A stretch of DNA of 64,000 bases, from NCBI GenBank assembly GCA_963804165.1, contig CAWDPO010000006.1, positions 192,001 through 256,000 on the forward strand, read 5' to 3'. This DNA is from an uncultured delta proteobacterium (GTDB lineage: Bacteria; Desulfobacterota; Binatia; UBA9968). The position numbers and the translations under genes are program-made. The notes beneath the pieces are model-generated. The model saw only the letters and a list, made by a program, of their open reading frames with translations. It had not been told where the DNA came from and ran no database searches. This document shows, piece by piece, positions 1-64,000 of the stretch (positions are counted from its first letter, which is position 1; every line of letters starts with the position of its first letter).

Positions 1-122
1 GACGATGAATTATTGCCGTCGCCCTTACTCATGCGCTTGCGCCCGATCAGCTCGAGCGGCTGCGCCGTCACCCAGCGAATAGATTCTGGCGAAAGAGTGA
101 GAGAGATATCATAAATTTTCAC
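1..122 (-). CDS. Cyclase/kynurenine formamidase family protein, 5' part only (runs off window)
   Basis: GTG at 122 after AAAGGAGG RBS; manual translation MKIYDISLTLSPESIRWVTAQPLELIGRKRMSKGDGNNSS resembles the KynB/cyclase N-terminus. Confidence 0.7.
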   Translation of the reverse strand, partial: MKIYDISLTLSPESIRWVTAQPLELIGRKRMSKGDGNNSS

Positions 123-175
123 GGGATCACCTCCTTTATGGGATCTTATTCAAGGCGAAACAAACTGACAAGCGG

Positions 176-200
176 AGGGCGACCCGCCGGTCGCCCCTAC
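176..200. repeat. GTAG-type REP palindrome
   Basis: AGGGCGACCCGCCGGTCGCCCCTAC; near-identical copy at 25862-25887. Confidence 0.8.
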
Positions 201-226
201 ACATCTCTTGTGTACTTTGCGGTTAA

Positions 227-1102
227 TCATTTTCCCAGATGAATCGCAAAATTGCCGGCGACGACGCTCAATATACCGGCGATGACCTTCCAATGGATCG
301 ACTCGACGTCGCGCAGAAAAATCGCCGATTGGATCAGCGACCAAACCGGATAGCTCGCCGCGATGGGCGCGACGATAACGACGCGTCCCATGCTGATCGC
401 AGTAATGATTAGTAGGATCGAGATCGTTTCACAGAATCCGGTGGCGAGAAACGGTCCGATCGCCCGGCGGTTCCATACCAGACGCAGCGATCGCGGCGAT
501 AGCGCGTAATAGATCAAAAATCCACCGAGCGACACGGTGCCCATCAGCGCGGAGAAGAACAACGGCTCGTTCGCCATCGTCAAAACATAGCGCCGGATCG
601 GGTGATTGATCCCTGTAAGAAATGCCGCGCCGATCGGCAACAACAAATGCCAGGTGCGAAAGTCCGGAAACTGCCGCTCGGGTTTCCATGAGATCAAAAC
701 AATGCCAAGCACGACTAACAAGGTGCCGAGGATGATCAGCAGCGTCGTGGGCTCGCCGAGAAACGTGATCGCGATGGCCGCGCTGATCAGCGGGCTCACG
801 GACTGCAGCGCGCTGCTGCGCGACGCGCCGATCTTTTCCACGCCCGTATAGGCGAGCAAACGCACGGCCAACTGAAAGAGGCCGACCAGCGTAAAGAGCA
901 AGACGCCGGCGAGCGGCACGGCGTGAATACCGCCGGTTACAAATATCGCCGACCATAAAAGCAAGTTTTGCATAAGGATCGAAACGAGAGTGACGGTGGT
1001 GGGCGTCGAGTAGCGCAAGCCGGCGCGCGCCGAAACCAGCGCGGAAGCGTAAAAAACGGAACAGATAAGCGCGAGAAGCTGCGCCGTCGCGTCGGATGTC
1101 AT
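227..1102 (-). CDS. DMT/EamA family transporter
   Basis: 291 aa, about 10 hydrophobic segments in two EamA-like halves (LGE motif). Confidence 0.85.
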   Translation of the reverse strand: MTSDATAQLLALICSVFYASALVSARAGLRYSTPTTVTLVSILMQNLLLWSAIFVTGGIHAVPLAGVLLFTLVGLFQLAVRLLAYTGVEKIGASRSSALQSVSPLISAAIAITFLGEPTTLLIILGTLLVVLGIVLISWKPERQFPDFRTWHLLLPIGAAFLTGINHPIRRYVLTMANEPLFFSALMGTVSLGGFLIYYALSPRSLRLVWNRRAIGPFLATGFCETISILLIITAISMGRVVIVAPIAASYPVWSLIQSAIFLRDVESIHWKVIAGILSVVAGNFAIHLGK

Positions 1103-1182
1103 GTCAGATGCTGATCGCGCACAAGATCATTGATGTGAAGGTCGCAACTGCCACCGCTGCTTTTACGAATCGCAGATTTGAA

Positions 1183-1265
1183 TGTCATCCTGAGGCGATA
1201 GCCGAAGGATCTCGTCTTCGCAAGCTGCAGAAGGGCAAGATTCTTCGCTGACGCTCAGAATGACA
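1183..1265. repeat. Paired REP-like element (TGTCATCCTGAG...GAAGGATCT family)
   Basis: Two inverted units TGTCATCCTGAGG..GCCGAAGGATCTC and AGATTCTTCGCTGACGCTCAGAATGACA; same family at 4193-4286. Confidence 0.75.
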
Positions 1266-1452
1266 TCTATGTGAATTGGGCGATCGACAAAGTCTCTTGA
1301 GGGAAGGGATGATTCAGTAAGCATCCTCGTCTTAATCCTCTTCCGTCGCGGGAGAGGAAACAAAAATTGCAATGTTCGAGAAAAGCAAATTTGAAGCTTA
1401 CAACACAGTAGTCGGCGAGAGATGTTACCTGATTGTTCGAACGGGCACGCTC

Positions 1453-2022
1453 CTAGCTCTTCGCCAGCGCCTGGCGAAACTTTTCGCGATACTCGACGTT
1501 GTAGAGACGCGGAAAGTTTTCCGGGTATGCTTCTACGCCGGCCTCGACCTTGAGAGTCACGAAAACCGGCCCCTCTTCTTTAAGAATCTCTGGCAACCTC
1601 CGTTCCCATTCGGCGAGCTCGGAAATTTCAAAAGTTTTCTTGTAGCCGGCCGACTTGGCCAGCTCGGCGAAACGAATTTCCCCGACGCGAGGTATGGGCA
1701 CCGAGCCGTTGGTTTCGTAGCAGCCGTTCTCACACAGGCAATGCACGTAATTTTTCGGTGCTTGATTGGCGATCGTCACCAGACTGCCGAGATTCATGAG
1801 CAGGCTGCCGTCGCCGTCGAACACGACGACCTTCTTGTCAGGCCGGCCCAGCGCCAGGCCCAAAGCATGAGACGAACCTTGTCCCATGGCCCCGACGAAA
1901 GTGTAATTCAGATCGTTAGGCGCGATATGCGTCAGCTCCTGCGCCGCCGTATAAACCGCGACGACGATCTCGTCTTTGCGCTGGCGCGTGAACGCTTTGA
2001 GCATTTCATCTCGTTTCATCAT
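1453..2022 (-). CDS. TPP-dependent decarboxylase beta subunit (sulfopyruvate/phosphonopyruvate decarboxylase-like)
   Basis: GAMG and GDGSLLMN TPP-binding motifs. Confidence 0.85.
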   Translation of the reverse strand: MMKRDEMLKAFTRQRKDEIVVAVYTAAQELTHIAPNDLNYTFVGAMGQGSSHALGLALGRPDKKVVVFDGDGSLLMNLGSLVTIANQAPKNYVHCLCENGCYETNGSVPIPRVGEIRFAELAKSAGYKKTFEISELAEWERRLPEILKEEGPVFVTLKVEAGVEAYPENFPRLYNVEYREKFRQALAKS

Positions 2023-2024
2023 GG

Positions 2025-2534
2025 CTAGCGTGGCTCCCTTCCGATGAGAATTGCCGTAGGCGAAGAATTGGCAAAAGCCTTTTCGATGACCGGCGCGATC
2101 TGCTGGCTATCGGCGTCTCGTTCAATGAGATGATGCTCGATGCCCATGACGTCGAGTATCGGTTCGATGATCTTCACTCCGTACTTCTTCGACTTGGTCG
2201 GTGCGATATCCGGCTCCTTACCCAGCAAGCCGACGACCATACAGACCGGAAAATGGCCTTCTACTGCGACGCCGCGGATGGCGTTGATCGAGTCGAGGAA
2301 GCCGGTGTATTGCATCATGAACACCGACTTGTGGCCCGCGGCGTAGAGCCCGCTGCAAATCGACACGCCCTCGTCTTCCTTGCAAACCTGCACGACTTTG
2401 AATTCCGGATCGTTGAGCAAGCCCTTTAACAAATAGTGGCTGGTGACGCGGTCCGGCAGCGCCACGACGAAACGAATGCCGGCGCGCTTGAATTGATTCT
2501 TGATCGACTCCGCCGTCAATGGGTAGTCTGACAT
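2025..2534 (-). CDS. TPP-dependent decarboxylase alpha subunit (ComD-like)
   Basis: VALPD and KEDEGVSICSG motifs; adjacent to beta subunit; ATG at 2534 with GGAGG. Confidence 0.8.
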   Translation of the reverse strand: MSDYPLTAESIKNQFKRAGIRFVVALPDRVTSHYLLKGLLNDPEFKVVQVCKEDEGVSICSGLYAAGHKSVFMMQYTGFLDSINAIRGVAVEGHFPVCMVVGLLGKEPDIAPTKSKKYGVKIIEPILDVMGIEHHLIERDADSQQIAPVIEKAFANSSPTAILIGREPR

Positions 2535-2557
2535 AGCCACCTCCAAGTCAAAAATCC

Positions 2558-2634
2558 GTTCAAGGTTCCATGTTCAAGGTCCCCACCCCCATTCCGAATC
2601 TTTGACTTTGAACGTTGAACCTTGAACTTTGAAC
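2558..2634. repeat. Short tandem heptamer (TTGAAC-N) repeats in inverted arrangement
   Basis: GTTCAAGGTTCCATGTTCAAG ... TTTGAACGTTGAACCTTGAACTTTGAAC. Confidence 0.65.
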
Positions 2635-2639
2635 AAAAT

Positions 2640-4151
2640 TTACGCGACCTCCTCCACAAAATCCGCTAACCGCTCGCCGATCATGATCGACGTTAAATTG
2701 GTATTGGCGCGGCTCACCACCGGCATGATCGATGCGTCGCCGACCCAGATGTTCTGCATGCCGTGCACGCGCAGCCGCTGATCGACCACCGCCATGTTGT
2801 CCGATGCGGGACCCATCTTACAGGTGCCGACGCCGTGGTGATAGCTGTCGTAAGTCTTGCGCGCGAACGCGCCCCATTCTTCACCCGGGCTGGGTTGAAT
2901 CATCGGGCCATAATATTCTTTGATCTGTGGCTGGCGCACCAGTTCGTCGATAAATTGCATCGCTTCGACCATCGCTTTCAAATCTTCGGGATGTTCGAGC
3001 ATGCGCGAGTCGATACCGACTTGATCATGCGGATCGGCGCTCTGAAGAAAAACCCGGCCTCGATTGCGCTGTTCGAGCAAGTGCGCCGAGATCGGCATCA
3101 TCCTTTTTAACCCCGTCACTTCCGTCGGCGGGCGCATGTTGATGTGAAAATTTGCCGCTTCGCTGATCGGATTTTTGCGAATGATCAAGCGGAAGCGAGG
3201 CACCACCCAGTCCACCTTTGACTCTTTCGGACCTTCGTATGTCATGAAGACCACAGGATGATCCTGATAGTTCTCGCCTATACCGTTTAACTCATGAATG
3301 ATAGCAATGCCGTGTTTCTTGAGCTCCGCCGACGGCCCGATGCCGGAGAGCATCAGAATCTGGGGTGAGCCGTAGACACCGGAGGTAATAAGAATTTGCC
3401 CACCGAGCGCAGTGTGCATCTCCCCGTTCTTTTCATAATTCACGCCTTCGGCTTTCTTGCCGGAAAGCTTGAGCGAATGCACCGCCGCCTCATCGATGAT
3501 CGTCAAATTCTTGCGGCCGCGCGCTTGGTTCAAATAGGCGATGACGGTCGACTGCCTTTTGCCGTCCCTAATATTATACGGCGAGGCGCACACGCCGTAC
3601 GGCTCCGGCACGTTGAGGTCCGGACATTTCGGCAGACCCATGCTGTAGGCCGCTTCGAGAAACGCCCGCACCGGCGGGGCAGCCTCCATGTCGAGCATAA
3701 AATTGCGCTTGACGTAAAGCGGTCCGTCTTTGCCGTGGATCGGGCTATCGGGAAAATCCTGGTCCGACTCGATCTTTTTCATGAAAGGCAAGCAGCGGTC
3801 GTAGGTCCAATCCGGATTTCCCGCCGTTACCCACTGATCGAGATCGTAACGCTGCGGACGGAGCACCGACATCACGTTGACCGACGATCCACCGCCCATG
3901 ATGCGCCCGGCAAGAGCGTAATAAGTGCTGCCGTCGAGGTGGCGCTGCGTCGGAAACATCGCGACGAACTCCGACTCCAGGAGCAACCGGGTTTGCTTGG
4001 ACGCATCGGCGACCAATTCGGGAATCGGCTGCGGATCGGGCCCGGCTTCGAGCAACAGCACTTGCCTATTCGAATCTTCCGAAAGCCGCGTGGCCGCAAC
4101 ACACCCCGCCGACCCGCCGCCGACAATAATTACGTCGTACTTATCCGCCAT
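2640..4151 (-). CDS. GMC family oxidoreductase (choline dehydrogenase-like)
   Basis: GGGSAG FAD motif, GGGSSVN, HHGVGTCKMG, DASIMP..NTN. Confidence 0.92.
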   Translation of the reverse strand: MADKYDVIIVGGGSAGCVAATRLSEDSNRQVLLLEAGPDPQPIPELVADASKQTRLLLESEFVAMFPTQRHLDGSTYYALAGRIMGGGSSVNVMSVLRPQRYDLDQWVTAGNPDWTYDRCLPFMKKIESDQDFPDSPIHGKDGPLYVKRNFMLDMEAAPPVRAFLEAAYSMGLPKCPDLNVPEPYGVCASPYNIRDGKRQSTVIAYLNQARGRKNLTIIDEAAVHSLKLSGKKAEGVNYEKNGEMHTALGGQILITSGVYGSPQILMLSGIGPSAELKKHGIAIIHELNGIGENYQDHPVVFMTYEGPKESKVDWVVPRFRLIIRKNPISEAANFHINMRPPTEVTGLKRMMPISAHLLEQRNRGRVFLQSADPHDQVGIDSRMLEHPEDLKAMVEAMQFIDELVRQPQIKEYYGPMIQPSPGEEWGAFARKTYDSYHHGVGTCKMGPASDNMAVVDQRLRVHGMQNIWVGDASIMPVVSRANTNLTSIMIGERLADFVEEVA

Positions 4152-4192
4152 GTGTTATCCTCGCGTTAGACGATCACAGGTCGAATCTAATA

Positions 4193-4286
4193 CGAGATTC
4201 TTCGGCTTCGCCTCAGAATGACATACGAGCAGACACTCAGCACACTGCTTCGGCGGTGTCATCCTGAGCGTTAGCGAAGGATCTCG
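4193..4286. repeat. Paired REP-like element (same family as 1183-1265)
   Basis: GAGATTCTTCGGCTTCGCCTCAGAATGACA ... TGTCATCCTGAGCGTTAGCGAAGGATCTCG. Confidence 0.75.
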
Positions 4287-4316
4287 ACCTGTCTCTTGAC
4301 CTTTCCCATACTAAAC

Positions 4317-4769
4317 TCACGCCTGTTCGCCAAGGCCTTTGCGCAGGCGCCGGGTGAATTCTTGCAGGATCAACGTCGCAGTAGCGCGCAAAACCATGTC
4401 GCCGAGGATCCCTAGGCGGCCTTTGATCTGCACATCGGCCTTGTAATCCATCTGCGATTTGGTTTCCGACATCGAGTGCAAATCCACTGTCATATCCGCA
4501 TTCACCGTGCTTTTGGTTACCGTATCTGTCCCCTGCGTCCGCACAACCATCTGCTCGGGCGGCCGGCTCTCAAGAATCGTCGAGCGAAAGTTGAATTTTC
4601 CCGAGATCGGCCCCACGTTGGCGGAAATAATCCCATCGAAAGTCTTATCGTCGATCTGCTTCACCTCATCGATACCCGGCAAGCAGGTAGAAAATTTGTT
4701 GATATCGATCAAAAACTCCCAGGCTTTTAGCACCGGGACGTCCAAATCGATCTTGCCGTCGAAAATCAT
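4317..4769 (-). CDS. CoxG/SRPBCC family protein
   Basis: CLPG motif, VGPISGKF, GRLGILG; lies in a Mo-hydroxylase cluster. Confidence 0.85.
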   Translation of the reverse strand: MIFDGKIDLDVPVLKAWEFLIDINKFSTCLPGIDEVKQIDDKTFDGIISANVGPISGKFNFRSTILESRPPEQMVVRTQGTDTVTKSTVNADMTVDLHSMSETKSQMDYKADVQIKGRLGILGDMVLRATATLILQEFTRRLRKGLGEQA

Positions 4770-4874
4770 CGCACCAATTCCTCCAAGCCAAACTCCCGCG
4801 CGATCTTATGTGACAAAAAAATCGGTGACAAGTCCCAAGGAGCCTCGATTAGAATTAATCGGGGTGAACGCAGC

Positions 4875-5444
4875 CTATGGCAGGACGTTTACAATTTTCC
4901 CGGGTAGTCGTTTGGCGGTTCTTTCCCGATGCGACGGCAACCGCGGCTTTGGCCAGCGCGACCGGACTGGCCGATCTGCCGCGCTATCGCTGACGTAGGC
5001 CCACTTCACTTTACCAGAAGGATCGACGACGTAGGTGACCGGAGCGGCAATCAGGCCCGCCCAATGGCCTTCGTTTTCTGTGCCCACCGCTCGAATGAGC
5101 TCTGCATCCGGATCACACAAAAGGCGTACCGGATACGGATCCAACGGAATATGCGGTCGGCCTTCTTAGCAATCGCGGGTGACTCTCTCGAGAAATTTCT
5201 TTCCCTCCTCGGGCGGCTCGACGCTGACACCAAAGATATGCACTTTTCCTTTGAGATAGCGTTCCCACTCGTAACAAAGGCGGTCACCTGGGCCCGGCAC
5301 CAGGGTCACCAGCGGCCGCGGTAAAAGAAAATCACCGTGGAAGGCGCTTTAGCGAAGGTACGGGAAATTCGACCATCGCGCCATTGATATCTTTGAGAGT
5401 TGCTTTGGGGACTGATCTCCGACCTTTAATTTTGCGATCGTCAT
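4875..5444 (-). CDS. Peroxiredoxin-like AhpC/TSA redoxin, probable selenoprotein (UxxC), with several frameshifts
   Basis: Manual reading MTIAKLKVGDQ.PKATLKDING...TVIFFYRGRW-TGA-PWCRAQ...IFGVSVE...LLCDPDAELIRAVG...PVTYVVDPSGKVKWAYV; TGA at 5308-5306. Confidence 0.75.
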
Positions 5445-5504
5445 TTCTTCCAATATTTGGTGGACGGGTTTCAACCCGCCTTTACGCGCCAACGCCGCGC
5501 CACG

Positions 5505-6053
5505 TTAATCTCGAATCTCGTGTTCCCACTCATTCAGAATCAACTTTCCCGACACCGGCATTCGTTTACGCATAGAGTTAACCGTATGGCAGCCTTTATC
5601 AGCCGCTTGAGCGACTTTGATCACATTCTCAAGTGGCGAGGGGCTCTTGATCCTGAAAACATAACTGATGCCCTGCGCGGCGTCGGAAAAGTTTTTGATC
5701 GGGAACTTACCGGTCAAGTCGTAGGTCATGCGTAGATCCATTTCCAGATCGTCGATGGTCACTTCGGCTTTCGCGGCAAGGCGCCTCAGTTGGCTGAACA
5801 TGCAAAAACCGATGGAGGCAATGAAATACTGCAACGGCGAGGGACGTTTGCCGGCCTGTTTCTTGAAGTTCTCGTCGTCGCAATAAACCGTGTAATCTTC
5901 AGTTTGTTCGATCTTGACCAGCGCTTCGTTCAAACGAATGATGGCGCGCTGCTGCAGCAGATAACCGTCCGAATCACCGGAACCGTGCTCCCGCTCTTCT
6001 TCGTAGACGACCCGAAACTTTCCGAGATCGATGGTTCCCGGAATCGTTGGCAT
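5505..6053 (-). CDS. OsmC family protein
   Basis: PSPLQYFIASIGFC and a second Cys in GCHTV. Confidence 0.8.
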   Translation of the reverse strand: MPTIPGTIDLGKFRVVYEEEREHGSGDSDGYLLQQRAIIRLNEALVKIEQTEDYTVYCDDENFKKQAGKRPSPLQYFIASIGFCMFSQLRRLAAKAEVTIDDLEMDLRMTYDLTGKFPIKNFSDAAQGISYVFRIKSPSPLENVIKVAQAADKGCHTVNSMRKRMPVSGKLILNEWEHEIRD

Positions 6054-6056
6054 GGT

Positions 6057-8283
6057 TTACTTTGCGCCGTGCAGTGCCTGATAAATCTTTTCCGCCGTGA
6101 TCGGTAAACTCTTAATTCTCACCCCGCAGGCATCTTCCACTGCGTTGGCAATGGCCGCGGCTGTGGGAATATTGCCGGTCTCGCCGATCGGCATGCTGTC
6201 GTAAGGGCCGGCTCCGTGCGGCTCTTCCGTCACCGAGCCTTTAAAAGCCGGAACATCCTTGATCGTCGGGATCTTGTACTCGCCGAAGTGAGTCGTCGCG
6301 ACTTTACCGTCGTTGATGATCACTTCTTCCATCAGCGTGTAGCCGATGCCCGTCATGCTCGCGCCTTCGATCTGCCCCTGATGCATCAACGGGTTAAGTA
6401 CTGTGCCGGTATTATGCGTCGAAGTGAATTTTTTTAGCTCGACTTGTCCGGTTTCCGGGTCGACTTCCACTTCCGCCACCTGGACACACATGGACGCTGC
6501 GTGAACCTTGGAACTGTCGTTAAAAGTCGCATCGACGGCGATCGGTGCTCCCTTGGCTTTGACAATTTCGCCGTAAGTCATGCGTCGTTCCATGCGCGGA
6601 TGGAGCGCCGCTCCCTTCGCGAGTGTGATTTGATCCGGCGCGGCGCCCATTTGCTCCGCCGCCGATTGCTTGATCGCCTCGACTGCCTTGAGCGCGGCCG
6701 TATAACCGGCGTTACCATAGACCCGCGTCGCCCGGCTGCCGCCGACCCCGGTATCTTTAACGCCCGTTTGCGTATCCAATTGCCGAATCCTGATCTGGCT
6801 CAACGGAATTTTGAGCTCCTCTGCAACGATTTCGCTCAGAACTGTGTAAGTACCCGCACCTTGATCCGCCATCGCGGAGGAAATGGTGGCAATCCCGTTC
6901 TCATCCAGCGAGATCGCCACCGTTCCTATGCCCCCGGCAGGCGTCCATTGCACCAAGGCGACGCCGCGCCCGACATTTTTCGGCTTGGGTCTTCTGGTAG
7001 CCTGAATCATCCAGCGCCTTTTTTAAGGTCTCGTCCGTCTTGATATAGCTGTACTCCTCGCCCGTCGGATCGATATCGCCGTCGTGCATGAAGTTTTTCT
7101 GACGCAGTTTGATCGGGTCCATGCCCAACCGTTTGGCGATCATATCCAACTGGCTCTCATTGGCAAAAAATCCCTGAGGATCGCCGGGTGAGCGCATATG
7201 GCCGCAGGGGATTTTATTGGTGTAGACCATATGTTCTTCGAGAAACACGTGCGGGATCTTGTAAGGTCCGGCCGACAGGTGCGGGCCATTGAGGAAAGCG
7301 TTGGGCTTGAAAGCTCCGTAAGCGCCGCTGTCGAAGATGAAATTCATGTGGTGCGCGACCAAAGTGCCGTCCTTTCTCACGCCGGTTTTAACATGGATGA
7401 TCGAGGCGTGGCGCGGATTGCCGGCGGTGAATTCTTCCTCGTAATCCATCACCAGCTTTACTGGACGGCCGGCTTTTTTGGAAAGAAGATAAACGACGGC
7501 GAGATCCATGAAATCGCCCTTCCCGCCGAAGTCACCACCGATGTAAACGGGATTGAAGTTGAGCTTCTCCTGCGGCAGCTTGAGGGCGTTGGCGACTTGC
7601 TCGCGCACGCCATAGGGGACCTTGCTGCACGACCAGAACTCCGCCGAGCCGTCTGCCGCGGCATTGACCACACAGGAATGAGGTTCGATGTAGCTCTGAT
7701 GAACCACCGGCGTGGTGAACGTATTCTCGACGATAACGTCCGCATGGCGAAAACCGGTTTCGAGATCGCCCTTGCCCCAGGTGACGTAGACAAAATCGTT
7801 GGTAGGCTCCTTCAAGGGTTTGGGTAGGCCCTTGTAGTTGGTGACATCTGGATGAAGTAATTTCGCGCCGGGCTTGAGCGCTTCGACCGGATCGAGCAAC
7901 GGCTCGGTTTCTTCGTATTCGACTTCGATCAGATTGAGCGCCTCTTCGGCGATAAGCTCGTCGTCCGCCGCCACTGCCGCTACCTTTTCGCCGATAAACC
8001 GCACTTCTCCGTCGGCGAGGATCGGCATGTCATAGAGCCGCCGGCCTATTTTCAAACCTGTGCAGTCCTGGCCGGTGACGACCGCGTGCACTCCCGGCAG
8101 CGCTACGGCTTTGCTCGTGTCGATGCGTTTGATCTTTCCCGAGGCGATTGGGCTACGCAGCAACTTCCCCCACAACATGCCCGGCACGGTAATATCAACC
8201 GCGTATTTCGCCGCGCCGCTGACTTTTAGCTCGCCTTCGACTCTTGGGGTTGGATTGCCGACGATTTGTTTCGACGACGCCAT
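6057..8283 (-). CDS. Xanthine dehydrogenase/CoxL family molybdopterin-binding subunit (one frameshift near 7000)
   Basis: ORFs 6901-8307 and 6057-7010 are contiguous halves: GGDFGGK, EVEVDPETG, GQIEG, YKIPT, IGE. Confidence 0.9.
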
Positions 8284-8621
8284 CAGAAGACCTCCTGGTG
8301 CAGACAAATTCTTGGCATTTCTCCGTGTTGCTTGCGCTTTCGCCGCTCCTCGTCATTCTTCCACGCGTTTAGCCATTTCATTCGCGTGCTCGAACGATCG
8401 GTCGAGAGCAAAGAAGAAACTTAAAGGAAGAGCCCCTAGCGCCACGACAAGCTAACGTAAGACAGCCACAAATTCAACAAATCGCGCAACGTGAGGAATC
8501 TTGAGCTGCGTACCCGCGTGTCGATACGCCGCCCCCGGAACTTGATGAAGATTTTCGCGGAATTTATAGGCATTCGTTGCAATGAGGAGCAGGAGCGGTT
8601 TTGCTTTCGGAATGAAAATCT

Positions 8622-10538
8622 TCAACGCGCAAAGGACGATAAACAATCCTGGAATAATTGCAAACTGGCTGCATCGACCTTTTGTCGGGCGATGGGGAAT
8701 CGCTCGCCGGGATCGAGCTTTAAATCGTACGTCGTGACGATATCATCGCGAATACTGAATAGATGTTTGATCGGGTATCTTAAGAGCACAATGTGACCAC
8801 CCCCAAAAGGCTGAACAGACACGACACAACGTTGCCTTGGTGACTCGGAACGTAACTTAGCAGCGTCCAAAAACGACTTTCCGTAAAATTTAGCGTTTGT
8901 TATTCCATACATTTCCAAAATGGTTGGCATAATATCGAGATGGCTATAAAGAGTCGGGACATGTTTCCCAATCGAATACTTCTGTCGATCCGCGACTGAA
9001 GGAATTATCGCCAAGGATGAAACGAAGTTCTCCTGGAACGCCAAGTTTTCGTTGAAGATGTTTCCTTTGTGGATTCCGATCGGCCAGGAATGATCGCCGA
9101 ACACTATGAGCGTGGAATTTGCCGCGTGCTTTTTCAAATAATAGTCTCGAAACATAGAACCAAAATAGTGATCCTGCAAAAAGGTCGTATTAGACAGCTG
9201 CTCCCTTAACGTCGCGGGACTAGGAAATGGCGGCTTCTGGCCAGCTTTCTGCGTGTCCTCAATGCTTTTCTTCTGATGGTCAAATGGAAAATGATTGGTG
9301 GAGGACATCGTAATATACGCGAATATCTTTTGCCGCGAATAATGGTTTTCCAAGTGATCGAAGACTCTGCGATAAAAGATATCTTCCGCGTAACCCCACG
9401 GAAGAAGCTCATCGCCACTCCGTGCAATATCTGCGCTGTGTAGTTCATCAAAGCCAAGCTGTCTGAAAATGACATCCCGTCTACCGAAACTGAAATCGGG
9501 ATAACTTTGATAGTAAAGGGATTTAAATCCGTGTTTACGTAAGACTTCCGGCAAACAGACCAGGCCACTGCTATGTTTCGATGACTGCGTAATACTTTCC
9601 CGCAGGCTAGGTAGAACGGAGCAAAGAATCGTTTCCTGCGCCCGAATTGTCATAACCGCTGATGACTGAATTCTGGGAAATAAGACGCCGTATTGTTCCG
9701 CGATCTGGATCAAATTAGGGGTAATTTGCTTGTTGACCAACTCCGCGTTTAAACTCTCCAGCTGAACCACGATCAAGTTTCGAGTATCCGCGAAAGATGA
9801 AAAAAGCTGATTAACTTTGTTGACCCGAAGTGAATCGTTGAACCAGCGAGTATAGGTCACAACGAGGTCGGACGGCGGAACAAAAAACTGTAAAACAAAT
9901 CTCTTTGGTTCGCTGTCCAAGCATGTCCCCGTGATCGCAAAAATGACCAATCCGGCGAGCAAATGCGCGACTCCAAGGCTCTCACCAAGCTTGATCGCGT
10001 GATTTCGATAGATATTTTCAACACGGTCCCAGAGGTTGAGAACCCCTCTAAAATGAAGCCACAGTAGAAGCATTAGCCCGATTAGCACCAGATAGACATG
10101 CCCGGTAAGTATTTCGAGAGTTCTAAACGCGTCACCGAGGTGATACCATAGGAAGCCAAAATCCAGCGTGAATTGTCGATGGATCCGATACGAAAGTAAG
10201 AGTATTTCTACCAACGAATAAGTCGTGACTAAACCGGCTATGGTGCTCGTGACCGCCCGGCCAAAATTGCCGGCCAATGCGACGGGCAGAAGCCAAAACA
10301 GCACCACAATCGGAGCCACGGCTGCAGTGATTACAGCAACTAAACCGGCTTCCGATCTCATCGTAAATATTTCGGCTACAATTGAAAGAAGGATGATGAG
10401 CGATTGCAAGACAATTGTCACACTAAACGCGGCTCGATCTACTACTTTCAGATTCACTTTGAAAATCTTCCTGCGGATCCCTGACAATCCGTGACTGACG
10501 CGCTTGCATGCGCAAGCAAGTGGAACAGCGTTCAGCAC
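8622..10538 (-). CDS. LTA synthase/sulfatase-like membrane protein (start uncertain)
   Basis: N-terminal TM helices; NLIVVQLES, TNHFPF, FGDH, SHLDIMPTILE; visibly lower GC than flanks. Confidence 0.8.
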   Translation of the reverse strand: MLNAVPLACACKRVSHGLSGIRRKIFKVNLKVVDRAAFSVTIVLQSLIILLSIVAEIFTMRSEAGLVAVITAAVAPIVVLFWLLPVALAGNFGRAVTSTIAGLVTTYSLVEILLLSYRIHRQFTLDFGFLWYHLGDAFRTLEILTGHVYLVLIGLMLLLWLHFRGVLNLWDRVENIYRNHAIKLGESLGVAHLLAGLVIFAITGTCLDSEPKRFVLQFFVPPSDLVVTYTRWFNDSLRVNKVNQLFSSFADTRNLIVVQLESLNAELVNKQITPNLIQIAEQYGVLFPRIQSSAVMTIRAQETILCSVLPSLRESITQSSKHSSGLVCLPEVLRKHGFKSLYYQSYPDFSFGRRDVIFRQLGFDELHSADIARSGDELLPWGYAEDIFYRRVFDHLENHYSRQKIFAYITMSSTNHFPFDHQKKSIEDTQKAGQKPPFPSPATLREQLSNTTFLQDHYFGSMFRDYYLKKHAANSTLIVFGDHSWPIGIHKGNIFNENLAFQENFVSSLAIIPSVADRQKYSIGKHVPTLYSHLDIMPTILEMYGITNAKFYGKSFLDAAKLRSESPRQRCVVSVQPFGGGHIVLLRYPIKHLFSIRDDIVTTYDLKLDPGERFPIARQKVDAASLQLFQDCLSSFAR

Positions 10539-10826
10539 GATCAGGTCATGCTGACTTTCGCCGCTGCTTGACGGTCACAAATAATCGTAAAGTTACACCC
10601 AGCAAGCGATCGATAAGCTAATAGACCGGTGCTCACGCACCGCTAGGGGGCTCTTGCTCCTTGGTGCGCGTTCGCTCAATATCGTCCACCGGTGGGGTCT
10701 ATTTAACGACGGTTGTAAACTTCTTTGAAGGGCGTGACGTTGTATTCTCCGTATACTGTCCTGGAATGGAACAGATCACACAGCCACAGATACCACATGT
10801 TGGCCAGTGCAAATTGCCAGAAGAAT

Positions 10827-10902
10827 TGGCTCCCCGGGAGGGACTCGAACCCCCGACCAATTGGTTAACAGCCAACTGCTCTACCGACTGAGCTACCGGG
10901 GA
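10827..10902 (-). tRNA. tRNA-Asn(GTT)
   Basis: TCCCCGGTAGCTCAGTCGGTAGAGCAGTTGGCTGTTAACCAATTGGTCGGGGGTTCGAGTCCCTCCCGGGGAGCCA, 76 nt cloverleaf with encoded CCA. Confidence 0.97.
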
Positions 10903-11047
10903 ACATGCTTTCTTTCACGTCTTAAACAGTAGACAGATCCGCCTCCGACTGAACTGCTGCGCTTCAGCTGGCAGCTGATCAGGCTTTGGCTAAGTCTAGA
11001 TTACAAGCAGCCTTTTTTTCTAACATATGCGGACGCCGAATTCCAGT

Positions 11048-11530
11048 TTATCCGAAACCTAATTCCCTCAACTCCTCGAGCATTTTCTGGTGGTGGGTCG
11101 CAGCCCAGTAGACGCGCCGGCAGGTCGGGCAGGAGAAAAATTTTTCTTGCGATGAAAAGACGTAGGGCGGGACGATCGTTTCCAATGTCTCTTTGGGCTT
11201 GGGCTGAAGCACCGTGTTGCATGCGGTGCAGCGGGTAAACAAGTCCCCTTTCAACTGCAAGCCGCATTCGCGGACGACTTGACGCAGTTGTTCGCGAAAC
11301 CGATCGCTTTCGATCAACAAAAAAGCCGGCGGCTGCTTTTTTTTCAAGCTCCGGTCTCGGGTCAGGATCAGGCGGCTCTCGGCGCGTGCGGCGCGGATCA
11401 AGCCATAGCCGGTCAAGTGCCGGCCATAGATCACGTCTTGTCCGATAATGCGCAGCCATTTGGCGAGCCGGCCGAGCATGAAGTCGGCGGCGAATCTCCC
11501 GCCGGATGGTTCACTTTTGATTTCGGTCAT
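11048..11530 (-). CDS. Mut7-C RNase domain protein
   Basis: ADFMLGRLAKWLR, LTRD, RCTACN and CPTCRRVYW..TH motifs. Confidence 0.88.
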   Translation of the reverse strand: MTEIKSEPSGGRFAADFMLGRLAKWLRIIGQDVIYGRHLTGYGLIRAARAESRLILTRDRSLKKKQPPAFLLIESDRFREQLRQVVRECGLQLKGDLFTRCTACNTVLQPKPKETLETIVPPYVFSSQEKFFSCPTCRRVYWAATHHQKMLEELRELGFG

Positions 11531-11582
11531 ATTTTGTATTTGAACCCAGCGACCTAAGCCTTTACCATATACGCTCTAACGC

Positions 11583-13034
11583 ATGATTGTGAAGCTATCT
11601 ATCGGTCTGGCGGTCGTGGTGTTTTGGGGCGTGATGAATTTTCTCCTCATAAAGCGCCAGATCAGCGCGCCCGCGCCGGTTCTAACCCTGCATGGCACGG
11701 AGAAAATCACCGACAGCATCGAAGAATGGTGGGGGGTATTTTACCGCGGCGAGAAGATCGGTTATGCGACGCAGACGATTACACCCGAGTCCAAAGGCTA
11801 CAGGCTTAACGACCGATCAGTGTTGAACTTGAATTTGCTGGGCACGGTCCGGCCCGCCATGACCAGTCTGGAAATGGAGGCCAACGAAGATTGGATCCTT
11901 CAAAAATTCGTCTTCGAGCTCAACTCCAAAGAGATCCGCTTCAGCGCGCGCGGGCGAGTTAAGGATCGCCATTTGAGTTTGGAAATCGACTCGGCGGGTC
12001 ACAAATCGACGCGCGACTTGACGTTGACCCAAGCGCCGTATCTGCTCGCTGCCTTAAAACCCTATGTGGTCACCCAGCAGTTGGAGACCGGAAAAAAATT
12101 CCTCTTCAACACCTTCGACCCGTCGACCCTGTCGCAGCAGATAACCATGGTCGTGATCGAAGGCCGCGAACAAATTCGCGTCGGTAATCGCACCGAACCG
12201 GCGATTCGGTTGCGCCAAACCTTTCGCGGAATCTCCGTGGTTTCCTGGGTGGACGGCCACGGGCGCACGCTCAAAGAGGAGTCCCCTGGGGGACTATCGC
12301 TGGTGCGGCAGGAAGTTCAAGAGGCCAAACGCCTCCCGGCGAGCGCGGTATCGCTGGACATGGTGGCCCAAACGGCAATCCCGGTCGCCAAACACATCAC
12401 CGATGCGCAATCAAGAAAGGATATCCAGTTCAAACTCGGCGGCGTCAACCTGGCGAACTTTCCGCTCAACGGCGGAAGACAGACACTCGCATACGATCGG
12501 CTCGATATCCGACTTGAAGACCTGCAACGGCTCAACGTGCCCAAGGTCCCGGTGCGCGGACCGCGCTTCGCCTCGTACCTGCAACCCACGCCATTCCTTC
12601 AAACCGATCATCCCAGCGTCGCTGCGCTCGCCGCAAAAATTGTCCGCGGCGAAAGCGACGCTTACAAAGCGGCGTCAAAAATCAAAGATTGGGTTTACCG
12701 GGAAATCGCCAAAGAACCGACGGTCAGTATCCCCAATGCCCTCGAAGTCCTCCAGACCAAAAAGGGCGACTGCAACGAACACACGGTGCTGTTCAATGCT
12801 TTGGCGCGCGCTGCGGGCATCCCGGCGAAAACGGTCGTCGGAGTGGTCTATCTGCGCGGCGCTTTTTACTACCACGCTTGGTCGGAAGTCTGGCTCGGCG
12901 AATGGGTCTCGCTCGACTCCGTGCTCAATCAATTTCCCGCCGACGTGACTCATATCAAGTTTCTCGAAGGAGAAATCGACCGTCAGCTCGAAATTCTGCA
13001 ATTGATCGGTAATCTCAAAATCGAAGTCTTGTAG
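11583..13034 (+). CDS. Membrane-anchored transglutaminase-like protein
   Basis: N-terminal TM; GDCNEH, YHAW.EV, W..LD catalytic triad pattern. Confidence 0.88.
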   Translation: MIVKLSIGLAVVVFWGVMNFLLIKRQISAPAPVLTLHGTEKITDSIEEWWGVFYRGEKIGYATQTITPESKGYRLNDRSVLNLNLLGTVRPAMTSLEMEANEDWILQKFVFELNSKEIRFSARGRVKDRHLSLEIDSAGHKSTRDLTLTQAPYLLAALKPYVVTQQLETGKKFLFNTFDPSTLSQQITMVVIEGREQIRVGNRTEPAIRLRQTFRGISVVSWVDGHGRTLKEESPGGLSLVRQEVQEAKRLPASAVSLDMVAQTAIPVAKHITDAQSRKDIQFKLGGVNLANFPLNGGRQTLAYDRLDIRLEDLQRLNVPKVPVRGPRFASYLQPTPFLQTDHPSVAALAAKIVRGESDAYKAASKIKDWVYREIAKEPTVSIPNALEVLQTKKGDCNEHTVLFNALARAAGIPAKTVVGVVYLRGAFYYHAWSEVWLGEWVSLDSVLNQFPADVTHIKFLEGEIDRQLEILQLIGNLKIEVL

Positions 13035-13044
13035 GAAGGAAATC

Positions 13045-13110
13045 ATTTTGGATTCTCGGAACGGCAATTCTGTTTTCAATCGAAAATCGGCAATCCAAAA
13101 TCTAAAATTG
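13045..13110. repeat. Short tandem heptamer (AAATCNA-like) repeat
   Basis: AATCGAAAATCGGCAATCCAAAATCTAAAAT with upstream inverted ATTTTGGATT. Confidence 0.6.
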
Positions 13111-13112
13111 GA

Positions 13113-13871
13113 ATGATCCAAATCATCAGCCTCAGCAAACATTATGGCAAACTCGCCGCTGTCGATCAGCTCAATCTCACAGTGCCGGCGGGAGAGATCT
13201 TCGGTTTTCTCGGTCCCAACGGCGCGGGTAAGACGACGACCATCCGCGTCATGATGGGGATCTTGAAAGCGACGTCGGGGCAGGTCTTACTCGCCGGCCA
13301 TGACGTCGTGACCGATGCGCAAATCGCCAAGAGCATCGCCGGATTTATCCCCGACCGGCCATTTATCTATGAAAAGCTGAGCGGCGGAGAATTCCTCGAA
13401 TTCGTCGGCAAGCTGCATCGCGTCGAGCCGGGAAGGCTCAAAATGCGCATCGCTGAACTACTCTGCCACTTGGAACTAAGCGCGTGGAAAGACGAGCTCG
13501 TCGAGAGCTACTCGCACGGCATGAAGCAGCGTTTGGTGATCTGCGCCGCGTTGATTCACGAACCGCGCATTCTTATCGTCGACGAGCCGATGGTCGGGAT
13601 GGATCCGCGCGGCGCACGCACGCTTAAGGACCTCTTCTCCGCCCTGGCAAAAAACGGCACGACGATTTTTCTGTCGACGCACAGCATCAGCGTCGCAGAA
13701 GAGATCTGTCACCGCATCGGCATCATTCAGAAAGGCCGGCTCATCGCTTGCGGCACAATGTCAGAGCTGCACCGGCAAGCCGCGGGAAATCACGGCAATC
13801 TCGAAAGCGTCTTCTTGGACTTGACCCGCGAGCAAGTGCACGGCAACGGCAACCTGCAATCTTACTCATGA
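13113..13871 (+). CDS. ABC transporter ATP-binding protein
   Basis: GPNGAGKTT, YSHGMKQR, LIVDEP. Confidence 0.93.
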   Translation: MIQIISLSKHYGKLAAVDQLNLTVPAGEIFGFLGPNGAGKTTTIRVMMGILKATSGQVLLAGHDVVTDAQIAKSIAGFIPDRPFIYEKLSGGEFLEFVGKLHRVEPGRLKMRIAELLCHLELSAWKDELVESYSHGMKQRLVICAALIHEPRILIVDEPMVGMDPRGARTLKDLFSALAKNGTTIFLSTHSISVAEEICHRIGIIQKGRLIACGTMSELHRQAAGNHGNLESVFLDLTREQVHGNGNLQSYS

Positions 13872-15559
13872 GTTCCGTCACATTACTGCTTTCCCCGCTC
13901 TGGCTCGGCTGGAAAAATTCGCTTACTCGCGGCGCCGGGTCTTGGTCGCGCCGCTTGCTGATCATAGCACTTGCCGTCTGTTTTTGGATCGGCACGTATC
14001 TCGTGATCCGGCGCGTCTTGCGCTATTTTGAGACGGTTTATGAGCTCGGGCCGGCGCTGGCTTATCAACTTTTGCTGATCATCCTGCTGACCTTTTTGTC
14101 GATGCTTTTGTTCAGCAATCTGGTTGCCGCGCTTTCGACTTATTTTCTCGCGCGCGATCTGGACTTGGTGCATTCAACACCGGTTTCGCCCGACGGGTTT
14201 TTTTTCGCACGCTTGATTCACACCGCGGTCAATTCGTCGTGGATGGTATTGTTTTTTAGCATCCCCATCTTTGCCGCCTATGGCGCGGTGTTCCGCGGCG
14301 GTTGGAGTCTTTATCTCTGGGTCGCCCTGATCTTGCCGCTGTTTTTGCTCATTCCGGCGGCGATAGGAATTTTGGTCACCCACCTCCTGGTCTATTCTCT
14401 ACCAGCGAAAAGAATCCGCGACGTGCTTTTTTTCATCGGCTTGATCGCCTTCATTGTCATGTATTTTTTGTTTCGCTTTTCCCAACCTGAACGCCTTGTG
14501 CATCCGGAGTCCTTCGGCAATTTCATACAATTTTTGACCGCCATGGAAACGCCTTCGTCGCCGTTTTTGCCGAGCAGCTGGTCGGCGGAGATCTTGGCCG
14601 GAATTCTCTTTAGTCGGGAAACCGAACAGGGCTTTTTCTTCGCTCTGCTCGCCAGCTATGCGCTGTTCTTGCCGCTCGTGGCTTCGTGGGTTTCCGGCGC
14701 GGTCTATTTCGACGGCTGGTCCAAGGCCCAGGAGTCGCGCCAAGGCCGGCGCAATCTTGCATGGTTCGATCGCTTACTCGATCGCCTCGTGCAACTGTTT
14801 CCGCTAACGACCCGCGCGATCATGGTCAAGGACATCAAGACCTTTTTGCGCGACACGACCCAATGGTCGCAGATGTTCCTTCTACTCGCCCTGATCGTCG
14901 TCTATCTGTACAACTTCAAAGTGCTGCCTCTGGACCGTTCGCCGATGCCCGCCGGCGTGCTGCGCACTCTCGTTTCATTTGCCAACTTGGCGCTCGCCGG
15001 ATTTGTGCTCAGCGCCGTCGCCGTTCGCTTCGCCTTCCCCGCCATCAGCCTGGAAGGGAAAGCCTTTTGGATTTTGCAGTGTTCGCCGATCTCCCTGCGC
15101 GCCTTGCTCTGGAGCAAATTCTGGTTGATTTTTATTCCACTGCTGGTGCTCGGCGAACTGCTTGTGTTCTTGAGTAACTTGATGCTTCAAGTGCCGCCCT
15201 GGATGATGACGCTTTCGCTCATCACGGTTTGCCTGATGACGTTCGGCATCGCCGCCATCGGCGTTGGCCTCGGCGCGCTTTATCCGAGCTTCGACTATGA
15301 AAATGCCGCAGAAATCCCGACCAGTTTTGGCGGCGCGGTGGCGATGATTATGAGCATCGGATTCATAGCGGCCGCAGTGGCGATCGAAGCCTGGCCGATC
15401 TACCAACTCGCCATGGCGTCCCTTCACCCCGGGCGAGCCGCAGCACCGACACTCTCGCTCATCGCGCCGTCTTTGATCGCTGTCGCAGCACTGACCTGCG
15501 CGGTGGTAGCGCTTTCATTGCGACTTGGGATACGACGGCTCGAACAGCTAAGAGACTGA
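13868..15559 (+). CDS. Putative ABC exporter permease
   Basis: Multi-TM protein; ATG overlaps the ATPase stop (ATGA); SLEGKAFW motif. Confidence 0.82.
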   Translation: MSSVTLLLSPLWLGWKNSLTRGAGSWSRRLLIIALAVCFWIGTYLVIRRVLRYFETVYELGPALAYQLLLIILLTFLSMLLFSNLVAALSTYFLARDLDLVHSTPVSPDGFFFARLIHTAVNSSWMVLFFSIPIFAAYGAVFRGGWSLYLWVALILPLFLLIPAAIGILVTHLLVYSLPAKRIRDVLFFIGLIAFIVMYFLFRFSQPERLVHPESFGNFIQFLTAMETPSSPFLPSSWSAEILAGILFSRETEQGFFFALLASYALFLPLVASWVSGAVYFDGWSKAQESRQGRRNLAWFDRLLDRLVQLFPLTTRAIMVKDIKTFLRDTTQWSQMFLLLALIVVYLYNFKVLPLDRSPMPAGVLRTLVSFANLALAGFVLSAVAVRFAFPAISLEGKAFWILQCSPISLRALLWSKFWLIFIPLLVLGELLVFLSNLMLQVPPWMMTLSLITVCLMTFGIAAIGVGLGALYPSFDYENAAEIPTSFGGAVAMIMSIGFIAAAVAIEAWPIYQLAMASLHPGRAAAPTLSLIAPSLIAVAALTCAVVALSLRLGIRRLEQLRD

Positions 15560-15580
15560 AGCCATGAACGGAGATTAACC

Positions 15581-16241
15581 GTGCAGCTTGTTCACACGAT
15601 TTATCAACCCGCCGGCGACGGCCCGTTTCCAACGATCCTGACTCTGCACGGACGCGGCGCCAACGCCTTCGACTTGCTCGGACTCGCGCCCTATCTCTGC
15701 GGCGGAAAGTTTCAGATGATTTGCCCGCAAGGACCGTTGGAAACACCGATCGGTCCCGAGGCCGTCGGCTACGCGTGGTACCCCATGAGCATGGGCGGAC
15801 CGCCGGACGTGGATGCCATTCTGTCTTCGCAAAAAAAACTGCGGGTCGTTCTCGACGAGTGCGTGAAATCCTATCCCATCGACGTCAAGAAGCTTGCGCT
15901 GCTCGGCTTTAGCCAAGGCGGTGTAATGGCGTATGGCCTCGCTCTGTCAGATCCCGGCCGCTTCGCTGCTCTTGCCGTCTTGAGCAGCTGGCTGCCGAAA
16001 GAATTGTTGTCGCAAATCAGCGTGAGCGATGCGGTCCGCTCGCTGCCTACGCTGGTACAGCACGGCACGCAGGATTCGACCATCGAATTAGCGCGTGCGC
16101 GAACTTCAGTAGAAACACTGCGGCAATTTCAAATGCCGCTAGTTTATAAGGAATACGAAATGGGCCACGAAATCAGGCCGAGAAGCCTGTCCGAATTGTC
16201 GACGTGGGCTAAATGATACCGTACTGAAAACGGGGGGTTAG
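15581..16241 (+). CDS. Phospholipase/carboxylesterase (alpha/beta hydrolase); integration target of the element
   Basis: LHGRG, GFSQGG, HGTQD, MGHEI. As read it ends TWAK* at 16216; removing one G gives WLNDTVLKTGG* ending at 16241. Confidence 0.88.
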
Positions 16242-16260
16242 CACATAACCCTCCGTTTTT
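16227..16260. terminator. Intrinsic terminator, possibly bidirectional
   Basis: AAAACGGGGGGTTA-GCACA-TAACCCTCCGTTTTT hairpin with A/T tracts on both sides. Confidence 0.7.
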
Positions 16261-16288
16261 ATTTACCTTTCCGCCGATACCTCGAAAA

Positions 16289-16408
16289 ACTCATTAGGAC
16301 TGATTAGGACTCATTAAGACTGATTTGTTTTGAAACGGCTTTGAAACGTGCGTAGCTCAAAAGCCGTTGCCGCTTATGGCCGAGAAGTAGCCCATCGACC
16401 GTTTCAAA
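16289..16408. repeat. 10-bp tandem repeat (x3.7) plus three TTTGAAACG boxes
   Basis: ACTCATTAGG ACTGATTAGG ACTCATTAAG ACTGATT; TTTGAAACG at 16329 and 16340, inverted at 16400-16408. Confidence 0.7.
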
Positions 16409-16578
16409 CGTCTCACCGCGACCGCCGGTCAAGCGGACCCGCCTATTTGACCCGCTTGAACAACACGCCGAGCTTTGATAATAAAATTTTTGCCTAAAAA
16501 GCCGCAGTCGGATGGGGGCGGGCGTCACATCCGGCTGAAATAAGTCTCCCCGGGCAGGTTCCCGCCGATTGCCGGTCG

Positions 16579-16677
16579 AGCCACAAACCTTAGAAAAAAG
16601 GCCGTAACCTCGGTTCACATGTGCTCCGCATGGAGCACTTCCGAAGGTTCGCCTCTGGGGTTTGTGGCTTTTTTTTT
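16579..16677 (+). ncRNA. Putative structured RNA or attenuator (long rod-like hairpin plus U-tract)
   Basis: AGCCACAAACCTTAGA/TCTGGGGTTTGTGGCT, AACCT/AGGTT, GTGCTCC/GGAGCAC nested stems, then T9. Confidence 0.5.
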
Positions 16678-16700
16678 GGGCAAAACCAAGGAGGGAATTT

Positions 16701-16946
16701 GTGGCAAGAAGGAATCGCGGATTAAAAATGGCGCTCTTGGAACGCTGGAGACAATCAAGGCGATGCCGCCGCCGCGTTGAAAATTAAATTATCGTCTTCT
16801 GTCTCGATTGGTGTCGGGTCAGAAACGACCGTCCAAATCGGAGCGGCAGAAGCTCGCGAATAGTGCTCGGCGCTAAACGAGTCAACGAATTGTTCGCCGA
16901 CCGCGAGCTGCCGAAGAAATCAATTGAGCGAAACAAGCGAATCTGA
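16701..16946 (+). CDS. Cro/XRE-like HTH protein (frameshifted, absent from ORF track)
   Basis: GGAGG RBS plus GTG; stitched reading MARRNRGLKMALLERW..QGDAAAALKINYRLLSRLVSGQKRPSKSERQKLA.VLGAKRVNELF. Confidence 0.65.
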
Positions 16947-17119
16947 GCGAGCCGTCCGGTCAGATTGAGCGATGAACGAGAGCGAGCCGGTACTCTTGAT
17001 TGAGCGCGAGAAAAGAGCGAGCCGTTGCTGCCGATTGAACGTTCTCGCGGAGCGAGCCGAGTCCGAAGATAGAGCACGAACCATGAGCGAGCCGAAGTAA
17101 GCGATTGAGCGTAAATTGG
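16945..17119 (+). repeat. Dual-repeat/dual-spacer array, 5 x 35 bp, TIGR-like
   Basis: GAGCGAGCCG at 16945, 16980, 17015, 17050, 17085; each followed by N8, GATTGAGCG (variants GATTGAACG, GATAGAGCA) and N8; all ten spacers differ. Confidence 0.9.
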
Positions 17120-17141
17120 ACGATGGGAAGGGAACAAATTT

Positions 17142-17339
17142 ATGAGTGAATGTGAAAGCTGCGGAAAAGAAACAACAGTCCAAGTTTATACCGTCCCCAC
17201 GAATGGATGGCTCCGACGCGAGACAGCGGCGCTTACCACTGCGATATGGTGCGAATCATGCGCAGAGAAAAACAAGAATTTCATCATCACGGACAAAGAA
17301 ATGCGGTTGCTTGCCGCCTCGCAACGAAGTCGACGATGA
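17142..17339 (+). CDS. Small zinc-finger protein
   Basis: 65 aa, CESC...CESC; starts 23 nt after the array. Confidence 0.55.
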   Translation: MSECESCGKETTVQVYTVPTNGWLRRETAALTTAIWCESCAEKNKNFIITDKEMRLLAASQRSRR

Positions 17340-17675
17340 GGACGCGGACTAAGTCCGGCAGAGAAAAGCGGAACATAGACGGCGCTGAAACCATCGGAGA
17401 CCTGTTCGAAATTATGCGCACGTCGGCTTATGACATCAGATAGGCAGTCGAGATGACATTACGTATCATCGTCGACGACTGGCGCGCCGATGAATTCGAG
17501 AACGTGCTGCTCTCCGCGATTGGGATACTTGACCGGCCTAAAACACTGCACACAGATACACAGACTCACAAGACACCCAGGAGGAAACACAAGAATTCCC
17601 CGGCGACCGCCGTTCGAAGAGTGAACTGCTTGCGTTTGCGCTCTTGATTGTACTAAACGGACAAGAACTCGAACA

Positions 17676-18185
17676 TGGACGCGGCGCGCATTTGGCAATT
17701 TATATCGGGAATCAACTGGTGATTCGCTGTCGACGTATTCGCCGCGCTGTTGACGCCTACCATCGCGATAATCACGGTGTATATCGCGTATCAGCAGTGG
17801 AGAGTGAACAAGACGCGGCTCGACCTTGACCTCTACGACCGCCGCTTGTCGATATACAAGGCGTTGGAGGAATTCTACTCCGAATCTTTTGCAAGCGGCT
17901 CTATTAACTATCCGATGGCCGGAAAACTGCGCACCGCGACCGCTGAAGCGCGATTTCTCTTTCCCAGCGAAATCGAAACGTTCCTGGATACGTTACACAA
18001 GAAGTCACTCAGGGTGGCGGGATTGCGTCAACTACTCGACCCAATTTCTGCAATAGCCGGGATTGCCCGTTGGCGACCGGCGCAGTAGAGCGGTCGACGA
18101 AGCGTCAGAATTACTTACTGACATCCAAGAGCAACTCCGAGAGGAAAGTAAGACATTGTTCCGTAAGTATCTAACCCTCGCCTAG
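17676..18185 (+). CDS. Hypothetical membrane protein (frameshifted; boundaries approximate)
   Basis: LTPTIAIITVYIAYQQW...LDLYDRRLSIY...EARFLF pattern of a mobile-element hypothetical family. Confidence 0.55.
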
Positions 18186-18218
18186 CTGGGACCGCAAAAG
18201 AAACCTTGATGCAAAACG

Positions 18219-19112
18219 GTGGCAGATATATTGTCTGGTGACGGAATTAAATTGCTTGGTGACATCGCCGCGCTGTTGTGCGATGCAACCCCGCTACGTA
18301 ATTTGAATTCACCATATGACGCAGTGCATTTTATGGGCAGTCCCCACTATTGTTTTCCCGAATTGCCGCTTGAAAAAAAACGCCTTCAGTCCCGAGTTCT
18401 TGAAGATTACAACAACTTTCTTGCTATCGCCCGTGCTCTTTTAAGGAAGCAACCGGACGCCGTCCGGGTCGAAATCGACGGTTGCGACAAGACCCTTCGT
18501 GAAATTATCGAGCAAGAGCGCGTCTGGCACGCCACGTCGGAGGAAGCCTTAATCGCGGCCACTTCCGCCATCAATGGAATTCTAACGGCGCTTTCGTCTC
18601 TTTACGATTCGAATGAAGGTTCAGTCGTGCTAGTGCCAGACACTAACGCTTTAATTACACAATCGCCGGTAATTCAGAAGTGGCGCTTCAATGACTTCCC
18701 AGAATTCGAAATCCTGCTCGTTCCAACAATCCTGTCAGAGCTGGACAAGCTGAAAATCGAACACCGCAATCCTGCTGTTCGGAAAAAGGCGCAAAGCATC
18801 ATTCGTCAGGTAAAAGAGTACCGGGTGTCGCGGACCACTCTCCGAAGGAGTAACCGTTGTGGCGAATCATATCAGCCTCCGCTCCATCGCGCATGAACCG
18901 CAGGTCAAAGACGCACTACCGTGGCTGGATGCAGATTCGCGAGACGACCGAATTCTAGCCTCATTCGTGGAAGCAATGCGTGCCCATCCTCGTTCAGTCG
19001 TCGCATTGGGTAACGGTGAGATCCCGCCATCAACCTCCAGAACAAAGCCGAGTTCGCCCGAAACGCCTACATTGAGCCGCCCGACCCGCCAGAATCCAAG
19101 GAAACGCGCTAA
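18219..19112 (+). CDS. PIN-domain protein (frameshifted)
   Basis: VLVPDTNAL, VPTILSELDKLK, DDRILAS, NLQNKA spread over several frames. Confidence 0.75.
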
Positions 19113-20020
19113 ACTTGCCCCCGGAATCGTTGCTTTAATTCTATCCGTCAATTGCGTTCTCAAATCCGCTGGTTCTTTCCAGACGATGTGGTTGTATTGG
19201 CGGGTGTCGAAATGAACCGTTCTTTAAGTCGTCCTGGTGACATGACCAAATCACGGGTCGCCCCAAGCCCATAGCGAAGCCTGCTTCGAAATAAACGCCA
19301 GCGCGTTGCAGCGCTGACATCGGCAACGAGAAATTGGCAGGTCCGAATTTCGGCGATGATTTTATCGCAGATTTTTTCGTTGTGATGCTTCTTGTCTATT
19401 CTTACCGCATCCATTTTGCAGTCTATTTTTACCGCTGATTCAATTCCGTTAGTGAACGCGTCATTCATGGATGGGTCGAACGACATAGCGACAAAACATT
19501 TGCCAGGAATGCCGGAAACCGTCGAAGACTGTATTTTCTCCCATCCTTTTGGCTTCACTGTGTATGACCAATTGCCGACGCGCGTCACATATTCAATTTC
19601 GACCAAATTTTCCAACATCCAAGAAAGTTCCTGCCCCCTCGCGGCGTCGACCAGCGCCGGGTCCGTCTTGTCGTCAAACTTCACGGGGAGACCAGGTTTA
19701 GCACGTGCCGCCATTAATTCGAGAAGCCTTTCCAACCTTCTCGCTACGGGGATGTTCTCATGGGATTGCGCGTAAGCTTTCCAATTGTCATCGTCTAGAA
19801 CCACTTCTTCGCCGCGTTCTGATGATTGGCGCGTGTGCGCCGATAGATATGGCAATAGGTCTTTTGTCTCCGCCGTTATACTGTCAGGGCGCAGGGTAGT
19901 GTCGTAAAAACGTCTCGCAATTCTAAAATTTCCACACCCTGCGCACTCTACCCGTGCGTTAACATCTTGGAATAAGCGAGCCTCTCGATTACAAAGCGGG
20001 CATTCATTTGCGGGAAACAT
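19109..20020 (-). CDS. Zn-ribbon/winged-helix protein with C-terminal nucleoside 2-deoxyribosyltransferase-like (TIR-like) domain (frameshifted; 3' end approximate)
   Basis: CPLC..CAGCG; CFVAMSF, ICDKIIAEIR..FLVAD, GVYFEAGFAMGLGRPVI, HFDTRQYNHI. Confidence 0.75.
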
Positions 20021-20158
20021 TTCTAACAAGACCTCCCGGTATCCGAAATATCGCAATAGGTTTTGGAAGAATTCGAGGACATTTCAGGGACTTTTGTCGT
20101 GCACTTTGGATAGCGACACCAACATGACCGCGTGGGACCGACAAACACAGAAATCTCG

Positions 20159-20848
20159 CTAGCCAAAACGCGACATATAGGTCACAAAGAGCAAAACCAT
20201 GAGAATCATTATCCACACGAGCGTTCTGTGCATCGATTGCAACGCGCCCTTTAGTTCATCCAAGCTAGATGCAACTTGATTAATCTGTGCTCGTGAGGGT
20301 CGCACGCTGTCCTCCGCGTTCCTAGCATCGAGCAAATCGTGAGGGTCACCACCGATTATCGGGACATAGAACTTTATCGATGCAATCGGAAGTTGTGGAG
20401 CGCTTTTGTTGTCCCATATCTTCCCGCTACCATCCGGCTGCCAGTCATAACTCATGCCTGCTACTTTGATTGAAATTCCTGAGGGTAATCGGCCCTGACT
20501 CACTGCGGCAAGCAGAGCATCAAAGCGCCGCCGCGGAATTTGCACATCGAGCGTATAGCTCGCCCTAATATGATACCCTTCGAGTAGTGATTCGCTTTCC
20601 TTGCAGTAGTAGAAAACGCCAATTGGCTTATCGTCATCATCTTTCTCGCCTGTATCCACCAGTCTAAAAATGCCCTCCAGTTTTTCAAAATCTTCTTCGG
20701 TTGACAGTTTCATTGATTCCCGACTCTTTAGTTTCATCTCGCCGACTAAAACGATTTTCTCGTCTTCGCCTTTTTCAACATCCACGAGCAACCGAATTGT
20801 TGTCGGAACCAAATCGAGAATTACTGTGCGGCCAATCACGTCTGTCAT
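20159..20848 (-). CDS. Hypothetical protein with C-terminal TM helix
   Basis: 229 aa ORF, hydrophobic C-terminus. Confidence 0.6.
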   Translation of the reverse strand: MTDVIGRTVILDLVPTTIRLLVDVEKGEDEKIVLVGEMKLKSRESMKLSTEEDFEKLEGIFRLVDTGEKDDDDKPIGVFYYCKESESLLEGYHIRASYTLDVQIPRRRFDALLAAVSQGRLPSGISIKVAGMSYDWQPDGSGKIWDNKSAPQLPIASIKFYVPIIGGDPHDLLDARNAEDSVRPSRAQINQVASSLDELKGALQSMHRTLVWIMILMVLLFVTYMSRFG

Positions 20849-20861
20849 CGTTCGGCTTTCG

Positions 20862-21389
20862 CTACATGTGTGGCGATTGGTATAACTTCTCCAAAATATG
20901 CCTTGCGCCCCTTTCCGCCGCTTCAGTCGGTGAACCCTTTATCAAATCCATGTCCGCTGCCGAAAAATTGAAATTGTCTTGATGAGTAAGAATAAACCAA
21001 CCACGATAAGCGAGAAACAAGGGCGACGTACACCCCGTAAGCTTTTGATACATCACCTCCGCGTCGAAAATTAAATACTCTGTTTGCGTTGGGAAGAAAT
21101 TGAAACTCGCGTCTGCGTCCCTGTCTGCGTGTTTAAAAAAATTTTCTGCGGCATTTAGCGCTTTGCTGACTGCTTTTTGAAATTCTGGCTTAGCGTGTTG
21201 CACCGATAAATCTTTGACAATCATTGCGCCAAGCTTCTTCTTTTTCACGATATCTCGTATCACGTTGTAACTTGCCGCTGCGAGTGTATGAATTGATATC
21301 TCATCGCCTTCGAGGAAATAGAGACGTATGGCTGTCTCTAACTGCCGTTTTGCGGCGTCAAGTTTTGTAATTTCTATGCCCGCTGTCAT
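20862..21389 (-). CDS. Conserved hypothetical protein
   Basis: ITKLDAAKRQLETAIRLYF..IHTLAAA..NFFKHADRD pattern seen in mobile-region hypotheticals. Confidence 0.7.
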   Translation of the reverse strand: MTAGIEITKLDAAKRQLETAIRLYFLEGDEISIHTLAAASYNVIRDIVKKKKLGAMIVKDLSVQHAKPEFQKAVSKALNAAENFFKHADRDADASFNFFPTQTEYLIFDAEVMYQKLTGCTSPLFLAYRGWFILTHQDNFNFSAADMDLIKGSPTEAAERGARHILEKLYQSPHM

Positions 21390-21510
21390 AAGTTATCGGT
21401 CGATGAAGCCGAAGGAACCAAGAAGCGAAAACCGCGATTCCTCATGCTCGTAGTTTTTCTATTCTCAAGCCACCAAAAACCTGTGAGCGGAACTAGGAGA
21501 AGAAGCCCGT

Positions 21511-21888
21511 TCATCGACGATATGGAATATCCTGACCGTCCATGGTCATCTCCTTTGCCGTAAGGGCCGTCTTGTATCGCAGGCGGATAATGGAAACAAC
21601 CGGAGCCGGGGCCGCTCTCTGAGGGGGTCCAAACGATTCGCTCAATTGCATCAAACTGGCGATGAACGGTGGACCTCCATGACCTGGTCTTTTTTTGGAA
21701 TGAACTGCGGCGAGCCGTTTGCAGATCTCGCAGGGCTCGGTAGACCAATGCGCGCTGCCGCCGTTCGTATGCTGGACGACGAAAACATCACGGATATTCC
21801 GTCGCACGAAGGGTTCGCGTTCCTTCAGGAACCGGGTTGCCAGCATGCGGCTGAAATTCTTACCGTGTGACCGGAGGGCCATCGTCAA
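21511..21888 (-). CDS. Hypothetical phage-type protein
   Basis: Start overlaps the upstream stop in a co-directional run; no motif recognised. Confidence 0.35.
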   Translation of the reverse strand: MTMALRSHGKNFSRMLATRFLKEREPFVRRNIRDVFVVQHTNGGSAHWSTEPCEICKRLAAVHSKKRPGHGGPPFIASLMQLSESFGPPQRAAPAPVVSIIRLRYKTALTAKEMTMDGQDIPYRR

Positions 21889-22088
21889 TCCCGCACGATG
21901 CGGCGCGTCCTGGACTTGAACGTCGACGATTTCTTTAGCGACCGCGCCATAGACTCAAGGAACTGCTCGCGCTTCTGCCCACAGTTCACGGCTTCCTCCC
22001 GGTCGCTGAACCACCGCCAACCGTCAGCCGAGTAGACGCGCATGGGCTGACCGTGAACAACTATTTCCCGCTCGCGAAATTTGCTCAT
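21885..22088 (-). CDS. Small hypothetical phage-type protein
   Basis: MSKFREREIVVHGQPMRVYSADG..., ATGA-coupled to upstream ORF. Confidence 0.45.
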   Translation of the reverse strand: MSKFREREIVVHGQPMRVYSADGWRWFSDREEAVNCGQKREQFLESMARSLKKSSTFKSRTRRIVRD

Positions 22089-22422
22089 CGTCGTCTCGAT
22101 TCTGCCGCCGGAACTGCCGCCATCGGGGTGAGGGACGACGACAGCCCGGCAGGCGTTCCGACCAAAAACCATGCGCGGCGAGCGCACGGCGACGACGGCG
22201 CATGGAACGCCGTTGGCCGGAATTCCCCGATTGCGAAAGTGGTCGCAACCGGGAAATCGGGAAAAGTTTTCGCCAGAATCCGCCGCGTAAGTCGGTGAAC
22301 CTTCACGGCGGTCTGGCGTCTCCCCGTGTCCGCACAATTCCACGGAACTCTCGTGGGCGTCGATTTTCTCTGCGGTTGCGAATCGAGACCGCATCGACGC
22401 ACAGACCCGAGGGAAACCGAAT

Positions 22423-23049
22423 TCATTTGTAGTAGCAATAAATCTTGTCGAGCTCGTCGCCGTACTCTCGCGCAGCCAAGATGCACTCCCCGAATGCTTT
22501 GACATCCGAATCCTCGTCGATGCCCCGTTGCTCGGCGAGTTTCTTGCCGCGACAGTAGAAGCGATTCTCGCCGCAGCGCTTGCAGCGCGTATCGTCGGCG
22601 GCGTATTCCCCCCGCTCGACAGCGCCAGCGACCGCCGGAATCAGCAAGGCGAGCAAATCCCAATCGCTGTCCGCGATGAACCCGTCCGTCGCCGCTCGCG
22701 CTAAACTCGGGTTCGCGCTTCGAACGTTAGCGAGGGCTCGCTTGTATTCGTCGACCGGAAACGCGACGCCGGGGCCGACGTTCTGAAGTTTCCGCCGAGC
22801 GAGACTGTCAAGGACCGAACGGGCGAGCGTTCGAACCTTGTCGAGGTCGGCGAGAAGGCCGGCCATCGCTTGTTGGGCCGGGGACAGCGTCTCGTACGAT
22901 TTCACTACGGCGATGTCGCCGAACGTGTACTGCATCACTAATTCAGGATTCTCCGCGCACGCTCGGCGAAAGGCGGTTCGGTAATCGCCGCCGTAGTTGC
23001 ACGCCTTGGCGTCTAGCTCGCTCTGTGCGTTTTTTTGAATTGTGTTCAC
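22423..23049 (-). CDS. Hypothetical phage-type protein
   Basis: 208 aa ORF in operon downstream of terminase. Confidence 0.55.
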   Translation of the reverse strand: MNTIQKNAQSELDAKACNYGGDYRTAFRRACAENPELVMQYTFGDIAVVKSYETLSPAQQAMAGLLADLDKVRTLARSVLDSLARRKLQNVGPGVAFPVDEYKRALANVRSANPSLARAATDGFIADSDWDLLALLIPAVAGAVERGEYAADDTRCKRCGENRFYCRGKKLAEQRGIDEDSDVKAFGECILAAREYGDELDKIYCYYK

Positions 23050-23075
23050 GTCGTGCTCTTCCCTTCTGTCGGTTT

Positions 23076-23735
23076 TTAACCGACCGCTTCGATAGTCTCC
23101 GTTAGTGCGCCGGTCGTCGTCGATTCGGACCCCGCAACAGCGTCCTTTGCGACAGCGTCCTTTGCGACCGGCATCTGCCGATTGGCGTTCGCGACGATTC
23201 CGGTGAGGAGTTCGTCGTACGGCTGCTTGTAGGCGCGGTCCGCCGAATGCCCGCCGTGGAAAATCGCCGTAATCCGGCGCTCGAGGTGCACCAGGCGGAA
23301 CTGCGCCTGCGCGCCGTGGGTTTCGGTATACGCCTTCATGCGGTTCAATCGCACCGAGTGCAGCGCGGCGCGAGCCGTCAAGGCCAAGACCATCTGCTCG
23401 ATGTCTTTCGCCTCGGCGAGTGCTCCTTCCACGTCGGCGTCGTACTTCGCGCGGTCTTCGAGGGCGTGGGCTCGCTCGCGTTCGGCGAATAAATCCTCGA
23501 TATCGACGCCCGCTTGATTCACGCGGATTTCCAATCGCACGCGGTCGCGGTCGAGTTTGAAAAGCTCCGCGTCTATCCTATCGAGCGTCGGTTCGTCCGC
23601 ACCGTTCCTGACCTTTTCTTCGTAGCCGCCCTTCATCCGCACCAGATTCGTCTCGGTCTCGGCGAGCTGGGTTTTCAAGTCGGCCTGTTTTTTTTTCGCC
23701 TCGTCCAGCTTCTTTTCAACTTCCTGCACTTCCAT
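23076..23735 (-). CDS. Coiled-coil protein
   Basis: 219 aa, E/K/A/L heptad-rich; purine-rich RBS. Confidence 0.7.
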   Translation of the reverse strand: MEVQEVEKKLDEAKKKQADLKTQLAETETNLVRMKGGYEEKVRNGADEPTLDRIDAELFKLDRDRVRLEIRVNQAGVDIEDLFAERERAHALEDRAKYDADVEGALAEAKDIEQMVLALTARAALHSVRLNRMKAYTETHGAQAQFRLVHLERRITAIFHGGHSADRAYKQPYDELLTGIVANANRQMPVAKDAVAKDAVAGSESTTTGALTETIEAVG

Positions 23736-23789
23736 GCTTTTCCCCCTTTGTTGGTTTCGGTTTCGGAAAAATGAATTTCACGACGATTC

Positions 23790-23942
23790 TCATCGGTACA
23801 CGCGCCATGCCTTTCTGCGCCGCATCGGAGGTTTCGGAACTGCTCCACGGTCGCGCTGTCTTGCGAGTGTCTTGTCCGCGCACAGCTGGCAATACCGACT
23901 ACGGGGTGACGCCTTTCTCCCGCAACTCGATGCGCATCTCAT
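23790..23942 (-). CDS. Small Cys-rich protein (50 aa)
   Basis: MRCASSCGRKASPRSRYCQLCADK...; ATG overlaps terminase stop. Confidence 0.4.
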   Translation of the reverse strand: MRCASSCGRKASPRSRYCQLCADKTLARQRDRGAVPKPPMRRRKAWRVYR

Positions 23943-25486
23943 AAATCCCAAAATCCCCGACCGGAGCGAGAGCGGTCGATAAGGACGTGCACGTCATCGG
24001 TCGGCGCGCCTTGGTCGAGCCATCCCACTCCGGCGTTGACCGTTCGTTCGGGCGTGAATTGGTTCATGCGCAAGAATTCCTCGGCATCGAACGAATCGCC
24101 GCCCAAGACACTGGCAAGGCGGGCAACCACCGCCGCGTAGTCGTCGTGCTCGTTGTTGGCATGGTCAATCCGCATCCCGCGCCACAGCAAGCCGAGAAAC
24201 TGATTCTGCAAATCCGCGTTGTCCAGGAGAACGATTTGACCGCTGTTCAACCGGGGTCCGAAGGCCTCGTAAGTCTGATGGGTCGTTAGTTCGGACAACA
24301 CGGCCGAGATGCCGTGCTGCGCGAACGCCGCCTGGAACGTGTTGTGCGCGAATCTATCGACCGTGACGGTGCCGATGCGGTACGGCTTGGCGGTAGCGGC
24401 GAACAAGCCGACCGTTTTCAACGGGTCGAACGGCGTGCCGCATTGCTGGTTGATTATCAAGTCGAGAATGACGCGGTCGTCCTAGTCGAGGTGGCCTACG
24501 GCTAACGTCGCGTCGTCGTTGCTGCCGTCCGACATATCGACGGCTGCGGCATAATCGATGCCGGATACGGGCGGACGGACTTTGATGCCGACGGCGATGC
24601 TGTTGAGGATGCTTTCGGCTGCGAACGCTGCGCCTTGCGGTTGTCCGCCGACGTTCTCGTGCAAACGGCGGAAGAGATGGCCGGGCAAGCGCAACCGCTG
24701 CTGTTCTATGTACTCGTTGAAACCGTTGACGAACGGCAAGGACGGGTTCGCTCGCTCGACCCCGGTCGGCTTGCTGGCGAATTCCGGGTCGGTGCAATAA
24801 TCGGATGCGTACCAGCTGAAATAGAAACGCTTGTCGGTGCCGGCCTTCCCGCGTGCGACATAGTCGAACATCGGGACGCCGGGACGCCGTAATAGCGTGT
24901 CGTAGGATTCGAACCACTGGATGGCGTCGGTTCGATGCGGGTCAAGCGCAAGGCCTTCGAGCAAGGCGTAGTCGCGCTGGGTCTGGAGTTCGTTGACGTG
25001 CAAGAACAGATAAGACTTGCCGTGCTGCCCGAAGATGTCGCGACCGGAGAGGATGCGCAAATCGCCGTTGCCGTCCTTGCGGTAGACGCCGTCGGTCTTG
25101 ATGCTGAGCCGTTTCGAGAGTTCGGGATTCTTGCGGATGAATTTCTTGAGCAAGTCGAGAGCTTCGTTCGCCTGCTCAACGTCGAACGAAACGACGCGGC
25201 AGTCGTTGCCGGTCGTCGTGCGCCACGCCATCAAGCGGTGCAGCCCGGCAAATAAACCGTCGAACGTCTTCCAGCACTTCTTGCCGCGACCGGTGAGCAC
25301 GTTGTTGTACTGCGGGCGGTCTTGCTCGTCGTCCCACGTGTCGATTGCTGCGCTCAAAGTGCGCTGCCGGTAGGGCTCTATCGTTTCGAGCAACGGACGG
25401 CCGTCGAGCCAGTAGAGCGAACGGGCGAACGTCAGGACGGGAATCTGACGCGGCTTGCGGGCGGTGCTATTTGCGGTTGTGGTCAT
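23939..25486 (-). CDS. terL: Terminase large subunit (frameshift near 24482)
   Basis: Variant Walker A GRGKKCWKT, Walker B-like LHVNE, nuclease AAVDMSDGSNDDAT, TVDRF, DH..NEHDD. Confidence 0.8.
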
Positions 25487-25776
25487 TTGCCGTCTGAGAT
25501 GTTCGCTTCGGTCGCCTGCTCGCGCTCCCACGGCGCAAGGTCTATCGTTCGCGCCTGCCGTTCGAGTCCGAGGCGCATCAAGTTGGCGACGATGCGTGTC
25601 TGAATCGGAGCGATGTAGGCGTCAATTTTTGAGAGTGCCGCGATGTTTTTACGGACACTCGGCTTGGTTTCCAAAATCTCGTCGCGGCATTCGTACAGGT
25701 CGTTCAGGGTTTGCTTGTCGCGCTTGAGGTGGTCGATGATTTCCAACTTCTGCGCGGTCAAGACTTCCTTGCCGGG
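25483..25776 (-). CDS. Putative terminase small subunit-like protein, 5'-truncated at the element boundary
   Basis: GKEVLTAQKLEIID...RLGLERQAR; stop overlaps terL start; frame is open only up to the right repeat. Confidence 0.5.
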   Translation of the reverse strand, partial: PGKEVLTAQKLEIIDHLKRDKQTLNDLYECRDEILETKPSVRKNIAALSKIDAYIAPIQTRIVANLMRLGLERQARTIDLAPWEREQATEANISDGK

Positions 25777-25861
25777 CTAGAAGAGAACGTAATGAAGACG
25801 GGGGCTAGCCTATAGCCTGACATTACCGTCACAGCCCTGCGACGGTCGTTGAAATAAAAAA

Positions 25862-25887
25862 AGGGGCGACCAGCCGGTCGCCCCTAC
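25862..25887. repeat. GTAG-type REP palindrome / terminator
   Basis: AGGGGCGACCAGCCGGTCGCCCCTAC preceded by an A-tract, downstream of htpX. Confidence 0.8.
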
Positions 25888-25918
25888 AAGAATAATCGTG
25901 TTAATGCTTCGGGACCTC

Positions 25919-26797
25919 TTACGTGCGCATGTAGCTCAGATCTTTTGCCATCGCTTCGAGCCGGGCAATGCGCTCTTCCATCGGCGGATGAGTGCTGAAT
26001 AGCTTAGCCAAGCCGCCGACCGTCAGCGGATTAACGATAAACATATGTGCCGTCGAGTTGGCAGTCGCATCGCTTACCTGGAGCGGGATATTCTGCGCGC
26101 CCATTTCCAGCTTGCGCAGCGCGCTTGCCAGCGCCAGCGGATCGCCGCTGACCTTGGCGCCGCCTTCGTCAGCCATATATTCGCGCGAGCGCGACACGGC
26201 CATTTGAATCAACATTGCCGCCATCGGCGCCACGATCATCATGAACAGCAAGCTGAAAATATTGCTGCCGCCTTCTTCGCGGTCGCGGCTGCCGCCGCCG
26301 AAGATCGCGGCCCACTGCGCCATATACGCTAGGTAGCTGATCGCGCCTGCGAGCGTCGCCGCGATGCTACTGATGAGAATATCGCGGTGTTTGACGTGGC
26401 TAAGCTCGTGGCCCAAAACACCGGAGAGCTCGCGTTTGTTGAGAATGCGCCGGATACCTTGAGTGACGGCCACGGCCGCATGTTCGGGATTGCGCCCTGT
26501 CGCGAACGCGTTCGGGGTTTCCTCCGGAATGATGTAAACCTTCGGCATCGGCAAACCCGCTCTGACGGTGAGATCGCGAACGATGCCATAGAGCTCCGGA
26601 TCGTCGTTTGCGGTAATTTCTTGCGCGCCGTACATCTTGAGAACAATCTTGTCGCTGAACCAGTAACTGAAAAAGTTCATGGCGCCGGCCATGATTAGAG
26701 CGAGAACGGCTCCGTTCGGACCGCCGACCATGTGGCCGATCCAGACGACGAGCGCCGTTAACGCTGCCAGGAGAATCGTGGTTCGAAAGCCGTTCAT
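25919..26797 (-). CDS. htpX: Zinc metalloprotease HtpX
   Basis: [27 protein letters not shown]. Confidence 0.95.
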
Positions 26798-26956
26798 AGG
26801 TTTTCCTCCATTTTAGCTGATCCTAGTTACCCTAGAAGTTTAAGTCAAGCTCGATTCGGGTCTATAGTAAATGTGCGTACGCCCGGGACAAAAATCAAGG
26901 GCCGCGCTAGGCAGCTGAAAATACAGGGAATCCCCCTCGGTTGAAAGGAGACTATC

Positions 26957-27829
26957 ATGCGGATCGGCGTCGTTTTCCCGCAAACTGAAATAGGCAGTGA
27001 CCCATCTGCCGTCAAAGATTATGCCCAGGCAGCCGAGGAACTCGGTTTTAGCCATATTTTGGCCTACGATCACGTGATCGGCGCCAATCCCGCAAGCCGT
27101 CCGGGCTGGCGCGCACCGTACAGTCATTTAGACATGTTTCACGAACCCTTGGTTCTTTTTGCCTATCTCGCCGGGCTGACAAAGCAGATTGAATTCGTCA
27201 CGGGCATCATTATCTTACCCCAACGACAGACTGTTCTCGTCGCGAAACAGGCGGCGGCGCTGGATGTCCTGAGCGGAGGCCGCCTGCGCCTCGGCATCGG
27301 TATCGGCTGGAATCCCGTGGAATACGAGGCGCTCGGCGAACCCTTCAAAAACCGCGGTAAGCGATCCGAGGAGCAGGTCGAGGTGCTGCGGAAGCTCTGG
27401 ACCCAGGAGCTGGTCACTTTCAACGGCCAGTGGCACAAAATCACCGACGCCGGCATCAACCCGCTGCCCGTGCAGCGACCGATCCCGATCTGGTTTGGCG
27501 GCACCGACGATCGCGTTCTGCGCCGTTTGGCGAGACTCGGCGACGGCTGGTTCCCGCAGATGGCCCCCGACGAAAATGGCCGCGCCGCTATCGAGAAAGT
27601 CCACCGGTACGCCCGGGAGGCTGGCCGTGATCCGAGCCGGATCGGTATCGAGGGTAGGATTGCTTACGGCCAGGGATCGCCCGGCGCGTGGATGAAAGAC
27701 TTGCAAGCTTGGCAAGACCTTGGCGCCTCCCACGTCGGTTTCAACACGATGAAGGCGGGACTCAACTCAGCGACCGCGCATATCGAAGCGATTCGGCGTT
27801 TTAGCGCGGAGACCACCGGGCACGGATGA
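26957..27829 (+). CDS. LLM class F420-dependent oxidoreductase
   Basis: MRIGVVFPQ, YDHV, AKQAAALDVLSGGRLRLGIGIGWN. Confidence 0.9.
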   Translation: MRIGVVFPQTEIGSDPSAVKDYAQAAEELGFSHILAYDHVIGANPASRPGWRAPYSHLDMFHEPLVLFAYLAGLTKQIEFVTGIIILPQRQTVLVAKQAAALDVLSGGRLRLGIGIGWNPVEYEALGEPFKNRGKRSEEQVEVLRKLWTQELVTFNGQWHKITDAGINPLPVQRPIPIWFGGTDDRVLRRLARLGDGWFPQMAPDENGRAAIEKVHRYAREAGRDPSRIGIEGRIAYGQGSPGAWMKDLQAWQDLGASHVGFNTMKAGLNSATAHIEAIRRFSAETTGHG

Positions 27830-27836
27830 GTCGATT

Positions 27837-28936
27837 CTAATGCGCCGCTGCGGTCTGTTCCTTACCGTGTTTATCGAGCCATGCGCGCAGCGCGGCGAAA
27901 GGCTCGCCGCCGTCGCCGACCGCGCGACGCAGGGTTTTTATCGTGCGCACGAGATCGCGCCCGCACGAGTCGTAGAGCGCCTCGAACAAATCGAGATCTT
28001 TCAGATAGACAATGTAATGCATCAGCACTGCGTTATTGAGCGGCCGTTGGCTAAAGGCACGAAAGCGATGGTTCGGACGATCGGCGACGCGGCGCAACCA
28101 TTCGGCTTTACTACGGGTGAAAACGTCGTCGCGTAAACGCAACTTGTCGGCGCGTGGAATATCGCGGCCGTAAAGATCGCCGAGCGTGCGCGCGATTTCG
28201 GCGATGAACCCGCCGAACTCCCGTTCATCATTCCAAGCTTCAGCAGCGTTCCGGTATTCCGCGCTGTCTGCGCCGAAACGCGCGCGGAAAAAATCCATCG
28301 CCGAGCGATGACCGACAAAATTGGCCGAGCTTTCGTTGAACGCGCCGGCGCCCTTAATATAGAGCGTATTATGAAATAGCTCATGAAAAACGATTTCGCT
28401 GAGCACCGTCTTGTTATAGCGGAGCAAATGCGACAACAACGGGTCATCAAACCAGCCGAGCGTGCTGAAAGCCGCAGAAGTGCGCAGATGGGTATCGTAG
28501 CCCTCTGCGCTCAGCCGATCGATTTCGGCTTGCGCTTCTTCCTTGGAAAAATAGCCCTTGTAGGGCACCCGGCCGACGATCAAGAACCACCAGGTGTAGG
28601 GGCGCAACTCGGTCTTGGGCGCCGCCACGACGACGTAGGTCAAATCGGGCCGATCGACATAGGAATAACTCGAATAGCTGCCGCCGACGTTGAATTTCAA
28701 GAACGTCCCGCGCATAATCTCGCACCGCCAAGACCAATTGCAATTTTTCCTGGGTGTCCAGCGTCACGTCTGATTTCTGAACAAAATCGGCAATCGGCTC
28801 GCGCCGCCAGAGAATTTTTCCCTCTTCGTAAGCGGCGCGCAGTACATACAGAGGCGAGCAACCGGAAATAGCGCCAGCCACGAGAAGGCTTGCCAGCAAT
28901 CAACCAGAACAATTGTTTGAGTCCTCTCCGTGTCAC
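27837..28936 (-). CDS. Putative zinc aminopeptidase (DUF2265-like), frameshifted
   Basis: WWFLIVGRVPYKGYF, AFSTLGWFDDP, HELFH, FNES. Confidence 0.85.
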
Positions 28937-28982
28937 CCAACGGACGCGGAAATAGCCGCGTTGAGTTTCATCGCGCGGCAAA

Positions 28983-30802
28983 CTAGGCGAGACGCTGGGC
29001 GGGTTTATCATGGGTCGTGAGCTTCAACTCCTCGCGCTCGTACTGCAACTGGTACAAGCGGTAATAAATCCCCTGCTTTTCCATCAATTCGGCATGGGAA
29101 CCCACTTCGCGAACTTCCCCATGGTGCAGCACGATGATGCGGTCGGCGTTGCGGATCGTCGATAAACGGTGCGCGATCAAAAGACAGGTTCGGTCGCGCA
29201 TCACTTTTTCCATCGCGTCTTGAATCAGCGCTTCGGTCTCGGTATCGATGCTGGAAGTCGCCTCGTCCATCACGAGAATTTCCGGTTGATAAACCAGAAC
29301 TCGCGCCAATGACAGCAGCTGGCGCTGGCCGCCGGAGAAGTTGCTGCCGCGTTCTCGCACGCGGGCATCATAGCCCTCGGGTAGCCGGCGAATAAAGCTC
29401 TCTGCGTTGGCCACCTTGGCGGCCCGTTCGATTCGCTCCAGCGGGATCGAAGGATCACCCAGGGCGAGATTGGCGCGCACGTCGCCGGAAAATAAGAAAA
29501 CATCCTGCAAGACGACCCCGATATGGCGTCTGAGCGCGCGTAGATCCCACTCGCGCACGTCGACGCCGCTGACTTTGATGGAGCCTTGTTGGATATCGTA
29601 AGAGCGATTCAGCAGCTTGATCGTCGTCGTCTTACCCGAGCCGGTGGCGCCGACCACCGCAACTTTCTCTCCCGGTGCGATGCGGAACGATACACCTTTG
29701 AGCACCGGATCTCCCGCCTTATAGTGAAACCAGACATGGTCGAAGACTACTTCGCCGCGAAACGGTTTCGGCACGACGGCGTTTTTCGGGCTCGTGATGT
29801 CGACAGGGATATCGAGCAATTCAAAGATACGCTCTGCGGACGCCATCGCGGACTGCATCACCGTGTATTTTTGACTGAAGTCGCGCAACGGCACAAAGAA
29901 GCGATGGATATACTCCTTGAACGCCACCAGCGTGCCGATGCCGATCGCACCATGCAGCACTTCGCCGCCGCCGTACCAGAGCAATAGCCCGACAGTCACA
30001 GCGCCGGCCGCTTCGACCATCGAGTAGAGTCCGGCTTCATACAAATTCGATAGATGATAGGCGTCGCGATGATCGGCGTTCAGAGCCTCGAATTCGCGAT
30101 AGGTTTTTTCCTCGCGAGCAAATAGTTGGATCACGGCCATGCCGGAAATGGCTTCACCTAGATAGGCGTTGATGCGCGCGATCCGTACGCGGATTTGGCG
30201 GTAGGTGTGGCGCGCTTTGCCGCGAAAAAAATTGATCGCCAGACGCCATGGGCGGGATCAACGCCAGCGATACCAGCGCCAACTTGACGTCGAGATAGAA
30301 CATGATGCCGATGATCCAGATGACCATGACGAAATCCGACAACGAGCGTAATCACACCCGAGGCGAACATCTCCTGCAGCACGTCGACGTCGGTGGTCAT
30401 CCGCGTCACGAGGCGTCCTACCGGGTTTCGGTCGAAGTAGCTCATCGGCAGTTTCTGTACGTGGGAAAAAATCGCCACGCGCAAATCCGCCAGACAACGC
30501 TGCGCCACCAGCATGGAAAAATAATACTGCGCAAATACGGTGACCGTTTCGCCGATCACGGCGACGAGAAAGCACAGCATGACGGTCTGCAAGCCCCAGA
30601 GATTCTTGCCGGCGATGTATTGATCGATGCCGATTTTCATCAAATAGGGCTGCGCCAAGCCGAATGCTTGCTGCAGCGGCAAGAGCAGCAAGCTCAAGTA
30701 AAAGAGCCGTTTGTACGGGATGATGAAATACCAAAGGCGGCGGATCAGCCGAAGATCGTAGGCCTTGCCGAGGATTTCTTCTTGTTGCGCTTCTTCGGTC
30801 AT
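28983..30802 (-). CDS. ABC exporter, fused permease-ATPase (MdlB-like), frameshifted
   Basis: GATGSGKTT, FSGGQRQ, MDEATS; TM domain in ORF 30158-30802. Confidence 0.9.
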
Positions 30803-32542
30803 CTAGATCTGTTCCAGCTCCTCGCTCAGGCGCTGCTGCTGATAAAGCTCGGCGTAAACGCCGCCGTCGCGCACCAGTTTGTCGTGATTGCCGCGCTCGA
30901 CAATCTTGCCTTCATCGAGCACGAGAATTTCGTCCGCCTCGCGCACGGCGGAAATCCGGTGCGAAATAATCAAGCAGGTTTTTTCTTTGAGAATCGAGCG
31001 GAGCTCGTGGAGAATCTCGGCTTCGGTCTGGGCATCGACGCTGGATAGACAATCGTCCAGAATCAACACCGGGGGATTCATGATCAGGGCGCGCGCCAGT
31101 GTAGCGCGTTGCTTTTGTCCGCCCGACAGCGTGACGCCGCGCTCGCCGACCACGGTATCGAGTCCCAGCGGGAAAAATTTCCACGTCACGGTCCAGCTTG
31201 GCAATCTCGACGGCGCGGGCGACCTCTTCCGCGGATAACTTTCCCGGCCCAGGGCAAGATTCGCCTTCAGAGAGGTGGAAAAAAGAAATGGCTCCTGGGG
31301 CACGTAGCCGATCAAGCGGCGCAGCTCGCGCAATGCAACTTGCGATATATCCTGACCGTCCACGAGAATCGCGCCGGCCGAGACATCGAAGAGCCGCGGC
31401 ACGAATTGCGCCAGCGGTGCTCTTACCCGAGCCGACGCGTCCGACCAAGCCCACTGTACGGCCGACGGAAAGCGCGAAATTGATCTCTTCGACCGCCCCA
31501 CGGCCGTTTTTTTGCCGCTCGTAGGCGAAGGAGACGTCGCGGAATTCGATGCCTTCCTTCAGTCCGTCGATCGCCTGAGGCACCACTCCGTCCCTAATTT
31601 CGGGGTTCGTCTGGAGAATTTCTTCCAGGCGGCGCATAGCGGCGCGGCCGCGCTCGACCAGAGAAAGCATCCAACCGAACGCCGCCGTGGGCCACGCCAG
31701 CACGTTGAGATAGGCGATAAACGCGACGATATCGGCGACCAGCAGGTCGCCGCGCATCACCCGAACGCCGCCGTACCAGATCACGATCACACGGTCAGGG
31801 CGTTGATCCCTTGCATGACCGGATTGACGATGCCGCGCATCTTCGCCAATTCCATGCTTTTGACTTCGTAGTCCTTATTGAAACCGATGAACTGTTGAGT
31901 TTGATAATCCTCCTGCGCATAGGCTTTAACGACGTGCATCCCGCTCAGATTTTCCTGCACATGGCTGCTCAGAACCGACATTTGTTGTTGCACTTCGAGC
32001 GAACTTTTCATGATCCGGCCGCGAAACCGGCGCGCCACGTACATCAACAAGACGAACGGTGCCACAGCCGCCAACGTCATCCGCACATCCATCGAAAACA
32101 TCAGTGCCATCGCGTACACGTAATAGAGCGGCGCGTTGACGAAATTCAGCACTCCCGGACCGAGCATGACCCGCACCGCGGAGATATCGTTGATCACCCG
32201 TGACATCAGGTCGCCGGTTCTTTGTTTGTGATAAAAGGACAGCGGCAGTTTTTCGAGATGAGCGAACAGATCGTTGCGCAAATCGTATTCAACGTTGCGC
32301 CCGGCGTTGAAAATCAGCGCCCGTGAGTAGGTGCGGACAAAACCCTGCAGCAGCGCGGCGCCGATAATCAGCATGGCATAGTAATTCACGTCGCTGAGCG
32401 CGCCGCCATGCTCGATGGTGCGCACGGCCTCGCGAATCCACCAGGGTATCCACATCACCAGCGTCGCGGTGCCGAGAAGGCACAGCCCACCGAACAGATA
32501 ACTCCGCCAGTAACGCCATAGGTATTGGGAAATTCGGCGCAT
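30803..32542 (-). CDS. ABC exporter, fused permease-ATPase (MdlA-like), frameshifted
   Basis: TGDLMSR, GRVGSGKST, LSGGQKQR, LDDCLS spread over three frames. Confidence 0.9.
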
Positions 32543-32673
32543 GTAACCCCCTTAGGATACTCTACGGTGTTCCTAGTCGCAAGAAAGAGTGTCGAATCAG
32601 GCACCGGCCGGGGGCAATGCGTGGGCAAATTCGATCTCGCGCTTGACAACTCGAAGGCACTCCCTAATAACCA

Positions 32674-34522
<1,849 letters not shown>

Positions 34523-34575
34523 GTCGACTAATTTTTTGCGGGAGGAGCCAATAGCTTTTCGCAAAACTCCTTCTT

Positions 34576-34932
34576 TACAAACAGCACGGAAAGTCCCGCA
34601 GAAGGCGCCCTGACCTCGACGGCGGGCGATTTTCCCGTCTTAATTCCTTGATCTCACTCTTGTGACCGGCCGCGCGAAATTTGTCGACCAGTTGGTTGAT
34701 AGGGAGTTTGAACGTCGCCGTACTCCGGCCCCTTCCTGGAAAGAATCGAGGTCGGGGCACATCCGCCCTCTCGCCCCGCGAGAAACCATGATCCTGCGTC
34801 TTCGGTAACAGTCGGTGACTGCAAAGCCTTTGGCTTGTCAGGTTCCTGCCCATGAACAAAGGACGGAATCCCAGTAAGACAAAAGAACAGAAGCCACGAG
34901 ACTCTTGCACCTGTCGAATTGTGGATCGCCAT
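34576..34932 (-). CDS. Hypothetical exported protein (frameshifted)
   Basis: Signal-peptide-like segment then WFLAGREGGC; weak support. Confidence 0.4.
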
Positions 34933-34953
34933 ATTTCCGCCGCAGTCCTTAAA

Positions 34954-35316
34954 CTAATCCGAATGGAGCGCAACTCGATTGCCCTCGCTGTCGATGACGA
35001 CGGCGCGAAATCCGAACGGGCCGATGGGATGTTTCGACTTGAGGACCTTGCCGCCGTTCGGCGCCACCGCGCCAATCGCCTCGTCCAATCGGCCGTTGGC
35101 ATTCAAGTAGATCATCGCGCCTTTTTCCGAAGGCTTTTCTTCCTCGCTTGCAAATAAACACCCGCCGACTTCGCCGTCGCCGTGGGGCAAAATGCCGATG
35201 GTCATTTCGGGAAATTCTTGCTTCGTCACCGGCTGCCCCAACACCGCGGAATAAAATTTCACCGCCCGATCCAAGTCTAAGACGGGAATGTCACACCACA
35301 CGATTTGATTGGCCAT
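34954..35316 (-). CDS. VOC/glyoxalase family protein
   Basis: WCDIPV.DLDRA..FY, DSEGNRVALHS. Confidence 0.9.
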   Translation of the reverse strand: MANQIVWCDIPVLDLDRAVKFYSAVLGQPVTKQEFPEMTIGILPHGDGEVGGCLFASEEEKPSEKGAMIYLNANGRLDEAIGAVAPNGGKVLKSKHPIGPFGFRAVVIDSEGNRVALHSD

Positions 35317-35424
35317 AAGTCACTCCATTTACATACTTGTCCGGAGTAAAGTGATCAGCAGCAACGAGATAGACAGAATAACTGAAGCTGTCACGTACAG
35401 GATTTGAAATAGCACGACAAGCAT

Positions 35425-35581
35425 ATGCCCGCTGATGAGCGAATTCGAAATAGCGAACATCGAGACCCGCGCCTTCGAACAAGCCGCCTAAAAACCGCGC
35501 GCACTCGCGCTCGTTGCCCGGCGGATTGATCGTGTTAAATGCCAATAGCTTGCATGTGAGCGACAGCGGATCATGTGTCAT
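35425..35581 (-). pseudogene. N-terminal remnant of an M20 (ArgE/DapE-like) peptidase
   Basis: MTHDPLSLTCKLLAFNTINPPGNERECARFL then similarity is lost after about 50 aa. Confidence 0.65.
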
Positions 35582-36576
35582 CGCGACGTTGTCCCGCCCC
35601 ACAGCTTGTCGAAAAATCCGCTTTTCTCCAACTCATCCAGATAGCGTCGGTCGTAGAGATCCTGAGGCTTCAATTTTTTCGCCCGCGGATCGGCCGGCGA
35701 GATATCGTCGAGGATTGCCTGCACGGCTTCCAGCTTGAGTTCCATGCGCGGCTCGAGAGCTTTGATCTCAGCGTTATATGCCTGATCCAAAACCTTTCGG
35801 TCTTCGATGCGCAAGTACTTGCTCAAAACTTTGATGACGACCTCTTTGTCGGTATGCAAAACTTTGGAGGCCTCGGCCATCGCCCGCATAAATCGGCCGA
35901 TGATCGGGGAATTTTGCGCGATGAACGAACGCCGCGTAATCAGCGAGACCGCGACCTGCGGGATGCGCAGGTCCGGACCGTAGACGACATAGATGTACCC
36001 TTGCGAAATCGCACGCGCGTCCCACGGCGCCGACATGGTTCCCGCGTCGATGGCGCCGGAGAGCAGCGCGGCGAGCATTTCCGGTGCTCCGCCGGTTTGG
36101 ATCATCGAGTAATCCCGTCCGGCCTCCATATTGCGCCGCTTGAAGGCTTGAACGGCGAAGTAGTGCGTGGTCGCGCCGATGCGCGTTACGCCAATCTTTT
36201 TGCCACGCAGGTCCTCCAGCCTTTTGATTTCCGGTTTGGCAAGAATGCTCTGGGTCAGATGATTTTTGATTCCCGCGATGAATACAAGATCGTTGTTGCC
36301 ACCCACCACGGTACGTACGAGTCCGACACCACCGTCGATCAATATCTGCGCGTCGCCGCCGAGCATCGCCGCCGTGGCCAGCGGCGAGGTCCCTATATAG
36401 ACAAGCGGAAACTCTAAATTATACTTGCGAAAAATCCCCGTTTCTTGAGCGATCCACGGCATCGACTGCGACATCACCCGCGCGGACTGCACGCCGATAA
36501 GACGGTCTGCTGTCCCGCCGGCAGTGGCAATCAACAACCCGGCGACGGCGCTCAGTATCGACAAACTTTTCTTCAT
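35578..36576 (-). CDS. ABC substrate-binding protein, NMT1/THI5/SsuA-like
   Basis: Signal peptide, DLRGKKIGV, AALLSGAIDA. Confidence 0.88.
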   Translation of the reverse strand: MKKSLSILSAVAGLLIATAGGTADRLIGVQSARVMSQSMPWIAQETGIFRKYNLEFPLVYIGTSPLATAAMLGGDAQILIDGGVGLVRTVVGGNNDLVFIAGIKNHLTQSILAKPEIKRLEDLRGKKIGVTRIGATTHYFAVQAFKRRNMEAGRDYSMIQTGGAPEMLAALLSGAIDAGTMSAPWDARAISQGYIYVVYGPDLRIPQVAVSLITRRSFIAQNSPIIGRFMRAMAEASKVLHTDKEVVIKVLSKYLRIEDRKVLDQAYNAEIKALEPRMELKLEAVQAILDDISPADPRAKKLKPQDLYDRRYLDELEKSGFFDKLWGGTTSR

Positions 36577-36579
36577 ACC

Positions 36580-36867
36580 CTAACCTCCTCGCGCTCCAAA
36601 CCTCAGTCGTGAAATCCATGGTCGGTCGTTTTTATTCAGGAGTTTTTCCAACGCCTTCGCCGTCACTCGATACTTAAACGCCTTTCTACCGTCGATGAAC
36701 AGCACCGGAACCTCATCGCCGAATTTTTCGCGAAGCTCGTCGGCGCTGTCGATGTCGATGACTTCGACCTCGATCGGAATCTTCAATGCCACATCTGCGA
36801 CGACGGATTTCATTTCATCGCACAGGCAACAGTCCTTGCGCGAATACAAAATTAATTTGCGGTTCAT
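36580..36867 (-). CDS. Glutaredoxin-like protein (DUF836)
   Basis: LYSRKDCCLCD, VPVLFIDG. Confidence 0.85.
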   Translation of the reverse strand: MNRKLILYSRKDCCLCDEMKSVVADVALKIPIEVEVIDIDSADELREKFGDEVPVLFIDGRKAFKYRVTAKALEKLLNKNDRPWISRLRFGARGG

Positions 36868-39800
36868 TTTGGCGACGGTGCCGCTGGCTCCTTGAGCTCT
36901 CCGGTCTTCTCCCCTTCTCCTAAACCGATGATGTTCTTTGGAATCCCCAGCACGCCCCAAAACCACTCCGACAGCGTCCCGAGCGGCGCCGGCGTGATGG
37001 TCGGATCGTCGATGCGGCCGGTGATGTTGAAGCTCGCGACCAGAAAGGAATTCTTGATGGCGGCGAAACTCCGGCCAAGAAGCGGGATGTAACTCAATCC
37101 CGCGTCGATGCCGGCAAACGGGCGCACGGCGACGACGAAATCGAGTTGGTCTTTGGGCACGTCGATCTTGCCGACGCCGGTCATACGCAGATCGCTGCTA
37201 TCAACGATGAGATTTTCCGTGGAATAGACGCCGTTGGTCACCTTGAAGTCTCCGGTGATGTTGCGGAAACGGATTCCCTGCTTCGTAAGATCCGGCAGCT
37301 GCAAGGTGAACCAGCGCGACAGATCGAGCAAGTTAAGGATCTGCACGACGACGCGCACGCGGTTGATCGTGCCGTCCTCGATCTTGAAATTAAACGCGCC
37401 GTTCAGATTTTGCTTGCGTTCCATATCGTTCTTGCCCACGGTCTCGAGTTTGCCGGTAAGGTTAACCTTACCGGTCATCTCCGCGGTGGTGACGCCGAAC
37501 CAGTTGAGAAAAGCTTGTATGGGCACTCCTTGGACCCGAGGCTCGGCGAGCACGCCGAGCGTATCCGGCTTGTCAAAAATCGTCGTCACTCCCTGAATCA
37601 TGCCACCGACCGAACGCGCGGTCAGATTGGTCAGTCGCCAGACGCGATGATCGATCGACGCGTTGGTTTTCAAATTATCAAACTCAAAATTCTTGATCCT
37701 TCCCTTGTTGAGAGCAATTTTACCGTCGGCGACCAGGTTGGCGTAAAGATCACTCGACTCCGGATCGATCTGCGATATGAGATAAGTGATGTCGAGATTG
37801 GGCGCCGCGAAATCGAACAGCAATTGGGGCGTTTCTTTAAAGCGCCAGCGGCCGCTGGCGCTTGCCGGAAATCCGACGAGAGAGGCATGGATGTTTTGAA
37901 AGTCGACGCCGCTTTCATCTATTTTTATCCTGCCGTTAAGTTCGCGCAGGGGCTGCAGCAAGGGGTGGACGATGAGCTGCACGTTAAACAAATCCAAAAT
38001 ACCCGTGAGCTTGCGTTTGCCCTTGTTGCCAAACGACCCGGAGTAGCGAACCGCCCCGCGCACGATACCAGGATCCTTCAAATTGCCGGTTTCAAGGAGC
38101 ATGCTGGTCAGCACGCCCGCTCTCATGCCGTTCGATTCAATCCCTAAATCAAAAGTGCCCTCGTCCGTGCCATAATCTGCGAGCGTGAGTTGAATCTGCA
38201 CCGGCGAGCTGTTTAATTGCGCTCGAATCTTCTCGCCTTTGACCGCTTTCGGCGTCAATGTGAGTTCTCCCTGCAGTTCGCTCAACGCATACTCGTCATA
38301 GCGCAACCGGGCATTATCCAGCGTCACTTTAGCATCGAATTGCACTGGCTCATGGTCGGAGACTTTCAGCGCCAGATCGAGCCCTGAGCGGCCGCTGAGT
38401 TCCTGGAGGGACGATGCGATTTTTGCCGCTGAAGGCGACACCCATCCGGATTTGGCTTGCTCCTTTAGTTCCGCTAGGTTGATATCGCCGTGAGCACGCA
38501 GGCTAAATTCCCGGCCATCCTTTGGGGATAGACGATAAGTCCCATTCGCATCGGCAAGCGATGAGTCGCCATAACTGGCGCGGAAATTTTGAAAAGCAAG
38601 AACGCCATTTGCCAAACTGACGCGTCCCTGTACACCGCGCAATGGCAGCGCACCCTCCACGGGCAAAGTGCCCGCCATGTCCTTTAGTTCAGCCTCAAAC
38701 CAAATTTGCTTCCCCACCGCGGCCTGAGATAATCCACGAAGTTGCGTGAGCGTCGCGTCGATTCCGGCTTTTTTGATGTCAAACTGGCCGGCCTGTATGC
38801 CGTTGACCATTTTCTCGAGTTGCGGCGATTCGAAGATTTTCAGCGGCAGATATTTGCGCATGGCCGAAACCGCCGCCGACATCCCGGATAAATTCAAGCG
38901 GAAACGAGGATCTTTGCTGTCCCATCCGTCGACCTCGCCTTGCAGAGAAAACTTAATGTCATTGACGCGGAAATCGGCGCGCCGAACTTGCACGGACTGC
39001 CGGCTCCAATTCAGTTCAAAGGTGACGCGGCCGTCCGAGCCAGCAAGCGGCGCTAAAAAAACCTCGGGAGCATCGACTAAAACTTGTTTGAACTCAAGAT
39101 CCCCTTTCAGGTGTAATTGCTCCGCCGGATTCCCTTCCACATGGACGCGTTGCGCAAAATGGCCGGTCACGGACTTGATCGGGGCATGCGCTGCGAAAAC
39201 CTCTTTAACCAGGGTCGCGGGAAAATCCACAAGCTCGACATCGGCGTTCCAGCGCGCCTCGTGCAACGCCAAGACGTCCCGCGGAAAGACGATATGTCCC
39301 AGGGCTTTTAGACTCGACTTGGAACTGCCTTTGAGAACCGTGCCACGGACATCGAACTCCAGCCCCCCGCCACCTTCAGCCGACGGCTGGCGCTTCAAGA
39401 CGCCGGCCATGAAATCGCGCAGGCGCTGCCCGCGCACGCGCCGCAGCTCTCCATGGATATTCGCGAGCTGCCATTTCCCGACGCCGCCTCCCGCCGCATG
39501 ATCGGCAAACTCAATGTCGGCGCCGTCGGCTTTCAGTGAACGCAGATCGAAGCTGAACTCGCCATGCTGTTGCGTCAAAAACGGCAGATTCAACAGCTTA
39601 TCGATCAGGACAAAGCGCCCGTCCGCATCTCGAGCAAACCGCGCCGTCGGCCGCACTAAGCGAATCTCGTAAACGATGACCTGGCGGTGCAACAGCGGTA
39701 AAAGCGCGACCCGCGCAGTGATTCGCTCGGCGGTGATAACGGGTTGCGTCTCGCCGGTTTCCGACAACGCGAGATCGCGAAAAACGATCCCGGTAATTAA

Positions 39801-39983
39801 CCCCATCTCCAAGTCGGCGGCGCCCAGCTGCACTTTCAAATCGGTGTGATTTTGAATCTCGTCGACCAGAAAACGGCGAAATTCACCAACTCGTATCAAA
39901 TAGTAAAACGCCAGGCTTGAAACGATAAGAAACAGAACGAGCGTCGCGCTGAGGAAACCGATCAGCTTCAGGACTTTTCTCAT
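36864..39983 (-). CDS. AsmA-like/YhdP family protein
   Basis: 1039 aa, N-terminal TM, beta-rich, C-terminal FNITGRIDDP. Confidence 0.85.
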   Translation of the reverse strand: MRKVLKLIGFLSATLVLFLIVSSLAFYYLIRVGEFRRFLVDEIQNHTDLKVQLGAADLEMGLITGIVFRDLALSETGETQPVITAERITARVALLPLLHRQVIVYEIRLVRPTARFARDADGRFVLIDKLLNLPFLTQQHGEFSFDLRSLKADGADIEFADHAAGGGVGKWQLANIHGELRRVRGQRLRDFMAGVLKRQPSAEGGGGLEFDVRGTVLKGSSKSSLKALGHIVFPRDVLALHEARWNADVELVDFPATLVKEVFAAHAPIKSVTGHFAQRVHVEGNPAEQLHLKGDLEFKQVLVDAPEVFLAPLAGSDGRVTFELNWSRQSVQVRRADFRVNDIKFSLQGEVDGWDSKDPRFRLNLSGMSAAVSAMRKYLPLKIFESPQLEKMVNGIQAGQFDIKKAGIDATLTQLRGLSQAAVGKQIWFEAELKDMAGTLPVEGALPLRGVQGRVSLANGVLAFQNFRASYGDSSLADANGTYRLSPKDGREFSLRAHGDINLAELKEQAKSGWVSPSAAKIASSLQELSGRSGLDLALKVSDHEPVQFDAKVTLDNARLRYDEYALSELQGELTLTPKAVKGEKIRAQLNSSPVQIQLTLADYGTDEGTFDLGIESNGMRAGVLTSMLLETGNLKDPGIVRGAVRYSGSFGNKGKRKLTGILDLFNVQLIVHPLLQPLRELNGRIKIDESGVDFQNIHASLVGFPASASGRWRFKETPQLLFDFAAPNLDITYLISQIDPESSDLYANLVADGKIALNKGRIKNFEFDNLKTNASIDHRVWRLTNLTARSVGGMIQGVTTIFDKPDTLGVLAEPRVQGVPIQAFLNWFGVTTAEMTGKVNLTGKLETVGKNDMERKQNLNGAFNFKIEDGTINRVRVVVQILNLLDLSRWFTLQLPDLTKQGIRFRNITGDFKVTNGVYSTENLIVDSSDLRMTGVGKIDVPKDQLDFVVAVRPFAGIDAGLSYIPLLGRSFAAIKNSFLVASFNITGRIDDPTITPAPLGTLSEWFWGVLGIPKNIIGLGEGEKTGELKEPAAPSPK

Positions 39984-40152
39984 GGGGAGAATGGCATCAG
40001 TGAACCCGTTGACAAATTTTCAGTCATGCTAGAGGAAGTTATTCCGCGGCGCAAGGATGAGAATACTGAAGAATTACTCACGTTGCCGCGAACCGGCGCG
40101 GCTGCGGTTTCACAAACGTCAGGATAGCTGATAAAGATATCCGACAACGCCA

Positions 40153-42141
40153 GTGGCTAACACGCGCATCGCATCTCTCAGGGAATTACTTTTCGGCAAG
40201 CCCAAAGATCCGCTCGATCCCAAGGTTTTTCACCAAATATCTTTGGTGGCGTTTTTGGCCTGGGTCGGTTTGGGCGCCGACGGTCTGAGCTCGTCCGCAT
40301 ATGGCCCCGAGGAGGCCTATCTCGCTCTCGGGGAGCATTTCTACCTCGCCCTACCGCTGGCGTTGTTAATGGCGGTCACAGTCTTCGTCATCTCAGCGAG
40401 CTATTCGCAGATCATCGAGCTCTTTCCCACCGGTGGCGGCGGCTATCTGGTGGCTTCGAAATTGCTCGGACCCAAATCCGGGCTGGTAGCGGGCTCCGCG
40501 CTCGTCGTCGATTACATGCTGACGATCACGATATCCATCGCCAGCAGCGCCGATGCCATGTTCAGTTTCCTGCCAATCGATTTCCAGCCGTTCAAGATTT
40601 TCACCCAAGTCGGACTGATCTTAGCGCTGATTTTTTTAAATCTGCGCGGCGTAAAAGAATCGGTTTTATTTCTCTTGCCGATTTTTTTGCTGTTCATCGT
40701 CATGCATCTCTTTGGCATCCTTCTCGGCATCGGTTCCCATCTGACCAATCTGCCGGCAGTCGTGGGCAGTTCGTACAACGAGATTGCCGGTGATTTTCAA
40801 AGTTTGGGGGTCATGGCGACGCTGGCGATCTTGCTCCATGCCTACAGCCTCGGCGGCGGCACTTACACGGGTATCGAAGCCGTCAGTAACGGCTTGCAGA
40901 TCCTGCGCGAGCCGCGCGTGACAACCGGCAAAAAAACCATGCTCTACATGGCCACCTCGCTGGCTTTTACGGCGAGCGGGATTTTGCTCTGTTACCTGTT
41001 AAATCAAGTCAAACATGAATCCGGCAAGACGCTGAACGCAAGCCTGTTTTCAGGAATCTTCGCCGGTTTTTTCGGAGCCGAATCCTCGGCGACGGCGTCG
41101 TTGGTCATTTTGATTCTACTCACCGAAGCGGCGCTGTTGGTCGTCGCCGCGCAAGCGGGTTTTCTTGACGGGCCGCGCGTGCTCTCGAACATGTCGCTGG
41201 ATTCCTGGACGCCACACCGCCTGTCGCACTTGAGCGACCAGCTAGTCACCCGTAACGGTGTCTGGTTCATGGGCTTGGCTTCTCTGGCTTTTCTTCTTTA
41301 CAGCCACGGCGACGTGAGGCTCCTGGTGGTGATGTACAGTATTAACGTCTTCCTTACATTCACGTTGTCTCAGCTCGGCATGTGCCGCCATTGGTGGGCA
41401 GAGCGGCGCTCCGAACGCGCGTGGTTACGAAAATTAGGTATCAATGGTTTCGGACTTTTACTCACCGGAATCATACTTTTTGTAACCACCACGACGAAAT
41501 TTGCCGAAGGTGGCTGGGTCACGTTGCTGGTTACGTTGGTTTTCGTGCTGGGTTGTCAGTATATCAAGTCCCATTACGACCGAGTGAAGACTGCGCTTAA
41601 AAGCTTGGACGATACACTCCTCACGATTCCCTTTCAGCCAAACCTCAAAGAACCGGTACCGCAAAAAAATCCCAGCGCGCCGACCGCGTGTCTGGTGGTG
41701 CGCGATTTCGACGGCATCTCGGTTCACACCTTACTCAACATCCAGCGTCTGTTTCCCAACTACTTCAAAAATGTCGTGTTCATTTCAGTCGGCGTTATTG
41801 ACACGGGCCAATTCAAGGGTCACAGTGAAGTCGAGAGCCTCAAAGAGAAAACTGAGGAGGCGCTCAAGAGTTTTGTCGAATACGCCAATTGCTTGGGCTG
41901 GTACGCGGAGTACCGCTACGCTTTGGGGGTTGATCTGATGGCGGAGCTGGAAGCGCTTTGCGATTCGGTAGCTAAGGAATTTCCACGGGTGGTGTTCTTT
42001 AGTGGCCAGCTCGTATTCGAGAAAGAAAACGTCTTCACCCGAGTGTTGCACAATCATACCCCCTTCACTCTGCAGCAGCGCCTTCAGTTCGCCGGGCGCG
42101 ATATGATGATTTTACCGATTCGTGTTTTTGCCAATGCTTAA
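40153..42141 (+). CDS. APC family permease (YdaO/KimA-like)
   Basis: DGLSSSAYGPEE, TGIEAVSNG, many TM helices, cytoplasmic C-terminal domain. Confidence 0.85.
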   Translation: MANTRIASLRELLFGKPKDPLDPKVFHQISLVAFLAWVGLGADGLSSSAYGPEEAYLALGEHFYLALPLALLMAVTVFVISASYSQIIELFPTGGGGYLVASKLLGPKSGLVAGSALVVDYMLTITISIASSADAMFSFLPIDFQPFKIFTQVGLILALIFLNLRGVKESVLFLLPIFLLFIVMHLFGILLGIGSHLTNLPAVVGSSYNEIAGDFQSLGVMATLAILLHAYSLGGGTYTGIEAVSNGLQILREPRVTTGKKTMLYMATSLAFTASGILLCYLLNQVKHESGKTLNASLFSGIFAGFFGAESSATASLVILILLTEAALLVVAAQAGFLDGPRVLSNMSLDSWTPHRLSHLSDQLVTRNGVWFMGLASLAFLLYSHGDVRLLVVMYSINVFLTFTLSQLGMCRHWWAERRSERAWLRKLGINGFGLLLTGIILFVTTTTKFAEGGWVTLLVTLVFVLGCQYIKSHYDRVKTALKSLDDTLLTIPFQPNLKEPVPQKNPSAPTACLVVRDFDGISVHTLLNIQRLFPNYFKNVVFISVGVIDTGQFKGHSEVESLKEKTEEALKSFVEYANCLGWYAEYRYALGVDLMAELEALCDSVAKEFPRVVFFSGQLVFEKENVFTRVLHNHTPFTLQQRLQFAGRDMMILPIRVFANA

Positions 42142-42341
42142 TCGGAGCGCGCTCGGGCAAAAGCGCCCAGCCCGTGGTTTGCTAGGAAGCGGTGGAACTC
42201 CATCGGCGCGAGCGAGATTTGCTTTCACTGAAAGCGCGTACGCCTGAAAATCGATTCTCGCCTTGACAGCCTAGAGTGAACTTGTTAGATAAAACAGACT
42301 TTTTGCCGACGGTCGTCGAAGCATCGTTGAGGGGGAGATTT

Positions 42342-42536
42342 ATGTTGGAGAGAGAAGAGGAGTTGCTCAACAGCAAGCAAGTCGCCGTCATTCTGGACAT
42401 GAGTCCGGACACGGTGAATGAATTTGCCCGCAAAAATATCTTGCCCGCCTTCAAAAAAGGAAAACAGTGGCGCTTCCGCCGCCGTGACATTTCCGTTTTT
42501 TACAAGAAACAGCCCAAAGATATCCGCGACGCTTAA
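42342..42536 (+). CDS. Excisionase-like HTH (HTH_17) protein
   Basis: LLNSKQVAVILDMS...LPAFKKGKQWRF. Confidence 0.8.
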   Translation: MLEREEELLNSKQVAVILDMSPDTVNEFARKNILPAFKKGKQWRFRRRDISVFYKKQPKDIRDA

Positions 42537-42553
42537 TCCAGAGGGATTTTGGG

Positions 42554-43210
42554 GTGGGGAAAATGGACGACATCGAGGCGCATGAGAGCAAGTTTTATTC
42601 GGAGTTAGCCCCGCTTTACGACAAAGTTTTCGGTAAGATTTTTTACAGCCGTTTGGAACGAGTCATCGAGGACCTCGACATTCCACCGGGCGCAAAGATT
42701 CTCGAAGTCGGCGCGGGCACGGGAACGTCGTTTCCCGCGTACCCAACCCATTGTGAAATCACCGGTGTCGACCTAGCTCCCGACATGTTAGCGCGTGCGC
42801 GGCAGAAAATTCAGAAGAACGGCTGGTCGCATTTCAAAGTCCTAGAGATGGATGCCCTCGACCTGCAGTTTCCCGACAACACTTTCGATTACGTCATGGC
42901 CTTTCACGTCGTCACGGTCGTGCCGGATCCCATCCGCATGATCGCCGAGGCCAACAGGGTCTGTAAACCCGGCGGCAGGATAGTGATCGTGAATCACTTC
43001 ACCAGCGAGGTTCCGCTTCTCGGAACGATCACGCAAGCTTTAGACCCGATCACGAGACGGCTGGGCTGGCGCACGGATCTCAAATTAAAGCCATTCATCG
43101 AAACCAGTCATCTCAAGGTCGAAAAGATTTATAAGATCAACAAAACTTCTCTCTACACGGTGTTGCTGTTTCGAAAAGAGAACAGGTTCATCACCACTCG
43201 CGATCTCTAA
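42554..43210 (+). CDS. Class I SAM methyltransferase (PmtA-like)
   Basis: LEVGAGTG, VTVVPDP, RVCKPGG, VNHF. Confidence 0.85.
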   Translation: MGKMDDIEAHESKFYSELAPLYDKVFGKIFYSRLERVIEDLDIPPGAKILEVGAGTGTSFPAYPTHCEITGVDLAPDMLARARQKIQKNGWSHFKVLEMDALDLQFPDNTFDYVMAFHVVTVVPDPIRMIAEANRVCKPGGRIVIVNHFTSEVPLLGTITQALDPITRRLGWRTDLKLKPFIETSHLKVEKIYKINKTSLYTVLLFRKENRFITTRDL

Positions 43211-43475
43211 CCACAGCGCCGCCTCGCTGTCTCACGTTGCTCTTCTTTACATTTCTCCGCGTCGCTTCAGCGCGCGTCTAAACTCGGGGGATTCCACGAG
43301 TCGCGGACCAACAAAGGACAGGAAACCGATCGAACGATGGCCGCGGTCGGCTCATCGCGTCCAGTCTTTTGCAGCACGAACAACGACAGTTAAGTGAGAG
43401 ACGGGACTCGACGCCAATCGAGACATCGTCCCCGTTTCGAGGTGGGGCAAAAACTAAACAACTTTGGCAGCATCG

Positions 43476-43676
43476 CTAGCGCGGTAAATCTTTGGAGTTT
43501 TCCTTCTTCGCTTCTTTGTCGTCGGCTTCGTCGTCTTCGCCGCCGGTAACGCCTTTTTTGAAATCGCGGATCGCTTTTCCGAGTCCGCTGCCGATTTGCG
43601 GCAATTTACTCGGACCGAAGATCACCAGCGCGATCACCAATATCACCATGAGTTCCGGTACGCCGAGTCCAAACAT
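43476..43676 (-). CDS. tatA: Twin-arginine translocase TatA
   Basis: MFGLG.PEL..IFGPSKLPQIGSGLGKAIRDFK. Confidence 0.95.
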   Translation of the reverse strand: MFGLGVPELMVILVIALVIFGPSKLPQIGSGLGKAIRDFKKGVTGGEDDEADDKEAKKENSKDLPR

Positions 43677-43684
43677 GATTCCTC

Positions 43685-45136
43685 CTAGCTCTTGCGCTTC
43701 ACGGCAAAGAATACCGCGTTATCGCCCCGCTGCACAAGCAGCAGAATACGATCGCCGCGCCGACCTTGGCGGGTTGCCCGTTCAAAATCTTTGACATTGG
43801 TCACCGGCCGCTGATTGACTTCTCGGATCACGTCCGCCGGCTCGATGCCCACTTGATCCGCGGGACTGCCCGGCAGCACTTCGATCACCAGCACGCCTCG
43901 CGACGAAGTCAGCCCCAAACGGCGCGACGCTTCGGGCGTGATTCTCTGAACCCGCAGTCCCAACTCCGGATCGCGTGCTTCAAGCTGTTGATTTGGATCA
44001 TTTTCTTCGGGCAACTCGCCAATTTTTACCGCCACCGTTTGGTCTTTCTTTTCGCGGATGATTTTCAACGTCACCCGCTGGCCCGGCGGAGTATCGGCAA
44101 TCACGCCGGGAAAGTCGTGGCTCTTCGGCACAGGTTTGCCATTGAACTCTACGATAATATCGCCGGTCTTCACTCCCGCCTCTGCAGCCGGGCTATTTTC
44201 AGCGACTTCCGTCACGACAGCCATTTCGCCCGGACTTCGCGTGAGACCGAGGGATTGCGCGATCGTCGGAGTCACGTCCTGTGCGCGCACCCCGAGCCAG
44301 CCGCGGACGACGCGACCGTTCTTGCGCAACTGTTCAACTACTTTTTTCGCCAGGTCGATGGGAATGGCAAAGCCGATGCCGACATTGCCGCCGGATTGAC
44401 TGAAGATCGCGCTATTGACGCCGACCACTTCGCCGGCGGCATTGATCAATGGTCCACCGCTGTTTCCCGGATTGATCGAAGCGTCGGTCTGAATGAAATT
44501 GTCATAGGGACCCGCGCCGATCACACGCCCCTTGGCGCTGACGATCCCTGCGGTCACCGTATGCTCCAAACCGAAAGGATTACCGATCGCCATGACCCAA
44601 TCGCCGACATCCAGCTGACCCGACGTGCCGAGCTTGGCGAACGGCAAATTGCCGGTTGATTTGCGAATTTTGATCAGCGCCAAGTCGGTGCGGTCGTCTT
44701 TACCGATCAATCGAGCCTCGTGTTCGCTTTGATCGGCCAGTTTAACTTTGATCGTGTCGGCATTACGGACCACGTGGTAGTTGGTTAAGATCTCGCCGTC
44801 CTTGCTGATCAGGATCCCGGAGCCCAGGCTGCGTAGATTGTTTTCCCGCGGGACCGCTTCGCCAAAGAAACGGCTGAAGAAATCCTCGATGGGATCATTA
44901 GAGCCGGACCGCGGCGAGCGTTGTGAGGCGGTTGCGATATTGACCACCACCGGCATGGTTTTCTTTGCGATGACCGCAAATGACGGCGGACGAGAACCGT
45001 CGAGAGCAGCGAGACCTGCCGCACCACCAGGCGAGGACCAGGCACACAGTAGCGCAACCTGCAACACGCCCGTGATCGCCGGTAGCGGCAGGAAAGTGTT
45101 TCGCAAGCTCATGGTCAATGGGTCTCTTTTAGTCAC
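43685..45136 (-). CDS. DegP/DegQ serine protease with two PDZ domains
   Basis: TNYHV, DLAL, QTDASINPGNSGG. Confidence 0.95.
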   Translation of the reverse strand: MTKRDPLTMSLRNTFLPLPAITGVLQVALLCAWSSPGGAAGLAALDGSRPPSFAVIAKKTMPVVVNIATASQRSPRSGSNDPIEDFFSRFFGEAVPRENNLRSLGSGILISKDGEILTNYHVVRNADTIKVKLADQSEHEARLIGKDDRTDLALIKIRKSTGNLPFAKLGTSGQLDVGDWVMAIGNPFGLEHTVTAGIVSAKGRVIGAGPYDNFIQTDASINPGNSGGPLINAAGEVVGVNSAIFSQSGGNVGIGFAIPIDLAKKVVEQLRKNGRVVRGWLGVRAQDVTPTIAQSLGLTRSPGEMAVVTEVAENSPAAEAGVKTGDIIVEFNGKPVPKSHDFPGVIADTPPGQRVTLKIIREKKDQTVAVKIGELPEENDPNQQLEARDPELGLRVQRITPEASRRLGLTSSRGVLVIEVLPGSPADQVGIEPADVIREVNQRPVTNVKDFERATRQGRRGDRILLLVQRGDNAVFFAVKRKS

Positions 45137-45272
45137 CTGGGTAAAGCTCGCCGCAACACTAGCAAATTTTTGTCCCTGATTTAAATCTCACAAATTGGCC
45201 TGGCATTTGCAAATCGACTTCACTGCCGTTATGAAGAAACGACCTTTTTGACGCGAAAGCAATCACGCAATC

Positions 45273-46625
45273 ATGAAGCCCGCCCCGATCGACTACGACA
45301 CTGTCCGGGAGATGCTGCGCACGGCAACGCCGGATCGGATATTGCGATTTATCGGCAAAAGCCATCCCGCCGATATCGCCTTGTTGTTCAAAGGGCTCGA
45401 GCCGGCCGAGGTGCGCCAGCTTTTCGATATCCTGTTCTCGTCGCGCCGTGCCGACAAGACGCTAAAAGAGCTTCCCCCTGAACTTCTGCCCGACATCCTC
45501 GAGTTGATCGATGATGAAAAGGTCGGCCGCTTGATCGTCCGCGCCGATCCTGACGACGCCGTCACTTTCATCGACAGCCTCCCCGAGGAGCGCCGCGAAA
45601 GGGTCTTGGCGTTGTTGGACCCGGAACGCCAGGCTGCCGTGCGTGAGATCATCAACTATCCCGAAGGCACGGTCGGCCGAATCATGACCACTGAATTCAT
45701 GGCGCTCTCTCCCGATACCACCGCCCAGGGCGCCATCGATAAAATCCGTGAACGCGGCGAGCTCGAAGCATTCTTCTACCTCTATGTCGTCGATGAGGCG
45801 GGCAAATTGGTCGGCGTGGTGCCGATCCGCAACCTGGTGATCGCGCCGCCCAACCGCAAGCTCTCCGACATGATGATCGCTGATCCGGTGAAGGCCAATG
45901 TCTTCACGGATCAGGAAGAGGCGGCGCGCTTGGTCTCCCGCTATGAACTACTGGCGCTGCCGATCGTCGACGAGGCGGGCCGCTTGGAAGGCATTATCAC
46001 CGTCGACGACGTCATCGACATCATCAATGAAGAAAGCACCGAGGACATGTACAAAATGGCCGGCTTGGCCGAAGAAGATCGGGTATTCACACCAGTCTCC
46101 CGTTCGGTCAGAATGCGTCTGCCCTGGACGATTTTAAATTTGCTCACCGCCAGCTTGGCGGCATCGGTGGTGGGACTTTTCGAAGGAACGCTGCACGAGA
46201 TTATCGCTCTGGTCACTTTCATGCCGGTCATCGCCGGCGTCGGCGGCAACGGCGCGACTCAAACCGCCACGGTGATCATCCGCGCGATCGCTTTGGGCGA
46301 ATTGGAATTTGCCTCGGCGTGGAAAGCGATCGTCAAACAGGTTTCGGTCAATATTTGTATCGCGCTGGCGGCGGGCGGGATGATTGCCATTGCCGCCATT
46401 CTCTGGAAAGGAAGTCCGTTTCTCGGGCTGGTGCTCGCGGCGGCGATGATCTTCAATCTCGGCTTGATGGCCGGGTTTGCCGGAGCGGTGATTCCCCTGT
46501 TGTTGAAAGCGCTCAAGTTCGACCCCGCCCTGGGCTCCGGCATTATTGTCACCGGACTTACCGATGCCTTCGGATTCCTGTCGTTTCTTGGCCTCGCCAC
46601 GTATTTTCGCCGCTACCTCACTTAA
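45273..46625 (+). CDS. mgtE: Magnesium transporter MgtE
   Basis: N-domain, CBS pair, RLPW, GGN..TQ, DPA. Confidence 0.93.
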   Translation: MKPAPIDYDTVREMLRTATPDRILRFIGKSHPADIALLFKGLEPAEVRQLFDILFSSRRADKTLKELPPELLPDILELIDDEKVGRLIVRADPDDAVTFIDSLPEERRERVLALLDPERQAAVREIINYPEGTVGRIMTTEFMALSPDTTAQGAIDKIRERGELEAFFYLYVVDEAGKLVGVVPIRNLVIAPPNRKLSDMMIADPVKANVFTDQEEAARLVSRYELLALPIVDEAGRLEGIITVDDVIDIINEESTEDMYKMAGLAEEDRVFTPVSRSVRMRLPWTILNLLTASLAASVVGLFEGTLHEIIALVTFMPVIAGVGGNGATQTATVIIRAIALGELEFASAWKAIVKQVSVNICIALAAGGMIAIAAILWKGSPFLGLVLAAAMIFNLGLMAGFAGAVIPLLLKALKFDPALGSGIIVTGLTDAFGFLSFLGLATYFRRYLT

Positions 46626-47596
46626 CTTGCTCCTTCGGGCATCGCACGGTCCGGCTTGGGACTTTGCTGCAATAGAAACACCAGCCCGCCGATCAAGCTA
46701 TCCAGCACGACGACCAAGAAAAGCAACAATCCAAAGGCGATGCCCTTTTCAGTGCCGATGCCGATCACCGCGAGCAGAAAAATATAGCCGCCCTCGCGCA
46801 GTCCGAGGCCATTCAGGCTAATGGGAATGGCGGAGAATGTTCCGACCAATGGATAAACGATGACGGCAAAAGAGAACGGCACGTTGAGATCGAGCGCTCG
46901 TCCCATCACCACGTGCATCCAGGCTTGCACCAAATGAATCACAACCGAAAGCAGGGTCGCTACCAGCAAAGCGCGCCAGTGGGTTCGATAGCTCCTAAAG
47001 GCCAGGCGCAACTTGACCACGAGCCGACTGCCGTCTAGGGGCAGAAATCGCCGCAGCAAAGGAATGAGTGAGCCCGCAACGAGCAAGCCAAGAGCCAGCG
47101 AGAAAGTCGCCAGGCGGGCCGTGCGCGGGACAGCGTAGTCGGGAAACAGCAGCAGCCCCGCCGCGCCGAGCCAAACAAGCACGACCATGCCAATCGCGCG
47201 ATCCATTAGCACCGACATGGTGGCATGTACCGTCGTTACCGAACTTCCTTTCGTGCGCGGGTCTTCGTCCCGGACAAGATAGTAAACGCGGCTCACATCG
47301 CCACCCACGGTGCCCGGCGCGAAAAGATTAAAAAACATGCCGATCAGGTAATAGCGTAGCATGTCTTTCAACGGCGTCCTGATTCCGAGCGGCCGAGCCA
47401 GAGTCGTCCAGCGCAGCGTGCTGACGACTTGCGTGCCCAGATAGACGAGCAGCGCCAGAGCGATATAGGAAAACTTCGCGGATGCGAAAGTTTGCACAAA
47501 CCTTTCGGGGTGGACACGCGAGATAAAATACGCGAGCAACCCGCCGCTGACGACGACCTTGAGGAGAAGAATGATAACGGGTTTGGCCTTGTTCAT
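46622..47596 (-). CDS. Lysylphosphatidylglycerol synthase TM/flippase-like protein
   Basis: FNLFAPGTVGGD, PISLNGLGLRE. Confidence 0.85.
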   Translation of the reverse strand: MNKAKPVIILLLKVVVSGGLLAYFISRVHPERFVQTFASAKFSYIALALLVYLGTQVVSTLRWTTLARPLGIRTPLKDMLRYYLIGMFFNLFAPGTVGGDVSRVYYLVRDEDPRTKGSSVTTVHATMSVLMDRAIGMVVLVWLGAAGLLLFPDYAVPRTARLATFSLALGLLVAGSLIPLLRRFLPLDGSRLVVKLRLAFRSYRTHWRALLVATLLSVVIHLVQAWMHVVMGRALDLNVPFSFAVIVYPLVGTFSAIPISLNGLGLREGGYIFLLAVIGIGTEKGIAFGLLLFLVVVLDSLIGGLVFLLQQSPKPDRAMPEGAS

Positions 47597-48255
47597 TCTT
47601 CTAACGGTGGTAGGACCAGCGTCGGGGAACCGTCTTTGTTCAGACCATCGACCAAAACTCTACGTCCAACGACATGCAGACGCCCTTCGGCATACAGCTG
47701 AATGGCGCGTGGATAGATTCTGTGTTCTTGTTCGAGAATCCTGGTTGCCAGCGCTTCCTCGGTATCGTCGGGAAAAACCGGTACGACGGCTTGAATAATG
47801 ATCGGACCCTCGTCGCACTCTTCGTTGACAAAATGCACCGTGCAGCCGGCGAATCGCACGCCATGCTCCAGAGCTTTCTTTTGCACGTGCAGACCGGGGA
47901 AAGCCGGCAACAACGCCGGGTGAATATTCATGATGCGGTTCGAGTAGGCCTTGACGAACACCGGTGAAAGTAAACGCATGAAGCCGGCCAGGATCACGAG
48001 CTCGACGCCGCGCCCGCGCAGTATATCGATGACGGCTTGGTCGTAAACTTCGCGGCTGGCAAACGCTTTGTGATCTAGAACTTCAGTGTGAATGCCGTGA
48101 TTCTGCGCGCGCGCCAAACCATAAGCGTCTGCCTTGTTGCTCAGCACGACCGCGATGTGAGCATCGAGCTTCTTGGCTTCGATGGCGTCGATGATCGCTT
48201 GCAGATTTGTGCCGCTCCCCGAGATCAGCACGCCGATGGGAAGTTGCCTTGCCAT
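47593..48255 (-). CDS. purN: Phosphoribosylglycinamide formyltransferase
   Basis: SGSGTNLQA, NIHPALLP, GCTVHFV, DEGPII. Confidence 0.96.
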   Translation of the reverse strand: MARQLPIGVLISGSGTNLQAIIDAIEAKKLDAHIAVVLSNKADAYGLARAQNHGIHTEVLDHKAFASREVYDQAVIDILRGRGVELVILAGFMRLLSPVFVKAYSNRIMNIHPALLPAFPGLHVQKKALEHGVRFAGCTVHFVNEECDEGPIIIQAVVPVFPDDTEEALATRILEQEHRIYPRAIQLYAEGRLHVVGRRVLVDGLNKDGSPTLVLPPLEE

Positions 48256-48264
48256 AAGTTTCTC

Positions 48265-49305
48265 TTACGAGCGGATCGTCGCCGCCCTCGTGCCATTGCG
48301 GATCTCGCCGACGATATAGAATTTTTCGCCCATTTCCTTGAGTGTCCGTGCGACCCCATCCACCTGCTTCTTGCCGACCACTAAAATCATGCCCAGACCG
48401 TTATTAAACGTCCTGTCCATCTCGTCCTGCGCGATGGCGCCGGTTTTTTGAATGAGCGTAAAGACCGGCGGCACCGGCCAGCTGCCACGCTCGACAATCG
48501 CCGCTCGTCCCTTCGGCAACACCCGGGGCAGATTTCCGGTAATGCCACCGCCGGTAATATGCGCAGCGCCTTTGATCCGGTATTGCGCGAATAACTTGCG
48601 CGTAATCTTTGCATAGATCCGTGTCGGCTCGAGTAACTCTTCGGCTAACGTACAGCCGAGCTCGGCAACACGCTGGTGAATTCTAAATCGCCCTTTCTCA
48701 AACAGCGCTTTGCGCGCCAGCGAGTAGCCGTTGCTGTGCAGACCGCTGGAAGGAAGACCGATTAAAAAATCGCCCGCCGCGATCGCCTCGGGATCGATGA
48801 TTTTCTTCTTTTCCAAAGCTCCGACGATGAAGCCCGCGAGATCGTATTCGCCATTGGGAAAATCACCCGGATGCTCCGCGGTTTCGCCGCCGATCAACGC
48901 GCAACCCGCTTCGCGGCAACCGGCAGCGACACCCCTCACCACCGCTTCGGCGATTTTGACATCGAGTTTGCCGCAGACGAAATAATCCAAGAAAAAAAGC
49001 GGCGCCGCGCCTTGCGTCAAGATATCGTTCACACCCATGGCGACGAGATCGATGCCGATGGTGTCGTGAACGCCCGTCATTGCAGCAATCTTGAGCTTCG
49101 TGCCGACACCATCGGTGGACGAAACCAAGATGGGATGTCGATAACCCAAGCTCTTCAGATCGAACAAAGCACTGAACCCGCCGACGCCGGCCAAGACACC
49201 CGGCAGTTTGGTCTTCTGGGCAATAGGCCCGATACGACGGACGAGCTCGTCGCCGGCTTCTATGCTTACGCCGGCTTGCGCGTAGGTCAGTCCTCGGGTG
49301 GCCAT
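48265..49305 (-). CDS. purM: Phosphoribosylformylglycinamidine cyclo-ligase
   Basis: TDGVGTK, GGETAE, SGLHSNGYSL, HITGGG. Confidence 0.96.
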   Translation of the reverse strand: MATRGLTYAQAGVSIEAGDELVRRIGPIAQKTKLPGVLAGVGGFSALFDLKSLGYRHPILVSSTDGVGTKLKIAAMTGVHDTIGIDLVAMGVNDILTQGAAPLFFLDYFVCGKLDVKIAEAVVRGVAAGCREAGCALIGGETAEHPGDFPNGEYDLAGFIVGALEKKKIIDPEAIAAGDFLIGLPSSGLHSNGYSLARKALFEKGRFRIHQRVAELGCTLAEELLEPTRIYAKITRKLFAQYRIKGAAHITGGGITGNLPRVLPKGRAAIVERGSWPVPPVFTLIQKTGAIAQDEMDRTFNNGLGMILVVGKKQVDGVARTLKEMGEKFYIVGEIRNGTRAATIRS

Positions 49306-49379
49306 GGGTGGGTCTTGGAAAAACTTTCGGCAAGCAAATTTCTATTTCAGGCTCATGATAGCGCAGACTTTTAAGAAAT

Positions 49380-50174
49380 TCACATGGTCGAGCCCGCGGT
49401 GACGCCCGATGTGCCGCCAGCCGCAGCGAGCAAGGCGCGAATTTTCAAAGTATATTCACCGAATTTCGGAGTGCTCATGATCTCCATCGTGCGGGGACGC
49501 GGTAAATCGACGGCAATTTTTTCCAGCAACCGCCCCGGCCGTGCCGACATGACAAAAACGATATCCGAAAGAAATACCGCCTCTTGAATGCTGTGGGTAA
49601 CGAACAACACGGTCTTCTTTCGTTCCTCCCAGATACGCAGAAGCTCCATGTCCAGCTCGTCGCGCGTCATCGCGTCGAGCGCGCCGAACGGTTCGTCCAT
49701 TAGCAGAAGCTGTGGATCGGTCACTAAGGCGCGGCACAGCGAGGCCCGCTGTTGCATGCCGCCTGAAAGCTCGTGCGGATACATCTCCTCGAATCCCTCC
49801 AATCCCACTAGGTTGATGAGCGCGCGGGCTTTGTCGACATAGCTTGGCACATCCAATTTAGCGAATTCCACCGGCAAGAGAATATTGCCGAGCACGGTGC
49901 GCCACTTGAGCAGCACGGGCGCTTGAAACACCATGCCGACGTTCTCGAGTGGCCCGGTGACGGATTTGCCGCTTACGGAGATTTTCCCCGATGACGCCGG
50001 CAGCAGCCCGGAAATGATTTTGAGCAGCGTGCTCTTACCGCAGCCGCTTGGGCCGACGATGGAGACAAAGTTGCCGGATTGAATCTCGAACGAAACCCGA
50101 TCCAGCGCTGTAACGATCCTCGCGCCGCCGGTAAAAACTCGGGAGACTTCTTCTACCGTGATCAGCGGCGGCAC
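49380..50174 (-). CDS. ABC ATP-binding protein (nitrate/sulfonate type)
   Basis: GPSGCGKST, LSGGMQQR, DEPFGALD. Confidence 0.93.
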   Translation of the reverse strand: MPPLITVEEVSRVFTGGARIVTALDRVSFEIQSGNFVSIVGPSGCGKSTLLKIISGLLPASSGKISVSGKSVTGPLENVGMVFQAPVLLKWRTVLGNILLPVEFAKLDVPSYVDKARALINLVGLEGFEEMYPHELSGGMQQRASLCRALVTDPQLLLMDEPFGALDAMTRDELDMELLRIWEERKKTVLFVTHSIQEAVFLSDIVFVMSARPGRLLEKIAVDLPRPRTMEIMSTPKFGEYTLKIRALLAAAGGTSGVTAGSTM

Positions 50175-50204
50175 TTCGGAACCTGAGCAAACGAATAATA
50201 TTGT

Positions 50205-51215
50205 TTATCGCCTGATAAACTGATTGATGAAGGCTTCTTTCGCCGTCACTTTCCGGCCGATATCGAAAAACTCGTTGACGATTTTTACGGTTTTTTCCGT
50301 GATGTCCGGCTTCATGTAACCTAAACCCGACTGAACAGATTCCGGCGGCAGAAAGACCTCGGTGAGAGCGTTCTTCAATTGCACAGTCGCCAAGTACTGG
50401 TCCAGTTCCGGCTTGTGTTTGAGCAAAATTTTGAGCGCCGCTTCTTGATTATCGCGCGCATAGCGCAACCCTTCCAAAGTCGCCTCGACGTAGGCGCGCA
50501 CGAATTCCGGGCGCTTCTTGACATCATCCTCCTTCACGACAAGGCCGGTACCGTAGATGTCGAGGCCGGTGTCCTTCATGAAAATTCGATTGAGCTTGAC
50601 TCCAACCTTGCTTGCCGCCAATTCCGCGATCTCATCGTTCGAGCCCCGGTACATAACGATAAAGTCCGCCTTCTTCGTTGCCAGCGCCGCGGGCTGAAGC
50701 GGCGCCGCCGTCTCCTGAATGCGAATGGCTTTGTAGTCGACCTTATTGATCCGGCAATACGCCGGCATCAAATACCATTGGGCCTGCCCGGGACTGATCG
50801 CATAGGTTTTGCCTTCCAGGTCCTTTAATTGTTTTATGTTCGTATCTTCGCGCCACATAATGGTCGCGGGAACGTAGCCGAACTGCGCCACCGTCTGAAT
50901 CGGTGTTCCCCGCGAGCGTGCGACGATCGTGGTCGAGATATCGGCAAAACCGAAGTCGGCTCCGCCGGCGCCGATCGTTCGCACCGTGTCCGCGGAGCCC
51001 GTGCTCGATTGGATCGTCACGTTTAAACCGCGCTTGGCATAGAAGCCCTTATCCAACGCCACAAACCAGGGCGCGTGCTTGCCGCCGATGATGAAGTCCA
51101 TGCGCACGTTCGCCGGCGTGAGCTCGGCCGCCTGCGCAGCGACGCCAAAGCCAAGAATGACGAGTGCCAACGCGACTCCGCCAATTCGTGCCATTTGCTT
51201 AATCGGAAACATCAT
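50205..51215 (-). CDS. ABC substrate-binding protein, NMT1/THI5-like
   Basis: HAPWFVALDKGFY, GSADTV, DLEGK. Confidence 0.88.
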   Translation of the reverse strand: MMFPIKQMARIGGVALALVILGFGVAAQAAELTPANVRMDFIIGGKHAPWFVALDKGFYAKRGLNVTIQSSTGSADTVRTIGAGGADFGFADISTTIVARSRGTPIQTVAQFGYVPATIMWREDTNIKQLKDLEGKTYAISPGQAQWYLMPAYCRINKVDYKAIRIQETAAPLQPAALATKKADFIVMYRGSNDEIAELAASKVGVKLNRIFMKDTGLDIYGTGLVVKEDDVKKRPEFVRAYVEATLEGLRYARDNQEAALKILLKHKPELDQYLATVQLKNALTEVFLPPESVQSGLGYMKPDITEKTVKIVNEFFDIGRKVTAKEAFINQFIRR

Positions 51216-51236
51216 GCAACCTCCGCGAACCAAGAA

Positions 51237-52013
51237 TCAAAACGAACCTTCGACCTCACGTACCGCAGCGCTCCACGGCGCGAGTTTTCTTTGTAAAAGC
51301 TCCGCAAGCCAAAACAACCCTAAGGACAAGACCGCCAAAATGAGCAAAATCACGAGGGCGAAGGCGGTGTCCAAACTATAATTCGCTTGCAACACCAAAT
51401 AGCCGAGCCCTTCGTTCGCGGCGACGAACTCGGCGACGATGGCGCCGGTCACCGACAGCACGATCGCGACTTTGATACCGGCGAACATATACGGCAGCGA
51501 GTTCGGTAAGCGAATCTTCTTGAAAACGTCGCTCTCCGAGGCGCGGTTTACGCGCGCCAGTTCGAGCAGCTCCGGCTCGACCTCTTTTAAACCGACGACC
51601 GTATTGACCACGATTGGGAAAAATGCGACGAGAAAAGCAATGGCGATCTTCGAGAACAAGCCATAACCAACCCAGATCACCATCAAGGGCGCGAAGGCGC
51701 TCTTGGGCATGGCGTAGAGAATGACGATCAAGGGATAGATCGTATTCTGCAGATGACGCGAGTAAACCACCGCGATCGCAAAGCCAACGCCAAGGACTAA
51801 AGACAAAACGAAACCGCCAAAGGCTTCAATAAAAGTGATCAACGCGTGATTGCCGAGAATCGGCAGCTTCTTGATAAACGCCGTCACAAGATCGCCCGGC
51901 GGCGGCAGGATAAAGGCGGGAACCTTGATCACTTCGACGAGGATCTCCCACAGCACCAAGAGCGCGACGAAAAATAGAATGGGCTCGGCGACGTTCTTCC
52001 AGGAAGATTTCAC
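51237..52013 (-). CDS. ABC permease (SsuC-like)
   Basis: LPPP, FFPIVVNT, GAIVAEF, GLG. Confidence 0.9.
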   Translation of the reverse strand: MKSSWKNVAEPILFFVALLVLWEILVEVIKVPAFILPPPGDLVTAFIKKLPILGNHALITFIEAFGGFVLSLVLGVGFAIAVVYSRHLQNTIYPLIVILYAMPKSAFAPLMVIWVGYGLFSKIAIAFLVAFFPIVVNTVVGLKEVEPELLELARVNRASESDVFKKIRLPNSLPYMFAGIKVAIVLSVTGAIVAEFVAANEGLGYLVLQANYSLDTAFALVILLILAVLSLGLFWLAELLQRKLAPWSAAVREVEGSF

Positions 52014-52235
52014 AATTTCGCTCCGCGCCGACGTTAATGCAAAGACCCTACCCTGTCAAGAAAGCCAGCGACTCTGTTCCTCAGCATTTCAATTCTTTGA
52101 GCCTCATCAAAAAGGTCCAGATGCGAGGCGCGCGCAGAGTCCGCGAGCGAGGGCGTACTCTTACAGTACGTTTGAGCGAGCGGACCCAGCGCAACGACAG
52201 ACTGTGTGAAAACTCTTTCGGAGCCCTTCGACGGT

Positions 52236-53669
52236 GCTGCTATGTGGATGTCAAGTCAATAACTCGCAAAGGCTCTTAAATTCTCCTATGACTTTTTCTC
52301 CCTACCCACCCAAGAGAGACTCGCTGCTATACGTGGCACGGCACTGGGCCGTCACACTGACTTGCGATGCGCCCTCTTTGGCACTAAGCCCCGGGATCTC
52401 TGTCTCAAGGGTCGAACCTTCAGGAGTCTTGTTCTCCTGGTACTGGCCGTCGTCGAGTCGTTCCCTGGGGCACAGTCTCCTCTTGGGTCAAAGGAGCCGA
52501 TTGAACTTTTTCTCTCACTTCGTAAGGTCTTTGTTGCATCAACACCACCGCGGCCCGCACACACAGTTTATGGGCCACCGCCACAATGGCCACTCGAGGA
52601 CCGAGATGACGCGGATGTTTTTTCGCCACGGTGCGGAAGAACTCTCTCAACTCGCCGTCCTGGCGGATCGCCGACCAAGAGGCTTGAATGAGTTTGCTGC
52701 GCAGTCTTGGATCTCCGCTGTGAGTAATCGAGCCGCGAGTGGTTCTCTCTCCGGTGGAGCTCTCGGTGGGTACCAACCCCACAAAGGCCGGCAGCTCACG
52801 AATGTTATTGATCTGGCGCCAGTCCCCAATACGGGCCATCATCTGGCTGGCCACGATCCAGCCGATCCCAGGAAGCGTTTTCAGATACTCGATACACCGA
52901 GACAGTTCCGGGTCGTTGTGGCAAAAGCGGCGAATCTCACGGGTGACCTTAAGGACTTGCTTCTCCCCAAACTCCAGATTGTCCAGCAACTGATCGAGCT
53001 TAAAGCGCACCACCGAAGAGCAGGGAAGCTTTCTCAGCTTGGCTTTGACCAAAAACGACCACTGGCTGCCGGCCGGAGCCGGGGGAAACTCCAGCCCTTC
53101 CATCAGCAACAGCGATTTGATGCGTTGCTTCATCGCCACCACCTCGCTGACCAGAGCGTCGCGCAGTTGAGTCAAGTGACGCAGCTCTCGATACAAGGTT
53201 GTGGGCACATGAATGCTCTTGAGCTGTCCGGCGCGCAGATTCTCTGCCAATCCCACGCTGTCGAGCCGATTGGTCTTCACTCGCTGTCCTGGCGCTTTGG
53301 GGATCATCGATGGAGAGGCGATCAAGCAAGGGTACCGTTGAGCGACCAACCCGTCATACAGTCCATAGCCCGTCGGTCCCGCCTCATAGGCAAAGGCTAC
53401 TTTCTTATCGCCATAGTGCTTACGAACATGGTTTACAAGATACTCGACATTGTACGGCATGCGCATCGACTTCACAGATCCCTGATGATCGGTAAAGGTC
53501 ACCGAAATGCTTTTCTTGTCCACATCGAGTCCGCCAAACACATCGTAATCGCGAGCGATGAAAGTTTCGATTCCCATCGTAGTGCCTCCCTGGTCCAACG
53601 GCCGATAAGTTTCGGCCACTGTACTATCACGGAGCACTCGCGGTATAGCTCGACATCCCTCATACAAGT
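52236..53669 (-). mobile_element. IS110 family element, IS1111-type
   Basis: Sub-terminal IRs 52241-52255 / 53649-53664; GT core at 52234-52235 and 53668-53669; ~185 bp non-coding end downstream of the transposase. Confidence 0.8.
52420..53577 (-). CDS. IS110 family transposase/recombinase
   Basis: GLDVDK, YEAGPTG, KTNRLD, LPGIG, GLVPTESSTG, AVAHKL. Confidence 0.95.
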   Translation of the reverse strand: MGIETFIARDYDVFGGLDVDKKSISVTFTDHQGSVKSMRMPYNVEYLVNHVRKHYGDKKVAFAYEAGPTGYGLYDGLVAQRYPCLIASPSMIPKAPGQRVKTNRLDSVGLAENLRAGQLKSIHVPTTLYRELRHLTQLRDALVSEVVAMKQRIKSLLLMEGLEFPPAPAGSQWSFLVKAKLRKLPCSSVVRFKLDQLLDNLEFGEKQVLKVTREIRRFCHNDPELSRCIEYLKTLPGIGWIVASQMMARIGDWRQINNIRELPAFVGLVPTESSTGERTTRGSITHSGDPRLRSKLIQASWSAIRQDGELREFFRTVAKKHPRHLGPRVAIVAVAHKLCVRAAVVLMQQRPYEVREKVQSAPLTQEETVPQGTTRRRPVPGEQDS

Positions 53670-53805
53670 CTTAGGGCGAACGGATAAGTACTCAATTTCT
53701 AATGAGACCACACGTCGTGAGCAGCTTGTCCTGAGCGAAGCCGAAGGAAACCATGAACGTGTCTTCACACAGTCTGACGAAGCAGGTGGGCCTTTTTCAT
53801 CAGGC

Positions 53806-54966
53806 TCAAGGCTCTTGCTGTTCGCGTTTCAGCTGGCTGTGATCGAGCAGCATCTCCCGCTTGCGCCGAATCATCTCGCGCTCTTGATTGAGAAAGCGCT
53901 CCACGGCCCGGCGGAATTTGCCGTCGACGAAATAGTGAACGCTGGTCGTGTGCTCGGGCTCCAAACCGCGCAGTTGTTTGAAGCTCCCCCCTGCGCCGGC
54001 TTCGAAACGCGCTAATCCTGCGCGAATCGAATGCTCGATTGCCGAGTAGTAACAGACGTTGAAATGGAGAAACGGATGCTCTTCGAAGCAGCCCCAGTAG
54101 CGCCCGTACATGGCGGTATCGTCACGGATGTTAAAGGTGCCAGCGATGATCTTGCCGTTGCGCTCGGCGAGCATCAGACATAAGTGTGCGGCGAACCGCC
54201 GATGCAGCTCATCGAAAAATTCCTGCGTGAGATACTGTCGGCCGTAATAGTGACGGTCGACGTGGCCTTTGTACAGGCGAAACATGGTGCGCACGTGATG
54301 CGTCGTGAGGTCGGCGCCTTCATAGGCGCGAATCGTGATGCCGCGCTCCGCCACCTCGCGCCGCTCGCGTTTGACTTTATTGCGCCGATCGCTGCGAAAG
54401 CTGCCGAGGTAGTCGTCGAAGGAGTTGAAATTGCGGTTTTGCCAGTGGAACTGAATGCCGGCGCGCGGAAAGAAACCCACTTGTTCCAGCGACTCCCGTT
54501 CGTCGGCGAGACAGAAATTTACGTGAACCGACGAGATTTTATTGTCGGCGGCGATCTTGGCCAACGCCTGCCCCATGAAACGGATCAACTGGCCGCGATC
54601 TTCGTTCGGCGCGGTTAAAAAACGATGACCGGTTACCGGCGTGAACGGCACGCCGACGAGCATTTTCGGGTAATATTGAATTCCCGCGTGCTGCGCCGCC
54701 TCGGCCCATTCATAGTCGAAGACAAACTCGCCCATGCTGTGGAGCTTTAAATACATCGGGCATGCGCCGATGAGTTCGCCCGCTTTCTCGACGATGATGT
54801 GGTGCGGCAACCAGCCGGTTTGCTCATTGACGCAGTCCGATTGCTCCAAACTGTCGAGCCAATCCCATTTCAAAAAGGGTGTCGCGCCGCCGGTCAATGT
54901 GTCCCAGCGCTCGCGCGGCACTTCCGCGACCTTTTGCACGACTCTTAGAGTGCTCGTGTCCGACAT
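53806..54966 (-). CDS. GNAT/FemAB-like protein (DUF482)
   Basis: YLKLHSMGEFVFD, PFTPVTG, YGRYWG, LHFNVCYY, EAGAGG. Confidence 0.9.
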   Translation of the reverse strand: MSDTSTLRVVQKVAEVPRERWDTLTGGATPFLKWDWLDSLEQSDCVNEQTGWLPHHIIVEKAGELIGACPMYLKLHSMGEFVFDYEWAEAAQHAGIQYYPKMLVGVPFTPVTGHRFLTAPNEDRGQLIRFMGQALAKIAADNKISSVHVNFCLADERESLEQVGFFPRAGIQFHWQNRNFNSFDDYLGSFRSDRRNKVKRERREVAERGITIRAYEGADLTTHHVRTMFRLYKGHVDRHYYGRQYLTQEFFDELHRRFAAHLCLMLAERNGKIIAGTFNIRDDTAMYGRYWGCFEEHPFLHFNVCYYSAIEHSIRAGLARFEAGAGGSFKQLRGLEPEHTTSVHYFVDGKFRRAVERFLNQEREMIRRKREMLLDHSQLKREQQEP

Positions 54967-55136
54967 CACCGCCGATCTTAGCATGAGCGTCTATTCGATC
55001 AAACTTTAGTGGAAATTTCGGCAGTTTGGCTCGCCAGCCTACCGAAAGGTCTTTTTTGGAGGCGGCGCTGCGAACCGGGCACGCTCTTGACAAGTCTACC
55101 GGGCAACCTTATTGATTATCTACGCGCGAGCGACTT

Positions 55137-55583
55137 ATGGTCATCTACAACCTCCTCTGCAAAAAGAAACACAGCTTCGAAGGCTGGTTTCCCAGTTTTG
55201 AGGATTTTCAGAAACAAGCGGACAAGAAGCTGATCTCTTGCCCGACCTGCGGCACGACCAAGGTCGAGAAGGTTCCGCACGCTTGCGCCGTGCACGTGAA
55301 AAAAGACCGACCCGCGCCGCCGGCTATAAAGCCCGAGCAGACGCCGCCGCCGGCGCCGCCGAGCGCTGCGGAATTCAAGGAAATGCTGCTTAAAGTGCAT
55401 CACTACGTCAAAGAGAATTTCGAAGACGTCGGTTCCCGCTTTGCCGAAGAAGCCCGCGAGATTCACAAAGGTGCGGCAGAGGAACGCCCCATTCATGGCA
55501 CGGCGACGCGGGATGAAGCCAAAGACCTTGCCGAAGAAGGCGTGCCGTTCGTCGCTTTGCCGAAGCCCGAGCTCGACAGCTAG
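55137..55583 (+). CDS. DUF1178 family protein
   Basis: HSFEGWF, CPTCG, VGSRFAEEAREIH, IHG. Confidence 0.9.
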   Translation: MVIYNLLCKKKHSFEGWFPSFEDFQKQADKKLISCPTCGTTKVEKVPHACAVHVKKDRPAPPAIKPEQTPPPAPPSAAEFKEMLLKVHHYVKENFEDVGSRFAEEAREIHKGAAEERPIHGTATRDEAKDLAEEGVPFVALPKPELDS

Positions 55584-55716
55584 CTCGCTGTTCGTTCGAA
55601 TCGATTGAGTGATTTTACGAACGCCGCCGCCAGGCGGCGTTTTTGTTTTCCCGCCTGTTGCAATCGCCGCGCTCCTGCGAAATAGATGCGTGAACAAATC
55701 CGCACGCGGAGGCCGC

Positions 55717-56799
55717 ATGCTACTGATCAACAACCAAGTGGTCGAAAAAATTCTCGATATCCGGGGCTGCATGGAAGCTCTGGAAACCGGCTACCGCGAT
55801 CTGATCAACGAGCGCGCGAACTATCGAGGTCGCTACGATTTCTTCGTGCCCAGCGACGATCCCAAGCTGATGTACCGCTGGGGCACCATGGAAGGAGCGT
55901 CGCGTTCCTTTGAAACCTTCGCGATCAGAATGAAGTCCGACATGCTCGAATGGCCCGAAGGAAAAACCGTAGAAAAGTATTGTGTCGAGCCCGGGACTTT
56001 TTGCGGTTTCGTTATGGTTTTTTCAACTCGTAACGGCGAACCGCTGGCGATTATCAACGACGGTATCATTCAGCACATGCGCGTCGGCGCCTGCGCCGGT
56101 CTCGGCGCGAAGTATTTATCGCGCGAAGATTCGGGCGTCGCCGGCATTTACGGCTCAGGTGGCATGGCGCGCACCTATTTGCTTGCCTTCACCCAGGTGC
56201 GCAAGCTGCACGAAGTCAAAGTCTTCAGTCCGACCAAAAAAAATCGCGAAGCTTACGCCAAAGAGATGGGCGAAAAGCTCGGCATTAAAATCACTCCAGT
56301 CGAACGCGCCGAAGACGCCTTGCGCGGCTCGGACATCGTCGCCACCTGCACCGATTCGATTCAAGTCGTGGTCGATGATCCCGCGCTGATCGAAGCGGGC
56401 ATGCATCTCACCTGCGTGAAATCGAATGAGTGGAATCCGGAAATCGTCAAGCGGTCAGATCTAGTCGTCAAAATGGGGCGCGCGACGATGAACTTGGACG
56501 TAGGGCAGATGCGCATCGGCGGCGAAGCCGCGGTGGTCGCGGGCAATGCGGAGGAGATCAAAAGAATCGCCAATCCCAAGGTCGATATTTTCTCCGCCGA
56601 CTTGCCGCTGCTTACCGACATCATGTCCGGCAAGCTCAAAGGTCGCACCGATAGAAATCAAGTGACCTTTTTCGCCAACAGCGGCACTCAGGGGCTCCAA
56701 TTCGCCTCCACCGCCGGCTACGTCGTGCGCGAAGCCAAACGCCGCGGTTTGGGACAGCAGATTCCGACCGACTGGTTTTTGCAGGACATCAGGGATTAG
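55717..56799 (+). CDS. Ornithine cyclodeaminase/mu-crystallin family protein
   Basis: MRVGA, GSGGMA, DIVATCT. Confidence 0.88.
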   Translation: MLLINNQVVEKILDIRGCMEALETGYRDLINERANYRGRYDFFVPSDDPKLMYRWGTMEGASRSFETFAIRMKSDMLEWPEGKTVEKYCVEPGTFCGFVMVFSTRNGEPLAIINDGIIQHMRVGACAGLGAKYLSREDSGVAGIYGSGGMARTYLLAFTQVRKLHEVKVFSPTKKNREAYAKEMGEKLGIKITPVERAEDALRGSDIVATCTDSIQVVVDDPALIEAGMHLTCVKSNEWNPEIVKRSDLVVKMGRATMNLDVGQMRIGGEAAVVAGNAEEIKRIANPKVDIFSADLPLLTDIMSGKLKGRTDRNQVTFFANSGTQGLQFASTAGYVVREAKRRGLGQQIPTDWFLQDIRD

Positions 56800-56859
56800 C
56801 TGCTAACGCGCCAGGTCGGCGAAATCGGTTTCGATTTGCGGCGAAAGACCCTCCCAACC

Positions 56860-56977
56860 GACGGCAAAACCGACGGTTAAGGGGATGCAACTGGTGCTGG
56901 ACGCGGCGGCCGAAGACGACCCAAAGGCTAAGACGCTCAGTCCACAGCAGCTGATCGATCTGAGTTTTCTGCCGTAG
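56860..56977 (+). pseudogene. C-terminal remnant of an NMT1-like ABC binding protein
   Basis: Reads KPTVKGMQLVLDAAAEDDPKAKTLSPQQLIDLSFLP*, similar to the tail of ORF 35578-36576 (AVQAILDDISPADPRAKKLKPQDLYD). Confidence 0.6.
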
Positions 56978-56987
56978 AGGAGATTGT

Positions 56988-57989
56988 ATGACTGAGTCAA
57001 CGAGAATCCCCCGATTTAGCACCGACGAAGCGATGCATCGCCTGCGCCAGACGGTTCACACGAAGGCAAACAACTTCTACGCGATGTATTCGAGCATCCT
57101 CGGCGGCATCGTCACCGACCCCGCCATTATGGTGCTGCCGCTCGACGATCACATGGTGCATCGCGGTCACGCCGTCTTTGATACAGCGGCACTGACCCAT
57201 GGGATGCTCTATCAACTCGATCCGCACTTGGATCGCTTGATCAAATCGGCCGACGCCGCGCGCATCCCGTTACCGTTTCCGCGAGAACGGTTGCGTCAGA
57301 TCATTTTGGAAACCGCGGCGGCGAGCCACCAACGCGATGGATCGGTGCGTTACTGGCTATCCGCCGGGCCCGGCGGCTACGGCCTTGGTCCGGCGGAGTG
57401 CGTCGGCAGCAGTTTCTACGTGATCGTCTTCAAACAGGAAGCTTACCCCGAGAGTTACTATCGACAGGGCATCAAGATCATCACCAGCCAGGTGCCGATC
57501 AAGCCGCCGCTCTTCGCGCGCATCAAGTCGACCAATTATTTGCCGAACGTGCTCGTCGTGCTGGAAGCCAAGGATCGCGGCGCCGACAACGGTGTTTTCA
57601 TCGACCAGCGCGGCATGGTGGCGGAAAGCTCCAACATGAACGTGGCATTCGTCACCAAGGATCGCGTGTTTCGCCATCCGCCTTTCGATGCGATCTTGTC
57701 AGGCATCACGATCCAGCGAGTTCTCAATTTCGCCCAGCGTCTCGTACAAGAAGGCCTGCTTAACGCTGTCCAAGTCGCCGATATTCCGGCGCAGGACGGG
57801 CACCACGCGGTGGAAATGATGCTCATCGGCAGCTCGATCAAAGTCGCGCCCGTGGTCGAATGGGACGAACAAAAGATCGGCGACGGCAAACCAGGACCGA
57901 TCACCAAAAAACTTCTGGAAATGTGGAACGAGGACGCGACATCGGCGACGGATCAGCTCGTGCCAGTGCCCTACGACGAAGAAACCTAG
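56988..57989 (+). CDS. Class IV aminotransferase (D-amino acid transaminase-like)
   Basis: DHMVHRGHAVFDT, IKSTNYLPN, ILSGIT, IGDGKPGP. Confidence 0.9.
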   Translation: MTESTRIPRFSTDEAMHRLRQTVHTKANNFYAMYSSILGGIVTDPAIMVLPLDDHMVHRGHAVFDTAALTHGMLYQLDPHLDRLIKSADAARIPLPFPRERLRQIILETAAASHQRDGSVRYWLSAGPGGYGLGPAECVGSSFYVIVFKQEAYPESYYRQGIKIITSQVPIKPPLFARIKSTNYLPNVLVVLEAKDRGADNGVFIDQRGMVAESSNMNVAFVTKDRVFRHPPFDAILSGITIQRVLNFAQRLVQEGLLNAVQVADIPAQDGHHAVEMMLIGSSIKVAPVVEWDEQKIGDGKPGPITKKLLEMWNEDATSATDQLVPVPYDEET

Positions 57990-58229
57990 CGACAAAGACA
58001 CACTCGAAGGTTTTGTTTCTTGAGCCCGCAATGCTTGTCCCCCGGACTCTCGGCGGGCGAACAAAACTAGTATTTTTGATCCAATCTTCAAGCTGATCGA
58101 GAGTCCAAATAAACTCGCAGAAGATGTCCCGAGCGCACTTCTCGTTCGTCGTATTAATGAAACGAAATAAAGCCGCCGGCACGATCACGGCACGTCACGC
58201 GCGATCATAGGCCTAAAAGGAGGTTCGAG

Positions 58230-58345
58230 ATGCAAGGTCACAAGGTGGTTTCCAGAGATGAATGGCTCGCTGCGCGCAGCAACACTTGATTAAGGAGAAA
58301 GAAGTCACCCAGCTGCGCGATCAATTGAGCGCCGAGCGGCGCTAA
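58230..58345 (+). pseudogene. N-terminal remnant of a DUF899 family protein
   Basis: AGGAGG RBS; MQGHKVVSRDEWLAAR..LIKEKEVTQLRDQLSAERR* with a frameshift and early stop. Confidence 0.7.
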
Positions 58346-58448
58346 AAACAGTGCGCATTACGTGGCCGAAGAGCAACCGGAGATCGTGGCTGAACTCATC
58401 GGACGTTACGCTTCGCTATAGAAGGGTGAAACCTCGACAAACAGGAGG

Positions 58449-59234
58449 ATGGAAATGCTACTTGAGAACAAGAACGCAGTGGTCTACGGAGCGGGAGGAG
58501 CGATCGGCGGTGCGGTTGCTCGTGCCTTCGCCCGCGAGGGAGCGAAGGTCTTCCTGGCGGGTCGCACGGTGGCAAAACTTGACGCGGTGGCCAGCGAGAT
58601 CTCCGCCGCAGGAGGAGAGGCCGAATTAGCTCAAGTCGATGCCCTCGATGAACCGGCCGTTGAGAAGTACATCGGCGAAGTCGTTAAGAAAGCGGGGTGC
58701 ATTGACGTCTCATTCAACGCCATCGGAATGGAAGACGTTCAAGGAACGCAGCTCATCGAGATGACGCTTGAAAACTTCGTGCACCCGATCACGACGGCGA
58801 TGAGGACGCAATTCTTGACTGTGAGGGCGGCAGCGCGACACATGGTCAAGAAGGGATCAGGCGTGATTTTGGCAATCACCGCGACGCCGGCGCGCATGGC
58901 TTTTCCTTTGGTCGGAGGCTTCGGACCGGCAGGCGCGGCGGTCGAAGGTCTTTGCCGCGGTTTTGCGGCGGAACTTGGATCGCAGGGTGTCCGTGTCGTT
59001 TGCCTACGGTCGGCAGGATCTCCGGAATCGATCGCAGACAGCCTGGATGATCACGCCAAGGCTGCCGGTATGACGCGCGAGGAGTTCCAGGCCTCCATCG
59101 AAAACATGACTCTGCTTCGACGACTTCCGACGTTGGCCGAGGTGGCGAACGTGGCGGCCTTCATGGCTTCCGATCAGGCTAGCGCGATGACGGGGACCGT
59201 GGCCAACATGACTTGCGGCTCAATCGTCGATTAG
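58449..59234 (+). CDS. SDR family oxidoreductase
   Basis: GAGGAIG, ELG..GVRV, MTGTVAN. Confidence 0.9.
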   Translation: MEMLLENKNAVVYGAGGAIGGAVARAFAREGAKVFLAGRTVAKLDAVASEISAAGGEAELAQVDALDEPAVEKYIGEVVKKAGCIDVSFNAIGMEDVQGTQLIEMTLENFVHPITTAMRTQFLTVRAAARHMVKKGSGVILAITATPARMAFPLVGGFGPAGAAVEGLCRGFAAELGSQGVRVVCLRSAGSPESIADSLDDHAKAAGMTREEFQASIENMTLLRRLPTLAEVANVAAFMASDQASAMTGTVANMTCGSIVD

Positions 59235-59277
59235 CTGCTCCCAAAAATCCTGGCCGGTTTAGCTTGGAGGAAAAATT

Positions 59278-59862
59278 ATGACAATGCCGATAGTCAAGAC
59301 CGTTACGACATCGGATGAAGCTCCAGTCATTGATGTCGTGGTACTGGCGTTTAGCGCGGACCCTGGTGCGCGTTGGACGTGGCCCGATCCGCAGCAGTAT
59401 CTCATGCATTTCCCTAGTTTCGTCCAGGCATTCGGGGGCAAGGCGTTTACACACGGGAGCGCCTACTACGTTAACGGCTATGTCGGTGCAGCACTGTGGC
59501 TTCCACCAGATGTGCACCCTGATGAAGACGTGCTCATCACCCTATTGCAACACACCGCGCCCGAGCAGATTCAAAAGGACATCTTTGCGGTATTCGAACA
59601 AATGGGTCGCTATCATCCGAGCCAACCGCATTGGTATTTGCCGGTCATTGGTGTCGACCCGTTCCAACAGGGCAAAGGATTTGGTTCGGCGTTAATGCAG
59701 CACGCCCTTCTTCAGTGCGACCGAGACCACGCGCCCGCGTACCTCGAGTCGACCAATTCGGCCAACATCCCGCTGTATGAGCGACATGGCTTTAAAGTGC
59801 TGGATATAATTCAAGTGGGATCATCGCCGCCTATCTTCCCGATGCTCCGAGCGGCCCGCTGA
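59278..59862 (+). CDS. GNAT N-acetyltransferase
   Basis: HWYL..IGVDP.QQGKG.G, AYLE, LYERHGF. Confidence 0.9.
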   Translation: MTMPIVKTVTTSDEAPVIDVVVLAFSADPGARWTWPDPQQYLMHFPSFVQAFGGKAFTHGSAYYVNGYVGAALWLPPDVHPDEDVLITLLQHTAPEQIQKDIFAVFEQMGRYHPSQPHWYLPVIGVDPFQQGKGFGSALMQHALLQCDRDHAPAYLESTNSANIPLYERHGFKVLDIIQVGSSPPIFPMLRAAR

Positions 59863-59982
59863 AGGAATGCCATTGGCGGGCGAGTCGAGGGCGGCGGCAG
59901 CGATCACGCTTGACTAGAGCGGAATTCGCCCCTAGGGCGAATTGGCGCCTACAAAATCCGCATGAAGAGAAAGGAGAAAGAA

Positions 59983-60436
59983 ATGACCACCGCAAATACC
60001 AAAGCAACTGAAGAAGCCCAGATCCGCACGTTGATCGACAATTGGGCGAACGCGCTACGGGCCAAGAACGCCAATGGCGTGGTGTCTCAATATGCGCCGG
60101 ACAGCATTAAGTTTATCCTCGCGCCTCCCCTCCGATACACGCGGGACAATCCGTTCGGCAAGAAGGACCCTGGAGGAGTGGTTCTCCTCGTTCCGAGGCC
60201 CGATTGGCTACGAGGTTCACGAAATGAACCTCACGACGGGCGACGACGTAGCCTTCTGCCACAGCCTCAACCGGATGATGGCGATAACGATAGGCGGAGA
60301 GAAAGTCGACTTATGGTTTCGCGAGACCCTCGGCTTCCGCAAAATCGACGGCAGGTGGACGATCACACATGAGCATAGCTCCGTGCCCTTCTACATGGAC
60401 GGTAGTTACAAAGCGGCGATCGACCTCAAACCCTAG
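59983..60436 (+). CDS. SnoaL/NTF2-like protein (one frameshift near 60170)
   Basis: EAQIRTLIDNW...DVAFCHSL...RKIDGRWTITHEHSSVPF. Confidence 0.85.
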
Positions 60437-60700
60437 TGCTTTGCCGAGAGCAGATAGGTTTGAGGAAAACGCCTGCGTTGATCAAACGACTGTCCGTTCG
60501 TCGTTTTCCATGTGAGAAACTTTTGAACCGATAGTCAAATCGCTAGACCCGATCCTCTGGACGGACCGTGTGGTTGCTTTCGAAATCCAAAGCCACGGAA
60601 AAGCTCGAAGAGAGATTGTCAAGAAAGTAGTCCTGATGGTAGACACCCGACTTTTAGTCAAGGCACCGTGAAGGTAAAATACCCGCCGACATCTTCAGAA

Positions 60701-61009
60701 TCAGGGAACATTGAGGCTGCCGATTTCCGCGATTGGCCGGCCGAGATGATTTCGGAAAAGTATGACGATTTCTCGCATAGCGTCTTCCGCATCGAAGTGC
60801 AAAGAACCAACATATTCTTGTTGGTTCCATTGGATAACGACAAAGCAATGAGGACTATTCAAGATGCTGGGGGCAGAGTCCAGCACTCGAATCAGAACGC
60901 CGACTTCGCCGCGAGGCAAGGGATTGCTCGGGCCGAACGGTCCCGTCCACGCGGGAGGCCAGTTGGAGCGGCCCAGAAACGTCATGCACGGATGCTTTCT
61001 CAGCTCCAT
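60701..61009 (-). CDS. Small hypothetical protein
   Basis: 102 aa, NWPPAWT...GEVGVL; downstream of the Crp-type gene. Confidence 0.6.
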   Translation of the reverse strand: MELRKHPCMTFLGRSNWPPAWTGPFGPSNPLPRGEVGVLIRVLDSAPSILNSPHCFVVIQWNQQEYVGSLHFDAEDAMREIVILFRNHLGRPIAEIGSLNVP

Positions 61010-61044
61010 AGCGAGGGCTCCATGCTCTTTTTCATACGTTAGCG

Positions 61045-61779
61045 CTAGTTCGCTCCGAAAGACGAATCGTTAGGGCTGCTCTCGATGACCTTACGAAGGT
61101 TCCTCGGGTTGACGATAATGCGTCGCCCTTCCCTCAAAATAACCTTCTCGCGGTCGAATTCATTCAGATATTCGGTGACCTGCTGGCGCGAGGCGCCGAC
61201 GATGCTGGCGAGCGTCTCATGACTGATGGCCAACGTGATCAAGGTTCCACGCGAGTCGGCTGATCCAAAATGATCAGCCAAACTCGAAAGCTCAAGCGCG
61301 ATCCGTCGTCGCACGTCAAGGCCGATGCCACGGATGCAGTGGATGTACGATTGTCTATTCAGATGCAAGGTCGTGGCAAACCCTGGCAGAAAAGTTTCAT
61401 ACGAGGCGCCCAGAAGCGTTTCGACAAATGCCTGTGGTTTGATCGAGCCTATTATAGAGGATTCAAAGGCGTCGCACCTGAAAGCATGGCGCATTTCGGG
61501 CACGAGCGAGTCGAGGCCGAAAAATACTCCCGATGGAATCAGACTGACGATCGTCTGTCGGTCGTAAGCATTGTAGGTGAGCCTGACGACTCCTGAGATG
61601 GCCAGGTAAATGAGCTTGGCGTGGTCGCCCTGATCATAAACAGTTTCGCCTTTTTTGAAAATCTTGACGGTCAGACTTCTGGCGAGTCTGTCTAGTTGAG
61701 CCGTCGATAGGCGGTAGAGATTTTTGAGCTGCTTAAGATCTTTCGTATCGACGTTTGTCAAAGAAGTGTTTTTGGCCAT
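61045..61779 (-). CDS. Crp/Fnr family transcriptional regulator
   Basis: cNMP-domain GETVYDQGD..SGVVRL; HTH ISHETLASIVGASRQQVT. Confidence 0.9.
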   Translation of the reverse strand: MAKNTSLTNVDTKDLKQLKNLYRLSTAQLDRLARSLTVKIFKKGETVYDQGDHAKLIYLAISGVVRLTYNAYDRQTIVSLIPSGVFFGLDSLVPEMRHAFRCDAFESSIIGSIKPQAFVETLLGASYETFLPGFATTLHLNRQSYIHCIRGIGLDVRRRIALELSSLADHFGSADSRGTLITLAISHETLASIVGASRQQVTEYLNEFDREKVILREGRRIIVNPRNLRKVIESSPNDSSFGAN

Positions 61780-62638
61780 AACCACGGTTCGCTCCAACGA
61801 CGGAATCGGCTGTTAAACGTATTTTCTCCCCGCGATTAAATGATCGATTATTGTCATCCCAAGCAACCACTTTCGGTCCCGGAAAATCCGTAGGTTTGAT
61901 CGAAAACAGCCGAAACATATAACGAAATTAACGACGATTCTGTCAGATACCTGACATCCCGTTAACAAAAATCCAGTTCGACGCCCGACGAACACCGAGG
62001 TCTCCGATGACCGGAGAGCTAGGGGGTTTCGACTAGCTTCGTACGCGGCCTTAGTCGGCTCGTTCTCCAGCTTCACGTGCGCTCTTGCAAACGTCCCCGT
62101 AAAAAACGCGACCCAACGCGAGAAGTCCGACTGTTTGGTATATTGCGCAATCGTCGGACCACTCGGAAAAATCAAATTTACAGCGTCCTTCGGTCGTTTT
62201 TTAAGAAAAAATATATCGGGACGAGTTGATTGCGTAGGGAAAATCTCTGACAGCTCGATAGTCGTTTTCATACCATCGGCAATCTCAGACCGATCAGATC
62301 CTGCACGGCGCCGTAACCGGCGTGACGAGAGTTGATTCGAGAGGAGTCAAGAGAAGGCTCCGGCCGGAGTTTGGACGCCATTGATAATCTTTCTTATAGC
62401 TGAACCCGAACCTTGGGCCTGTGCTGGACACCCTGGTTGACATTCAGCTGATCGGTGACATGCTTTTTTGAGGGGACATCAGACCGATGAACGCGAGATC
62501 TCCTCCCACCGCTTAGAACCCAGCACCAAACTTGGCTGTTAGCCGTACGCAACTTTACTCCTCAGCCTGAGCCTCATCTAACTTCTGAGTTTATAAGGTT
62601 TTTGAGTCTTTCTTCTACTCAAACGAAAGGAGAGGCCG

Positions 62639-63559
62639 ATGGAAGAGAAAAGAGGAATTTTTGAATCGGTAAAGGACGGTGTTGTCGGAACGATCAGAGG
62701 AACCGGTGACGTAGCGAAAGCGGTGGTGGATACTGTGAGCGGGACCTTGTCTCATACAATCAAGGGAACGGGCGCGGTGGGGACCGCGTTGATCGAAACT
62801 GTTTCGGACGTCGGACGCGCGGCGATCCGTGGAGTGTCCGATGTCGGCGGCGACGTAGGATCGGCTGCGAAGAGCGCCGTGGTAGGAACGCTGCGCGGGA
62901 CCAAGGAAACCAGCATAGAAGCGGCGGATGCGATAAAGGCAGCCACCAGCAGCGTGATCAAAGAAACATCGGCGGTTGCCGGCGACCTTGGCAACGCGGC
63001 AAAAGGCGCCATGCAAGGAGCGATTACCGGCGCCAAAGAAATCGGCCTGAATGCGACAGAGGCAACCGCGGCGGCGGCAAATGGCATCCTCAAGTCAACC
63101 AGCGAAGTTCTTTCCGGCACCGGCAAGGCCGGAGCGTCATTGTTTGCGGCCTCCTCCGGGGTGATTCGCTCCGCCATTCAAGCGGTCGTCGACGTTGGTG
63201 GTGACGTCGGTTCGGGTGCCAAGGGCGCCGTTCTCGGAGTCTTGCAAGGAACCAAAGCCAGCGGCAAAGAGGCATTGGAGGCGATCAGCGAGACGAGCAG
63301 CAATCTCGTTAAAGGTACGTCGGACGTTGCCGGTGATATCGCGAAAGCCGCCAAAGGCGCGGTGCAGGGAGCGATCGAGGGAGCAAAAGAAATCAGTTTG
63401 GATACCACGGAAGCGGCATCAGCGGCGGCCACCGGCGCGCTGAAGGCAGCTGAACAGATCAGCTCGAAAGCCGCGCAACAAGTGCGCAAGGCGGTGACCG
63501 GCACCATCGCCGGTGTGAAAGTCGTACTGAAGGAACCTTTCAAATCAAATAAATCCTGA
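62639..63559 (+). CDS. Ala/Gly/Thr-rich protein with an internal duplication
   Basis: 306 aa; AGGAGAGG RBS; DVGGDVGS.AK.AV.G.L.GTK occurs twice. Confidence 0.8.
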   Translation: MEEKRGIFESVKDGVVGTIRGTGDVAKAVVDTVSGTLSHTIKGTGAVGTALIETVSDVGRAAIRGVSDVGGDVGSAAKSAVVGTLRGTKETSIEAADAIKAATSSVIKETSAVAGDLGNAAKGAMQGAITGAKEIGLNATEATAAAANGILKSTSEVLSGTGKAGASLFAASSGVIRSAIQAVVDVGGDVGSGAKGAVLGVLQGTKASGKEALEAISETSSNLVKGTSDVAGDIAKAAKGAVQGAIEGAKEISLDTTEAASAAATGALKAAEQISSKAAQQVRKAVTGTIAGVKVVLKEPFKSNKS

Positions 63560-63675
63560 GCCGGTTAAGTTGGCGCGAAAAAACCCTGTGTGTAGTGGGC
63601 TCATTTTGCCAGTTGCGATCGGTCGCGGCCGACACTCTGACAAAATGACCCACTACTGAAATGCATGACTGGTTC

Positions 63676-64000
63676 TTAACGCGCCGCAGGGCTCGATCCA
63701 GACTGGGGAAATCTGACGATCGTTGCCGAATTTTCCTCGGTCAAGGATCTTAGACTTTTCCCCTCCAGCGCTTTTCGTACGGCGTGATCACGTTGCAGCA
63801 GGACTTGGTTAGCGGGGCCGGCATGATCGATCGTTAGCGCAGCGGAAGCGTCCACAATATCGAGAATATCTTTGACATCGACGGTTTCAGGCGGTCGTGC
63901 CAACGCGACGCCTTCAGGCTCAGCGGATCTAAGCAAAATTCCCGCTCTAACATATTCGTCGAAGAGATTGTCCAGACTCGGCACACCAAGATAAGCGGCA
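63676..64000 (-). CDS. 3' end of a probable YihY/BrkB protein with C-terminal Rrf2-like HTH (partial)
   Basis: LGVPS...GILL...G..LARPPETVDVKDILDIV tail. Confidence 0.5.
   Translation of the reverse strand, partial: AAYLGVPSLDNLFDEYVRAGILLRSAEPEGVALARPPETVDVKDILDIVDASAALTIDHAGPANQVLLQRDHAVRKALEGKSLRSLTEENSATIVRFPQSGSSPAAR

Follow-up and report, generated by a model that had tools for sequence, protein, structure and literature searches.

Architecture of the array

The stretch of DNA analysed here, 64 kb in length and called the window below, carries a five-unit array of two alternating short repeats. The array begins ∼700 bp from the left end of an island that is foreign to its surroundings. 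An initial annotation, made from the sequence, had proposed that it belongs to the TIGR type; TIGR-Tas systems were published in 2025 (Faure et al. 2025, PMC12045711). The coordinates of the array and of the main features of the island are given in Table 1.

Table 1. Features of the array and of the island in which it lies.
Feature	Position	Strand	Basis or remarks
Foreign island, ∼9.6 kb	16205..25816	.	Direct repeats, low GC, near-empty site in relatives
Degenerate sixth unit, leader-proximal	16903..16944	+	Sequence reading, 1-mismatch loop match
Five-unit dual-repeat array	16945..17119	+	Exact repeats, constant 35-nt period
Edge repeat GAGCGAGCCG (10 nt)	Starts 16945, 16980, 17015, 17050, 17085	+	Exact copies
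Loop repeat (9 nt)	Starts 16963, 16998, 17033, 17068, 17103	+	Alternates with edge repeat
First ORF after array, 65 aa, CxxC...CxxC	17142..17339	+	Starts 22 nt after last spacer
PIN_4 protein	18219..19215	+	Match to profile positions 1-63 of 132
298-aa ORF	19160..20056	-	N-terminal CxxC pairs; C-terminal half matches phrog_16139 (E 1e-12)
Terminase large subunit, split	23939..25531	-	phrog_9, E 5.4e-10; in-frame TAG 24479-24481

Each unit consists of the edge repeat (10 nt), spacer A (8 nt), the loop repeat (9 nt) and spacer B (8 nt), in that order and with putative boundaries. The five units are in exact phase with a 35-nt period and the edge repeat is identical in 5/5 of them, both as initially described. 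Over the five copies 50/50 nucleotides of the edge repeat are perfect. Exact copies of GAGCGAGCCG occur five times in the window, always within the array and always on the + strand. When up to one mismatch was allowed, the search returned 20 matches, 15 of which were one-mismatch copies scattered over the window (shuffles gave a mean of 11.2). Three units (1, 2 and 5) have the loop repeat GATTGAGCG, while unit 3 has GATTGAACG and unit 4 has GATAGAGCA; the loops vary no more than those of working arrays do. Ten spacers of 8 nt were read out as previously listed, and no two are alike. The CG-N8-GA frame reported around most of them has one exception on each side: CG precedes 9/10 spacers, spacer B of unit 4 being preceded by CA, and GA comes after 9/10, the final spacer being followed by AC.

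Units 1-4 are bounded by an edge repeat on both sides and unit 5 has no closing edge. From position 17120 onward the sequence begins with ACGATGGG and reaches an ATG at 17142. On the upstream side of the array lies a degenerate sixth unit, made up of the edge-like GCGAGCTGCCG (16903-16913), AAGAAATC, AATTGAGCG (16922-16930), which is the loop repeat with one mismatch, and a 14-nt leader-like tail (16931-16944).

In a scan of the 7.5-Mb genome for 8-mers that recur ≥4 times with a constant spacing of 30-44 nt, overall identity at the same spacing having to be <80%, the array was the sole match (1/1). The exact edge-N8-loop pair has no second occurrence in the genome. Tandem Repeats Finder did not report the array, as is expected because only 19/35 positions are conserved. 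An Rfam search (E≤1) matched tRNA alone, and the array was assigned to no Rfam family. The array RNA is predicted to fold less well than shuffled sequences (z +2.0 and +2.75 on the two strands). The + strand is probably the sense strand, since GAGCGAGCCG sits on the tas coding strand in the Tas-linked viral loci described below.

The host island and its decay

The GC content of the island is 49-52%, compared with 55-60% in the flanks. The flanking genes are present in 30/30 genus relatives. Both flanks lie on one contig in 25/30 relatives, with ≤138 bp between them in 21 and 1.1-1.7 kb in four, and on separate contigs in 5/30. Because the site is empty or near-empty in the 25 readable relatives, the window carries an insert of ∼9.6 kb; one of the 25, G005, is flagged as unpublished, and the claim of an empty site holds without it. 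An imperfect direct repeat of ∼45 nt (16205-16249 and 25773-25816, ∼33/45 identical) bounds the island. It copies the 3' end plus terminator of an alpha/beta-hydrolase gene. The right copy is closer than the left one to the native hydrolase 3' end of the relatives, as expected if the element entered the hydrolase 3' end and brought a replacement end with it. A 10-bp tandem repeat, ACTCATTAGG, is present in 3.7 copies at 16289-16325 in the left end of the island. In two relatives, G012:C79 and G024:C100, the corresponding chromosomal site has similar sequence and carries inserts of 1.5-1.7 kb, so the site may be a common hotspot of integration, or the repeats may be arm-type sites of related elements.

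The initial annotation had placed the array in a phage-derived element, and the terminase large-subunit gene in the island bears this out. A single in-frame TAG, read directly, splits this gene into ORFs of 349 aa and 173 aa, both of which match one 520-aa ORF in a metagenome contig (L330) with 47% and 38% identity. Either a nonsense mutation or a recoded stop would account for the TAG. Searches of the viral contigs and of cultured phage records with the terminase returned no relatives. A paralogous stretch with 69% identity is present at G000:C3:6262-7439.

A run of ORFs on the + strand, co-oriented with the array, extends from 17142 to 19215. The first of these has a weak match to a treble-clef zinc finger (E 6e-4, below the cutoff) and no similarity to the Tas profile. 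The PIN_4 gene is probably frameshifted or truncated; the ORF that follows it, in the +1 frame, has a PIN-like acidic motif. ESM Atlas gave leads for two ORFs just downstream of the array, a PIN_4 protein (score 0.94) and a family of short hypothetical proteins. The tail of the 298-aa ORF looks out of frame. Most of the island ORFs have no family assignment; integrase, capsid and portal families were not recognised among them, nor was ParB, Rep or any further DNA-binding family. PADLOC returned two marginal matches only. Upstream of the array, a scan for sigma-70-type promoters, the consensus of which may not be that of the host, gave no + strand match. The island is a decayed phage-derived element.

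Comparison with TIGR arrays

Dual-repeat TIGR arrays are described as two alternating repeats of 8-12 nt with spacers of 8-12 nt (usually 9) and a unit of ∼36 nt (PMC12045711), and TIGRFinder is stated to allow spacers of 8-10 nt (10.64898/2026.09.09.750476). In the window array the two repeats measure 10 and 9 nt, both spacers 8 nt, and the unit 35 nt (n = 5). CRISPR was dismissed on spacer length, in agreement with the initial annotation: the repeats are 9-10 nt and the spacers 8 nt, against repeats of 23-50 nt and spacers of similar size in CRISPR.

Box C/D motifs are reported to covary between edge and loop repeats, both of which are bound by a symmetric Tas dimer (PMC12045711). In the window array GA starts 10/10 repeats and CG ends 9/10. 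The edge repeat is GA...CCG in 5/5 units, and the loop repeat starts with GA in 5/5 and ends with CG in 4/5 (unit 4 ends with CA). These GA/CG ends are unlike the UG/CCA motifs of TasR arrays. Published dual-repeat arrays are said to form no extended duplexes (PMC12045711), and for this reason the weak folding of the array RNA fits them. The 3' end of the array does not follow the published pattern. A closing truncated edge repeat with a terminator is given as the typical, though not obligatory, arrangement (PMC12045711), but in the window neither does a closing edge repeat follow position 17119 nor does a terminator separate the array from the ATG at 17142. The edge-like start of the degenerate unit lies at the opposite end.

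Arrays with the same edge repeat on viral contigs

Viral contigs were scanned for two copies of GAGCGAGCCG 23-28 nt apart. At least 168 stretches were found, most of them with long arrays of 36-nt period. In well over 100 viral-contig arrays the edge repeat is the same 10-nt GAGCGAGCCG, mostly in units of 36 nt. Among the matches listed for viral and genome contigs there are at least 699 distinct 36-nt units with the consensus GAGCGAGCCG-N8-GAGAGtaCCG-N8, together with smaller sets of units with periods of 34, 35, 37 and 38 nt. The unit of 35 nt had been thought 1 nt short of the usual, and it is, relative to the 36 nt of most relatives (range 34-38 nt). The matches in genome contigs are mostly coding or plain tandem repeats (L023, L063, L072, L105); L051, L067 and L099 are real arrays.

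The arrays have a neighbour protein of 270-400 aa, encoded on the same strand and usually ≤130 nt from an array. An HMM of this protein matched in 64/75 array-bearing viral loci among those listed and in none of the other 11; the 75 are viral loci of ≥4 kb with an array, and they overlap, so contigs are counted more than once. An alignment of 24 neighbour proteins was compared with the PDB, where it matched 9mty_A (E 2.3e-24), the TasH structure 21kl_A (E 8.1e-13), and the IS621 transposase (E 1.9e-7). The 9MTY entry is the model of the TasR RNP published by Faure et al. 2025. The neighbour proteins align to the Nop part alone of TasR and TasH, and a Pfam nuclease domain was absent from the one protein tested. 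On these two grounds the neighbour proteins are probably TasA-like. Operons of tasParB and tasA with arrays of 10-nt repeats have been described (PMC12045711), and the description fits the GAGCGAGCCG family. The distance from array to tas varies. Among the distinct arrays in the Tas-bearing viral loci listed, 75/115 lie ≤300 nt from tas and 40/115 farther away, with 14/115 at >2 kb and up to 9 kb.

The ends of edge and loop repeats covary in the relatives, being CCG/CCG in the 36-nt family, CCG/GCG in L156 and L340, and CCA/TCA in L099. In L156, which is Tas-linked, the loop GATGTGCG ends in GCG and the period is 34 nt.

The closest arrays

The closest relative of the window array is found at L340, on the viral contig IMGVR_UViG_3300032954_000524 (loci L260, L340 and L341). 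It has four 10-8-9-8 units with the loop GAAYCNGCG, and it starts 20 nt after the gene of a 359-aa Tas (HMM E 1.4e-111). This Tas was outside the HMM training set and shows that the pipeline detects an unseen Tas. Window positions 16930-17030 align with L340 4819-4922 over 106 nt (71.7% identity, E 1.4e-9), in register and across the leader and first units; the similarity of the leaders covers window positions 16930-16944. Besides the similar leader the two arrays have in common the edge repeat, the 10-8-9-8 layout and a loop that ends in GCG. The first spacer B of L340 contains ATGAACGA in the same register, identical to spacer B1 of the window. The L340 contig differs in having tas 20 nt upstream, in its loop sequence (the window has GATTGAGCG), and in its remaining spacers, which are unlike those of the window. 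Its array ends in a truncated edge repeat and a T-run, whereas the window array does not, and the contig and the island share no other gene. In a search of the viral contigs for the 35-nt geometry the L340 contig was the sole match (1/1), so the 35-nt variant is rare. The window spacers were also compared with 133 viral array regions and gave 13 matches, compared with 4.5 ± 3.6 for shuffled spacers. Most of the matches overlap repeats, and the L260/L340 match alone is in register.

The exact edge-N8-loop pair was found in one viral and 23 metagenome stretches, all of them single and chance-like with the exception of L320. L320 is a metagenome contig of 4,973 bp (Ga0214473_10048570) with a three-unit array. 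Like the window array, it has the GAGCGAGCCG edge, a GATTGAGCG-type loop with the GATTGAACG variant in the third unit, and a 35-nt period, and it stops just before the start of a gene. No Tas is encoded on it, as in the window, but at only 5 kb it may not extend as far as tas. The array lies among phage replication genes; its flanking genes differ from those of the window and encode endonuclease VII, a replication initiator and DnaB; its spacers are only partly alike to the window spacers. One of the single matches, at L330 5478-5504 on the - strand, overlaps a hairpin and may be due to chance. The terminase on that contig, 47% identical to that of the island, lies at 7605-9167 on the - strand, 2.1 kb from the repeat match.

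The edge repeat of the window array is thus letter for letter that of Tas-linked viral arrays, and the alignment with L340 is in register. The proposed TIGR-type identity is supported by these observations, by the unit length, which falls in the 34-38 nt range of the family, and by the 10-8-9-8 layout beside the L340 Tas. The comparisons support the view that the repeats are a genuine dual-repeat TIGR array, putatively of the nuclease-less TasA type.

Search for a Tas effector

No Nop- or IS110-like ORF had been recognised in the element initially, and HMM searches, profile-profile comparison and tblastn also failed to find a Tas in it. The Tas HMM was run against 81,932 six-frame ORFs of the genome, for which the best E was 0.79, and against all segments of ≥15 aa at window positions 15000-26000, where it matched nothing. 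When 22 ORFs of the island were compared with the Tas profile by hhalign, all had a probability of <1%. When the Tas alignment was searched against the genome, no match was obtained even at E≤10, and tblastn with the L340 Tas reached no E below 1.1. A complete TIGR-Tas system has Tas beside or near the array, and none is present in the island, the window or the assembled genome, which is 81% complete, so a tas gene could sit in the unassembled part.

A search of 123 genomes of the order likewise turned up no Tas. Weak matches to the HMM were obtained in seven of them (best E 1.7e-6) from multi-copy ORFs of ∼260-360 aa. These are probably IS110 elements, because the match covers mostly profile positions 28-134, the stretch that cross-matches IS110-family transposases in the PDB. 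The repeat pattern is absent from the other genomes of the order, bar one chance-like single pair in G120. Three fates had been suggested for the missing effector. That it was deleted or left behind fits best, that it acts in trans stays a candidate, and that it is an unrecognised protein of the island found no support.

Spacer targets

In TIGR-Tas systems spacers A and B are reported to pair with opposite strands of one DNA site, and the transcript is cut within the edge repeats (PMC12045711). The reported 3' overhangs imply a target in which spacer A is followed by spacer B in reverse complement; this layout and its converse were searched for, allowing a gap of 0-2. In the genome there were 0 exact and five one-mismatch targets, with ∼5 expected by chance. 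In 1.95 Mb of viral and metagenome loci there were five targets at ≤1 mismatch, compared with ∼1.3 expected, and one of the five lies inside a TIGR loop. The match counts in the genome, the window and the viral and metagenome loci are at chance level only. Spacer pairs of 16 nt are too short for informative searches of large databases.

Origin and possible use of the array

This kind of array is already known, and the GAGCGAGCCG family is abundant on viral contigs. With the TasA and tasParB-tasA arrays of TIGR-Tas systems, as described in PMC12045711 and 10.64898/2026.09.09.750476, the window array shares two repeats and two short spacers, common start and end motifs of the repeats, an unstructured RNA and a viral origin. 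It differs from them in having no tas in the locus or the assembled genome, a unit of 35 rather than 36 nt in which the loop has 9 nt and each spacer 8 nt, and no closing edge or terminator. It also lies in the chromosome of a bacterium with a 7.5-Mb genome, whereas CPR bacteria are given as the only known non-viral hosts of such arrays (10.64898/2026.09.09.750476). According to the same source nearly all known TIGR-Tas systems come from metagenomic viral contigs or CPR bacteria, and little is known of their natural targets and hosts. The published array finders, as described, start from tas genes, so effector-less arrays lie outside their search. In the available text of PMC12045711 and 10.64898/2026.09.09.750476, and in a literature search for 'TIGR array' together with 'orphan', no mention of orphan TIGR arrays was found.

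Guides without effector genes are familiar from orphan CRISPR arrays and viral mini-CRISPR arrays, which are relics or are used in trans. These have one long spacer where the window array has two 8-nt spacers, and their repeat architecture, effector family and guide logic are different.

The window array is, in our judgement, probably left over from a TasA-type TIGR phage, as a satellite array that is now stranded and stays inert as long as no related phage provides Tas. A phage-derived element would have integrated at the 3' end of the alpha/beta-hydrolase gene, bringing the array with it, and would then have decayed. We infer both this history of loss and the present inactivity. The array would have survived in the remaining fragment, with tas having lain in the part now lost. 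An origin as a satellite array is the most likely one because many arrays in related phages sit kilobases from tas. In the working system each unit would give a ∼35-nt tigRNA in which spacer A, the loop and spacer B lie, in this order, between the 3' half of one edge repeat and the 5' half of the next. A Tas dimer would bind both repeats at their ends, where GA is box-D-like and CG box-C-like. TasA is described as a guide-dependent repressor that blocks transcription and does not cut (10.64898/2026.09.09.750476). Without Tas the array would be inert, and it would become readable if a related phage supplied the cognate Tas.

Several observations count against a TIGR relic. One is that the array itself is without decay, having perfect edge repeats and loops like those of working arrays. 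Another is the lack of the closing truncated edge repeat or terminator that is typical of published arrays. The array may also well be transcribed, as it is co-oriented with the + strand ORFs, lies 22 nt before them and is followed by no terminator. L320 is a second array with the same repeats and no Tas, so separation from tas may be a regular feature of this subtype. Finally, with the genome 81% complete, tas might be present in its unassembled part.

The main alternative, a working orphan array that acts in trans, is rather unlikely. The resident element would transcribe the array, and the TasA of an incoming or co-resident related phage would process the transcript and load the guides, so that the phage's own RNA-guided DNA binder was redirected, for example toward superinfection exclusion or helper exploitation. 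Such a role agrees with the perfect edge repeats and the four complete units, with a probable co-transcription with the downstream ORFs, and with L320 as a second Tas-less contig that has the same repeat pair. Guide RNAs act in trans by nature, and 40/115 of the arrays listed are >300 nt from tas. A guide-dependent repressor such as TasA (10.64898/2026.09.09.750476) would suit it as well. Against it stand the lack of Tas in the 123 genomes of the order, where the weak multi-copy matches are probably IS110 transposases, the chance-level counts of spacer-pair targets in the genome and the 1.95 Mb of loci, and the gene decay in the island. L320, moreover, is just 5 kb long and its tas may lie off the contig. 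It is unlikely that the array is a chromosomal guide-only cassette, borne by the element, that turns the TasA of an incoming phage against the invader or a competitor, and that has been kept since it works without an effector of its own. Such a cassette would be the TIGR counterpart of viral mini-CRISPR arrays.

The array immediately precedes an ORF start, from which no terminator separates it, and an effector for an RNA role is lacking. These features would also be consistent with a function as DNA, namely as phased protein-binding sites (operator, iteron or centromere-like) before the operon at 17142. TasA arrays with 10-nt repeats are in fact sometimes reported in operons with ParB-like DNA binders (PMC12045711). 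We nevertheless regard this as quite improbable: RNA arrays linked to Tas have the identical repeat, a spacing of 35 nt does not correspond to an integral number of helical turns, variable 8-nt blocks are characteristic of guides rather than operators, and the ORFs of the island include no ParB, Rep or other DNA-binding family. As most island ORFs have no family assignment, one of them might encode an effector that is unrelated in sequence to Tas and uses the array. This seems very improbable to us, given that 22/22 ORFs scored <1% against the Tas profile, that the two ORFs downstream resemble PIN_4 (0.94) and a family of short hypothetical proteins and are not Nop-like, and that in the relatives listed the partner of the array is always of the Tas family. 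There is, finally, hardly any chance that the repeats are accidental or coding. ORFs do overlap the array on both strands, one of them a 117-aa ORF on the - strand (16784-17137) of which the repeats could be a part, but this ORF has no Pfam or PHROG match. The 35-nt period is not a multiple of 3, which the initial annotation had rightly held against a coding repeat, and conservation falls in blocks of 10/8/9/8, also in comparison with L320 and L340, with no codon periodicity. Five exact 10-mers in phase cannot arise by chance.

The locus places the TIGR family with the GAGCGAGCCG edge in an integrated phage remnant of a bacterium with a large genome, and in this way provides a link to a host. 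If the array is a relic, it shows that arrays can outlive their effector. The locus also contributes a 35-nt variant that is rare, and raises a question about guide-only arrays that can be tested. If the array were used in trans, this would be a new layer in phage-phage and phage-host conflict, and the first guide-only parasitism or defence in TIGR systems. If it is not, it is a dated fossil for studying how TIGR arrays decay.

Other arrays of the GAGCGAGCCG family

Several further arrays were observed in the course of the comparison. A viral array at L148 350-1059 (+) has the loops GATAGAAKCG, which are close to the unit 4 loop of the window, GATAGAGCA. A non-repeat stretch of ∼300 nt interrupts this array, which has a truncated edge repeat with a terminator at its end. 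The L148 locus, which is 7 kb long and begins at a contig end, contains no Tas. L128-L130 and L135, all from one viral contig of 119.5 kb, contain many mini-arrays of 2-4 units with the GAGCGAGCCG edge, spread over >15 kb around a single tas gene. L099, a genome contig of 882 nt, carries a long array of 34-nt period in which most edges end in CCA and the loops in TCA (GATGTTCA). With the CCG/GCG ends found elsewhere, it is a natural example of covariation between edge and loop ends within the GAGCGAGCCG repeat family.
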